Source: Kiritimatiellia bacterium (lineage in GTDB: Bacteria; Verrucomicrobiota; Kiritimatiellia; RFP12; UBA1067). From it: a stretch of DNA of 64,000 nt. The notes below the pieces were generated by a model that worked only from the letters and a program-made list of their open reading frames with translations, was not told where the DNA came from and made no database searches. Positions 1-64,000 of the stretch are shown piece by piece (the stretch's first letter is position 1; each line of letters starts with the position of its first letter). A program made the position numbers and the translations under genes. Where the stretch lies: the NCBI GenBank assembly GCA_045595285.1, contig JAZOAC010000071.1, positions 12,285 through 76,284 on the forward strand, in the 5' to 3' direction.

Positions 1-10244: not shown

Positions 10245-11093
10245 ATGAATAAACTTATCCTGTTTTCTGCTGTTTCCGTTGCCGTGACATCGCTCTGGGG
10301 CGTGTCGATTCCGCAGTCGCCGGTCGTGACCTACGGCCTGGTGCGGGATGAATACGGCGTGCCGCTCAAATCGGCTTCCGAAGCGGAGGTGCGCCTTGTG
10401 CGCGCCGCCGTGCCGGGCGGTACGGTCTATTCGCGCAGTGCCGTCACGGACCAGATGCTGCCGGGCGTCAATTACCGGTTGTCGCTTGAGATCGACAGCG
10501 AAGGGCCCGCGCGGCCATACGCCGTCCTCAGCGGCACGGAGATGAAGATTCTCTGCACGGTGGGCGGCGAGGAGGCGGCGCTCGCGCCGGCTTCCGTTTT
10601 CGCGACGCCGAAGGCGGGTACGGCGCAGCGCAGGGATTACACCATCGGCAGCGACGCCGATGGTGACGGGTTGCCGGACGCGTGGGAGGAATGGGTGCTC
10701 CGCTGTGCCGGAAAGGCGTACGACGCGGCGGCAATCGCCGCATTTGACCCAAAGGCGGATGCGGACGGCGACGGCATGAACAACCGGGCGGAATTTCTCG
10801 CGGGAACGGATCCTTTCCTTGAAACGGAAATGTTTGCGATTACCGCATTTGAACCCGTTGCCGGCACTGACCGGGTGAAGATCCGCTTCACGACGCGTTC
10901 AAGCCGCAAATACCACATCGTATTCAGCGAAACGCTCGGAGAGGATGCCGTCTGGGCGCCGGTTCCGACGTCGAAGAGCGTGAATGCGGCGGGGGATTAC
11001 GAGAAATACGACGGCACCGGGCGTGTGCTGACAATCTATGCGCCGCGCAGTGTCGAGGGGGTGTCGGGCTTCTTCCGTGTGGTCTGCAACTGA
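10245..11093 (+). CDS. secreted protein with thrombospondin type-3-like calcium-binding repeats
   Basis: GGAGG lies 7-8 nt upstream of ATG 10245 (track start 10230 overlaps the giant's stop). Signal-like LILFSAVSVAVTSLWG. Two DxDxDG repeats are present (DADGDGLPDAWEEW and DADGDGMNNRAEFLAGTDPF). The C-terminus ends GFFRVVCN. Confidence 0.75.
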   Translation: MNKLILFSAVSVAVTSLWGVSIPQSPVVTYGLVRDEYGVPLKSASEAEVRLVRAAVPGGTVYSRSAVTDQMLPGVNYRLSLEIDSEGPARPYAVLSGTEMKILCTVGGEEAALAPASVFATPKAGTAQRRDYTIGSDADGDGLPDAWEEWVLRCAGKAYDAAAIAAFDPKADADGDGMNNRAEFLAGTDPFLETEMFAITAFEPVAGTDRVKIRFTTRSSRKYHIVFSETLGEDAVWAPVPTSKSVNAAGDYEKYDGTGRVLTIYAPRSVEGVSGFFRVVCN

Positions 11094-11518
11094 TGAAGAG
11101 GGCCTTGTTCGTCGCATGTCTTTTATCCGCCGCGGTCGCGGCGGCGGATATGTGGACGAATCGCGCGGGGCGCGTCTTTTCGGCGCGTCTTGTCGCGGTT
11201 GACGATGCGGGCGCGACCTTCGTTTTTCCGGAGGATGGCGCGACAAACACCCTGCCGCTCGCGAAACTTTCGAAAGACTCTCGGCGGCGGGCGTGCGATC
11301 TTTTCGATTTCGCTCCGGTGCCGCCGCGTCTGGCGGCGACTTTCAACCGTGCGGTTTCGGATCTCAAAAGGATCAGGGATCTGCAGGAAGACGGCGTATT
11401 GACTGCGGAAAGGGCGATACGGCGTCGGGATGCCGTCATCAAGGTTTTTTCGGACATCTGCCGCGAAAGAGGGATTGAATCCGGGACGGTTGAAAGGCTC
11501 GTCCGGCGTCTGGATTAG
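11093..11518 (+). CDS. small secreted protein with SHD1-like (SLA1 homology 1) domain
   Basis: The ATG overlaps the upstream stop (TGATG). Signal-like ALFVACLLSAAVAAA. MWTNRAGRVFSARLVAVDDAGATFVFPEDGATNTLPLAKLSKDS fits the remembered SHD1 pattern W(T/S)..G....A.lv....V.l....G....vPl..LS..D. Confidence 0.6.
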   Translation: MKRALFVACLLSAAVAAADMWTNRAGRVFSARLVAVDDAGATFVFPEDGATNTLPLAKLSKDSRRRACDLFDFAPVPPRLAATFNRAVSDLKRIRDLQEDGVLTAERAIRRRDAVIKVFSDICRERGIESGTVERLVRRLD

Positions 11519-11600
11519 CGATTAGCGGTATCAGGTACTATAATCTTGATGTTCCTTCGCGACATTGTAGAACTTTCCTGTACTTTATTGGGGGAGAGTT

Positions 11601-11609
11601 TGGTATAAT
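11601..11609 (+). promoter_or_regulatory. extended -10 promoter element TGGTATAAT (head of the T3SS operon)
   Basis: TGGTATAAT lies 10 nt upstream of ATG 11620 with no SD between. It is a member of the recurring motif. A second TATAAT sits at 11539-11544. Confidence 0.55.
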
Positions 11610-11619
11610 TCGCGCTTGG

Positions 11620-12018
11620 ATGAATGCATTAGGCAGATTGGCGTCGGCTGTCGGCTATCCGCAGACTGTTCCTGCGGATGCGCTTGAGTTTACATTCAAG
11701 GTGGATGACGGAGAGGTGCGCGCCATTGACCTTGAAAAGCGTCTTGTGCTGACGCGCGAAATCTCCCGCGACGAGGATGATCTTCCGAGGCTGGCTTCAT
11801 ATTCCGCAGGGCGAATGCTCCGTGAGGCCGCTACTCTCTACTGGGATGAACGCATAGGCGCGGCGATCCTTGCGCAGGAGATTCCGGCATCGGCGACCGC
11901 CCATGAGCTGAAAGTCTTTTTCGAGACGTTTGCCGACTCTTGCGACTGGTGGTTGGCGCGTACGGCGGCGGAACCGGTAGAGTCTTCATCGTTTCCGGAG
12001 ATGGTAATCCGTCCCTGA
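11620..12018 (+). CDS. T3SS class I (CesT/SycE-fold) chaperone, in the YscB position upstream of the secretin
   Basis: 132 aa and acidic. EFTFKVDDGEVRAIDLEKRLVL ... FFETFADSCDWW matches the CesT-family layout. Sits immediately upstream of sctC, as yscB does in Yersinia. Confidence 0.55.
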   Translation: MNALGRLASAVGYPQTVPADALEFTFKVDDGEVRAIDLEKRLVLTREISRDEDDLPRLASYSAGRMLREAATLYWDERIGAAILAQEIPASATAHELKVFFETFADSCDWWLARTAAEPVESSSFPEMVIRP

Positions 12019-12036
12019 CTATTGCGAAAGGAAGAG

Positions 12037-13923
12037 ATGACTATCCTACCGACAATCAAACGGACTTTCACGCTGGCTGCAATTCTGCTGATTTTCGCGT
12101 CGTCTGCATCTGCGGCGGACAAATCCGCCGTGAAGAGGCTCCCCTGGAAGAGTCCGGAGTACACTCTCATCGCAAGGCAGATGCCGATCCGCTCGGCGTT
12201 GGAGAGTTTCAGCGTCGCGCAGGGAATCCCGATCCTGCTTTCCGATCGCGTGACGGGCGTTCTGTCGGGGGACTTCAAGGGTGTCAGGCCGGATGATTTC
12301 CTCGATCGCATTTCGGCCGTGCACAATCTCACATGGTACTACGACGGCACGGCGCTCTACATCTACACAGTCGGCGAGATGGGGTCCACACTCATAGACC
12401 TCCGCTACATGAAGGCAAGCGAAGTCCTGGCGATGATGGTGGAGTTGGGCGTCGAGGATTCGCGCTTCCCGCTCAAGACCGCGTCAAACGGCGAACTCAT
12501 CATGGTGTCGGGTCCGCCGCGGTACGTGATGCTCGTGTCGGAAATGATCGCCCGTGCGGACAAGCTGCGCGAGCAGCGTACGTTCACTTCGGTCGAGACG
12601 CGCATATTCCCTCTAAAGCATACCTGGGCGGACAATGTGAGTTTCAGCGTGACGAGCCCGGAGTCCACGGTAACGATCCGCGGCATCGCCCAGCTGCTGG
12701 AGGAGATCATGAACGCAGGGGCCGGTGCGGCGCCCGTGCGCGAAGGCGCCGTCACGAACGAGACGGACCGTCTCAGCGCCAACACGGATTCCGCATTCCG
12801 TCCCGTGATCCGCCCTGAGAACCGTCTCAACGCCGTCGTCGTCCGCGACACTGTCACGCGCTTCCCGATGTACGAGAATCTTATAGAGCAGCTCGACAGG
12901 CCGCAGAAGCTTGTGGAGATCGGCGTCACGGTTCTGGAGCTGTCGCAGGAGGATGCGCTTGACTGGCAGATGTCGCTCAAGGTGTCCGGCGCCAAGGACG
13001 ATGTCGAGGGCGCGGCGGGGCAGAACGCCGCCAATCTCTTCAATTCCGCTTCGCTCGGCGGCAAGGGGCTTGCCGGCGCCCTCACGTATCTTGGCGACGA
13101 CGTGTCGGTGTCGGCGTCGCTTACGGCGCTGAGGGAGAAGGGCAAGGCCCGTTCGATATCGCGCACTTCGATTCTCACGCTCAACAACATGTCTGCCGAG
13201 ATGACCGATACGCAGAGCTACCATGCGCGAGTCGTCGGCACCGAGGTCGCTTCGCTGGAGGAGGTGTCCGCCGGGACGAAGCTTCAGGTGAAGCCGCGCA
13301 TAGTTCCGTCCGCCTCGACGAACTCGCCCGACCGCGTGTGGCTTTCGATGGAGCTTCAGGACGGCGGATTCGAGTCGATATCCGTCGACGCCATGCCGAT
13401 GACGCGCACATCGTCGCTTGAGACGCAGGCCGCCGTGCTCGAGGGCCATTCCATCATGCTCGCCGGCTATCTCAGGGACATCAAGGAGTCCGGCGGATGG
13501 GGCATTCCGTATCTGCGCGACATCCCTTGGATCGGATGGCTGTTCGGAGGTTCAAGCGTCCGCAATGAGACCGTTCAGCGCATGTTCATCCTTACGCCGT
13601 ATGTCATCGACGTGACGACGAACGATGTCGTGGCGGTGCAGGCTGACCGCCACCGTGACATTGAGCGCGAGGAGGTCCTTGACGAGGCGTTCGACAAGGA
13701 CGGAATCGAGCGCAGGGAGCGTGAGGCGCAGATGGACTTCCGACGCGAGATGCGCCAGGAACGGGCGGAGGAACGCCACGACAGGAATGAGGCGATGCGC
13801 GGTCTCGAACGCGAAAAGCGTCGTGGCGAAATGGAGAGAGACCGCAGGGACTGGGAGAAGTGGTTCGACGAAGAGAAGCGTCGCCACGAGAATGTGAGGG
13901 ACAAAGAGGACGATGCCGACTGA
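12037..13923 (+). CDS. sctC: type III secretion outer-membrane secretin SctC (YscC/InvG family) with an unusual charged C-terminal tail
   Basis: AAAGGAAGAG lies upstream of ATG 12037. Signal peptide LAAILLIFASSASA. YTLIARQMPIRSALESFSVAQGIPILLSDRVTGVLSGDFKGVRPDDFLDRISAVHNLTWYYDGTALYIY and VSGPPRYVMLVSEMI align closely with the remembered YscC N-terminus. The secretin core includes GWGIPYLRDIPWIGWLFG. Confidence 0.9.
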   Translation: MTILPTIKRTFTLAAILLIFASSASAADKSAVKRLPWKSPEYTLIARQMPIRSALESFSVAQGIPILLSDRVTGVLSGDFKGVRPDDFLDRISAVHNLTWYYDGTALYIYTVGEMGSTLIDLRYMKASEVLAMMVELGVEDSRFPLKTASNGELIMVSGPPRYVMLVSEMIARADKLREQRTFTSVETRIFPLKHTWADNVSFSVTSPESTVTIRGIAQLLEEIMNAGAGAAPVREGAVTNETDRLSANTDSAFRPVIRPENRLNAVVVRDTVTRFPMYENLIEQLDRPQKLVEIGVTVLELSQEDALDWQMSLKVSGAKDDVEGAAGQNAANLFNSASLGGKGLAGALTYLGDDVSVSASLTALREKGKARSISRTSILTLNNMSAEMTDTQSYHARVVGTEVASLEEVSAGTKLQVKPRIVPSASTNSPDRVWLSMELQDGGFESISVDAMPMTRTSSLETQAAVLEGHSIMLAGYLRDIKESGGWGIPYLRDIPWIGWLFGGSSVRNETVQRMFILTPYVIDVTTNDVVAVQADRHRDIEREEVLDEAFDKDGIERREREAQMDFRREMRQERAEERHDRNEAMRGLEREKRRGEMERDRRDWEKWFDEEKRRHENVRDKEDDAD

Positions 13924-14497
13924 GGCGACCATAGAGAGCGGATTCGCGCATGTGACCGGCGGAACGTGGCTTCTCGGCGTATCCCAGCCGGCGGCGTACC
14001 GCGGCGCCTTGCGCGACCGCCGCATGGGCGGATGGATTGTTCCGGACCGCGGCCGTCTGCGCAGCGTGGAGCTTTCCGGAACGGCGTCGTGCTCCGACGC
14101 CAAACGCCCGTTCCTTGCCCGCATCGACTGCGCCGACACGCTTTCCGTCGTCTCCGAGAGGATTCTTGTGGCGCCGGCGGCGTCGCGCACCGGATCACAG
14201 CTCGTGCGTGTGGTGCCGATGAGCTTCAGGCATGCGCTTGCCGTCACGGAGTTCAGGAATCCGGGCTGGGCCGTCACCGCCACGGCATCGCGCGTGAACA
14301 GGTTTGTGCTGGAGGAGGGCGAGGTGCTGAGCGTGCGGCTCGAGTCGGTAGTGGCGTGGACGACCAGGCGTCCGACAGGTCACTGCCCCAGACTTGCGAT
14401 GCGCGACATCCTGATTCCGCGCCGCCGCGCAAAATCGCTTTGGCTGAATTTCTACGGTCCCGGAGTCGTCTGGGCGGAGGGGGCTCATGGCATTTGA
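13913..14497 (+). CDS. hypothetical protein inserted between sctC and sctW (possibly AIM24/DUF124-like)
   Basis: Overlaps the sctC stop by 11 nt and the sctW start by 11 nt. Composition is balanced, unlike the co-located Arg/Pro-rich ORF 13966..14514. The tail LWLNFYGPGVVWAEG is weakly reminiscent of the AIM24 family. Confidence 0.45.
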   Translation: MPTEATIESGFAHVTGGTWLLGVSQPAAYRGALRDRRMGGWIVPDRGRLRSVELSGTASCSDAKRPFLARIDCADTLSVVSERILVAPAASRTGSQLVRVVPMSFRHALAVTEFRNPGWAVTATASRVNRFVLEEGEVLSVRLESVVAWTTRRPTGHCPRLAMRDILIPRRRAKSLWLNFYGPGVVWAEGAHGI

Positions 14498-15662
14498 CGC
14501 CGCACAGCTCCTGAGGCACGCGATTGCGCCGGACCGGTTCGACCAGCTCCGTTCCGCGGAGGCGCCTGCCGCCGCACAGACTCCCGTCGAGGTCGGCCGC
14601 GCGATGGGCATGGCGGTCGTCGTTGAGCAGAATCCTGCCGCCGAACTCCAGGACGCGATGGAAGAGCTTTCCATGCACTTCGAGGAGAAGGCCGCGAAGA
14701 AGCTTGGCGAACGGAAGCTCGGCGAGACGCGTTCGCGAGCGTCGGCGTATCTTGAAGCGGTGGAGGCATGGGAGAAGACGCTTCCGGACATGCCCGACAG
14801 GGAGTTCATGGACAGGGCTCTCCGCAACCTGCGCCAGGCGATGCAGAACGGTGGCGATCTGCCCGATGCCGGACGCCTTCTTCAGGAGCTTGCGAAGGGG
14901 TCGGAGGATCCTTCGCACCAGTTTGCGATGCTCGACATCCTTGAGGCGGCGCTTGGCGAGGGGGACGAGGCACTGCGCGATCTTGTCGGTGCGGCGCGCG
15001 AACAGCTGGTCAAGGAGAAGGGGGCGGAGGTCTCCGCCGGAATCAATCTTGCCCGCGAGGTCAATGCCCGCGCGACCACTCCGGAGGAGATGCAGTCGCT
15101 TCGCGATCTCTATCGCGGCGAGGTAATCGGCTTCACGACGCCGCAGGACTGCTACCGTTCGCTCGTCGCGTCCCGCGGAATCGCCGGACTTTCCGCCGCA
15201 ATTGAATTCCTGCTTGCAGGCTGCGGCGCGGACCTGCAGAGTCCGTCGCCTTCGCAGATGCCGGAGGAGCTTCGCCGGATCATGCTCGATCTCCAGTGCG
15301 TGCAGGTGCTGCGCACGGTGTTCGACAGTCTTGCCGCATTGGTGTCGCGCATGTCGGCGCAGTTCGGCGAGACGTGCCGCTTCGGCGGAGAGGCCATGAC
15401 AGGCAAGGTGCTGGATTTCACGGAACGTCCGTTCGTCTCGGCGCGCGACATCGCGGGATTCGTGGCGGAAAGCGGAATCGTGAAGCTGTTGGCGCAGATG
15501 GATTTCTGCCGGGAGATGATGGGTGTGTTCCGTCAGCTTTCGTCGCGGCTGTTTTCGTCCGAGGAGGACCGTGCGCGCCTTGTCGACGCCACGCAGGAGC
15601 ATCTGGACGGGCTCGTATCCCTCGAGGACGAGACCGGACAGGAAGAGGGAGGTGCTTCGTGA
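14487..15662 (+). CDS. sctW: T3SS gatekeeper SctW (YopN/TyeA-, InvE-, MxiC-, SepL-, CopN-like; fused TyeA-like C-terminus)
   Basis: 391 aa. HrpJ-like helical repeats are present (AELQDAMEELSMHFEEK, DPSHQFAMLDILEAAL, EAIEFLLAGCGADLQS, LRRIMLDLQCVQVL). The C-terminal part FCREMMGVFRQLSSRLFSSEEDRARLVDATQEHLD is TyeA-like. Located directly upstream of a chaperone and sctV. Confidence 0.8.
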   Translation: MAFDAAQLLRHAIAPDRFDQLRSAEAPAAAQTPVEVGRAMGMAVVVEQNPAAELQDAMEELSMHFEEKAAKKLGERKLGETRSRASAYLEAVEAWEKTLPDMPDREFMDRALRNLRQAMQNGGDLPDAGRLLQELAKGSEDPSHQFAMLDILEAALGEGDEALRDLVGAAREQLVKEKGAEVSAGINLAREVNARATTPEEMQSLRDLYRGEVIGFTTPQDCYRSLVASRGIAGLSAAIEFLLAGCGADLQSPSPSQMPEELRRIMLDLQCVQVLRTVFDSLAALVSRMSAQFGETCRFGGEAMTGKVLDFTERPFVSARDIAGFVAESGIVKLLAQMDFCREMMGVFRQLSSRLFSSEEDRARLVDATQEHLDGLVSLEDETGQEEGGAS

Positions 15663-15664
15663 CG

Positions 15665-16051
15665 ATGGTGCCTGCATGGCTCAATGACATTGTGCGTGAA
15701 TTTGCCGCCGGTCTTGGGCTGAAGGACTTCGCGCTCAGCTCTGAAGGCGCTGCGGCGCTTCGCTTTGAGAGCGGAGTGGCGTTCCGCCTTGAATATGCGA
15801 TGGATCGTCTCACGTTGTCCATGTCTGCGGAATCGCCTGCGGATGTCGCGGCGGCGAAACTCCTGCTTGCGTCTGCGGATCCGCTGCGGCGCGGGAGGTT
15901 TGTGCTCAGGACGGGAATCATCGGAAAGCCGCCGCGCGCAGTCTTTGCGGTGCGCCTGGAGTCTGCGGAGGTTACGCTCGGCAATCTGGATTCGGCGATG
16001 TCCGAACTTTGGCGCGCGATGGAGAACTTCAGAAGGAGGCTCGGCGCATGA
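15665..16051 (+). CDS. T3SS class I chaperone (SycN position, downstream of the gatekeeper)
   Basis: 128 aa from ATG 15665. The alternative GTG 15659 overlaps the sctW stop. WLNDIVREFAAGLGLKDFALSSEGAAALRFESGVAFRLEY..RLTLS follows the CesT/SycN-like layout. The stop overlaps the next start (ATGA). Confidence 0.55.
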   Translation: MVPAWLNDIVREFAAGLGLKDFALSSEGAAALRFESGVAFRLEYAMDRLTLSMSAESPADVAAAKLLLASADPLRRGRFVLRTGIIGKPPRAVFAVRLESAEVTLGNLDSAMSELWRAMENFRRRLGA

Positions 16052-16428
16052 AGACGGCGCATACGGCAGAGACGATCCGTTTCGACACCGGCATTTCGGT
16101 GGCGGAGTTCGCGTCCGGCGACGGCGGCGCTCCGGGCGGCGAACGGCAGAAGCAGCTTCTGCCGGGCTCCACCACGGTGAGCGAGGCCCTGTCGAACATC
16201 TTTCCGGAGGGGGAAAGCGTCGTCGGTGAGATCATGAGCGCGCTGGTCGCGGGGAACAGCGCGTATCTCAGGACGCCTGCCGGGTTCAGCCAGACCGCGC
16301 GTTCGGCGCTCAGGACCCTGCGTTCGAAGAAAGGCGCGGCCGCCGCGCGCGCGGTGCGTGAGCTCGAGAGCCTGCTTGCGGACACCGAAGTGTTCGAGCA
16401 CTACCGCGCGGCGCTGCTGGAAACCTGA
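16048..16428 (+). CDS. hypothetical T3SS-associated protein (occupies the YscX position upstream of sctV)
   Basis: AGGAGG lies upstream of ATG 16048. 126 aa. No family recognised. The assignment is positional only. Confidence 0.45.
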   Translation: MKTAHTAETIRFDTGISVAEFASGDGGAPGGERQKQLLPGSTTVSEALSNIFPEGESVVGEIMSALVAGNSAYLRTPAGFSQTARSALRTLRSKKGAAAARAVRELESLLADTEVFEHYRAALLET

Positions 16429-16444
16429 GGGAGCTGGACGGAAC

Positions 16445-18535
16445 ATGCTCGGGAAACTCATAAGAGTCACAAACGCATTCAGCCGCTTCGGCGACCTGGT
16501 GCTTGCGTTCCTTGTGGTTTTCATCATAGGTCTGCTGATCGTGCCGCTGCCGACGCCTGTGATGGACTTCCTCATCTCCGTGAACCTGATGATCTCCACG
16601 GTGATGCTGATGCTCTCGCTCTATCTGCCGAGGGCGCTTGCGTTCTCGACCTTCCCGTCGATGCTGCTCTTCACCACGCTGTTCCGCCTTGCGCTGAACG
16701 TGTCGACTACGCGACTCATCCTGCTGCATGCCGATGCCGGACAGATCATCTACACGTTCGGCAACTTCGTCGTCGGCGGCAACTTCGTCGTTGGCGCCGT
16801 GATCTTCCTCATCATCACGATCGTGCAGTTCGTGGTGATCGCCAAGGGCGCAGAGCGCGTCTCCGAGGTCGGCGCGCGCTTCACGCTCGACGCCATGCCC
16901 GGCAAGCAGATGTCCATCGACGCCGACATGCGCGCCGGTGCGATCGACCAGGAGACGGCCAAGTTCCGCCGCAACGAGCTCGCCAAGGAATCGCAGCTCT
17001 ACGGCGCGATGGACGGCGCGATGAAGTTCGTCAAGGGCGACGCCATCGCAGGGCTCATCATGACCGCCATCAACATTGTGGGCGGCATCTGCATCGGCGC
17101 GTTCATGAAAGACTGGGAGATCGGCAAGGCGGTCCAGACGTATTCGATCCTCACGATCGGCGACGGTCTTGTGTCCCAGATTCCGGCGCTTCTCGTGTCC
17201 ATAACGGCCGGCGTGATTGTGACGCGCGTCGGAGACGAGGCGAACAAGCCGCTCGGACAGGATATCGTGGACCAGTTCTTCGCCCAGCCGAAGGCGATCC
17301 TTCTCGGCGGCGTCATGCTTGTGGGGATCGGCTTGATCCCCGGCTTCCCGAAGGTCGTGATATTCCCGCTGGCCCTTGTTGTCGGCGGACTCGGCTATGC
17401 GCTGGTGTATTCCGCCCGCAAGGCTGCCGAACACGCCGCCAAGGCCGCGGATCCGCTTGCCGCCGCCGCTCCGTCGGAAGGCACGAAGCCAAGGCCTAAG
17501 AAGAAGTCGGGCGACGATTTCGCGATGGTCACGCCGCTGACGGTGGATATAGACGCAGACATCCGCACGGCTCTCACGTACGACGAGCTGAACGAGCAGA
17601 TCATGTCCATCCGCCGCGCCCTCTACCATGATCTCGGCGTTCCGTTCCCTGGAATCAACCTGTCCCTCAATCCCGCGATGAAGGACGGCAAGTACCGTCT
17701 GCTCGTGAACGAGGTCCCGGTTTCGGAGGGCGTGCTGAAGAAGGGATTCGTCTTTGCGCTCGAATCTGCGGACAATCTGTCCGCCACCGGCGTCTCGTTC
17801 GAGAAGGGCAAGGCGTTCCTTGCCGGATACGAGACGAACTGGGTGAGGCAGGAGGACAGGAACGCGCTTGAGGAGGGCGGCATCCGTTCGCTCGACCTGA
17901 ACGGCGTTCTCACCTACCATCTATCGGGCGTTCTCCGCCGCTATGCGCACGAGTTCCTTTCCCTGCAGGAGACGCGGCTGCTCTTCGACCACATGGAGCG
18001 CGAAGCTCCTGAACTCGTGCGCGAGGTGCAGCGCGTGCTCCCCCTCCAGAAGATCACGGACGTGCTCCAGCGTCTCGTGCAGGAGGGGATCTGCATCCGC
18101 GATCTCAAGCGCATCACGCAGACGCTCATCGAATGGGGGCAGAAGGAAAAGGACGCCGTCCTGCTCGTGGAGTATGTCCGAAGCGCTCTGTGCCGCTACA
18201 TCTCCTACAAGTTCTCCGGCGGGCAGAACATCATCGCCGCCTATCTGCTCGATCCTGCGCTTGAGGAGAAGATACGCAAATCGGTCCGCCAGACTTCCGG
18301 CGGAAGCTATCTCGCCATGGATCCGACGACGGTGCGCTCCATCCTCGCCGTCGTCAAGAAGACGATCGGAGACCTTTCGAAGATTCCGCAGAAGCCGGTC
18401 ATAATCGTCTCTGTCGATATCCGCCGCTACTTCCGCAAGATGATAGAGAAGGACTATTACGAACTGCCGGTCCTCTCGTTCCAGGAGCTTTCGCAGGAAA
18501 TCAACATCCAGCCGTTGGGGAGGCTTAAGCTGTGA
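16445..18535 (+). CDS. sctV: T3SS export-gate protein SctV (YscV/LcrD/InvA/CdsV; FHIPEP family)
   Basis: Canonical FHIPEP blocks are present: FGNFVVGGNFVVGAVIFLIITIVQFVVIAKGAERVSEVGARFTLDAMPGKQMSIDAD, YGAMDGAMKFVKGDAIAG, LTIGDGLVSQIPALLVSITAGVIVTRV. Has a cytoplasmic C-terminal domain. Start taken at ATG 16445 (MLGKLIRV), not track start 16358. Confidence 0.95.
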   Translation: MLGKLIRVTNAFSRFGDLVLAFLVVFIIGLLIVPLPTPVMDFLISVNLMISTVMLMLSLYLPRALAFSTFPSMLLFTTLFRLALNVSTTRLILLHADAGQIIYTFGNFVVGGNFVVGAVIFLIITIVQFVVIAKGAERVSEVGARFTLDAMPGKQMSIDADMRAGAIDQETAKFRRNELAKESQLYGAMDGAMKFVKGDAIAGLIMTAINIVGGICIGAFMKDWEIGKAVQTYSILTIGDGLVSQIPALLVSITAGVIVTRVGDEANKPLGQDIVDQFFAQPKAILLGGVMLVGIGLIPGFPKVVIFPLALVVGGLGYALVYSARKAAEHAAKAADPLAAAAPSEGTKPRPKKKSGDDFAMVTPLTVDIDADIRTALTYDELNEQIMSIRRALYHDLGVPFPGINLSLNPAMKDGKYRLLVNEVPVSEGVLKKGFVFALESADNLSATGVSFEKGKAFLAGYETNWVRQEDRNALEEGGIRSLDLNGVLTYHLSGVLRRYAHEFLSLQETRLLFDHMEREAPELVREVQRVLPLQKITDVLQRLVQEGICIRDLKRITQTLIEWGQKEKDAVLLVEYVRSALCRYISYKFSGGQNIIAAYLLDPALEEKIRKSVRQTSGGSYLAMDPTTVRSILAVVKKTIGDLSKIPQKPVIIVSVDIRRYFRKMIEKDYYELPVLSFQELSQEINIQPLGRLKL

Positions 18536-27084: not shown

Positions 27085-28152
27085 ATGAACAGGACAGTCT
27101 ATAGAGTCGTTGTGGGCGTGATGTCGGCGGCGACTGTGCTTCAGGTCTGTGCCGCGCCTCAGCGTGTTGCAGGTTCGGGCATGGGAGGCTATTCGCACTG
27201 GGCCACCGACCAGTATCCAGGTTTTGACGGGCTGGACAATCTTCCGGTTCCTGAAAAGAAGGATAAAGGGTGGTTGGCGGAATGGTTTGGCATAGGCGCA
27301 CCTGACGGCGCCACTTCCCTGGAGCAGTTCAGGATAGCGGAAGGCCTTGAGGCCGAAGGCGAATACAAAGATGCCGCAGAGGCCTACGATGCGCTTGTGC
27401 GTGAGTGGCCTGCTTCAGTCGAGGCCCCTGCGGCCCAGTTCCGCCTGGCCAGTCTGCTGGAGTCCCGTCTGGAGGAGTATGCCGATGCCTATGAGGAGTA
27501 TTCCTATCTTCTTGATTTCTATCCCAAGGACTGCCCTTACGCGAAAGTTGTCGAGGCTCAGTACAGGCTTGTAAATCTGCTTCACGACACGCGCCGCGTG
27601 TTTCTCGGAATGAGCTTCACCGGAAACCGGGAGCTTCGCCAGAACTATGAGCGCATTGTCCGCCGTGCACCCGGCGCCGCATATGTTCCGGATGCAATGC
27701 TCAAGATCGCAGGGTTGCGAGAGTTGGATACTGATCATGAGGAGGCGATCAAGGTGTATTCCACGCTTCGCAGCCGCTATCCCGGAACCGCTGCTGCGCG
27801 GACCGCGCTCTATTGCGAGGCAAAGGCCCGGATGTGGCTTGTCCGCCGTCTGGCGTACAATCTTCCTCGCTGCAAGGATACGGAAAGCTATCTCAAGCTT
27901 GCCATGCGCAACGACCCCAGCCATCCTAACGCCGAAGAGATGCGCTCTTGGCTTTCGGAATTGAGCGATTATCTTGCCGAAGATGCTTGGACGCGGGCGA
28001 AGTTCTATGATACCAGGCAGCGTACGCGCCATGCCGCCATCGCGTCATATGAGAAGTTCCTTGAGGAGTATCCCGATTCGTCTCATGCGGACGAGGCAAG
28101 TGCGCGGATTGGGCAGCTCAAGGATGAAAGAAACGAGGGAAACCAGAAATGA
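27085..28152 (+). CDS. TPR-repeat outer-membrane assembly factor-like protein (BamD/YfiO-like)
   Basis: Signal-like VVVGVMSAATVLQVCAAP. Repeated TPR-like helices are present, plus the terminal AKFYDTRQRTRHAAIASYEKFLEEYPDSSHADEA, which is typical of BamD-like proteins. Start set by the promoter position. Confidence 0.5.
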   Translation: MNRTVYRVVVGVMSAATVLQVCAAPQRVAGSGMGGYSHWATDQYPGFDGLDNLPVPEKKDKGWLAEWFGIGAPDGATSLEQFRIAEGLEAEGEYKDAAEAYDALVREWPASVEAPAAQFRLASLLESRLEEYADAYEEYSYLLDFYPKDCPYAKVVEAQYRLVNLLHDTRRVFLGMSFTGNRELRQNYERIVRRAPGAAYVPDAMLKIAGLRELDTDHEEAIKVYSTLRSRYPGTAAARTALYCEAKARMWLVRRLAYNLPRCKDTESYLKLAMRNDPSHPNAEEMRSWLSELSDYLAEDAWTRAKFYDTRQRTRHAAIASYEKFLEEYPDSSHADEASARIGQLKDERNEGNQK

Positions 28153-28700
28153 AGTCTCTGATGCTATCGGTGGCATCGATTGCCACAGTGCTGTTCTCGG
28201 GCTGTGCCGGATATCAGTGGGGCACGACAGTCCCAGAAGAATACCGCAAGGTCTCGGTGCCCGTGTTCGAGAATATGACAGCCGTTTCGGAGATAGGTCC
28301 GATCGTCACCCAGTATACGCTGCGTGAATTCCAGCGGGAGGGATCGTTCAGCATTGTGCGTCCGGAAGATGCGGCCATAGAGGTGCAGGGTGTTCTGCGC
28401 AGCATGTCACGCCAAGGTGTCGCCTATGATCGCGGGCAGGGAATGCGTGCATCGGAATACAGATATGTTGTTGTCGCCGACGTTTCGTTTGTCGACAAGA
28501 GGAACGGCAAGGTGCTTCTTGAGTGCAAGGAAATCAAGGGTGAGACCACCTACCTCACCCAAGACGATCTACTCACCGGCCAGAAAAACGCCGCGTTCAG
28601 GATTGCGGCGGACATAGCGCGTCAAATTGTGAATGAAGCGGTCGCGCTTCCGTTCAACGGGGGGACGCGCACCGGCGCCGTAGAGGGTGTGCAGAAGTAA
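28149..28700 (+). CDS. lipoprotein, LptE-like
   Basis: Lipobox VLFSGC. GYQWGTTVPEEYRKVSVPVFENMT fits the remembered LptE N-terminal pattern. The ATGA overlaps the upstream stop. Confidence 0.5.
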   Translation: MKSLMLSVASIATVLFSGCAGYQWGTTVPEEYRKVSVPVFENMTAVSEIGPIVTQYTLREFQREGSFSIVRPEDAAIEVQGVLRSMSRQGVAYDRGQGMRASEYRYVVVADVSFVDKRNGKVLLECKEIKGETTYLTQDDLLTGQKNAAFRIAADIARQIVNEAVALPFNGGTRTGAVEGVQK

Positions 28701-28701
28701 G

Positions 28702-29628
28702 ATGCTTGCTGCGCTACAGAGGGGAATACCGCTTGCCCGACGTCCGTTTGAGGAATTGTCGCGTGAGCTTGGATGCGGCGAGTCTGAACTAGTCGCCTTT
28801 GCCGCCAGAATGCTGAAAGACGGCACGGCTCGCAGATTCGGAGCGGTCTTTGATGCGCGCAGACTGGGCTACACATCGGCGCTGTGCTGTGCGACGGTTG
28901 CCGAACCTGATGCCGCGGCTTTGGCTATAGTTGGATGCAAGGAGGTTACACACTGCTATCTGCGTGAGGCGCCCGGATGCCCGAATCTCTGGTGGACGTG
29001 GAGCGCTCCATCCGGAAGTTTCGATGCTTCGCTTGCAAAAGTGGATATTCCGTTCCATGTGCTTCCTGCCGTAAGGCGCTACAAGGTCGATGTGATGTTT
29101 GGGGCGGCGACGCGTGCCACCGAAGAGTCTACGGTGGACAGTCTGCCGTTTCCGGATGAGACGGAGCGCAGGATTATCCGTGCGCTTCAGGGTGAGACGG
29201 AGTTGCGCTCCGACTACTTTTCAGCGATTGCGGAAAAGGTCTGCGTGAAGGAGTGGGATCTTCTTGCAATTCTTGAGATGTGGCGCCGTCAGGGGCGTCT
29301 CAAGCGCATTGGACTTCTTCTTAATCACAGGAAGGCGGGTTATTCCGCAAATGGCATGTGCTGCTTCCGCATTGGCGGAAATGTCGTGGAGGCCGGACGC
29401 GCGCTTGCGGAGCTGGATTCCGTCACGCACTGCTATGAGCGTCCGGCATGCAAGGCGTTCCCGTACAACCTGTATGCGATGATACATTGTGCGTCCATGG
29501 ACGAGGCGGAGGCGGGGTTTGAGACGTTGAAGTCGCGCCTGGCGGCGCTTGAGCGGCCGCCGTCGGATTCGGTGATGCTCATTTCCGCAAAGGAGTACAA
29601 GAAGACGTCCATGTCATTCTACGAGTGA
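28702..29628 (+). CDS. duplicated AsnC/Lrp-like siroheme decarboxylase-family protein (NirDL/AhbAB-like)
   Basis: Two tandem halves each carry an HTH-like N-terminus (LQRGIPLARRPFEELSRELG and IIRALQGETELRSDYFSAIAEKV). Each half also has a C-terminal VTHCYER / VTHCYLRE..NLWWT/NLYAMIH block. Confidence 0.6.
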   Translation: MLAALQRGIPLARRPFEELSRELGCGESELVAFAARMLKDGTARRFGAVFDARRLGYTSALCCATVAEPDAAALAIVGCKEVTHCYLREAPGCPNLWWTWSAPSGSFDASLAKVDIPFHVLPAVRRYKVDVMFGAATRATEESTVDSLPFPDETERRIIRALQGETELRSDYFSAIAEKVCVKEWDLLAILEMWRRQGRLKRIGLLLNHRKAGYSANGMCCFRIGGNVVEAGRALAELDSVTHCYERPACKAFPYNLYAMIHCASMDEAEAGFETLKSRLAALERPPSDSVMLISAKEYKKTSMSFYE

Positions 29629-29638
29629 GGGCAAAACC

Positions 29639-30253
29639 ATGGTTTCACATCAGACAATCCCCGTCGGCGCTTACGAGGCGAACTGCATCGTCCTCTGGGA
29701 CGGCGCCGAAGCGCTTGTCGTCGATCCCGGACAGGACGCCGACCTGATCCTGGCGTTCCTATCAGACCGCAATCTCGCCCTGCGCGCGGTTCTGCTTACG
29801 CACGGGCATTTCGACCACGTGAACGGAATCCCCGGCATCCTTGCGCGGTATCCTGGCGTTCCCGTGTATGCGCATCCTTCGGACTGGGTCATGTTCGGAC
29901 ATCCCATGAACCGCAACCCTCCGGGTTATCCGGGCGTTGGCAGACCCTCGGATCTCAGGGACATACGCGATGCGGCGAAGGATTTCCCGGCGTTTGGGTT
30001 TCAGGTGCTTGAGACTCCCGGACATACGCCAGGCAGCGTGTGCATAATGACCGGAGATCTTCTCCTTTCCGGCGATACGCTTTTCGCCGGTTCATGCGGA
30101 CGTACCGATTTTCCCGGCGGAAGCATGGCCGACATGCGCAGATCCCTGGCGGCGCTGGCGCAGCTGCCGCCAGAGACGCATGTCATTCCAGGACATGGCC
30201 CTTCGACGACGATAGCACGTGAGGTCGCATCCAATCCGTTCATGGAGCGGTGA
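29639..30253 (+). CDS. MBL-fold metallo-hydrolase (glyoxalase II-like)
   Basis: LLTHGHFDHVNG, ETPGHTPGS, GDTLFAGSCGRTDFPGG and PGHG are present. Confidence 0.85.
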   Translation: MVSHQTIPVGAYEANCIVLWDGAEALVVDPGQDADLILAFLSDRNLALRAVLLTHGHFDHVNGIPGILARYPGVPVYAHPSDWVMFGHPMNRNPPGYPGVGRPSDLRDIRDAAKDFPAFGFQVLETPGHTPGSVCIMTGDLLLSGDTLFAGSCGRTDFPGGSMADMRRSLAALAQLPPETHVIPGHGPSTTIAREVASNPFMER

Positions 30254-30272
30254 GAAAACCAGACGCGAAATA

Positions 30273-30281
30273 TGGTATCAT
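30273..30281 (+). promoter_or_regulatory. extended -10 promoter element TGGTATCAT
   Basis: The context reads aaTATGGTATCAT. The track ORF start 30272 lies inside this motif. AAAGGAGA follows at about 30297. Confidence 0.5.
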
Positions 30282-30310
30282 ATCCGCAGAAAGAACAAAG
30301 GAGAATGGAG

Positions 30311-31351
30311 ATGGCAGAGAAGAGGAAAAGCGGTTTTGTTCGCAGGCTTGTCAAGTTCATGGTGTATTCAGCCATCGGGCTGCTTGCGTTTGCGCTTCTG
30401 CTTGCGGCCACACTGCCGCTATGGATCAGTCCTGTGGCAACCGCTGTTGCCGGGCGCGTGGTGCCTGGCTATACCGGTACCGATTTCCGGATTGACGGCT
30501 TTTACGTCAATCCATATTCTGGCGCTGTCCGCATTAATGGCGTTAAACTGTCGAACCCGCAGGGATTTGGTGAGGCCGCGGCCTTTTCGCTGTCCAGTTT
30601 CAGTGTTGATCTTGCCGTCGGTTCACTTTTCTCCGATACGGTTCTTGTGAAGGAGATTGTCATAGAGGATCCTTTCGTAAGTTATTATTCCCATGACGGG
30701 AGTAACAACTTTGACGTTATCCTTGCCAACGTCGAGAATGCCAAGGGGGCAAAGGATGAAGATCGGACGCCTAGGACTGAAGAGCCGGAGTCAGACACTC
30801 CGGGGAAGAAGGTTGTCATAGAGCGTCTGCGGATTAACGGCACGAAGGTCAAGCTTATGAAGTCGAATCTGATGCCTCCGTTCATGGTGCCGCCATTGGA
30901 ATTGACTGATATCGGCAAGAAGTCCGGCGGGGCAACCCTTGAAGAGGCCTGGGCGCAGATTGCGAATGGCGTCATGAAATCCATGTCTGACGCAGGGGAC
31001 GGCTTTGGCGCTCTCGGCGGAATTCTCGGGAGCGGCGCGAAAGACGCTTCCGGTAAATTCAGTGCGGGCATGGAAGAGCTGACATTTATTGTCGGCGGTT
31101 TCGGTGATGCGATAAAGCCGGCAAAGTCGGACAGGAAGGTCTCCGAATCCGGAAAATCCGGCGGCAATGTGGTTTCTAGGACGTCGGATGCCGCAGTGAA
31201 AACTATAGGAGCCATTGGCGATACCGCCAAGAATGCCATCGACGTTGTTGGAGACACGACAAAAGGCACGGTAGATGCGGTCAATGATACGGCCAAGAAG
31301 GCGACAGAGGGTGTTAAGAAACTCTTCAAGGGGTTTGGGAAGCAACAGTGA
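30311..31351 (+). CDS. membrane-anchored AsmA/DUF748-like protein
   Basis: N-terminal TM FMVYSAIGLLAFALLLAATLPLW. Contains repeated FRIDGFYVNPYSG..VRINGVKLSNP / VVIERLRINGTKVKL beta-rich units. The C-terminus is Gly/Lys-rich. The start could be 30305 or 30311. Confidence 0.45.
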   Translation: MAEKRKSGFVRRLVKFMVYSAIGLLAFALLLAATLPLWISPVATAVAGRVVPGYTGTDFRIDGFYVNPYSGAVRINGVKLSNPQGFGEAAAFSLSSFSVDLAVGSLFSDTVLVKEIVIEDPFVSYYSHDGSNNFDVILANVENAKGAKDEDRTPRTEEPESDTPGKKVVIERLRINGTKVKLMKSNLMPPFMVPPLELTDIGKKSGGATLEEAWAQIANGVMKSMSDAGDGFGALGGILGSGAKDASGKFSAGMEELTFIVGGFGDAIKPAKSDRKVSESGKSGGNVVSRTSDAAVKTIGAIGDTAKNAIDVVGDTTKGTVDAVNDTAKKATEGVKKLFKGFGKQQ

Positions 31352-32565
31352 TGACGCATCTGATCGGCATAGGCGGAGTAGGGATGAGTGCGCTCGCAGA
31401 GGCGCTCATCGCGCTCGGACATGCCGTTTCCGGCGCGGACCGTTTTGTCGGAGCCGTTGACCGCAAAATGTTGCCTCCAAGCATTGCGAGACTGGAGGCA
31501 TTGGGCGTCAAGGTGTTCCCGGATGATGGAAGCGGCGTTGATGGATCTGTTGAACGCATTATCGTGTCGACAGCGATAGAGGACGACAATCCGGGACTTG
31601 TGAAGGCCCGGAAGCTGGGGATCCCCGTTGTTCACCGGGCGACAGCGCTTGCAGACGCGCTTTCGCGGTTCAGGCTTGTGGCGGTGGCCGGTACATGTGG
31701 AAAATCCACCGTGACTGCAATGCTCGCACATGTGCTCAAGTCCTGTGGGATGGAGCCGTTTGCGGTGAACGGGGCGGCTGTTGTCGGATGGAACGGTTCG
31801 GTCCTGTCTGGTGAAGGGCGATATGCCGTTGCGGAGGTGGACGAGTCTGACAAGTCTTTGACGGCGTTCCGTCCATACGCTGCGGTGATTACGAACTCCA
31901 GTTCCGACCACTATTCCAAGGAAGAGATGGATTGCGTCTTTGATGATTTCATCAAAGATGTGAAGGGACCGGTAATTGACGGCCGAACCGGCCGCCATGA
32001 TGCGGATTCGTCACTTCCAGGGGCTCATAACAGGCAGAATGCGGGACTGGCCCTGGCCATGGCAGTAGCTCTTGGCGCGGATGAGGCGAAGGCGCGTGCC
32101 GCATTGATGGATTTCCCCGGCGTTGAACGCCGGATGCAGCGGATAGGGAGCTGTTGCGGGGCTGAGGTGTACGATGACTATGCGCACAACCCCGAAAAAC
32201 TGCATGCCATGCTCACGACGTTGCAGGACCGCAGCATTAGAGGCGTCGCGGTGCTGTGGCGTCCGCATGGATACGGGCCTCTGCGCAAGATGATGGATTC
32301 CCTGGCGGATATGTTCAACGACACGCTGCGTCCGCAGGACAGGCTTTTGCTTTTGCCGGTGTATGATGCGGGCGGCACGGCGGATCGCAGCGTGAACTCG
32401 GATGCGCTTGCGGCGAGGATTGAGAATTCGGTTTGTGTTGAAACTCCAGATGAGGCAATTGTGCTTCTGAAGGCGCAAGCGCCGGCGTTCGGCGCAATTG
32501 TAACGGCAGGTGCGCGTGATCCCGTGTTGCCGGTGATGGCGCGGAACCTCGCAGGAAAGGAATGA
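31351..32565 (+). CDS. murC: Mur ligase family protein, MurC-like (short form, outside a dcw cluster)
   Basis: HLIGIGGVGMSALAEAL, VAVAGTCGKSTVTAML, AEVDESDKS, PGAHNRQNA, FPGVERRMQ and DDYAHNPEK are present. It is 405 aa, shorter than typical MurC. The start overlaps the upstream stop. Confidence 0.7.
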   Translation: MTHLIGIGGVGMSALAEALIALGHAVSGADRFVGAVDRKMLPPSIARLEALGVKVFPDDGSGVDGSVERIIVSTAIEDDNPGLVKARKLGIPVVHRATALADALSRFRLVAVAGTCGKSTVTAMLAHVLKSCGMEPFAVNGAAVVGWNGSVLSGEGRYAVAEVDESDKSLTAFRPYAAVITNSSSDHYSKEEMDCVFDDFIKDVKGPVIDGRTGRHDADSSLPGAHNRQNAGLALAMAVALGADEAKARAALMDFPGVERRMQRIGSCCGAEVYDDYAHNPEKLHAMLTTLQDRSIRGVAVLWRPHGYGPLRKMMDSLADMFNDTLRPQDRLLLLPVYDAGGTADRSVNSDALAARIENSVCVETPDEAIVLLKAQAPAFGAIVTAGARDPVLPVMARNLAGKE

Positions 32566-33179
32566 TGATGAGAAAGATATTGTTTGGCTTGATGGCGGCC
32601 GCCATGGTCGTTGCCCCTGCGTTTGCGCAGGATGCCGAGAGACCCAAGAAGAAGATGCCGTCTTCTCCCAGGTATTTCACATCCCTCAAGGCAGCCACGA
32701 AAGAAGCGCAGAAGTATGACGCACCGATCTTCGTTGCGGCGGTCGGAAAGGGATCTCCAGCCGAAGAAGTCGTCAAGGATCTCACCAGGCACAAATTCTT
32801 CAAGGAGCTTGCCGCAAAGGGCTTTTTCGTGTACACGATGCGTGTCGGCCTCAGCAAGAAGGAGAAGGATATCGACGGACGTTCTCCGAAACCGCTCTAT
32901 GACAGACTCACCGCCGACGAGCGGGCCCTTCTTGATGTGATTTGCCCACCGGACAAGGTTCGCAGGCTTCCCTTGTTCGGTATGGTGACGCCTGACGCCA
33001 AAGAACTCAAGATCAAGGTCGTGGACATGCCGCGTCCTCCGTCTCCAAATGCCGAGTATTATGGACAGTATCTGCAGAATCTCCAGTCCGCCGCGCAGGC
33101 GTACGGAATTGACATTGAGATGTCCAAGGCGATGGTCAAGTACATAGAGAATCCTCCGCCGGAGAAGAAGAAGAAATAA
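32562..33179 (+). CDS. hypothetical secreted protein (Lys/Pro-rich ends)
   Basis: ATGATGATG overlaps the MurC-like stop. Signal peptide LFGLMAAAMVVAPAFA. No family recognised. Confidence 0.5.
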   Translation: MMMRKILFGLMAAAMVVAPAFAQDAERPKKKMPSSPRYFTSLKAATKEAQKYDAPIFVAAVGKGSPAEEVVKDLTRHKFFKELAAKGFFVYTMRVGLSKKEKDIDGRSPKPLYDRLTADERALLDVICPPDKVRRLPLFGMVTPDAKELKIKVVDMPRPPSPNAEYYGQYLQNLQSAAQAYGIDIEMSKAMVKYIENPPPEKKKK

Positions 33180-33183
33180 GTCC

Positions 33184-34209
33184 ATGAAAAGCCTTTGCGA
33201 ATATCCAGACAGCCGTCTTGTGTCCGGTGACGCGGCAGCATTCGCCGCCGCTCGCCGCCGGTTTGACGCGCAACCGGTTGATGATCTGCGTCTGTCCGAT
33301 GTTTCCGGATGGACCGAAAGACGTACGACGCTGGCCGGCGAGGCAAGTGTCTCGGGCGTCGGCACGTTCCGCGGAAGCGAAAGGCGCACCATCACGTTCG
33401 CCCCGTCGGAGAGGCCTGGCTGGTGGATTCGTCGTACGGATATGCCGGAGCAGTTGGATACAGCCGTAGATATCGCAAATCTGTGGACGAGTGCGCGGAA
33501 TCTCGTGCTCCGCAGCGGTTCACCGCACAATTACCTACGCATGGTCGAGCACATAATTGCGCTCAAGGGTGGATTGGGTCTGGACAATGTCGTAATCAAG
33601 ACGAACTCCGGAGATCCGCCGCTTTTCGACGATTCTTCACTTCCGCTCGTAAAGGCGGTGGAAAATGCAGGAATCGTCGAGACCAGCCAGAGCGCGACGT
33701 ATGTGACCGTAAAGGAGCCTCTCGCCTTTTCCGGTACGCGTGGAGACTTCCTGATGTTCCTCCCCGATGACGGCTCTCGCAGGCTCCGACTTGACGTCGC
33801 CATCAATTGGCGCACGATCATAGGCGATCAGCGCATCGTGTTCGATGTTACGCCGGAGACGTTCCGCTATGGCGCGTATGCGCGCACGAATGCGACGCAT
33901 CGTCAGTATCAGCTCGCAAAGACGGTCGGTTGGCTGTTCGCCGACACCCGCAATCTCGGCTACGACAAGAACAACATTCTTATACATGGCCGCAAACGCT
34001 GGTATGGCGAGCCACGCTTCCCGTTGGAGGGGACCGATCGTTTCCTGGAGCCGGTATGGCATCGTGCGACGCTGGATCTGTTGGCGGCGCTTTCCCTCAC
34101 CGGGCCAGACCGCTTTGTCGGTACGGTCGTCTCCTATCGTGCGGGGCACACGCAGGACTGTGACGCCGTAAGATATCTCTACCGGCACGATCTTCTGAAG
34201 CGGGCGTAG
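33184..34209 (+). CDS. LpxC-fold (UDP-3-O-acyl-GlcNAc deacetylase-like) protein, divergent
   Basis: RRTTLAGEASVSGVGTFRGSERRTITFAPS..WWIRRTDM, LRMVEHIIALKGGLGLDNVVIKTNSGDPPLFDDSSLPLVKAVENAGIVE and SYRAGHTQ align with remembered E. coli LpxC blocks. However, the HKxxD zinc motif reads WHRATLD and the equivalent of D246 is Ala. Confidence 0.55.
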   Translation: MKSLCEYPDSRLVSGDAAAFAAARRRFDAQPVDDLRLSDVSGWTERRTTLAGEASVSGVGTFRGSERRTITFAPSERPGWWIRRTDMPEQLDTAVDIANLWTSARNLVLRSGSPHNYLRMVEHIIALKGGLGLDNVVIKTNSGDPPLFDDSSLPLVKAVENAGIVETSQSATYVTVKEPLAFSGTRGDFLMFLPDDGSRRLRLDVAINWRTIIGDQRIVFDVTPETFRYGAYARTNATHRQYQLAKTVGWLFADTRNLGYDKNNILIHGRKRWYGEPRFPLEGTDRFLEPVWHRATLDLLAALSLTGPDRFVGTVVSYRAGHTQDCDAVRYLYRHDLLKRA

Positions 34210-34296
34210 ACCGGCATCCGGACTGGAACGCCAACCGATGCATTTCGGAATTCCGTATACTGGTTGCGGAAATCACTTTGTTTTTCCTTGTGTACA

Positions 34297-34305
34297 TGAT
34301 ACAAT
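34297..34305 (+). promoter_or_regulatory. extended -10-like element TGATACAAT
   Basis: The context reads aCATGATACAAT. It lies 75 nt upstream of ATG 34381. Confidence 0.4.
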
Positions 34306-34380
34306 GCAGGCGTCGCGATGGTTGTTGTCTGCCGCACGGCGGAGCTGCCGCGACAATGCAGCGACCGAAAGGAGGATGTC

Positions 34381-35214
34381 ATGAAGAGAGTAACAACAAT
34401 ATCGTTCATTCTAGTGGCGGCAGCCGTCTCCGCAGGAGACATCAGTCTTCCGCAGCCAGTGACGCGTGGCGGCAAATCGCTTATGCAGGCGTTGTCTGAA
34501 CGCAAATCCACGCGAGATTTCGCTGCGCATGATGTCCCGCTCCAGACGCTTTCATCGCTGCTCTGGGCTGCGAACGGAATCAGCCGTCCGGATGGACGCC
34601 GCACTGCGCCCACCGGCTTGAACGTGCAGGATATCGATGTGTATGTGATGCTTCCGTCGGGGGTGTACCGGCATGATGCCAGATCGAATGTACTGACCCT
34701 GGTCAACCCTGGCGATCACAGAACTGCGGCGGGGAAACAGCCTTTCACGCATACTGCACCGGTCAATCTGTTCTACGTCCATGACCGTATGCGCGGCATG
34801 AAAGCGGATGAGGCGAACACCCAACGTTATGCCGGCATACATGCAGGTGCCGTCATGCAGAACGTATATCTGTTCTGCGCCAAAGAAGGGCTTGCAACGG
34901 TCGCACGGGCGAACATCGACTACGATGCCTGCGCAAAGGCCCTGAAACTCAATGCAAATCAGAGGGTTGTGCTGGGCCAGTCAGTCGGCTATCCGCCGAA
35001 TGACGGATACATCGGCAGACAGGCCGCGATCAGGACTGCGCTTGCGCACGCGAAGTTCAATGAAGCGGATGTGCGCTGGCTCAAGTGCGAACTCGACAGG
35101 GAGGATGGCGTAATGGTGTACGAGATCGAGTTCAAGAAGGACGGCTTCGAATACGATTACGACATTGATGCGAAATCCGGCACTGTGATCAAGGCAAAGA
35201 AAGAGCGTGACTGA
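34381..35214 (+). CDS. secreted nitroreductase-family protein fused to a C-terminal PepSY domain
   Basis: GGAGG lies upstream of ATG 34381. Signal-like ISFILVAAAVSAG. Nitroreductase blocks RKSTRDF, LSSLLWAANGISR and AGAVMQNVYLFCAKEGLATV are present. The C-terminal WLKCELDREDGVMVYEIEFKKDGFEYDYDIDAKSGTVIK is PepSY-like. Confidence 0.7.
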   Translation: MKRVTTISFILVAAAVSAGDISLPQPVTRGGKSLMQALSERKSTRDFAAHDVPLQTLSSLLWAANGISRPDGRRTAPTGLNVQDIDVYVMLPSGVYRHDARSNVLTLVNPGDHRTAAGKQPFTHTAPVNLFYVHDRMRGMKADEANTQRYAGIHAGAVMQNVYLFCAKEGLATVARANIDYDACAKALKLNANQRVVLGQSVGYPPNDGYIGRQAAIRTALAHAKFNEADVRWLKCELDREDGVMVYEIEFKKDGFEYDYDIDAKSGTVIKAKKERD

Positions 35215-35509
35215 CCGGTAGGCGCACTTCGTGCGGCAGGGAAGGTCCGCTCGCCAGTCGACTGGCTTGCAGGCGGACTTCTTCTCTGGATGCGCGTGCT
35301 TCTCCTCGGGCGTACGCTGTCTTTGCCAGAGAAGAGGACGCACTGCGTCTTTGAGATTTCGAGGGAGGTGGTAGGAATCCAGTCCAATTTCGCCGACGGA
35401 ACGTTGACAGGCGCACCGAACAAGTGCGCGCGTAGGGAGACCCCCGAAAACACCTTCCCGGTCGGAACAGAAAAAGTTCTGGGTGAATTGCGGAATGGAA
35501 TGGAATTTA

Positions 35510-35518
35510 TGGTATACT
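35510..35518 (+). promoter_or_regulatory. extended -10 promoter element TGGTATACT
   Basis: The context reads tTTATGGTATACT. It lies about 108 nt upstream of ATG 35627. An 8-codon ORF (ATG 35524 to TAG 35550) starts 5 nt downstream of it. Confidence 0.45.
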
Positions 35519-35626
35519 TCGCCATGAAGGTAAGGTTTGTGCGTCTGTAGCGGTTTCGCAGATTCGTGCTGGATATGCAAAACCGTACGCGACGTTCATT
35601 TGAGACATTACGATTGGAGGTCCCCG

Positions 35627-38359
35627 ATGAGTTGCAATAGATTGCCGGAATGCGTTCTGATGCTGGTGTGCGTATCGTGCATGTCCGCTTTTGCCGCGAT
35701 TGAGGCCACAGATTTTGTGGATGATGCTCATGCAAATGCAGAGCGGTGGGAATTGTCAGGGACGGAGAAGGACGGCTACGGCAGGAATTTCCAGAATGGA
35801 GGCGAATCGATTACAAGCCCTGTGTACGGCGGTGCCGTGGTGTCGGCAAGCGTTTCCGCGAAAACGTTTTCAATTGGCGACGGTTCTGCTTTGGTGATTG
35901 AAGCGAGACCTGCCGGAGCCGAAGATTGGACGGAGGTGCATAGGTTGGTCTTTGCCAACAACTCCGCCACGAACGAAACCTTCGCTTTGCCACGCGCCGA
36001 CAATTATCGGCAGTTCCGGCTTTCGTTTGTCAAAGGGGAAGGGACGATGCGCGTCGGTTCGTTTGCGGTGGAATGGCGCGCCGACGGAGAGGTGGCGGTT
36101 CCGTCTGGCCTGTCGGCGGGTTCGGTGGAGGCCGATTCGTTCATCGCTTCATGGACGATTGACGAGGCGGTGGAATGTTTCCTCTTCGACTGTTGGCGGG
36201 AATCAATGACCCCATGGACCGGTGATGTGAAATGGGCGGAGACTTTTGAGTGCTGCACTAACGAGACAAGGAGCTCCAAGAGACTGACAGAGGAGATATT
36301 CGACATGTACACGGACCACGCCGGCTGGAGCGGAGACTTTGTGTATGCACCTGAAGCCAGCAAGGGAGTGATTCAGGTGAACAAGGCTTCTGAAAGCGTG
36401 GGGTGGCTTGTGTCGCCTAAGCTGCCGGCGGCCGATTCGGTCGAAATGGTGGTCCGGGCAAGGGCGGTTGCCGATCAGCCAGATCATGTCATGCCGGTAT
36501 TCTTGATCAGAAACGGTGCCACGAACGAGATCGGGTCCTTTGAATTGACGACTTCCTTTGTTGATTGCCATTGTCATTTGCAGGAGGTTCTGGCCGGGGA
36601 CAGACTGGCGTTCAAGTCGTTTTCGGTAGGGGCGAAAAGGCGAGTCCTGATAGATTCCGTTTCTCTTGTCGAAGGATTCGAGCCCGGTCATCCTGAAACG
36701 AACTATGTGTTCGAAAGCGAGATGGTTGAATATTCCGAGATCCCTGAATTCCAAGTGGAGGGGCTTATTCCCGGCTGCGAATACGCTTTTTCAGTGCGGG
36801 CCGTGTCCGGCGAAACAACTTCCGAGCCGTCTGGAGTGCACAAGGTTGTAACGGCGGCCGACGGGGATGTCGATGTTGAAGTGGTTTGGCCCGGCGCCGT
36901 AGCCTCGGAGATAACGCACACTTCGTTTCGGTTGGACTGGCCGATCGTTTCCGGCGCGGCGACGTATCGCATATCGGTATGGACCAATGCGCTGGAGGGG
37001 GCTTCCGCCGGACGGACCGTATGGTCGGAGTCGTTCTCCAAGGCAATGGCGTCCTCTTCTACGACGGCGATTTCGGGTGACGCCAAATTCCATGAGAACT
37101 ATGCGGACAAAGAAGGATGGGTGATTGTCAGCAATGTATATCCATCCGTCGATTCGGGGACGGTGCGTCTGGGCAACACCACAAAGCCCGGAGAGTTGAC
37201 GGTGGCATTCGGACAATTATCTGAGGGCTGCACGCTCCGCGTCAGGGCAAGGCGGCAGACGTCAAAAGACGGAGCGGTATTTTCGGTGAGGAAACTTGTG
37301 GACGGGGAGTTGTCCGAGCTTGGCGAGGCATGTGAAATTGGAGAGGAGTTGACGGAGTGTGTATGGACTCTTCCCGAGATGCATGCAGATGATCGCCTAG
37401 TGTTCCGCTCCGCTTCGGGAAAGGAGTCGTGCCGCACAATCCTTGATGAAGTGGAGATACTTGAGGGATACCTGGCGGGGAGGCCAGTTCCGGACTACGC
37501 CGTGAATGGAGAAGCGATAGCGCAGCCGTTCTATTCTGCATTGGATATGCCGTCTGCCGTATGGACATTTGCCGTAGAGGCGGTGGATGCATCGGGGCGG
37601 GTATTGGTGGCCTCGACGAACAAAGTGGATTTGGTTGATCCTCCGCCGCAACCTGTTTTGGATGCGGTCCTGCTGTCCGAATCCTCCCATAAGGGCGGTA
37701 TGCACATCTGGCAAGAGGATTTTGGATCGTTCACCAATGTGTTCCCGTCTAAAGATAACACCGCCGACTGGCTGAACGGTACGACTCTACCGCATTGGCA
37801 GGCGTATGCCGGAGGGGTTCCGGTGACAGGCATCACACGTAACAATGGTGCGGGAACAAAGAAGGGACTGTATGCATACTGGGCGACAAATGGACTTGCG
37901 TCGACATATTCGCTTGGAGTCATGATGACCGGAACGGCCGAGGAGCTTATTTATGGGCTTGCATTCAAGAACGATACGCCCTTTAGCGCTCGCAAGATCT
38001 CGGTCAACTATGATGGAGTTCAGTTTGGCTTCAAGAATAACGCCCAGCAAGAGCTTTTGTGCGAATGCCTTGTGACGAATGAACTTGTGGCGCTGTCGGT
38101 AGAAGGCGACTGGCGTTCATGTGACGAATTGACGTTCCGTACATCCAGGGACAGCGAATCCGGATTGAAGAGCGGCGAGGATTTGCCTGTGGTGACCGCG
38201 ATATCCTCGGATGTGGTAGGGATGATCGTTCCGAAGGACTTCTATTTCATGATCCGTTGGCGGCGTACGGCCGTCGTGTCCGCCGCTGCGATGGCGATAG
38301 ACAATGTGGTCGTCTCGTTTGAGGTCCAGTCTCGTCCGATGAGAGTTGTAGTGAGGTGA
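35627..38359 (+). CDS. large secreted protein with fibronectin type III-like repeats
   Basis: GGAGG lies upstream of ATG 35627. Signal peptide VLMLVCVSCMSAFAA. FN3-like segments include PSGLSAGSVEADSFIASW, VEGLIPGCEYAFSVRAVSGETTSEPS and SEITHTSFRLDWPIVSGAATYRISVW. Confidence 0.75.
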   Translation: MSCNRLPECVLMLVCVSCMSAFAAIEATDFVDDAHANAERWELSGTEKDGYGRNFQNGGESITSPVYGGAVVSASVSAKTFSIGDGSALVIEARPAGAEDWTEVHRLVFANNSATNETFALPRADNYRQFRLSFVKGEGTMRVGSFAVEWRADGEVAVPSGLSAGSVEADSFIASWTIDEAVECFLFDCWRESMTPWTGDVKWAETFECCTNETRSSKRLTEEIFDMYTDHAGWSGDFVYAPEASKGVIQVNKASESVGWLVSPKLPAADSVEMVVRARAVADQPDHVMPVFLIRNGATNEIGSFELTTSFVDCHCHLQEVLAGDRLAFKSFSVGAKRRVLIDSVSLVEGFEPGHPETNYVFESEMVEYSEIPEFQVEGLIPGCEYAFSVRAVSGETTSEPSGVHKVVTAADGDVDVEVVWPGAVASEITHTSFRLDWPIVSGAATYRISVWTNALEGASAGRTVWSESFSKAMASSSTTAISGDAKFHENYADKEGWVIVSNVYPSVDSGTVRLGNTTKPGELTVAFGQLSEGCTLRVRARRQTSKDGAVFSVRKLVDGELSELGEACEIGEELTECVWTLPEMHADDRLVFRSASGKESCRTILDEVEILEGYLAGRPVPDYAVNGEAIAQPFYSALDMPSAVWTFAVEAVDASGRVLVASTNKVDLVDPPPQPVLDAVLLSESSHKGGMHIWQEDFGSFTNVFPSKDNTADWLNGTTLPHWQAYAGGVPVTGITRNNGAGTKKGLYAYWATNGLASTYSLGVMMTGTAEELIYGLAFKNDTPFSARKISVNYDGVQFGFKNNAQQELLCECLVTNELVALSVEGDWRSCDELTFRTSRDSESGLKSGEDLPVVTAISSDVVGMIVPKDFYFMIRWRRTAVVSAAAMAIDNVVVSFEVQSRPMRVVVR

Positions 38360-38371
38360 TTTGAAACTGAT

Positions 38372-38716
38372 ATGTCCGCCGAGAATAATCTGAAGTCGTT
38401 TGAGTGCCTTGGATGCGGTGCCTGCTGTCGCATACCGAATGGTATAGTTCGCGTTTCCGAAGAGGAGATATTGCGCATATCCGGTTTCCTCGGGATGCCG
38501 GAGCAGGAGTTCATCGCCAACGAGACGGATGTCGCTCCGGATCGGAGCGGGCTCGTCCTCAAGAGCCGGCCAGACAATTCGTGCGTCTGGCTTACGGAGG
38601 ACAATCGCTGCCGTATCCATCCTGTGAAGCCCGAGAAATGCAGGACATTCCCCTATGATTGGGTCAATCCCGATTCGTATGAGGTCTGCGCCGGATTGCG
38701 CAAGACTAGGGTTTAG
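38372..38716 (+). CDS. YkgJ-family cysteine-cluster protein (UPF0153)
   Basis: CLGCGACCR (CxxCxxCC) is present, together with the downstream C..W....RC.IH..KP..C..FP pattern. Confidence 0.8.
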   Translation: MSAENNLKSFECLGCGACCRIPNGIVRVSEEEILRISGFLGMPEQEFIANETDVAPDRSGLVLKSRPDNSCVWLTEDNRCRIHPVKPEKCRTFPYDWVNPDSYEVCAGLRKTRV

Positions 38717-38826
38717 GATATTGTTGTCTTCATGTTAATTCTTGCCGTGCCTTTTGCGGGCTGTCAGGGTGCCATGGACGAGGCCTATGCGCTCGTAGGT
38801 CTGTGTATCTGAGAGTTGATGGCAGG

Positions 38827-38883
38827 AGAAATGTAAAAGTTATGTAAAAAAGTTTTTACATAACTTTTACATTTCTTTTACAT
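38827..38883. repeat. 50-bp perfect AT-rich palindrome (24-bp arms, 2-nt centre) containing ATGTAAAA/TTTTACAT octamers, plus one more TTTTACAT
   Basis: Left arm 38827-38850 is AGAAATGTAAAAGTTATGTAAAAA. The centre is AG. Right arm 38853-38876 is TTTTTACATAACTTTTACATTTCT and is the exact reverse complement, checked base by base. Octamer copies start at 38831 and 38842 (+) and at 38855, 38865 and 38876 (inverted orientation). Confidence 0.9.
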
Positions 38884-38910
38884 TTCCATGACACTTCTCT
38901 TTTCGTTCTT

Positions 38911-38919
38911 TGATATCTT
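38911..38919 (+). promoter_or_regulatory. extended -10-like element TGATATCTT downstream of the palindrome
   Basis: TGATATCTT lies 35 nt after the palindrome and 83 nt upstream of ATG 39003. It has the same TATCTT hexamer as the tRNA-operon element. Confidence 0.35.
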
Positions 38920-39002
38920 TTTCTGCGTATGAGGCGCTGCATGCGCATGGTCGGGTGGCCGTTGCGGATATGCGCCGAAACGAAAAGGAAAGGAACGGAA
39001 CT

Positions 39003-39128
39003 ATGAAGGAAAGACTGATCTGTATCGGCGGTTACATGCTTGCCGCCGCTCTTTCACTGCTGCTGCTTGTCGCGGTTGCCGAGCTGTCAATGCGGGATAC
39101 GGTCCCGTGCGCAACGCTGGAATGGTGA
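39003..39128 (+). CDS. possible small membrane protein (41 aa)
   Basis: AAGGAAAGGAA lies upstream of ATG 39003. It contains a single hydrophobic helix (ICIGGYMLAAALSLLLLVAVA). It is the C-terminal part of track ORF 38910..39128. Confidence 0.3.
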   Translation: MKERLICIGGYMLAAALSLLLLVAVAELSMRDTVPCATLEW

Positions 39129-39141
39129 AGGGGGGTGTGTC

Positions 39142-39738
39142 ATGGATTACTCAAGGAACGATCAGAATGGTGATTTCGAGGTGCGGCCACGCTATGTCTG
39201 CTGCCATCCGAACACTCAGGGGACTGGCACGTCGGTGAAGTTCGAGCTTCATCCAGCGCACGACTATGTTGAAGGGTCTGTGTTTGTCACGTTTGCCTCG
39301 CAGAAGACTCTGGGCTCCTACGGCGGCGGCAAACCGATACCGCCCACGTTCGACTGGGAGAACAGCGTCACGATACGCCTCACGATAAACGAGGTGGCGG
39401 AGATGCTGGAGGTGTTCCGCGGATACCGCGAAAAGTTGGGCGACGGGAAGGGACTGTTCCATACAACGGTGGAGAACAACACCGTCATAACGTTCGAACA
39501 CAGGCTCGAGCCGGCCCCAGGGTACCTCTTTGGGGTCTCACGGAAGAGTGTCGATGGTTCGCTCAAAAGGATGCGGATTCTCATTTCAATGAATGAATCG
39601 ATTGTCCTTTCTGAGGCTTTGGGAGCCTCGATGCTCTATATGGCATTTGGGGTCCCTAAGGTGATCCGGCGTGCCGACAGGAGGGGCGGACAGGAACGGC
39701 AGAAGTCTGTCCCTGTCAAGGAGGTAGCGGTGGCATGA
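39142..39738 (+). CDS. Whirly/PUR-like fold candidate (putative ssDNA-binding protein)
   Basis: GAAGGGGGG lies upstream of ATG 39142. The sequence has two beta4-alpha-like halves. VKFELHPAHDYVEGSVFVTFASQ...FDWENSVTIRLTINEVAEMLEVFRG and GLFHTT..VITFEHRLEPAPGYLFGVS...MRILISMNESIVLSEALGASMLYMAFG parallel the remembered plant Whirly layout (..REGMVMLQFAPA..RQYDWSRKQVFSLSVTEIGSIISLG; EFFHDP..KVLKVEPLPDGSGHFFNLSV..IYIPVTKAEFAVLVSAFNFVMPYLLG). Confidence 0.45.
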   Translation: MDYSRNDQNGDFEVRPRYVCCHPNTQGTGTSVKFELHPAHDYVEGSVFVTFASQKTLGSYGGGKPIPPTFDWENSVTIRLTINEVAEMLEVFRGYREKLGDGKGLFHTTVENNTVITFEHRLEPAPGYLFGVSRKSVDGSLKRMRILISMNESIVLSEALGASMLYMAFGVPKVIRRADRRGGQERQKSVPVKEVAVA

Positions 39739-40877
39739 GGTGCTGGGCGGCAAATTCGGCTTCCATCACGGAGCGTCATGTGCAGGCAATATGGTATGAT
39801 TCCGCATTGCGTCCTGCATGTCTGCGCACTGTTTTGGGCGGCGATGTGTCGGTCGTGGATCCTGGCGTCTGGAACCTGGAGGCGGGACCTGATTTCCGCC
39901 ACGCGGTTCTTGAGCTGGGACGCGACCGGCGCAGGGTCGAGGGTGATGTCGAAGTGCATCTCAAGCCTTCGGACTGGTCGCTTCACGGTCATTCCACCGA
40001 TTCTGCCTACGGCAATGTGGTGGCCCATGTGACATGGCATCAGGGAGATCCACCGCCCGATTTGCCGCCGGGATGCGTCTCCGTGTGCATCGGGAACTTC
40101 CTGCGTGCCCGGAACGACTTCTCTCCGGACGAAATAGACGTTGCGGCGTATCCGTACGCAAAGCTTCCTGCAAGCAGGCGTCCGTGCGAACGCTTCTTCG
40201 GGCAGAACCCCGATCTCGGTCTTGAGGTTCTGCGTGAGGCGGGTCGGCGCAGGCTGCTCGTCAAGGCTCACCGCATGCAGAAGCGGTTCCTTCGTGTAGG
40301 GGATCCTGAGCAGGTGTTCTACGAGGAGATGTTTGCCGCATTTGGATACGCGAAGAATTCGGTTCCGTTTCGGGTTCTCGCGGAAAGGCTTCCGCTGCAG
40401 GATCTGCCCACCTCCGAGGAGATGGCGTGCGAGGCGTTGAACAGCGTCGCTGCGCTTGAGGTCGCGGAGACGCACCCGTGGTGCAGGGCGAACATACGTC
40501 CCGCAAACCGGCCTGAGGTGCGAATGATGGATGCGGCCGCCCTGTTCACGGGCGGCAAGCCGCGCCACCTGGGCGCACGGTTCCTTGCCGCCTTGATGGC
40601 GAACGTGATCGTGCCGTATGCGATTGCGCGGGGCGTGGTGAAGGACGTTCCCAGATGGCTGCCGCCCGAATGCGCAAACGGGGTTACGCGTCTTGCGGCG
40701 TTCAGGCTGTTCGGGAGAGACCATAATCCCGCGCTGTACTCCGGGAACGGCGTACTGCAGCAGGGACTGATTCAGATACATCGCGACTACTGCCTTGCGG
40801 CACATCCGGATTGCGTCGCATGCAGACTTGTCGCGGAACTTGAGAATGTCTGTCGAGAGGAGGAGTCAAATGGATGA
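39735..40877 (+). CDS. DUF2851 family protein
   Basis: The ATGA overlaps the upstream stop. ERHVQAIWYD, VVDPGVWNLEAGPDFRHAVLEL, GDVEVHLKPSDWSLHGH and YGNVVAHV match the remembered DUF2851 N-terminal blocks. Confidence 0.75.
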   Translation: MRCWAANSASITERHVQAIWYDSALRPACLRTVLGGDVSVVDPGVWNLEAGPDFRHAVLELGRDRRRVEGDVEVHLKPSDWSLHGHSTDSAYGNVVAHVTWHQGDPPPDLPPGCVSVCIGNFLRARNDFSPDEIDVAAYPYAKLPASRRPCERFFGQNPDLGLEVLREAGRRRLLVKAHRMQKRFLRVGDPEQVFYEEMFAAFGYAKNSVPFRVLAERLPLQDLPTSEEMACEALNSVAALEVAETHPWCRANIRPANRPEVRMMDAAALFTGGKPRHLGARFLAALMANVIVPYAIARGVVKDVPRWLPPECANGVTRLAAFRLFGRDHNPALYSGNGVLQQGLIQIHRDYCLAAHPDCVACRLVAELENVCREEESNG

Positions 40878-42426
40878 CGAGAGGAAGATGAGATTGGCGA
40901 AATGCTATTCCGGAGCGGTGTCCGGAGTGAGCGCCAGATCGGTGGAGATCGAGGTGTGCGCGTCTGACGGCTCTCCGCAGTTCACTATTGTGGGGCTGCC
41001 TGATACCGCAGTCAAGGAGGCCAAGGACAGGGTGTCTACGGCAATCGGGAATTCGGGGTTCGCCAAGCCCGAGAGGAACATAACGGTGAATCTTGCGCCT
41101 GCTGACGTCAAGAAGGAGGGTCCACTGTACGATCTGCCGATTGCGGTGTGTCTTCTCGCCGCCACGGACAAGGTCCGGTGCAGGGACCTTTCCGAGTGGG
41201 GCATGGTGGGGGAGCTTGCGCTTTCTGGAGAGATTCGAAGGGTGCGCGGTGTCCTGCCGATCGTGATGGAGATGCGGCGAATAGGAAGGAAGGGCGTGCT
41301 GGTCCCTGTGGAAAACGCCGAGGAGGCCGCCGTCGTGGACGGAATATCGGTCTATCCGGTGCGGAATCTCCGGGAGGCATTGGGTTTCCTTACAGAGGAC
41401 GTCGAGATCGCACCTGTGTTTTCGGATATTTCGAGACTCGTCATGGCCGGACGCGATACGGGCGATGACTTTGCGGATGTCAAGGGTCAATACTTTGCAA
41501 AGGAGGCGATTGAAGTCGCCGTTGCCGGCGGACACAATCTGATGATGGTGGGATCTCCCGGCTGTGGCAAGACTATGCTTGCAAGGCGGATTCCGTCTAT
41601 CCTGCCTCCGCTGAGCGTCGAGGAGGCATTGGAGGTCACCCGCATCCATTCCGTGGCCGGCGTTCTGAAGCCCGGACAGCCGCTCATGGTCCATCGGCCA
41701 TTCCGGGCGCCGCACCACACGGCCTCGTCTGCGGGTTTGCTCGGTGGCGGAACGCATCCTGTGCCGGGAGAGGTGTCGCTTGCCCATAGAGGGGTTCTCT
41801 TCCTCGATGAGATGCCTGAGTTCAGCAGACACGCCCTTGAGGTGATGCGACAGCCGCTTGAAGATGGACATGTTGCGATATCGCGTGTGTCTGGGACGTG
41901 CGACTATCCGAGCCGGTTCATGCTGGTGGCTGCGATGAATCCGTGCCCGTGCGGATACTGGGGCGATTCGCACCGGGAATGCAGATGCTCGCGGACAAAG
42001 CGTCTGGAGTACCGCAACAGGGTGTCAGGTCCGCTGCTGGACAGGATAGACATTCAGATCGAGGTCACGCCCGTGTCTTACGAGGAGCTCGCGGAGTTGC
42101 CGACAGGTGAGCCGTCCGCCACGATAAGGGAACGGGTGGTTAGGGCGCGAGAGATCCAGCGCAGACGTTTCGCGGATGACCCTGACGTGTTCTGCAACGC
42201 AGAGATGCGATCAAGGGACATTGCCCGCTACTGTCGGCTTGACCGGGCGGCGCAGGGGATGTTGCGGGAGCGCTTGAGCAAACTGGATCTGTCCGCACGT
42301 GCGTACGACAGGGTGCTGAAGGTCGCGCGGACGATCGCGGATCTCGCAGGGCGTGACGCCGTAGGCGAAGGGGATGTGAACAGGGCGGCCGGGTGGCGGG
42401 CGCTGGACAGGAACTACTGGATGTAG
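40870..42426 (+). CDS. comM: YifB/ComM family Mg-chelatase-like AAA+ ATPase (competence helicase ComM)
   Basis: GGAGGA lies upstream of ATG 40870, and the gene overlaps DUF2851 by 8 nt. The N-terminus is Lon-protease-like (VEIEVCAS..FTIVGLPDTAVKEAKDRV). Also present are GHNLMMVGSPGCGKTMLA, VLFLDEMPEF and the Cys-rich PCPCGYWGDSHRECRC. Confidence 0.9.
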   Translation: MDDERKMRLAKCYSGAVSGVSARSVEIEVCASDGSPQFTIVGLPDTAVKEAKDRVSTAIGNSGFAKPERNITVNLAPADVKKEGPLYDLPIAVCLLAATDKVRCRDLSEWGMVGELALSGEIRRVRGVLPIVMEMRRIGRKGVLVPVENAEEAAVVDGISVYPVRNLREALGFLTEDVEIAPVFSDISRLVMAGRDTGDDFADVKGQYFAKEAIEVAVAGGHNLMMVGSPGCGKTMLARRIPSILPPLSVEEALEVTRIHSVAGVLKPGQPLMVHRPFRAPHHTASSAGLLGGGTHPVPGEVSLAHRGVLFLDEMPEFSRHALEVMRQPLEDGHVAISRVSGTCDYPSRFMLVAAMNPCPCGYWGDSHRECRCSRTKRLEYRNRVSGPLLDRIDIQIEVTPVSYEELAELPTGEPSATIRERVVRAREIQRRRFADDPDVFCNAEMRSRDIARYCRLDRAAQGMLRERLSKLDLSARAYDRVLKVARTIADLAGRDAVGEGDVNRAAGWRALDRNYWM

Positions 42427-42433
42427 GATCGCC

Positions 42434-44017
42434 ATGCGCGCGAACTGGACAGCGTTGCCGATCGTGATTCTCGCCGCAACCCTTATTGCAGGCGAAGCCG
42501 CTGGCTTCACGCTGTCCCGTTTTGCCGGACTCTGGTCATGGGCTGCGGCGTCTGTCATCCTGATGGTGTGTGCGACGGTTGGCTGGAGGGTGCGGCACGT
42601 CGTGCATCTGACCGTGTTTGCTGTCGGTGTCGCGCTCGCATGGCAGGTGGAGTCGAAGAGGATTGCGCTGGATGAACGTTCAGGGACGATTTCCGAGTCG
42701 GGCCGTCCGCCTGCGTTTACGCTGAGGGTTGAAGGCGATGCCGTTTGCCGCCGTGACAGGAAGGGGCATCGCATGGTGAGCTTCAGTTCATCTCTGTCAG
42801 GAGTGCCGGTGAAGGTGATTGCGCAGTTTCCGGAAGATGCTCGTGCGCCGGAGGTTGGTGAACTGTGGCGGTGTGCAGGATGGCTTTCCCGGCGCAAGAA
42901 TTCAGTAAGCCGCTATGCCGGCAGAACTCTGTGGGTGATGGATAGTCGCTTGATCGGGAAGGTCTCCGAGGCTGATGGTCGGTCTGCGGACGTGGCATAT
43001 CGGCGCTTGTCGGATTCGCTTATGCGGCGTGTCGGGAAAGGTGTGGAATGGTCACGTGAACTTCAGTCCTTCAGCGGAGCTATGCTGCTTGGGAGGAGGG
43101 ACGGAATACCGTACGGGCGGCTCGCCGTGTTCGCCGCCGCCGGGACGATACATGTGTTTGCCATATCCGGTCTGCATGTGATGCTGATCGCCGGACTGCT
43201 GAACGGCTTTCTGAAGGCGTTCGGACTCTCGCGGCGAATGTGTGCCGCATGTGCGATACCGATGCTTGCCGGATATGTGATGCTTATTGGCTATCCTCCA
43301 AGTGCGGTGCGTGCGGGATTGATGGTCTCGCTGTATCTTGGCGCGTATCTGTTTGGACGAAGGCCTGATTCGCTTGCGGCATGGGGTGTCGCTGCAATTG
43401 TGATTTTCGGGGTTTCGCCTGAAATGGCGCTGAACGTGGGATGTATGCTTTCATTCTCGGTCATGCTTGGAATCGTGCTCTGGATCAGGTGGTCGGGACA
43501 GTTCGCGTCTCCATTGGACGGTTTGATGCGACTTGCAGCGATAGAATCCATGCTTGGATGCGGACGGCGGAAGAGGGCCGTTCTATGGGTTCATGGAAGG
43601 CTGGAGTGGATTCTCGGTGCGCTTGGGATATCATTTGCCGCATGGATTGCGGGAGCGCCGATAGCGGCAGTGGTGTTCGGACGTCTGGCGCTTGGAAGTC
43701 TGCTCGTGAATGTGGCTGTCGTTCCGCTGGCGGGGATGGCAGTGGCATTCTCGGTGTTTGGGACGATTGCAGCATTCGTGTTGCCGCAGATAGGGATGAT
43801 CTTCAACAACCTTGCCGCTCTGAGCATCTATCTGATGTCGTGGCTTTCCGACATGGTTGTGAAGATTCCGTATTCATCAGTAGAGACCCTGCCATGGAGC
43901 TGGCTCGACTGCCTCATGTGGTATGTGGCATGGTTTGCGTTTTTCGCCCTGCTGACAAGGCATTTGCCGCGCAGGGAGTTCATACACGTAAGGGAATGGG
44001 AGAAAGGCGATGATTAG
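42434..44017 (+). CDS. comEC: ComEC/Rec2 DNA internalisation channel protein (no C-terminal MBL nuclease domain)
   Basis: Polytopic membrane protein. The N-terminal region is DUF4131-like. The competence-domain block is FAAAGTIHVFAISGLHVMLIAGLL. Its length of 527 aa ends right after the TM core. Confidence 0.85.
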   Translation: MRANWTALPIVILAATLIAGEAAGFTLSRFAGLWSWAAASVILMVCATVGWRVRHVVHLTVFAVGVALAWQVESKRIALDERSGTISESGRPPAFTLRVEGDAVCRRDRKGHRMVSFSSSLSGVPVKVIAQFPEDARAPEVGELWRCAGWLSRRKNSVSRYAGRTLWVMDSRLIGKVSEADGRSADVAYRRLSDSLMRRVGKGVEWSRELQSFSGAMLLGRRDGIPYGRLAVFAAAGTIHVFAISGLHVMLIAGLLNGFLKAFGLSRRMCAACAIPMLAGYVMLIGYPPSAVRAGLMVSLYLGAYLFGRRPDSLAAWGVAAIVIFGVSPEMALNVGCMLSFSVMLGIVLWIRWSGQFASPLDGLMRLAAIESMLGCGRRKRAVLWVHGRLEWILGALGISFAAWIAGAPIAAVVFGRLALGSLLVNVAVVPLAGMAVAFSVFGTIAAFVLPQIGMIFNNLAALSIYLMSWLSDMVVKIPYSSVETLPWSWLDCLMWYVAWFAFFALLTRHLPRREFIHVREWEKGDD

Positions 44018-44477
44018 AGAGATGTTCAGGCGTATGTTCCGCAACGGGCAGGTTGCCCTGACGTCAAGCTCGAACGCCAGTGTCCGGAGAGGGACCTGGG
44101 GCGAGAATGTGGCGGCGGCGCATCTCAGGCGCATCGGCTGGCGGATAGTTGGACGGAATGTGCGGCCATGCAAAAGCGATAGGCGCTGTGAACTGGACAT
44201 TGTGGCGTATGTGCCCGGTGAGCGGCAGGTTGTGTTCGTGGAAGTGAAGACACATCGCAGGCATTCGCCATATGCGAGCAGACTATGGGCTATAGATCGC
44301 CGGAAGAGGTCGAATCTGCTGAGGGCGAGCGCAAACTGGCTGATGTCGAGGAAATGGCACGGCAACTGCAGGTTTGACGTGATTGAGGTGTATGGCGATG
44401 AGGCGGGGGCAGCGCCTCCTGAGATTGATCACATCATGAACGTGAAGCTTTTCCCTCCCAACTGGCGCTTTTGGTGA
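44010..44477 (+). CDS. yraN: YraN family (UPF0102) endonuclease-like protein
   Basis: GENVAAAHLRRIGWRIVGRNVR..CELDIVAY....VVFVEVKT and RFDVIEV are present. Overlaps the comEC stop by 8 nt. Confidence 0.85.
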   Translation: MIREMFRRMFRNGQVALTSSSNASVRRGTWGENVAAAHLRRIGWRIVGRNVRPCKSDRRCELDIVAYVPGERQVVFVEVKTHRRHSPYASRLWAIDRRKRSNLLRASANWLMSRKWHGNCRFDVIEVYGDEAGAAPPEIDHIMNVKLFPPNWRFW

Positions 44478-44519
44478 TGACATGGATAGCCGTTGCACAA
44501 AGCGCGAAGCGTTTCGTTT

Positions 44520-44528
44520 TGGTATAAT
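44520..44528 (+). promoter_or_regulatory. extended -10 promoter element TGGTATAAT
   Basis: The context reads TTTTGGTATAAT. It lies 30 nt upstream of ATG 44559. Confidence 0.55.
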
Positions 44529-44558
44529 CCGGCCTGATTAACATAAAGGCCGACAATC

Positions 44559-45212
44559 ATGTCCAATCAGAGAAAAAAAGACGTCAGGCGGGCAGGTCCG
44601 GCAACAGCCGTTCCTGTGGAATCGCTCCACAAAGTCAATGCATGCCGGATTCAGGATCGAGAACTCTGCAACCTTCCTTTGCCGTCGTGCGGCAAGGCGG
44701 CGTTTCATGATGACGTTGTGAGTGTTGCCCTGATTGCCGAACGCCTGGTAGCGCTGTTGAATGCGCGTGGACTTGACTGTGCGACGGCGGAATCCTGCAC
44801 GGGAGGTGGCGTCGGTTCTGCGATCACTTCCGTGCCGGGATCGAGTTCCGTGTTTGCCGGTGGCGTGATCAGCTACGCAAACGAAGTGAAGCGTGATGTC
44901 CTTGGCGTGCCAGAGTCGGTGCTGGCTGAGAAGGGTGCTGTTTCGTCCGAGTGTGCGGCTGCGATGGCCGTGGGCGTCCGGAGACTGTTGAATGTCGATA
45001 TCGCGGTTTCGCTCACGGGCATTGCCGGGCCCGGCGGCGGCAGTGCGGAGAAACCGGTTGGACTTGTGTGGTTTGGCATCGCAACGGCGTACGGGGCGCG
45101 TACGGAGCGTGTGATATTCTCTGGAGACCGTGCTCGGATTCGTGCGGCGGCGGTAGTGCACGCACTTGGCATGCTCACGATTGCCGCCATGGCTCCTGGC
45201 ACTGCGACGTGA
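44559..45212 (+). CDS. pncC: CinA C-terminal-domain protein / nicotinamide-nucleotide amidohydrolase PncC
   Basis: ATAESCTGGGVGSAITSVPGSS, FAGGVISYANEVK, GAVSSECAAAMA and SLTGIAGPGGGS are present. The roughly 50-aa N-terminal extension is of uncertain reality, and an in-frame GTG at about 44712 is an alternative start. Confidence 0.8.
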   Translation: MSNQRKKDVRRAGPATAVPVESLHKVNACRIQDRELCNLPLPSCGKAAFHDDVVSVALIAERLVALLNARGLDCATAESCTGGGVGSAITSVPGSSSVFAGGVISYANEVKRDVLGVPESVLAEKGAVSSECAAAMAVGVRRLLNVDIAVSLTGIAGPGGGSAEKPVGLVWFGIATAYGARTERVIFSGDRARIRAAAVVHALGMLTIAAMAPGTAT

Positions 45213-45254
45213 AAGTCTCTTCCGGTGGACATGTGCCGCCCTTCGTCAAAATTA

Positions 45255-45263
45255 TGGTACAAT
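45255..45263 (+). promoter_or_regulatory. extended -10 promoter element TGGTACAAT (leaderless cpaB)
   Basis: The context reads aTTATGGTACAAT. Only 7 nt (AGCGACT) separate it from ATG 45271. Confidence 0.55.
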
Positions 45264-45270
45264 AGCGACT

Positions 45271-46083
45271 ATGAAACAGAAAATAGTCCTGATCGCCGCA
45301 GTTGTCGCCGGACTTGCCGCCGCGATACTGACGCGATTCTATCTTTCCTCCAAGGATTCGGAGATCGCCGCAATGAAGTCGCGCTTTGCCGAAAGATACG
45401 GAGTGATGGAAGTGCTCTGCTATGTCGAGAACGTGCCGGGCGGCACCATAATCTCTAAAAATCAGCTTGGGACAAAGCGCGTTCCCGCCGCAGGGTTGAG
45501 GGGGCAGGCCCTCGCCATCGAGAATCTTGGAGATGTCCTCGGACGGCGAATCGTGCTAGGCCACCGTACCGGGGACATCGTGTTCTGGGCGGACATTGAG
45601 GGCGGCAATCCGCGAGCCACAGGCCTGGCGGCGGACATAAAGAAGGGCATGCGCGCCATTTCGATAAACGCATCAGGAGCGGCCGCCGTCTCCGGAATGG
45701 TGAACCCCAACGACCACGTGGATGTCATCGGCACCTTTACGTTTCCGGATGAGTCCGGCCAGCGCAAGAACGATGCGATGGTCACATGCACCATACTCCA
45801 GAACGTGCTTGTCCTCGCCACGGGGAAGACGACCGCAAAGATGGCTGGGCGCATGGACGACGGTTCGGCCCAGAACGCATACTCCACCGTGACGCTTGAG
45901 GTCACTCCGCGTGAGGCCGAGATGCTTGCGTTCGCCGAGCAGATTCGTGGACGCCTTTCGCTGTCGCTCCGCAACCGCAGCGACGTGTCGTACGAGAGGG
46001 AACTTCCAAAGGTCGATTTCGAGAAGATCCGTTCCACGATTGAGGAGCTGAACCTCAAGCGCCAGCAGAAGTACGTAAAGTAG
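45271..46083 (+). CDS. cpaB: Flp/Tad pilus assembly protein CpaB (RcpC family)
   Basis: N-terminal TM IVLIAAVVAGLAAAILT. A SAF-like region is followed by GMRAISINAS.....GMVNPNDHVDVIGTF and NVLVLATG..........VTLEVTPREAEMLAFAE. Confidence 0.8.
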   Translation: MKQKIVLIAAVVAGLAAAILTRFYLSSKDSEIAAMKSRFAERYGVMEVLCYVENVPGGTIISKNQLGTKRVPAAGLRGQALAIENLGDVLGRRIVLGHRTGDIVFWADIEGGNPRATGLAADIKKGMRAISINASGAAAVSGMVNPNDHVDVIGTFTFPDESGQRKNDAMVTCTILQNVLVLATGKTTAKMAGRMDDGSAQNAYSTVTLEVTPREAEMLAFAEQIRGRLSLSLRNRSDVSYERELPKVDFEKIRSTIEELNLKRQQKYVK

Positions 46084-46095
46084 GCCGCATCCACC

Positions 46096-47787
46096 ATGAT
46101 CCTCACACTGCTCAAGCCCGGTCAGTCGACCCCTGTCACGGAGAATCTCCCCGACGGCAACTACATCGTCGGGCGCAGCTCGTTGTCCAGGATTGTGTTG
46201 GCCTATGCCGATGTCTCGGAGCGTCACGCTCTGATATCCGTGCGCGATGGCAAGGCAACGGTAGAGGACCTCAAAAGCGCGAACGGCACATATGTGAATG
46301 GCGTCCAGATAGACCGGCGAACGGCGCTCTCAGACGATTCGATCGTCCAGATCGGCGGCACCGTGCTTCGCATGACCGATTCGCAGCCGCAAAGGGATGC
46401 CGTCCCGGAACGTAAGGAGGCCGTCAGCGCTCCGGTGGAGCGGACTCCAGCCTCTGTCGCGACGGCGTCTCCGCAACCGTCGGCGGTTCCGCATGCAAAG
46501 GTTGATCCTCAGGCCACCCTGCGCCGGAAGATACGCGAGCAGATACAGGATGAGCTTATCGTGCGCATGGATCTGAAGCGGCTCACGGCCTCGGGTGTGG
46601 ATCGCGAAGGACTGGAGCGTCAGGCGCACGAGAAGATTTCCGAGATTGTGGCGGAGGTGATCAGGAGCGGGAAGCTTCCGCGTTCGATAGACCCTGAACG
46701 CATCAAGAAGGAGGTGTTCGACGAGGCACTCCGCCTGGGGCCGCTTGAAGATCTTCTGGACGATCCCTCCGTTTCTGAAATCATGGTGAACGGTCCGCAT
46801 CAGGTGTATGTGGAGCGTGGAGGGCGTCTCCAGCTTACGGATCTGCAGTTCGCCGACGATGCAAGCGTGAGCGCAATCATCGAGCGCATCGTCGCGCCGC
46901 TCGGCCGGCGCATCGACGAGTCCCAGCCGTATGTGGACGCGCGTCTCAAGGATGGTTCGCGCGTGAACGCAATCATCCCGCCGCTTTCGCTTTCGGGACC
47001 GTCCATCACGATCCGCAAATTCTCGAAAAAGACCCTGACGGTCGAGGACTTCATACGCTTTGGCACATGGAACGCAAATGCCGCCGCCTTCATGGAGGTG
47101 TGCGTCAAGCTCCGCAAGAACATCATTGTGGCCGGAGGAACGGGGTCCGGAAAGACGACCCTGCTCAATCTGCTTTCGTCGTTCATTCCCGAGACGGAGC
47201 GCATTGTCACGGTCGAGGACGCGGCCGAGCTCAAGCTTGTGCAGCCGCATGTCGTGCGGCTCGAGGCGCGTCCCGCGAACGTCGAAGGAAAGGGCGCGGT
47301 CACGATACGCGACCTCGTCAAGAACTGTCTTCGCATGCGTCCGGACCGCATCATCGTTGGCGAATGCCGGAGCGGAGAGGCTCTCGACATGCTCCAGGCG
47401 ATGAACACGGGACACGACGGGTCGCTCACGACGGTTCACGCGAACTCGCCGCGTGATGTGGTGTCGCGCCTCGAAACGATGGTTCTCATGAGCGGAATGG
47501 AGCTTCCGTCGCGCGCCATCCGCGAGCAGATCGCGAGCGCCGTGGACATAATAATCCACGAATCGCGTCTTGCGGACGGATCGCGCAAGGTCACAGCCAT
47601 CACCGAGGTGACGGGCATGGAAGGTCAGAACATCGTGATGCAGGACATCTTTGCGTTCCGCCAGAGCGGCGTGGACGAGAACGGCAAGATCGTTGGCGAA
47701 TTCCGTCCGACCGGTGCGATGCCTACATTCTTCGACACGCTCAAATCGCGCGGCATGAATCTTGATCCGGGGATATTCCAACCGTGA
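46096..47787 (+). CDS. cpaF: Tad secretion ATPase CpaF/TadA with N-terminal FHA domain
   Basis: The N-terminal GNYIVGRSSLSRIVLAYADVSERHALISVRDGKATVEDLKSANGTYVNGVQI is FHA-like. The C-terminal part is a VirB11/CpaF ATPase (DPSVSEIMVNGP, VAGGTGSGKTTLLN, RPDRIIVGECRSGEALDMLQAMNTGHDGSLTTVHANS). Confidence 0.9.
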   Translation: MILTLLKPGQSTPVTENLPDGNYIVGRSSLSRIVLAYADVSERHALISVRDGKATVEDLKSANGTYVNGVQIDRRTALSDDSIVQIGGTVLRMTDSQPQRDAVPERKEAVSAPVERTPASVATASPQPSAVPHAKVDPQATLRRKIREQIQDELIVRMDLKRLTASGVDREGLERQAHEKISEIVAEVIRSGKLPRSIDPERIKKEVFDEALRLGPLEDLLDDPSVSEIMVNGPHQVYVERGGRLQLTDLQFADDASVSAIIERIVAPLGRRIDESQPYVDARLKDGSRVNAIIPPLSLSGPSITIRKFSKKTLTVEDFIRFGTWNANAAAFMEVCVKLRKNIIVAGGTGSGKTTLLNLLSSFIPETERIVTVEDAAELKLVQPHVVRLEARPANVEGKGAVTIRDLVKNCLRMRPDRIIVGECRSGEALDMLQAMNTGHDGSLTTVHANSPRDVVSRLETMVLMSGMELPSRAIREQIASAVDIIIHESRLADGSRKVTAITEVTGMEGQNIVMQDIFAFRQSGVDENGKIVGEFRPTGAMPTFFDTLKSRGMNLDPGIFQP

Positions 47788-48461
47788 TTCTGCAGTTCGC
47801 CATAATTGCGGCAACGGCACTGTTTGCCGGCGGTGTGACGGCGTTCGTCCTCATGAAGATGGAGATCGACGCCGGTCGCCGCGGAAAGACCGCCTACGCA
47901 AAATGGCTGAACGCCAGATATGTGCGCAGGTTCGACGAACAGCTTACAGACGCGCTCGGCACGATGTCAAACGCCTTGAGGGCGGGCTTTTCGATCAGTC
48001 AGGCGTTTGAGTCCGTGGCGGAATCCGACGTGCATCCGATCTCCGACGAGTTTGCGCTGCTGCTTCAGCAGATGCGGGTGGGGATGAGCTTTGACGATGC
48101 GCTCGCCTCGCTTGAGAGCCGTATCGGGTCCGACGATCTCACGCTTGTGGTTACGTCCATTGACATTGCGAGAAAGACGGGCGGCAATCTCACGGAGATA
48201 TTCGACAGCATATCGGATACGATCCGCGCGCGCATGCGCATTGAACGCAAGGTGCGCACCCTCACCGCACAGGGCAGGCTTCAGGGGCTGATCGTATCTC
48301 TCATGCCTTTCTTCCTGTGCATTGTGATGACTATGATGAAGCCGGGGATGATGATCCCGTTTCTCACGTCGATGACAGGAATCGCGTGCCTTGCGGTAGC
48401 CTCGCTGATGGTGTTGGCCGGTTGGCTGATCATACGCAAGATCGTCACCATAAGGGTTTAA
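47784..48461 (+). CDS. tadB: Tad pilus inner-membrane platform protein (TadB/TadC, single T2SSF domain)
   Basis: The GTGA overlaps the cpaF stop. LTDALGTMSNALRAGFSISQAFESVA, LLLQQMRVGMSFDDAL and ARKTGGNLTEIFD are present, followed by C-terminal TM helices. Confidence 0.75.
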   Translation: MILQFAIIAATALFAGGVTAFVLMKMEIDAGRRGKTAYAKWLNARYVRRFDEQLTDALGTMSNALRAGFSISQAFESVAESDVHPISDEFALLLQQMRVGMSFDDALASLESRIGSDDLTLVVTSIDIARKTGGNLTEIFDSISDTIRARMRIERKVRTLTAQGRLQGLIVSLMPFFLCIVMTMMKPGMMIPFLTSMTGIACLAVASLMVLAGWLIIRKIVTIRV

Positions 48462-48515
48462 GAGCAGGGGCAGCCATGCATTGTCATATGATGTGTTTCG
48501 TCGAACTTCAACATA

Positions 48516-48524
48516 TGGTAAAAT
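48516..48524 (+). promoter_or_regulatory. extended -10 promoter element TGGTAAAAT
   Basis: The context reads aCATATGGTAAAAT. It lies inside the 5' part of track ORF 48481. An in-frame TTG at 48535 lies 10 nt downstream. Confidence 0.45.
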
Positions 48525-48534
48525 ACGACTTGTT

Positions 48535-49752
48535 TTGAAAAAAGAATTTGATAGCGTTGAGGAATGTCTCGCTGCGCTTGCGCGCGGTGAGATTATTGTT
48601 GTCACCGATGATGAAGACCGTGAGAACGAAGGCGACTGCATATGCGCCGCCCGTTTCGCCACGCCTTTGAACGTGAATTTCATGGCGACGCATGCGAAAG
48701 GACTCATCTGCATGCCGATGTCGCAGGAGTGGTGCCGGAAACTAGACCTCAATCAGATGGTCTCGAGCAATACCGACAATCATCAAACTGCGTTTACGGT
48801 ATCGATCGATGCGGTATCCACCACGACCGGGATCTCGGCGGCGGAGCGCTCGATGACTGCGCTTGCGTGCGTGAATCCGTCCTCGAAACCGGAGGATTTC
48901 CGGCGACCTGGCCATATGTTTCCGCTGGAGGCTCGCAAGGGCGGTGTCCTGAGGCGGGCTGGGCACACTGAGGCTACTGTCGATCTGTGCCGTCTGGCCG
49001 GATTGGAGGAGGTCGGCCTCTGCTGCGAGATCATGAAGGACGACGGCACGATGGCACGGATGCCGGATCTTGAGAGTTTTGCGGAGCGGCACGGACTGAA
49101 GTTCATGACAATCGCCCAGCTCATTTCGTATCGCCGCAGCAAGGAGCGTCTGGTGGAGAAGGTGGAGGAGGTTGACATGCCTACGGCATGGGGCCATTTC
49201 CGCCTTTCAATGTACAAGTCGCTTGTCACCGGGTTCGAGCATCTTGCGCTCGTGAAGGGTGATGTCGCCAATGGCGAACCCTCGTTGGTGCGTGTTCATT
49301 CGGAGTGTTTTACCGGCGATGTGCTTGGCTCCCAGAGGTGCGACTGCGGACCTCAGCTTCACGAAGCGATGAGCATGGTCGAGAAGGAAGGACGTGGCGC
49401 CATCCTCTACATGCGGCAGGAAGGACGCGGGATTGGCCTGGAGAATAAACTTCACGCCTACCGCAAGCAGGAGTCCGGACTGGATACGGTAGAGGCCAAT
49501 GTTGCGCTTGGCTTCGCCCCTGATCTCCGGGAGTACGGAGAGGGTGCGCAGATACTTGGCGATCTTGGCATATCCAAGGTGCGCCTGATCACAAACAATC
49601 CGTGTAAGATCAAGGGTCTTGCCGGATATGGAATTGAAATTTCCGAGCGTGTTCCGGTTGTCATTCCCGCAACCGAGTACGACGAACGGTATCTCGAGAC
49701 TAAACGTGTAAAAATGGGGCATCTGTACGATTGCCCGTGCAAGGTGAAATGA
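48535..49752 (+). CDS. ribBA: bifunctional 3,4-dihydroxy-2-butanone-4-phosphate synthase / GTP cyclohydrolase II (RibBA)
   Basis: [53 protein letters not shown] and [12 protein letters not shown] are present. The start is uncertain: TTG 48535 if the promoter call is right, otherwise TTG 48481. Confidence 0.85.
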
Positions 49753-50258
49753 AAATGGAAAAGACAGAACTTTGTCCCTGTGGAAGCGGTCTGACATACG
49801 GCGAATGCTGCGCGCCTATCCATGGCGGAGCAGAAAAAGCCAAGACCGCCGAGGCGTTGATGCGGGCCCGCTATTCCGCATACGCAGTGAAGAACATCCC
49901 GTTCCTTAAGACGTCTGCCGGGCCTGAGGTCCAGAAGGAATTCGACGAGAAGGCGTGCAAGGAATGGGCGGAGGCCTCAACGTGGCAAGGGCTCGAGATT
50001 CTCGGCACCGATCGTGGCGGCGAGGCCGACGACGAGGGGTTTGTCGAGTTCATCGCCCACTATGCCGCAAACGGCGAGGCGGTCGAGCATCACGAGCACG
50101 CCTATTTCAAGAGGCTGGACGGGGAGTGGAAGTTCATCGACGGCGAGATTGAGACGGGTGTCCCGTATGTGCGCGAGGAGCCCAAGGTCGGTCGCAACGA
50201 TCCGTGTCCGTGCGGAAGCGGCAAGAAGTACAAGAAGTGCTGCGGCAAGGGCGAATGA
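49749..50258 (+). CDS. ychJ: YchJ family (UPF0225) protein with SEC-C zinc motifs at both ends
   Basis: The N-terminal [13 protein letters not shown] and the C-terminal [16 protein letters not shown] are both present. ATG 49749 overlaps the ribBA stop. Confidence 0.8.
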
Positions 50259-50261
50259 GCC

Positions 50262-50939
50262 ATGACCAGACGTGAACTCGCCGCCATGATCGATCATACC
50301 TTTCTCAAGGCGGCGGGTTCTCCCGACGCCGTGGAGAGGCTTTGCGACGAAGCGCGGAAGTACAGGTTCGCATGTGCGATGGTGAATCCTGCGGAGGTCG
50401 CAAGGGCGGCGGCACTGCTTGAAGGGTCGGACGTGCGCGTAGGAACTGTCGTCGGGTTCCCTCTCGGACAGAACACGGTGCGCACCAAATGCGCCGAGGC
50501 CGTTGAGATGGTCGAGGCCGGTGCCTTGGACATTGACTATGTGCTGAACATTCGCGATTTGAGGGCCAAATCCTCGGAAACAGTTCTTGAGGATCTCATG
50601 ATTCTCAATCTCGCGCCCAAGAAGGTCAGCGATGATGTTGTGACGAAGCTCATAGTCGAATGCTGCTATCTCACCGATGACGAAAAGGTGCTGGCCTGCC
50701 GTCTGGCGAAGAAGGCTGGATTCGATTTCGTAAAGACGTCCACGGGCTTTGGATCCGGTGGCGCAACCCCCGAAGATGTCGCACTGATGCGGAGAACCGT
50801 CGGCAGGACCATGGGTGTGAAGGCTGCCGGGGGGATTCGTACGCTTGAGGATGCGATGAAGATGGTCGCGGCCGGCGCAAACCGCCTTGGCTGCAGCGCA
50901 GGGGTTGATATTGTCGAGTCTCTCGGGACGTCATGCTGA
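50262..50939 (+). CDS. deoC: deoxyribose-phosphate aldolase
   Basis: IDHTFLK, VGTVVGFPLG, DFVKTSTGF and VKAAGGIRT are present. Confidence 0.9.
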   Translation: MTRRELAAMIDHTFLKAAGSPDAVERLCDEARKYRFACAMVNPAEVARAAALLEGSDVRVGTVVGFPLGQNTVRTKCAEAVEMVEAGALDIDYVLNIRDLRAKSSETVLEDLMILNLAPKKVSDDVVTKLIVECCYLTDDEKVLACRLAKKAGFDFVKTSTGFGSGGATPEDVALMRRTVGRTMGVKAAGGIRTLEDAMKMVAAGANRLGCSAGVDIVESLGTSC

Positions 50940-50975
50940 CAGACGGTTGTTGGTGTTTGCGGACGGGCGATACGC

Positions 50976-51764
50976 ATGAACAGGATACTTTTTGAGAAGA
51001 ATGAAATCGTTGGTGGATGCGCGGTGTTTTCCGATGAACGCGCCGAACACGTGTTGAACGTGCTGCATGGCGCATCCGGACAGATTCTCAAGACCGGCGA
51101 GATAGATGGATTGATCGGGACGTCCGTCATAGAGGACATCCGTAATCTGCATGAGCGCGAACCGGGTTCGGCCCAGCGCGGCAATGGTCTTCTTGCCGGA
51201 GAGATTGCGGTCAGGTGTTCTCATTTCGAGACGGCTCCTGAACCGTGGATCGACCTGATTCTCGCTCCGCCGCGTCCGCGGGTGCTGAAGCGTCTTCTTC
51301 CGCAGCTGGCGGCGATGGGTGTCGGAAGGATCGTGCTTGTCGGGGCGGAGAAGGTGGAGAAGTCCTTCTGGGGCGCACAACTTGTGAAAGAGGAAGTGTA
51401 CAGGCCTCTGCTCATCGACGGACTTATGCAATGCGGGACGACGTCCGTACCGACGATAAGGATAGAGAAGTCATTCCGGCGATACGCTGAATCGCGCATG
51501 ACAGACGAATTTGCCGATAGCGAGAAGATTGTCGCTCATCCCTCTACGGATTTTGCCCGGACGCAAAGGGCCGAAGATTCGGGGTCTCGGTCTAATAGCC
51601 GTCCAGTCGTGGCCATAGGGCCCGAGGGCGGCTGGACGGATGGCGAGGTTGCTTTGCTTGAGACGAAAGGGTTTGCCCGTTATTCGCTGGGATCCCGCAT
51701 TCTTCGCACCGATACGGCGACAATTGCGGTGATTGCCCAGCTTATGCAGGCGTTCAGAGTATGA
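50976..51764 (+). CDS. rsmE: RsmE-family 16S rRNA (uracil-N3)-methyltransferase, paralog 1
   Basis: RAEHVLNVL, ILAPPRPRVLKRLLPQLAAMGVGRIVLV and VVAIGPEGGWTDGEV......LGSRILRTDTA are present. Confidence 0.7.
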   Translation: MNRILFEKNEIVGGCAVFSDERAEHVLNVLHGASGQILKTGEIDGLIGTSVIEDIRNLHEREPGSAQRGNGLLAGEIAVRCSHFETAPEPWIDLILAPPRPRVLKRLLPQLAAMGVGRIVLVGAEKVEKSFWGAQLVKEEVYRPLLIDGLMQCGTTSVPTIRIEKSFRRYAESRMTDEFADSEKIVAHPSTDFARTQRAEDSGSRSNSRPVVAIGPEGGWTDGEVALLETKGFARYSLGSRILRTDTATIAVIAQLMQAFRV

Positions 51765-54676
51765 ACCCACCGCCGCGACTCACTGTTATTGAGGCGTCTG
51801 CCGGCACCGGCAAGACGTTCTCTCTCGTCACGCGTCTGCTCAGGCTCATCTTCGGGGGAACGGAGCCTGAGCGCATTGTCGCACTTACGTTCTCCCGTGC
51901 GGCGGCGGGTGAGATATTCAACAGCTTCATCGAGCGTCTTTCGGATGCGGCGGCGGATGATGCCGTTGCGGCGGCAGAAAGCGACAGGGTCGCCGCCGGA
52001 AGGAGTCTGGCAAAGGGCGATTTCGCCGCAATGCTCAGGAAGGTGATCGAGCGTCAGCATCTGTCTCTGATAGGCACGCTCGACAGTTTCCTTATGAAGA
52101 TAGTCCGCATGCTGCCGCTTGAGCTTGGACTGGAAGGCGAGATTTCGGTGCTCAGCGATTTCCGTGCGCCTGTTGAACAGGGCAGGCTTCTCGATGAGAT
52201 GATGGCGCTTGAGAGCGATGATGCGAAGCTGCTCTATCGCGATGCGTTCCGCCTTGCCTTTGACGGTGACGGATCGAAGACGTTCCTTGAGGAGTTTGCG
52301 GGTTTCATTTCAGAGTGGCATCAGCGGTTCCGAGACATGCCGGAGCGCGAGGCGTGGGGTGTGGCGAAGCGGATATGGGGCGATGCCGCGCCTGACGGAC
52401 TCGATGTGTCGATAGCCGATGTCCGGGCGTTGGCGGACGGGCTCTCCGCCTCTCCTGTCGCAGCGAAGCGTGGCGCGGACACATTCATCAGGGCCGTGCG
52501 CGAGTTCAGCGGGACGGTGAAGGATGCTCCGAAGTGCATGAAGGACGAGCCTCTCGCGGCAGAGGCTGTGGCGCGGATGCACCGCTGGCGCATCGGACGG
52601 GCTCTGCGCCGGACCGAAGGCATCTTCAGGCTCATGTACACGTATGAGGCGGCGTACAGGATGAAGGTGCGTCAGCGCGGGTTGATCACGTTCGATGACG
52701 TTCCGAGGCTGATCGGAAGCCTCGGTGCGGGAGTGCGTGCCCCTTTGGAGTACCGCATGGATGCGAAACTCGATCATTGGGCGCTTGACGAGTTTCAGGA
52801 TACAAGCCGTGGCCAGTGGTCGGCGTTGAGCAGCCTTATAGAGGAGAGCAGGCAGTCCGACGGAGGCAAAAGCGTGTTCATCGTCGGCGATCGCAAGCAG
52901 GCGATATACGAATGGCGCGGCGGCGACGTGCGCATTCTGGGCGAGCAGGTCGCGATGGCGGAGGAGAAGGGTTCGCTTGTCGAGTCGCGCCGCTATCTCG
53001 GACGAATCTCGGCGGCGGTGAACCTCATTTTCGACACGAAAACTATCCGTGGTGCGTTCAACATGGATGATGTCGGCGCGGAGTCCCAGTGGGAGTGTCC
53101 GGAGCACAGGAGCTTCAATGCAGAAAGCGAAGGCTTCGTAAATGTGATCCAGGCGGCAAAGTCGGGCTCGCAGGCAAAACAGAGCGACTTCTTCGGTCCG
53201 ATCGAGGATGAACTGAAGGCGGTCAGGCCCTGGGATCGCGGAATCACGAGTGCGATCCTCGTGCGCAACAACGGATTCGGCGAGGCGATACTTGCGCATC
53301 TCAAGGCCAACGGAGTGGACAAGGTCGTATTTGAGGGTGACAGCGGAGTGATGGACTCTCCGGTGCTCGTCGCGTTCACGATGCTTCTGAAGCTTGCGGA
53401 GCATCCATGCGACGAATACGCGTATGCGTGCATCAGGCATTCGCCGATCGCCGCCGCCATGTTCCCTGACGGAATTCCGGATGCGTCTGGGCTTTCGGCA
53501 AGCTTGCTTGCGGATTTCACGCGGCTCGGAATGGTTAGAAAGTTCCGCGAGGTCCGCGAGGCGTTGAAGAAGGTCCCTGACACCTGGAACGATTTCACAG
53601 AGGCGAGATTTGCAGATCTCATCAAGTGCGCCGCAGAGTTCGAGGATCTGAGGGATGAGACCGTAAGGCTTTCGGACTTCATCGAATATCTCGCGGAGCA
53701 TAGGCGCAGGGATTTCGCCGAAGAGGGCATGGTTCGCATCATGACGATGCATCAGTCCAAGGGACTGGGGTTCGACCATGTCATCGTTCCGTTCTACGAG
53801 TTCGACGATCTCTATGGCGGGCGGCATTCGGGTCCGTTGAAAGGAAATGATCCGGACTGGATTCTCGACAATCCGTCCGCAGATACCGATGCCACCGATC
53901 CTGTGCTTGACGAGGCGGAGCGGAAACGGCGTCAGTCGCAGCTGTACGCATCGCTGTGCCTGGACTATGTTGCGCTCACGCGGGCGAAGAAGGCCCTTAC
54001 CGTCATTCTGCATCCGCAGAACGCCAAACCGCCGCCGGAACCTGTCAGGTTCAGTGACTTGGTGCGGCTTGTCGGTCTTGAAACCGGCGGGGACAGGGAA
54101 TGGTATCTCAAATGCGGACGGAAGGAACGACCTTGCAATGCCGCCGGCGGAATGCCGCCCCCTGTACGGAGGAAGCGTGAATGCGTCGCCAAGGCGCGTC
54201 CGAGCGAATCGTACATAACGGGACTTTCGGCGGACTGTCTGTTCATGGATGATTACGGTGCGGGTGCAGAATACGGCAAGGAAATGCATGCGAAGTATGA
54301 AAAGGTCTCATGGATCGCGGCTGATGACGCAGAGGATGCCTTTGACAGGGTCTTTGTGAAGCCTGAGGGCTGCATTGAGCTTTGGCGTGAACGTTCGTAT
54401 GAGCTTTTCGTGGATGGCGCATGGGAGTCCGGACAGTTTGACCGCGTCGTTTTCAGCGGTGAAGGTATGGGCCGCAAGGCCGAGATATTCGATTTCAAGA
54501 CAAACGCGAAGCGTTCTGGCGAATCCGTGGAGGACTACGAGGCGCGTATGCGCGAAACCTACCTGCCGCAGATGTCCGCATACAGAAGGGCGGTGCATCT
54601 TCTGTCAAACATCCCGGTGGAGCGCATATCGGCACATCTTCTGCTCACCCGCACTCGAACGGTTGTAGCAGTATGA
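51761..54676 (+). CDS. UvrD/AddA-type helicase with C-terminal PD-(D/E)xK nuclease domain
   Basis: VIEASAGTGKTF (Walker A), LDEFQDTS, FIVGDRKQAIYEWRG and TMHQSKGLGFDHVIV are helicase blocks. The C-terminal nuclease block is QFDRVVFS....AEIFDFKTN......YLPQMSAYRRA (D..D.K plus QxxxY). The ATGA overlaps the rsmE stop. Confidence 0.8.
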   Translation: MNPPPRLTVIEASAGTGKTFSLVTRLLRLIFGGTEPERIVALTFSRAAAGEIFNSFIERLSDAAADDAVAAAESDRVAAGRSLAKGDFAAMLRKVIERQHLSLIGTLDSFLMKIVRMLPLELGLEGEISVLSDFRAPVEQGRLLDEMMALESDDAKLLYRDAFRLAFDGDGSKTFLEEFAGFISEWHQRFRDMPEREAWGVAKRIWGDAAPDGLDVSIADVRALADGLSASPVAAKRGADTFIRAVREFSGTVKDAPKCMKDEPLAAEAVARMHRWRIGRALRRTEGIFRLMYTYEAAYRMKVRQRGLITFDDVPRLIGSLGAGVRAPLEYRMDAKLDHWALDEFQDTSRGQWSALSSLIEESRQSDGGKSVFIVGDRKQAIYEWRGGDVRILGEQVAMAEEKGSLVESRRYLGRISAAVNLIFDTKTIRGAFNMDDVGAESQWECPEHRSFNAESEGFVNVIQAAKSGSQAKQSDFFGPIEDELKAVRPWDRGITSAILVRNNGFGEAILAHLKANGVDKVVFEGDSGVMDSPVLVAFTMLLKLAEHPCDEYAYACIRHSPIAAAMFPDGIPDASGLSASLLADFTRLGMVRKFREVREALKKVPDTWNDFTEARFADLIKCAAEFEDLRDETVRLSDFIEYLAEHRRRDFAEEGMVRIMTMHQSKGLGFDHVIVPFYEFDDLYGGRHSGPLKGNDPDWILDNPSADTDATDPVLDEAERKRRQSQLYASLCLDYVALTRAKKALTVILHPQNAKPPPEPVRFSDLVRLVGLETGGDREWYLKCGRKERPCNAAGGMPPPVRRKRECVAKARPSESYITGLSADCLFMDDYGAGAEYGKEMHAKYEKVSWIAADDAEDAFDRVFVKPEGCIELWRERSYELFVDGAWESGQFDRVVFSGEGMGRKAEIFDFKTNAKRSGESVEDYEARMRETYLPQMSAYRRAVHLLSNIPVERISAHLLLTRTRTVVAV

Positions 54677-54746
54677 ATCGCCAATCTTTCGCCTGTGTCC
54701 GCTGTGTCGGGCGCAGAGGCTTCGTCCTGTCTGAAAATCCGTATTA

Positions 54747-54755
54747 TGGTATAAT
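54747..54755 (+). promoter_or_regulatory. extended -10 promoter element TGGTATAAT (leaderless)
   Basis: The context reads aTTATGGTATAAT. It lies 8 nt (CTCCGGTC) before ATG 54764. Confidence 0.55.
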
Positions 54756-54763
54756 CTCCGGTC

Positions 54764-55537
54764 ATGAACAAGTGGATTACAATATTTGCGGTGGCGCTTG
54801 CGTGCGCCGGGTGTTTTGACAACAAGGGCAAACCTGAGGATGTGCCTACGGTGATTGGACTCAATGCGCTCGTCTCAACGAACCGTGCGGGCATTGTACG
54901 CGTAATTCTGCGCGGCGACAGGGGGGCAATCACGCAGGACGCGCTTTCTGGTCTCGACTCTGTGAAGATGATAGACCTTTCCGAACGGGGAACGGCGGCG
55001 GTTCCGCCGGAGGTGCTGAAGCTGAAGGGAATCAAGGAGTTCTATTTCGCCTCAAACGGAATGGTTTCAATCCCCGACCTTTCGGTTTGGGCGGACAGTC
55101 TCGACTATCTCAATCTGGACAACAATTCCATCAGGGAGATCCCGGCCAGCGTAGGGAGTCTCAAGAGACTCAAGTGGCTGCGCCTGAACGGCAATGGCAT
55201 CAAGGCGGTGCCTTCTGCTCTCGCATCGCTCAAGAACCTCCGCCGCATCTATCTGAAGCGCAATTCATTGAGCGAGATTCCTGAGGTCATGAAGGAATGG
55301 ATTGCGCTTGAGGATGTCTCCCTCGACGGCAATCCGATCACCGTTGTTCCGGACTGGCTTGTCGCCATGCCTAGACTTCGTGCCGTATCCCTGAACGACA
55401 CTCGCGTGACGAAACTCCCCGCAGATCTTTCCGCATGGAAGGATCTAGATATGCTTTCGCTCGGTTCTTGTCCGATTTCCAGGGAGGAGATGCGGCGCAT
55501 CCGCGAGGCGCTTCCTGATGTCGCAATCGTGTTTTGA
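54764..55537 (+). CDS. leucine-rich repeat lipoprotein
   Basis: Lipobox ALACAGC. At least 7 LRR units of the type L..L.L..N.I..IP are present (for example LDYLNLDNNSIREIPASVGSLKRLKWLRLNGNGIKAVPSAL). Confidence 0.8.
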   Translation: MNKWITIFAVALACAGCFDNKGKPEDVPTVIGLNALVSTNRAGIVRVILRGDRGAITQDALSGLDSVKMIDLSERGTAAVPPEVLKLKGIKEFYFASNGMVSIPDLSVWADSLDYLNLDNNSIREIPASVGSLKRLKWLRLNGNGIKAVPSALASLKNLRRIYLKRNSLSEIPEVMKEWIALEDVSLDGNPITVVPDWLVAMPRLRAVSLNDTRVTKLPADLSAWKDLDMLSLGSCPISREEMRRIREALPDVAIVF

Positions 55538-55549
55538 TGGGTTTGTCCG

Positions 55550-56620
55550 ATGAAACGCATCGGGATATTCGGTGGCTCGTTCAATCCGATACATTCGGGA
55601 CATATCGGCGTCGCGCTGAAAGCGGCGGCGGAGTATCGTCTTGACCGTGTGCTTGTCATACCTGCGGCGTGCAACCCGTTCAAGGACGGCTGTGGCACGG
55701 ATGCCTTGCGTTGGGCGCTTGTCAAATTCGCCTGCGCCCCGTACAAGGTTCTCGAACCGTGGGATTACGAACTGCGCAAGGGCGGCAGATCGTATTCGAT
55801 AGACACTGTCAGGATGGTTAGGGAACTCAATCCCGATGCAGAGCTATTTTTCGTCATCGGGGAGGACAATGTCCCGAACATCTCGCGTTGGAAGGATGCG
55901 GAAGAGCTTTCGAGACTTGTCACCTTCATCCCGTTTGCGCGTACCCCGGAATCTTCGACGGAGATCAGGGGGCGTATCGCGGCCGGCGAGCCAATAGGGG
56001 ATATGGTGCCGCAGTCCGTGGCGGACTTTCTGGAGGCAAAGGCCGTCGTGTTCGATTTTGGTGGTGTGATATCCATGTCGCCGCGGAATGACGGTTGGCA
56101 GCTTCTAGACTTCTGCAGATCGCTGGGGCTTTCTAGGGAGGCGTTTGACCAGGGGTGGGACAGGTACCGTGCGAAATGGGATGGAGGAGAATGTTCGTTC
56201 AAGGATATGTATGACATGACGTTTGCGGATGCGGGTTTGCCGATGCCGACGCCGGAGCAGCTTGATCGTCTATGGGAACTGGATGCCGTTGGGTGGGTAA
56301 AGGTGCTTTCGGCGGATACGCTTGCGCTGATGAGGGACCTGAAGTCTGCGGGAAAGAAGATCGGGTTGCTCTCCAACATGTCAGTAGATTTCCATGAACG
56401 CCTTTTCGCCCCACGTTGTGCGGAATATCGGGCGCTTTTGGATGTTGAGGTGATTTCCGGAATGGTGCGAATGGTAAAGCCGGAGCGGACGATATATGAT
56501 CTGACAGCTTCCCGCCTTGGGGTGTCGCCGAAAGACATCCTATTTCTTGACGATACGGAAATGAACGTGCTTGCCGCCCGTAAATGTGGCTGGCGGTCTC
56601 AAGTGTACAGGGCTGAATGA
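55550..56620 (+). CDS. nadD: nicotinate-nucleotide adenylyltransferase (NadD) fused to a HAD-superfamily hydrolase
   Basis: The N-terminal IGIFGGSFNPIHSGHI and FVIGEDN...ISRWK are NadD blocks. The C-terminal VVFDFGGVIS, LLSNMS and LFLDDTEMNVLAARKCGW are HAD motifs I-III. Confidence 0.85.
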   Translation: MKRIGIFGGSFNPIHSGHIGVALKAAAEYRLDRVLVIPAACNPFKDGCGTDALRWALVKFACAPYKVLEPWDYELRKGGRSYSIDTVRMVRELNPDAELFFVIGEDNVPNISRWKDAEELSRLVTFIPFARTPESSTEIRGRIAAGEPIGDMVPQSVADFLEAKAVVFDFGGVISMSPRNDGWQLLDFCRSLGLSREAFDQGWDRYRAKWDGGECSFKDMYDMTFADAGLPMPTPEQLDRLWELDAVGWVKVLSADTLALMRDLKSAGKKIGLLSNMSVDFHERLFAPRCAEYRALLDVEVISGMVRMVKPERTIYDLTASRLGVSPKDILFLDDTEMNVLAARKCGWRSQVYRAE

Positions 56621-56668
56621 GCCCATGCTCTGTGGCGAGGCGACTGAATCCATAAGGAGAGAAAAAAG

Positions 56669-56699
56669 GCAGGCAGGCATCGTTGCGAGGCCTGCCTGC
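56669..56699. terminator. bidirectional intrinsic terminator candidate between convergent nadD-HAD and rubrerythrin
   Basis: Stem GCAGGCAGGC (56669-56678) pairs with GCCTGCCTGC (56690-56699). An 11-nt loop separates them. The stem is flanked by A6 on the left and TTCT on the right. Confidence 0.65.
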
Positions 56700-56750
56700 T
56701 TCTGCTGAGCGTAGAGCGGAGTCTGATCAAAACCGCGCGCTGCGCCCGTT

Positions 56751-57308
56751 TTACTTGAAATAGCGGTTGAGGAGTCCTTCGAATCCAGCACCGTGGCGGG
56801 CTTCGTCTTTAGCCATTTCATGGACGGTGTCATGGATTGCGTCATATCCAAGTTCTTTTGCGCGCTTGGCGATCTCGAACTTGGCGGCGCATGCACCCTG
56901 CTCCGCATCGGCGCGGAGTTCCAGATTCCTTTTCGTGGAATTGGTCACGACCTCGCCGAGAAGTTCAGCGAACTTCGCAGCATGCTCGGCCTCTTCGAAC
57001 GCATAGCGCTTGAACGCCTCGGCGATTTCCGGATAGCCTTCGCGCTCAGCCTGACGGGACATTGCGAGATACATTCCAACCTCGCAGCACTCGCCGACGA
57101 AGTGATCCTTGAGTCCTTGCGTGACTTCGGCGTCCTCGACCTTGCCGTCGCCGATCTGGTGCTGGCAGGCCCAGGTCTTCTTGCCTGCGGCAATCAGCTG
57201 TTCCTTGAACTTGTCTCCAGCGACTCCACAGACAGGGCACTTTTCCGGAGGCATGTCGCCATTATGGACGTATCCACATGCCGGGCAAACCCATTGCTTC
57301 ATTTTCAT
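56751..57308 (-). CDS. rbr: reverse rubrerythrin (N-terminal rubredoxin-like domain plus ferritin-like diiron domain)
   Basis: The N-terminal [23 protein letters not shown] is rubredoxin-like. The diiron motifs E..GE, EAEHA and E..H follow ([37 protein letters not shown]). It is the only - strand CDS in the window. Confidence 0.9.
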
Positions 57309-57386
57309 GTTCCTTTCTTGATTGTTAGACCGCCGATTCTTTTTTCGGCAACCTTATGATAGATGTTTCCGTAAGCGATGCGCTGA

Positions 57387-57395
57387 ATTATATCA
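57387..57395 (-). promoter_or_regulatory. extended -10-like element TGATATAAT (minus strand) upstream of rubrerythrin
   Basis: The reverse complement of ATTATATCA is TGATATAAT. It lies about 78 nt upstream of the rbr ATG and is embedded in the near-palindrome CTGAATTATATCAG. Confidence 0.4.
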
Positions 57396-57516
57396 GAAGC
57401 CATGAATTTTGTGTGCAACAATCATCGATTCCATGTGTGGGACTGACGGACCTTTTGGATATTTCCGCGCAAAACGCACGGATAGGCGAATGATTAAAGC
57501 GTGTTTCGCAAAGAAG

Positions 57517-57592
<76 letters not shown>

Positions 57593-57610
57593 ACAGCGGA
57601 AAAGGTGAAA

Positions 57611-57686
57611 TGGTAGGAGCGCAGGGATTCGAACCCTGGACCCAGTGATTAAGAGTCACTTGCTCTACCAGCTGAGCTACGCTCCC
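57611..57686 (-). tRNA. tRNA-Lys (CTT), CCA encoded
   Basis: The reverse complement is GGGAGCGTAGCTCAGCTGGTAGAGCAAGTGACTCTTAATCACTGGGTCCAGGGTTCGAATCCCTGCGCTCCTACCA. The anticodon loop is CTCTTAA. Confidence 0.95.
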
Positions 57687-57716
57687 ATCTCACATGTCCT
57701 CCAGACTCCCAAACAA

Positions 57717-57792
57717 TGGAGCGAGCTAAGGGACTCGAACCCTCGACAACCACCTTGGCAAGGTGGCACTCTACCAACTGAGTTAAGCTCGC
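57717..57792 (-). tRNA. tRNA-Gly (GCC), CCA encoded
   Basis: The reverse complement is GCGAGCTTAACTCAGTTGGTAGAGTGCCACCTTGCCAAGGTGGTTGTCGAGGGTTCGAGTCCCTTAGCTCGCTCCA. The anticodon stem is CCACC/GGTGG and the loop is TTGCCAA. Confidence 0.95.
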
Positions 57793-57820
57793 AGACTTGG
57801 TGTCGTGAAAACAGGTGTGT

Positions 57821-57829
57821 AAGATACCA
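57821..57829 (-). promoter_or_regulatory. extended -10 element TGGTATCTT (minus strand) for the tRNA operon
   Basis: The minus strand reads GATATGGTATCTT. It lies about 28 nt upstream of the tRNA-Gly 5' end. Confidence 0.5.
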
Positions 57830-57884
57830 TATCACGGCGTTCGTTGCAAGAGGTTTTTTTGAAAAAGTTTAAAAAAGTTTTTTA

Positions 57885-57893
57885 TGGTAGAAT
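57885..57893 (+). promoter_or_regulatory. extended -10 promoter element TGGTAGAAT (leaderless)
   Basis: The context reads tTTATGGTAGAAT. It lies 8 nt (ATGGGGTC) before ATG 57902. The track start 57884 lies inside the motif. Confidence 0.5.
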
Positions 57894-57901
57894 ATGGGGT
57901 C

Positions 57902-58663
57902 ATGTTTCCAAGAAAAATAAAAGTGTGCGATGCGTTTGGAATCCCGGTGTACCTGGATTTCTCTCTCGTCATCCTTCTGCTTCTCTTTGTGATGGACTTC
58001 GGGTCGTTTATCTATGGCCTGAGTTTTGCTCTTGCGCTGGCGCTTTCGATCGTCGCCCATGAGTTGGGGCATGCATTGACCGCTCGTGCGTTCGGCTACC
58101 GTACGCGTGACATTACGCTGTCTCTTCTTGGCGGGTGCGCGTCGCTCATTTCGTTGCCGCGCAAACCGTGGCAGGAGTTCCTGACTGCGTTCATGGGACC
58201 GGCGGTGTCTTTTGCGATTTCCGGTCTTGCATGGTTCTCTCTCTATTTCCTTCCCATTTCCAATCCATGGACCGCCAATACGCTCTATTATACGATGTGG
58301 ATGAATGTGATGCTCGGCGGATTCAATCTGCTTCCTGGTTTCCCGATGGATGGTGGACGCATCTTTCGTTCCATCGCGAGCATATTCACGACGCGTGCGA
58401 AGGCCACGTATGCGGCGATGGTCGTCGGACGCGGTTTTGCGATCCTTCTTGGTCTGAGAGGTTTGCATTCGATCGTTTCCGGCGGAGGCTGGGGATTCAT
58501 TTCAATTCTGATTGCGTGGATGATCTGGCGCGAAGGATGGCGCGAGTATCAGCTTGCGCGCATGGAGGAGAGTGCGTATGGAAGCTGGAACGGCTGGAGC
58601 GCACGTGTTTCTCCGCCGCCGTATGGAGGCGATGATGATGAAGTGGAGATCAGGAAGAATTGA
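57902..58663 (+). CDS. M50 family site-2 protease-like membrane metalloprotease
   Basis: HELGHAL (HExxH) lies in TM helix 3. The downstream NLLPGFPMDGGR motif is present. The protein is polytopic. Confidence 0.85.
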   Translation: MFPRKIKVCDAFGIPVYLDFSLVILLLLFVMDFGSFIYGLSFALALALSIVAHELGHALTARAFGYRTRDITLSLLGGCASLISLPRKPWQEFLTAFMGPAVSFAISGLAWFSLYFLPISNPWTANTLYYTMWMNVMLGGFNLLPGFPMDGGRIFRSIASIFTTRAKATYAAMVVGRGFAILLGLRGLHSIVSGGGWGFISILIAWMIWREGWREYQLARMEESAYGSWNGWSARVSPPPYGGDDDEVEIRKN

Positions 58664-58670
58664 GAGTTGG

Positions 58671-58691
58671 GTTTCTGGTTTCTAGTTTCTG
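58671..58691 (+). repeat. three tandem heptamers GTTTCTG GTTTCTA GTTTCTG
   Basis: Read directly in the intergenic region between the M50 stop and the kdgK start. Confidence 0.8.
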
Positions 58692-58751
58692 GTAATGAAG
58701 TTGAGAGTTGATTTATTGCAAACGATTAAACAAACAAGAAAGGTAAATGAA

Positions 58752-59852
58752 ATGGAAAATCTGAATGTAAAGCCGGCTGGTTCGTGCATGTGGGACGCGG
58801 CGAGCCTTGGTGAGATCATGCTTCGTCTTGATCCCGGCGACGGACGCATCCACTGCACACGAGAGTTCAAAGTATGGGAAGGCGGCGGCGAATACAACGT
58901 TGTCCGCGGTCTGCGTCGCTGTTTTGGACTCAAAACGACGGCGGTTACGGCATTCGCCGACAATCCGGTGGGGCGTCTCGTCGAGGACTTCATGCTCCAA
59001 GGCGGCGTCGACACCTCTCACGTGCACTGGGCGAAGTTCGACGGCATCGGGCGCGATGTCCGTAACGGACTCAACTTCGTGGAGCGCGGCTATGGCTGCC
59101 GTGGCGCACGTTCGTGTGCGGACCGCGGTCTTACGGCCGTATCCCAGCTCAAGCCCGGCATGATCGACTGGGAACAGCTTTTCGGCAAGGAGGGCGTACG
59201 CTGGTTCCATACGGGAGGCATTTTCGCTGCGCTCTCCGAGACGACTGCCGAGGTCGCGATCGAGGCTCTCAAAGCCGCCAAGAAGTACGGCACGATCACG
59301 TCCTACGACCTCAATTACCGCGCTTCGCTCTGGAAGTCCATCGGCGGACAGTTCAAGGCCCAGGAGGTCAACCGCGAGATCGCCAAGTATGTGGACGTGA
59401 TGATTGGCAACGAGGAGGATTTCACGGCGGCGCTCGGCATTGAGGTCGAGGGCGTTGACGAGAACCTTACCACGCTTCCGATCGAAGGTTTCCGCCGCAT
59501 GATCGAGACGGCGGTCAAGCAGTATCCTAACTTCAAGGCAGTTGCGACCACGCTCCGCAGCGTGAAATCCGCAACAATCAACGACTGGAGCGCACTCTGC
59601 TGGTACAAGGGTGAACTGCACCACTCCATCGAGCGTCCTGGTCTTGAGATATATGACCGTGTAGGCGGCGGTGACTCGTTCGCGTCCGGCCTCATCTACG
59701 GCTTCATGACGTTCGATGACGCCGAGAAGGCTGTGAACTATGGTGCGGCGCACGGCGCTCTAGCGATGACAACGCCTGGCGACACCTCGATGGCCACGAA
59801 GGCCGATGTCGAGAAGCTTGTCGGCGGTGGCGGTGCACGCGTTGATCGTTAA
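58752..59852 (+). CDS. kdgK: PfkB-family sugar kinase, 2-dehydro-3-deoxygluconokinase-like
   Basis: GEIMLRLDP, GGGEYNVVRGL, the DLNYR motif and the C-terminal DRVGGGDSFASGLIYG (anion hole / DxxGAGD-like) are present. AGAAAGG lies upstream of ATG 58752. Confidence 0.8.
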   Translation: MENLNVKPAGSCMWDAASLGEIMLRLDPGDGRIHCTREFKVWEGGGEYNVVRGLRRCFGLKTTAVTAFADNPVGRLVEDFMLQGGVDTSHVHWAKFDGIGRDVRNGLNFVERGYGCRGARSCADRGLTAVSQLKPGMIDWEQLFGKEGVRWFHTGGIFAALSETTAEVAIEALKAAKKYGTITSYDLNYRASLWKSIGGQFKAQEVNREIAKYVDVMIGNEEDFTAALGIEVEGVDENLTTLPIEGFRRMIETAVKQYPNFKAVATTLRSVKSATINDWSALCWYKGELHHSIERPGLEIYDRVGGGDSFASGLIYGFMTFDDAEKAVNYGAAHGALAMTTPGDTSMATKADVEKLVGGGGARVDR

Positions 59853-59904
59853 TGCCCGGACTGCACTTGGATTGTCGAACGGGATATTTTCAGGAGCATA
59901 GCAT

Positions 59905-64000: not shown

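Follow-up and report, generated by a model that had tools for sequence, protein, structure and literature searches.

Sequence organization of the palindromic site

Which function could a perfect 50-bp AT-rich palindrome have in a GC-rich stretch of a Kiritimatiellia genome: an operator for the genes that follow it, an AU-rich intrinsic terminator, or a cruciform, recombination or uptake-related site? These three roles were offered by a first-pass annotation of the 64,000-nt stretch of DNA analyzed here (hereafter, the window), which corresponds to a part of contig C71 of assembly G000. The features of the palindrome and its surroundings used throughout the analysis are as follows.

38372..38716, plus strand: gene for a protein with a YkgJ-type CxxCxxCC zinc/iron-chelating domain (from the list of open reading frames; Pfam PF03692, E 9.6e-12)
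38827..38876, no strand assigned: perfect palindrome, formed head-to-head at the junction of inverted boxes I2-I1 and direct boxes D1-D2
38828..38849, minus strand: two inverted 11-bp boxes, GAAATGTAAAA and GTTATGTAAAA, that make up the left arm and have their TTTACA cores on the minus strand
38854..38897, plus strand: four direct 11-bp boxes that form the conserved part of the array (period 11 in Tandem Repeats Finder; 11-sequence alignment), in the order D1 TTTTACATAAC, D2 TTTTACATTTC, D3 TTTTACATTTC, D4 CATGACACTTC
38894..38910, plus strand: 17-nt spacer of fixed length between the proximal core ATGACA (38888-38893) and the TG of the -10-like motif
38911..38919, plus strand: TGATATCTT, an extended -10-like motif (TGnTATCTT) that is invariant in the alignment, putative operon promoter
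38920..39002, plus strand: putative 5' leader with a conserved CGGGTGGC motif, placed according to the -10 position
39003..39128, plus strand: small transmembrane ORF of 41 aa, the first gene after the array, also called with 41 aa in metagenomic relatives
39142..39738, plus strand: gene for a 198-aa Whirly-fold protein (AlphaFold2 model with pLDDT 84; Foldseek)
39735..40877, plus strand: gene for a DUF2851 protein (Pfam PF11013, E 2.4e-36)
40795..42426, plus strand: gene for a ComM/YifB-type Mg-chelatase-like AAA+ protein (Pfam PF01078, PF13541, PF13335); its true start may lie downstream of 40795

The palindrome is real and far beyond chance. Its arms (38827-38850 and 38853-38876) are 24 nt each, 100% complementary and separated by a 2-nt centre, and the absence of mismatches claimed in the first-pass annotation holds on base comparison. 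The chance expectation of perfect palindromes with 24-nt arms is about 5e-9 in 64 kb. The octamer ATGTAAAA is found five times in the window, each time at this site, versus 0.51 expected copies, and a count of five was reached in none of 100 shuffles. The site had also been described as an extreme compositional outlier, in agreement with the 22.5% GC of the 71-nt array at positions 38827-38897 versus 58.4% GC of the window.

The palindrome is part of an array of boxes, not a stand-alone element. Altogether, this array consists of two inverted and four direct boxes with an 11-bp period and the core T(T/G)ACA. Tandem Repeats Finder reports a period of 11 with 3.0 copies of the consensus TTTTACATTTC at 38854-38886, and the sixth box is the degenerate CATGACACTTC at 38887-38897. 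The octamers, previously described as spaced 10-11 bp apart, follow each other at exactly 11 bp inside each arm, whereas the step over the centre is 12 bp. The predicted folding energy of the palindrome is -32 kcal/mol for RNA (z -8.4) and -20.9 kcal/mol for single-stranded DNA (z -9.8).

The distances given in the first-pass annotation, namely 110 nt from the stop of the upstream gene (38716) to the palindrome and a -10-like TGATATCTT that starts at 38911, are both correct. We infer from sequence conservation that the TGATATCTT module has promoter activity. The pattern T-TG-TATCTTT is invariant in the alignment of 11 orthologous regions, and the 17-nt spacing recurs in all 12 sites of genus g1 (counted by eye), comprising those upstream of the operon and those upstream of the transposase gene described below, as well as in metagenomic relatives. 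One detail counts against the promoter-module reading: the proximal box is 20 nt from TATCTT, that is, 3 bp upstream of a canonical -35 position. The leader would be about 77 nt long if transcription begins about 7 nt past the -10 motif. The CGGGTGGC motif of the leader (window positions 38940-38975) is kept among the operon leaders of the genus, about 45 nt past the -10 motif. The comparison with Rfam produced no family above threshold and only sub-threshold look-alikes of miRNA hairpins.

Among the proteins encoded downstream, the 198-aa protein is, according to its structural model, a Whirly-fold protein. Its top Foldseek matches are AtWHY1 (4koo), PBF-2 (1l3a) and StWhy2 (3n1h), with E about 1e-7. 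The Whirly profile had no match among PDB sequences, and the fold search alone succeeded.

Genomic copies and the twin module upstream of a transposase gene

According to the first-pass annotation, dozens of randomly scattered copies would point to a generic REP-like element. The genome-wide search revealed two arrays in the 3.8-Mb assembly, one at the window site and the other at C172:17196-17271. The assembly is a metagenome-assembled genome of 3.82 Mb in 184 contigs that is 86% complete, and thus further array copies may be missing from it. Single ATGTAAAA octamers occur 89 times in the genome versus about 61 expected, and they form clusters at the two loci only. The same two loci were the only ones recovered by a relaxed scan for four boxes with period 11 and at most two mismatches. 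When 11-bp-period arrays of any sequence were searched for, three were found in the genome, the third being an array with a CTTAAG core on contig C166.

The proposed generic role as a REP-like, uptake or recombination site is not borne out by these counts, since the array has two copies only, and the REP role is filled by a separate GC-rich sequence, GGGTCTGTCCCC, with 39 copies. Two specific candidates of this kind were rejected. A DNA uptake sequence needs hundreds of copies, in contrast to the near-expected octamer number given above and the clusters at two loci only. REP and REPIN elements are many dispersed, GC-rich, imperfect palindromes, whereas the array has two copies and 22% GC.

The second array is a twin of the first. 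It has the layout of the window copy and about 76% identity to it over roughly 110 bp, and the similarity takes in the degenerate fourth box, the length of the spacer and a -10-like TGCTATCTT. The twin precedes a gene for a 282-aa protein by about 75 nt and is oriented to this gene as the window copy is to the operon. The 282-aa product matches the Pfam family Y1_Tnp (E 7.8e-11), scores 73 bits with the NCBIfam model of the REP-associated tyrosine transposase (RAYT), for which the cut-off is 80, and contains the HUH (MDNHFHL) and YIHGNP motifs; its close homologs are named RayT by JGI. The occurrence of a twin module before a RAYT gene suggests that the site is a regulatory switch common to both loci and not an isolated hairpin. 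The two innermost boxes of the twin have C/G for the A/T of the window copy, a symmetric double change (A>C with T>G) that leaves the palindrome perfect.

Several other sequences were noted around the Y1_Tnp genes. The REP-like 12-mer GGGTCTGTCCCC, for which about one copy is expected in the genome, is present on contig C172 at L005:5290-5310, about 40 nt from the twin array. On the same contig, a tRNA-like sequence (L005:3925-4010) is found about 300 nt downstream of the RAYT gene, and an ORF reads through it. The CTTAAG array (G000:C166:38541-38590; L008/L280) is composed of AATCTTAAGAA, AATCTTAAGAT, TCGCTTAAGGT and TCGCTTAAGAT and directly precedes a Y1_Tnp paralog. For other Y1_Tnp paralogs of the genus, tandem repeats with units of 14 or 17 bp were noted, closely followed by a TGnTAnnnT motif.

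Conservation of the array within the genus

We compared the orthologous intergenic regions from each of the 11 other members of the genus in which the 198-aa gene is present and from three metagenomic relatives. Four to six phased T(T/G)ACA boxes are present in 11 out of 11 genus members and in 3 out of 3 metagenomic relatives, and in each of them TGnTATCTT is located exactly 17 nt past the proximal box. The operon downstream of the conserved array encodes the small transmembrane protein, the Whirly-fold protein, DUF2851 and ComM. The T, A, C and A positions of the four direct boxes are invariant in the 11-sequence alignment of the orthologous regions. The conserved four-box array therefore includes the right arm of the palindrome.

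The inverted boxes, in contrast, vary among species. Six species (G002, G003, G007, G009, G010 and G012) have none, G004 has one, G000, G001 and G005 have two, and G006, G008 and L317 have three to five. In L317, which is the nearest relative, the palindrome is imperfect. This variation suggests that the left arm is a lineage-specific inverted addition and that the perfect symmetry of the palindrome is recent. The exact octamer pair is absent from 60 relatives, suggesting that the box sequence is species-specific, and scans of the genome and metagenome collections with ATGTAAAAGNNATGTNAAA gave single chance matches in AT-rich organisms only.

The distribution of the inverted boxes bears directly on the proposal of an AU-rich terminator. 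The palindrome may function mainly as an intrinsic terminator or insulator hairpin that shields the promoter from read-through of the upstream gene, and the twin may do likewise. Such a role is physically possible. The stable RNA hairpin described above is followed by UUUUACAUUU, a consensus scan accepts the palindrome and lists it on the plus strand only (20 pairs counted, tail TTTTACATTT), no other terminator-like site is listed in the 110 nt past the upstream stop, and the upstream gene is co-directional at both copies. In IS200, a hairpin upstream of tnpA blocks read-through. The similarity of our site to Rho-independent terminators and to the IS200 insulator lies in the long hairpin and T-rich tract after a co-directional gene, and in the transposase-type gene at the twin. 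However, the 24-bp stem is AU-rich, with three or four G-C among the pairs counted, the T-run is interrupted, and the hairpin is absent at half of the orthologous sites. Termination is not the conserved function, because the six species that have the array at the same place without inverted boxes have no hairpin. Moreover, G006 and G008 possess a separate canonical GC-rich terminator before the array, and the symmetry is broken in the nearest relative. A main role in termination appears unlikely, and a terminator function would be secondary and lineage-specific at most.

Concerted change of the operon and RAYT modules

The boxes belong to species-specific types, namely TTTTACAT in G000, TTTGACAT in G001 and G005, and TTTTACAA in G004. 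The RAYT ortholog in G000, G005 and G004 is preceded by the operon box type of its own genome together with TGnTATCTT; at the G001 RAYT site, the contig ends within the array, and only the last box is available. The identity of the two modules within a genome (0.76, 0.84 and 0.68 in G000, G005 and G004, respectively) is greater than between genomes except for the sister pair G001/G005, while the sequence past the -10 motif tracks orthology instead of genome.

The two modules of one genome are alike even at the spacer positions, which suggests that gene conversion or duplication contributes to their co-variation, and not only co-evolution with a binding factor. We therefore attribute the co-variation to homogenisation of the whole module by gene conversion or duplication, to which co-evolution with a binding factor possibly adds. 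Since direct and inverted boxes are homogenised together, the mirrored changes in the stem are not proof of base pairing.

Concerted change also bears on a reading without any dedicated protein, in which the phased T-tracts form curved DNA or an UP-like element that strengthens the promoter. Tracts of four or five T recur every 11 bp upstream of the promoter, and the array region has 22% GC. However, it is the T-ACA cores that are invariant, not the T-tracts alone, in each genome the box cores of the two loci have changed together, and GC-containing spacers exist, for example in the GTGACA units of G022. We consider this explanation very improbable.

A larger repeated unit was observed around the RAYT gene in G004. 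The unit is composed of a REP cluster (GGGGACAGACCC), a linker, the array, the promoter, the RAYT gene and an inverted REP, and it occurs at least five times in different contexts, mostly at contig ends. The operon site of the same genome has in common with the RAYT unit the last REP-like sequence, the linker, the array and the promoter. A REP-bounded RAYT unit is also present in L364 and L365, and REP clusters in inverted orientation flank the RAYT gene in G004, L364 and L365. In the metagenomic relative L364 (2084-2668), the RAYT unit is immediately followed by a 194-aa fragment of Cpn60/GroEL, and this unit may have inserted into a groEL copy or next to one.

Arrays outside the genus

Three phased TKACA boxes were identified in 52 out of 251 genomes of the order, with few matches for a reversed control. 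These arrays are usually located at a promoter's distance upstream of genes and are accompanied by a TGnTAnnnT motif. In genus g20, G125 and G261 have a near-perfect palindromic GTTACA array upstream of comM-Whirly, followed by TGCGATAAT, and G125 also has a nearly identical copy of this module before a RAYT-like gene (382 aa) with flanking GGGGGACTGTCCCCC. In genus g3, a palindromic TTTACAC array is located about 150 nt upstream of the Whirly gene of G014, and two more array copies are found at contig ends beside REP-like sequences, with the downstream gene off the contig. On the basis of these sequence arrangements, the pairing of the competence-like operon with a RAYT gene is recurrent in g20 and probably also in g3. 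Elsewhere, arrays precede genes for RAYT (G022, G217), DUF2851 (G225), a UbiE-like methyltransferase, and others.

Two further groups of sites were noted. Phased TKACA arrays are present before orthologous genes for secreted proteins with a vWA domain in genera g38, g22 and g19 (L331-L335, L340, L342, L343 and L376), which suggests that the regulon has a conserved member besides the competence-like operon. The second group consists of sites in several genera of families f1, f9 and f10 (L308, L309, L310, L311, L313, L314, L316, L303 and L304), at which a conserved palindrome GAAAATGTCGC-N5/6-GCGACATTTTC is located between an HTH-like gene and the Whirly gene. This palindrome might serve as an operator, or else as a conserved terminator.

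The proximity of some arrays to transposase genes raises the question of whether the array with its palindrome is a recognition or processing site of an HUH enzyme, comparable to the iterons next to a hairpin at rolling-circle origins, or a transposon end, with the window copy being a solo end that was left before the operon. Two of the three 11-bp-period arrays in G000 are directly upstream of Y1_Tnp genes, including the CTTAAG array at the paralog, and the unit of REPs, array and RAYT gene is multiplied in G004 and bounded by inverted REP-like sequences, as it is in L364 and L365. The symmetric double change, which leaves the palindrome of the twin perfect, also speaks for this reading. [quoted passage not shown] Our site is similar to the pMV158 dso in having 11-bp tandem repeats near an inverted repeat and, at the twin copy, an adjoining gene for an HUH enzyme. 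In contrast to pMV158, the HUH protein is of the Y1 RAYT type with its own REPs, and the palindrome is made of the repeats themselves. An origin for an HUH initiator was rejected, because no HUH gene accompanies the window copy and because G002, G010 and G008 retain arrays without a Y1_Tnp match. The retention of operon arrays in these three genomes also argues against a processing site or transposon end. The direct boxes are orthologously conserved at a fixed distance to the -10 motif, which corresponds to promoter logic and not to end logic; the expected substrate of RAYT is the separate GC-rich REP family that goes with its genes; and in other genera, the arrays are mostly found before ordinary host genes (vWA, UbiE-like, DUF2851). 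We regard a recognition site or transposon end as very unlikely.

Candidate binding proteins

If the boxes are bound by a protein, the geometry of the array is closest to the phased direct repeats recognized by ArcA, PhoB and WalR-type regulators. The WalR motif is TGTWAH-N5-TGTWAH, and that of Bacillus subtilis PhoP is TT(A/T/C)ACA-N5. The TGTAAA-N5-TGTAAA of our array has the same type of core and the same period as these motifs. ArcA sites contain two to five direct repeats with 11 bp from centre to centre, at or upstream of the -35 region (PMC3798270). The four head-to-tail boxes at exactly 11 bp are thus a feature in common with the operators of the OmpR/PhoB family (ArcA, PhoB, WalR/PhoP). 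Unlike these operators, our array includes inverted boxes that give a perfect palindrome, has only two targets in the genome, and has a box sequence that drifts among species and is homogenised between two loci. The three OmpR-type regulators of G000 have unrelated neighbourhoods and no arrays at their promoters, and none of them is linked to either site. A reading as a Pho box or SOS box was rejected, there being only two sites and none at a Na/Pi transporter gene. In genus g17 (L290, L291, L293, L294 and L297), an OmpR-type regulator (REC and Trans_reg_C-like) is encoded directly upstream of the Whirly-fold gene.

Two further candidates are encoded next to the modules. A universal role of RAYT as the binder was rejected, since G002, G010 and G008 keep the array although they have no Y1_Tnp match and hence no Y1 transposase gene. 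DUF2851 was rejected as a hidden regulator: its model is confident (pLDDT 85) but shows no recognisable DNA-binding fold, and the search of this model against PDB gave no significant fold match.

The operon's own Whirly-fold protein is another candidate. By analogy with its plant counterparts, it might bind the phased boxes in melted or single-stranded DNA, with each protomer contacting approximately one 11-nt box, act as an autoregulator and gate the RAYT gene as well. The targets of plant Whirly (PBF-2) are the ERE TGACAnnnnTGTCA and the PB element GTCAAAA(A/T) (PMC9070903). Potato PBF-2 binds a TGACA/TGTCA element and a GTCAAAA core, and the proposed contact between Whirly and box would be of the same kind. 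The boxes of relatives and the inner RAYT boxes of the twin read TGTCAAAA...TTTTGACA, similar to ERE and PB, and the array directly precedes the gene of the Whirly-fold protein. The GTCAAAA(A/T) or TGACA-N-TGTCA element is present in the inner boxes of the twin and in G001, G005, G006 and G008, but not in the window boxes, which have GTAAAAA instead of GTCAAAA. The Whirly-fold protein is only 16-19% identical in sequence to its plant counterparts. A Whirly gene is found in 41 out of 52 array-positive genomes versus 165 out of 251 genomes overall, a comparison that is confounded by phylogeny, and G030 has arrays and no detectable Whirly gene. Among the residues compared with box type, K142 and I175 are common to species of the TTTACA type, that is, two columns versus a null of zero to one per species. 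Altogether, binding by the Whirly-fold protein appears rather unlikely. If true, it would mean that Whirly proteins had their sequence preference before the plant proteins arose and that the activity of RAYT is linked to DNA uptake and recombination.

Proposed function and significance

Among the three roles initially offered for the palindrome, that of an operator fits best, as the octamers are the cores of boxes phased at 11 bp right beside a conserved -10-like motif, and the direct boxes recur at the orthologous site throughout the genus. We propose, with good though not full confidence, that the palindrome is a part of a cis-regulatory module of about 95 bp (the similarity to the twin extends over about 110 bp), in which phased boxes, putatively bound by a factor, are set on the extended -10 promoter of the operon for the transmembrane, Whirly-fold, DUF2851 and ComM proteins, and that this module is common to the operon and the RAYT gene.

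In the proposed mechanism, the four direct boxes on one helix face, ending 17 nt before the TG, would be the conserved operator. Two inverted boxes would have been added in this lineage, and their junction with the first two direct boxes would have created the perfect 50-bp palindrome. A sequence-specific DNA-binding protein would fill the phased boxes cooperatively and control the access of RNA polymerase. The same protein would act at the RAYT promoter, the only other copy in the genome, and the uptake/recombination-like operon and the RAYT gene would be expressed together. Incidentally, the palindrome may also act at the RNA level, where its hairpin would block transcription that runs on from the upstream gene. 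Both the binding of a protein and the co-regulation of the operon with RAYT are predictions from the sequence comparisons described above.

The kind of regulatory site proposed here is already known, and its points of interest are the proposed coupling of RAYT to competence and the lineage-specific concerted evolution of the two modules. The array is nearly the only one of its kind in the genome, and it exemplifies how a striking perfect palindrome can arise simply from the addition of inverted operator boxes. The module of 110 bp could be used as bait for the regulator. The competence-like ComM/ComEC/Whirly cluster and the RAYT gene have in common a private, co-varying array, the proposed operator, in two genera at least, and a third genus adds partial evidence. 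Such an array would concretely connect a domesticated transposase for single-stranded DNA with the machinery by which single-stranded DNA is imported and integrated.

Follow-up and report, generated by a model that had tools for sequence, protein, structure and literature searches.

A Whirly/MRP-related protein family of Kiritimatiellota and their phages, with cellular genes mostly beside ComM and YraN

What might a small hypothetical protein do when its gene runs, stop codon into start codon, into a row of competence and recombination genes? This arrangement occurs in a 64,000-nucleotide stretch of a Kiritimatiellia contig, which is the whole stretch of DNA analyzed here and is referred to as the window. 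The initial annotation proposed that the 198–amino acid (aa) product is a bacterial Whirly-fold protein that binds single-stranded DNA (ssDNA) and is encoded in translational coupling with DUF2851, comM, and comEC, with yraN following. The features discussed below are collected in Table 1.

The Whirly gene, as read from its open reading frame (ORF), begins with an ATG at 39142 and ends with a TGA stop at 39736-39738. A Shine-Dalgarno–like GGGGGG run lies 8 to 13 nt 5′ of the ATG. In a mechanical ORF list, the frame can be extended to a TTG at 39040. The ATG is nevertheless supported as the start, because homologues are equal in length and align from end to end: homologue P0001 has 198 aa at 99% identity, and database homologues span 100% of the protein as read from 39142. 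The longer start is unlikely, since a conserved small ORF in another frame fills 39003-39128. The 41-aa product of this ORF has a hydrophobic stretch that suggests one predicted membrane helix, and the ORF is a candidate first gene of the operon. One search gave 161 homologues and an exhaustive one ~700 clusters at 50% identity, which places the Whirly gene under clear protein-level conservation. This confirms that the annotated 198-aa protein is the product of a real gene. Two antisense ORFs (39151-39501 and 39636-40805) were rejected as shadow ORFs, as conservation sits on the + strand.

The stop codon of the Whirly gene overlaps the ATG of the DUF2851 gene in the sequence GCATGAGG (ATGA, 39735-39738), as the initial annotation had stated. 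The boundaries of the Whirly and DUF2851 tblastn segments coincide in seven close loci (L007-L010, L012, L014, and L015), which suggests that the same overlap is kept in all seven.

Table 1. Positions (window coordinates) and supporting evidence for the features of the Whirly locus.
Feature	Position	Strand	Evidence or remarks
Small conserved ORF, 41 aa	39003..39128	+	RBS AAGGAAAGGAA; tblastn finds it at the same position 5′ of the Whirly gene in L007-L015
Whirly-family protein gene, 198 aa	39142..39738	+	ORF, RBS-like GGGGGG run, homologues, AF2, Foldseek, hhalign
Whirly core fold, residues 13-175, two beta4-alpha repeats	39178..39666	+	AF2 pLDDT, DSSP, conserved columns
Disordered basic C-terminal tail, residues 176-198, tip KEVAVA	39667..39735	+	AF2 pLDDT below 50-70; pI 11.4
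DUF2851 gene	39735..40877	+	PF11013, E 2.4e-36; start overlaps Whirly stop
ComM/YifB Mg-chelatase–like AAA+ helicase	40870..42426	+	TIGR00368, E 2e-181; Pfam ChlI, Mg_chelatase, Mg_chelatase_C
ComEC-type channel protein (Competence domain)	42434..44017	+	PF03772, E 2.5e-48; TIGR00360, TIGR00361
YraN (UPF0102) PD-(D/E)xK nuclease	44010..44477	+	PF02021, E 2.5e-20; NF009154; PDB 3fov UPF0102, E 1.8e-5
CinA (competence/damage-inducible) C-terminal-domain protein, next same-strand gene	44559..45212	+	PF02464, E 1.3e-55

The predicted fold is that of Whirly proteins. An AlphaFold2 (AF2) model, built as a monomer from a 35-sequence alignment, has a mean pLDDT of 85.7 and a pTM of 0.77; between residues 21 and 170, each block of 10 residues scores a pLDDT above 90. 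The model is a single chain with two beta-beta-beta-beta-alpha repeats and two antiparallel sheets, and thus contains the two halves that had been read from the sequence. By DSSP, the first half comprises strands 17-22, 30-37, 46-54, and 76-80 and helix 82-93, and the second half strands 105-108, 112-121, 127-136, and 141-149 and helix 150-169. There is an extra small beta-hairpin at residues 59-66, and both termini (residues 1-12 and ~176-198) are disordered. Conserved columns include H22, G29, HPAH 37-40, Q54, FDW 70-72, R93-G94, G104, H107, and H120. The long, conserved, amphipathic helix 150-169 would be compatible with a putative homotetrameric “whirligig,” the assembly of other Whirly proteins. 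The pI of the core, 7.2, is close to neutral and is uninformative on nucleic acid binding.

A Foldseek search against the PDB bears out the proposed fold. Ranks 1 to 14 are all plant Whirly structures (AtWHY1, AtWHY2, AtWHY3, StWhy2, and PBF-2), matched with E values of 8e-7 to 1e-5, a probability of 1.0, and target-normalized TM-scores of 0.62-0.78. The next match is human PURA (E 7e-3; query- and target-normalized TM-scores of 0.36 and 0.46), and the remainder is noise. No MRP structure is among the 50 PDB matches listed. Against BFVD, there are weak matches to uncharacterized phage proteins, with no named protein among the top matches.

Sequence comparisons reach the same superfamily. The Pfam Whirly profile (PF08536) scores 11.9 bits (E 0.2) against the window protein, below its gathering threshold of 23 bits, aligning residues 44-158 with profile positions 30-135 of 136. 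The profile matches 28 of 131 diverse relatives, one of which (P0144) lies above the cut-off (25.9 versus 23 bits). As most of the 28 matches are subthreshold, the profile comparisons make the family a divergent sister branch in contact with the Pfam Whirly family. A profile of the 131 members (A2) matches Trypanosoma brucei MRP1 (2gia_B; E 3.9e-4, 22.9 bits, query residues 51-182), in keeping with the proposed likeness to kinetoplastid Whirly-type proteins. MRP1 is the only significant sequence-level PDB match of this profile, with StWhy2 matching weakly. A narrower profile (A1) had no match among PDB sequences, and a phmmer search of PDB sequences with the window protein returned only a spurious match to a response regulator.

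Aligned by hhalign, the 131-member profile and StWhy2 residues match with E 6e-5 over 98 columns, independently reproducing the alignment given in the initial annotation. Paired segments include FDWEN with YDWEK, LFHTT with FFHDP, PGYLFGVS with SGYFISLS, and the C-terminal helices, so that the second-half Whirly blocks (YDW, FFHDP, GYF, and the C-terminal helix) are conserved. Identity to plant Whirly proteins is only 15-18%, and their KGKAAL motif, which in plants serves ssDNA binding and higher-order assembly, is absent. The beta1-beta2 turn, judged by strand order to be probably the KGKAAL position, reads PNTQGTGTS in the window protein and xKGTGSA in the family consensus, a loose resemblance. 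On this profile evidence, the window protein belongs to the Whirly/MRP superfamily as a divergent, prokaryotic representative.

The family is large. In the exhaustive HMM search, 372 of the ~700 clusters have E values of 1e-10 or below, and nearly all of the 150 clusters listed are 150-240 aa long. All homologues are annotated at source as “hypothetical protein.” Apart from the match of P0144 to Pfam Whirly, no member has a curated-threshold match in Pfam, NCBIfam, or PHROGs, and neither the window protein nor the phage copies match a family in NCBIfam or PHROGs. A pattern scan across GTDB species, each represented by one genome, yielded 45 loci; its patterns came from the close alignment A1, which biases these 45 toward Kiritimatiellota-like sequences and may understate the taxonomic range. 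Nearly all 45 belong to Kiritimatiellae/Kiritimatiellia metagenome-assembled genomes (MAGs) or to gut and rumen MAGs labeled Verrucomicrobia or Lentisphaerae. Three bear Firmicutes names, which we interpret as binning errors. A second, word-indexed homologue search gave no wider taxonomy. The family occurs in Kiritimatiellota and their phages.

At least six IMG/VR viral contigs (25-70 kb) carry the Whirly gene, and one IMG/VR contig has lambda-type portal and capsid genes. On several metagenome contigs, the gene lies amid runs of small genes without a Pfam match, and one of these contigs has a portal gene. The neighbors of phage copies are mostly family-less and are not conserved between phages, providing no functional clue. 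A rough neighbor-joining tree, computed without support values, places phage copies among the cellular clades; this interleaving suggests that hosts and phages have exchanged the gene repeatedly.

In the window, the Whirly gene is the first large gene of a compact cluster, and comEC and yraN lie downstream as annotated. The longest comM ORF starts at TTG 40795 and overlaps the DUF2851 gene by 83 nt. The true start is probably M26 (40870) or M32 (40888), because the TIGR00368 alignment begins only at residue 38 of the longest reading frame. The previously noted DUF2851/comM overlap therefore stands for a start at 40795 or 40870 (8 nt) and falls away for a start at 40888. Whichever comM start holds, the Whirly, DUF2851, comM, comEC, and yraN genes are packed as one operon; the yraN start overlaps the comEC end by 8 nt. 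No beta-lactamase domain was detected in the ComEC-type protein. Tblastn searches of the window with one query each, a weak test, found neither SSB nor RecA.

The neighboring DUF2851 protein may be a PD-(D/E)xK nuclease. Its AF2 model is confident (pLDDT 86.6). A sequence search returned no PDB match, and the best whole-chain Foldseek match has an E value of 1.5. Invariant residues D53, D71, E73, and H75 lie on the N-terminal alpha/beta domain and are compatible with a putative nuclease of this type.

We find that the neighborhood of the Whirly gene is conserved well beyond the window. The window neighbors, together with RecA from locus L063, were searched by tblastn against all 45 loci; some contigs end early, so the following counts are lower bounds. 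YraN is found in 35 loci and is directly adjacent to the Whirly gene on the same strand in 27. The corresponding numbers are 29 and 17 for ComM, 21 and 12 for DUF2851, 14 and 0 for ComEC, and 12 and 0 for RecA, a steady partner in one clade. One or more of these five genes occur in 43 of the 45 species-level loci. The association with competence and recombination genes that had been noted in one stretch of DNA is thus conserved across these loci.

Four arrangements recur: the window type (Whirly-DUF2851-ComM-ComEC-YraN), Whirly-ComM-ComEC, an isolated Whirly-YraN pair amid housekeeping genes, and ComM-Whirly-YraN-RecA(-DUF2851(-ComEC)). The linkage to ComM, YraN, and RecA survives several rearrangements among proteins that are 35-70% identical and, as gene-order data go, is strong evidence of functional coupling. 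Since ComEC is less frequent (14 of 45) than the steadiest partners, YraN and ComM, gene order ties the family less to DNA uptake than to recombination at the D-loop.

Other contexts were also observed. In L026 and L062, the gene directly upstream of the Whirly gene encodes an OmpR-type response regulator; in L063, such a gene lies further upstream. The L062 locus is near dnaA and dnaN. One distant member (L059) lies 21 nt downstream of a gene for a 126-aa canonical SSB. Another adjoins a gene for a 977-aa DEAD/ResIII helicase with a DUF559 endonuclease-like domain, and a 350-aa distant version with a helical C-terminal extension has a mobile element–like context.

The tip of the C-terminal tail differs between clades. 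Counted from the sequences, cellular copies extend very roughly 10-40 aa past the fold, with disorder modeled for the window protein only. Phage copies have no tail, ending 2-10 residues after the fold. The tip K[ED]VA(VA) is conserved in the closest clade of the window protein. The clade with the ComM-Whirly-YraN order ends in NVPAA or AQAAA, and several other clades end in [DE]xPF, LPF, DIF, or DLF (e.g., FPEDPF, INDPF, DDGALPF, and EDEPDIF; further relatives have EDPF, NDPF, ENPF, ALPF, PDIF, and PDLF). In bacterial SSB, the C-terminal peptide (DDDIPF in Escherichia coli) recruits genome-maintenance partners. By analogy, the PF tips suggest a design of a binder plus a docking tail. The window protein itself lacks the combination of disordered linker and acidic PF tip that typifies SSB, as its tail is basic and ends in KEVAVA.

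Two frequent neighbors of the family, ComM and YraN, were defined only recently as the helicase-nuclease pair that processes transformation D-loops (10.1101/2024.02.06.579203). YraN is a PD-(D/E)xK ssDNA endonuclease required for natural transformation (10.1101/2024.02.06.579203). It has coevolved with ComM, and experiments show that the two interact and act synergistically on the D-loop made by RecA (10.1101/2024.02.06.579203). How the nuclease spares the incoming strand and targets the displaced strand was left open in that work (10.1101/2024.02.06.579203). A Whirly-type partner of ComM and YraN is mentioned neither there (10.1101/2024.02.06.579203) nor in the rest of the literature searched. 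In addition, DprA is reported to recruit ComM (10.1101/2024.10.21.619469).

From the fold and the gene neighborhood, we infer that the window protein would bind ssDNA. The near-constant presence of ComM, YraN, and RecA around its gene in gut Kiritimatiellota makes it a probable, hitherto undescribed accessory of the machinery that integrates imported DNA. We consider it moderately probable that the protein is a Whirly-type, likely tetrameric, sequence-nonspecific ssDNA binder that serves a ComM/YraN/RecA recombination module and tethers a partner through its tail. It would be a lineage-specific accessory of the ComM helicase, the YraN nuclease, and RecA, which together extend and resolve recombination D-loops, for example, in natural transformation. 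The beta-sheet platform of the Whirly protein would coat ssDNA, whether incoming or displaced within the D-loop, and a partner protein might then be held by the flexible tail and the short conserved tip at its end, as happens with the SSB tip. An extra accessory factor fits better than the substitute for DprA or SsbB that might be imagined. Replacement of DprA is unlikely, given that DprA has been reported in 92.6% of bacterial genomes (10.1101/2024.02.06.579203).

Several observations count against this reading. The KEVAVA tip is not SSB-like, the KGKAAL motif is missing, and the core pI lends no support. The best sequence-level PDB match, MRP1, binds RNA, and the phage Whirly-fold protein ChmC prefers RNA. 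Moreover, gene order says with what a protein works, not how; linkage to ComEC is the weakest (14 of 45), and one arrangement pairs the gene with yraN only, amid housekeeping genes.

We weighed four alternatives. The first is that these proteins are general single-strand–binding or genome-maintenance proteins of phage origin, with a replication or nucleoid role similar to that of organellar Whirly proteins, and that their proximity to comM and yraN reflects shared regulation or history and no direct functional partnership. The interleaving of phage and cellular copies in the rough neighbor-joining tree and the IMG/VR contigs (at least six) would agree with this, as would the distant members beside SSB or in mobile element–like contexts and the L062 locus near dnaA and dnaN. 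Shared history is harder to reconcile with a ComM/YraN/RecA linkage that has outlasted several independent rearrangements across clades of 35-70% identity, or with a start/stop overlap with DUF2851 that the window shows and seven close loci seem to share. We regard this alternative as unlikely.

The second alternative is an RNA-binding or RNA-annealing protein, comparable to MRP1/MRP2 or ChmC, that acts on transcripts and not on recombination intermediates. Across its families, the fold is used to bind DNA as well as RNA, MRP1 is the only protein in the PDB that the family profile significantly matches by sequence, and ChmC, a characterized phage protein of this fold, binds RNA better than DNA. 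Against this, the best structural matches are ssDNA-binding plant Whirly proteins, with no MRP among the 50 listed. All conserved neighbors are DNA-transaction genes (ComM, YraN, RecA, and ComEC, with SSB in L059), and there is no recurrent RNA-metabolism gene nearby. A role on transcripts is thus quite improbable.

The third alternative is a protein that binds DNA to control transcription of the com/rec operon. Whirly proteins entered the literature as the transcription factor PBF-2, and an AT-rich, perfect palindrome with a 24-bp stem (38827-38876) lies upstream of the operon as a putative operator. A related palindrome is present in L007; none was found in the other ten close loci. When the upstream region was scanned with Rfam, the only matches were subthreshold, miRNA-like hairpins at the palindrome. 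The leading position of the Whirly gene among the large genes of the window operon would suit a regulator, and the OmpR-type response regulators in L026, L062, and L063 indicate that the region may be regulated. However, the Whirly gene sits midcluster in the ComM-Whirly-YraN-RecA arrangement, a regulator dedicated to this operon would account neither for the phage copies nor for the copy beside SSB, and an SSB-like tail tip is no feature of a regulator. We consider this reading very unlikely. Finally, a role in a defense system was rejected, as the conserved context consists of recombination genes.

The ssDNA-binding accessory of the recombination module remains the preferred reading and has consequences for both fields that it touches. 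A dedicated, predicted ssDNA binder encoded between comM and yraN-recA would be an obvious candidate for the strand choice of YraN. SSB-like tips on a fold that is not an OB fold would represent plain convergence on a “hub” architecture. The sequence homology of so large a family from bacteria and phages is also a concrete lead on the origin of the Whirly fold, and an origin in phages or bacteria would parallel other phage-derived proteins of organellar DNA replication. Organellar Whirly and MRP proteins currently count as plant- or eukaryote-specific. In its fullest form, the proposal would make the prokaryotic and phage branch both the third, lineage-specific subunit of a ComM-YraN(-RecA) D-loop complex, coating the displaced or incoming strand and docking through an SSB-like tip, and the ancestry of organellar Whirly and MRP proteins; we hold this combined version to be doubtful. 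Defining the family would, in any case, name many hypothetical proteins.

Whirly-type folds are already known in prokaryotes, from ChmC and from the N-terminal domains of Shedu proteins. In the searchable literature, we find no description of a large, stand-alone, two-repeat bacterial or phage family that is homologous to Whirly/MRP, has SSB-like tails, and is linked to ComM-YraN-RecA. One source portrays Whirly proteins as plant-specific guardians of organelle genomes (PMC9070903). The plant proteins (WHY1/2/3, StWhy2, and PBF-2 p24; PF08536) have the same two-repeat beta4-alpha fold and are the best structural matches of the window protein. The blocks [FY]DW, FFH/LFH, and GY[FL] and the C-terminal amphipathic helix are common to both. 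Both groups are linked to the fidelity of homologous recombination or to the repair of a bacterial-type genome, the family described here by its predicted role. The plant proteins are organellar, whereas the family described here is bacterial and phage-borne. Relative to them, the window protein adds the 59-66 hairpin and distinctive histidines (H22, HPAH 37-40, H107, and H120), and its family adds a C-terminal tail with a conserved tip and operon linkage to ComM, YraN, and RecA.

Kinetoplastid MRP1/MRP2 share the Whirly fold and detectable homology with the family, and act as a nucleic acid “matchmaker” that promotes annealing. Their heterotetramer binds RNA during editing in mitochondria, in contrast to a bacterial context that gives no hint of RNA. 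ChmC of the Chimalliviridae jumbo phages also has a Whirly fold and a disordered C-terminal region, and has been shown to form a homotetramer that binds single-stranded nucleic acid. Its repeats, however, are beta-beta-beta-alpha, and it prefers RNA, forms condensates, and belongs to the mRNA biology of the phage nucleus. The window protein had no PHROGs match and no named jumbo-phage protein among its top BFVD matches.

Bacterial SSB/SsbB and DprA have in common with the window protein a place, for the latter predicted, as ssDNA binders in the transformation and recombination pathway. The flexible tail with an acidic-hydrophobic PF tip that marks SSB also occurs in many family members, in contrast to the KEVAVA tip of the window protein. 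Their folds are unrelated, as the window protein has neither an OB fold (no PF00436 match) nor the Rossmann domain of DprA. Since a distant member coexists with an adjoining canonical SSB gene, the Whirly protein is not a simple replacement for SSB.

The same broad PC4-like fold class is represented in prokaryotes by the sPC4/Whirly-like N-terminal domains of Shedu and other defense proteins, by the PC4-like YdbC, and by PUR domains, for all of which binding to single-stranded nucleic acid has been proposed or demonstrated. These are half-size dimerizing modules or nuclease fusions. The window protein, in contrast, is a full two-repeat, stand-alone protein, and its direct sequence homology is to Whirly/MRP, with the structural match to PURA being much weaker.

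We find that, in one Kiritimatiellota clade, recA lies within the gene cluster itself, in the order ComM-Whirly-YraN-RecA and often with DUF2851 as the next gene (loci L032, L034-L038, L040-L042, L045, L047, L051, and L063). Thus, DUF2851 also belongs to a recombination neighbourhood. Its AlphaFold2 (AF2) model is confident (pLDDT 86.6) and comprises an N-terminal alpha/beta domain with invariant D53, D71, E73, and H75, together with a large helical C-terminal domain that carries the invariant cysteines C353, C360, and C363. A Foldseek search of the PDB with the whole-chain model returned no match. In the ComEC homologue, only Competence and weak DUF4131 matches were found, and a C-terminal metallo-beta-lactamase nuclease domain was not detected.

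Features in and around the competence cluster (window positions)
Feature	Position	Strand	Remarks
AT-rich palindrome	38827-38876		perfect 24-bp stem; window GC 58%
Small ORF, 41 aa (MKERLICIGGYMLAAALSLLLLVAVAELSMRDTVPCATLEW)	39003-39128	+	strong RBS; hydrophobic stretch
DUF2851 gene	39735-40877
ComEC homologue, 527 aa	42434-44017
Tad/Flp-type pilus genes	45166-48461	+	directly 3' of com cluster and cinA
UvrD/Rep-family helicase, 971 aa	51761-54676	+	7 kb downstream, same strand

A 13-nt gap separates the end of the 41-aa ORF from the Whirly start, and tblastn places this ORF at the same site upstream of the Whirly gene in L007-L015. Its hydrophobic stretch suggests one membrane helix, and the ORF may contribute a small membrane component to the operon or act as its leader. 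Further upstream, the palindrome is composed of repeated ATGTAAAA/TTTTACAT units, with one more TTTTACAT immediately past it; the five copies of this motif in the entire window all fall in or just after the palindrome. The L007 operon has a related but shorter palindrome (TTATGTCAAAAAATTTTGACATAA) on its upstream side. Against Rfam, hairpin matches to the window palindrome were sub-threshold only. The element may terminate transcription of the CxxCxxCC gene, or it may serve as an operator.

An OmpR-type response regulator is encoded immediately 5' of the Whirly gene at two other family loci, L026 (3556-5776), where a histidine kinase accompanies it, and L062 (6592-7843). In L063 (4117-4797), such a regulator lies ~3 kb upstream of the Whirly gene, with four other genes between. 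These proteins may regulate the cluster, or their proximity may be coincidence.

More distant family members have other neighbours. P0267 (188 aa) is encoded 21 nt 3' of a canonical but short SSB (126 aa, with the tail ...ETDENLPL), and the two form an SSB-Whirly gene pair (L058/L059 6600-7567) in cellular surroundings that include ClpB, RRF, and VWA genes. P0184, a 350-aa variant with a helical C-terminal extension of ~170 aa (L060 6001-7053), has a mobile-element-like context of methyltransferase, DUF7168, and DUF6717 genes. The 240-aa variant P0317 is encoded immediately 5' of a 977-aa helicase with AEP-TOTE/DEAD/ResIII and DUF559 endonuclease-like domains (L066 355-4511).

Downstream in the window, the UvrD/Rep-family helicase is a further DNA-repair gene near the com cluster. 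The pilus genes encode RcpC/CpaB, an FHA-domain T2SSE ATPase, and a T2SSF platform protein. Because Tad-like pili have a role in DNA uptake in some bacteria, the com cluster, cinA, and the Tad/Flp-type genes may together constitute a single DNA-uptake and recombination island.
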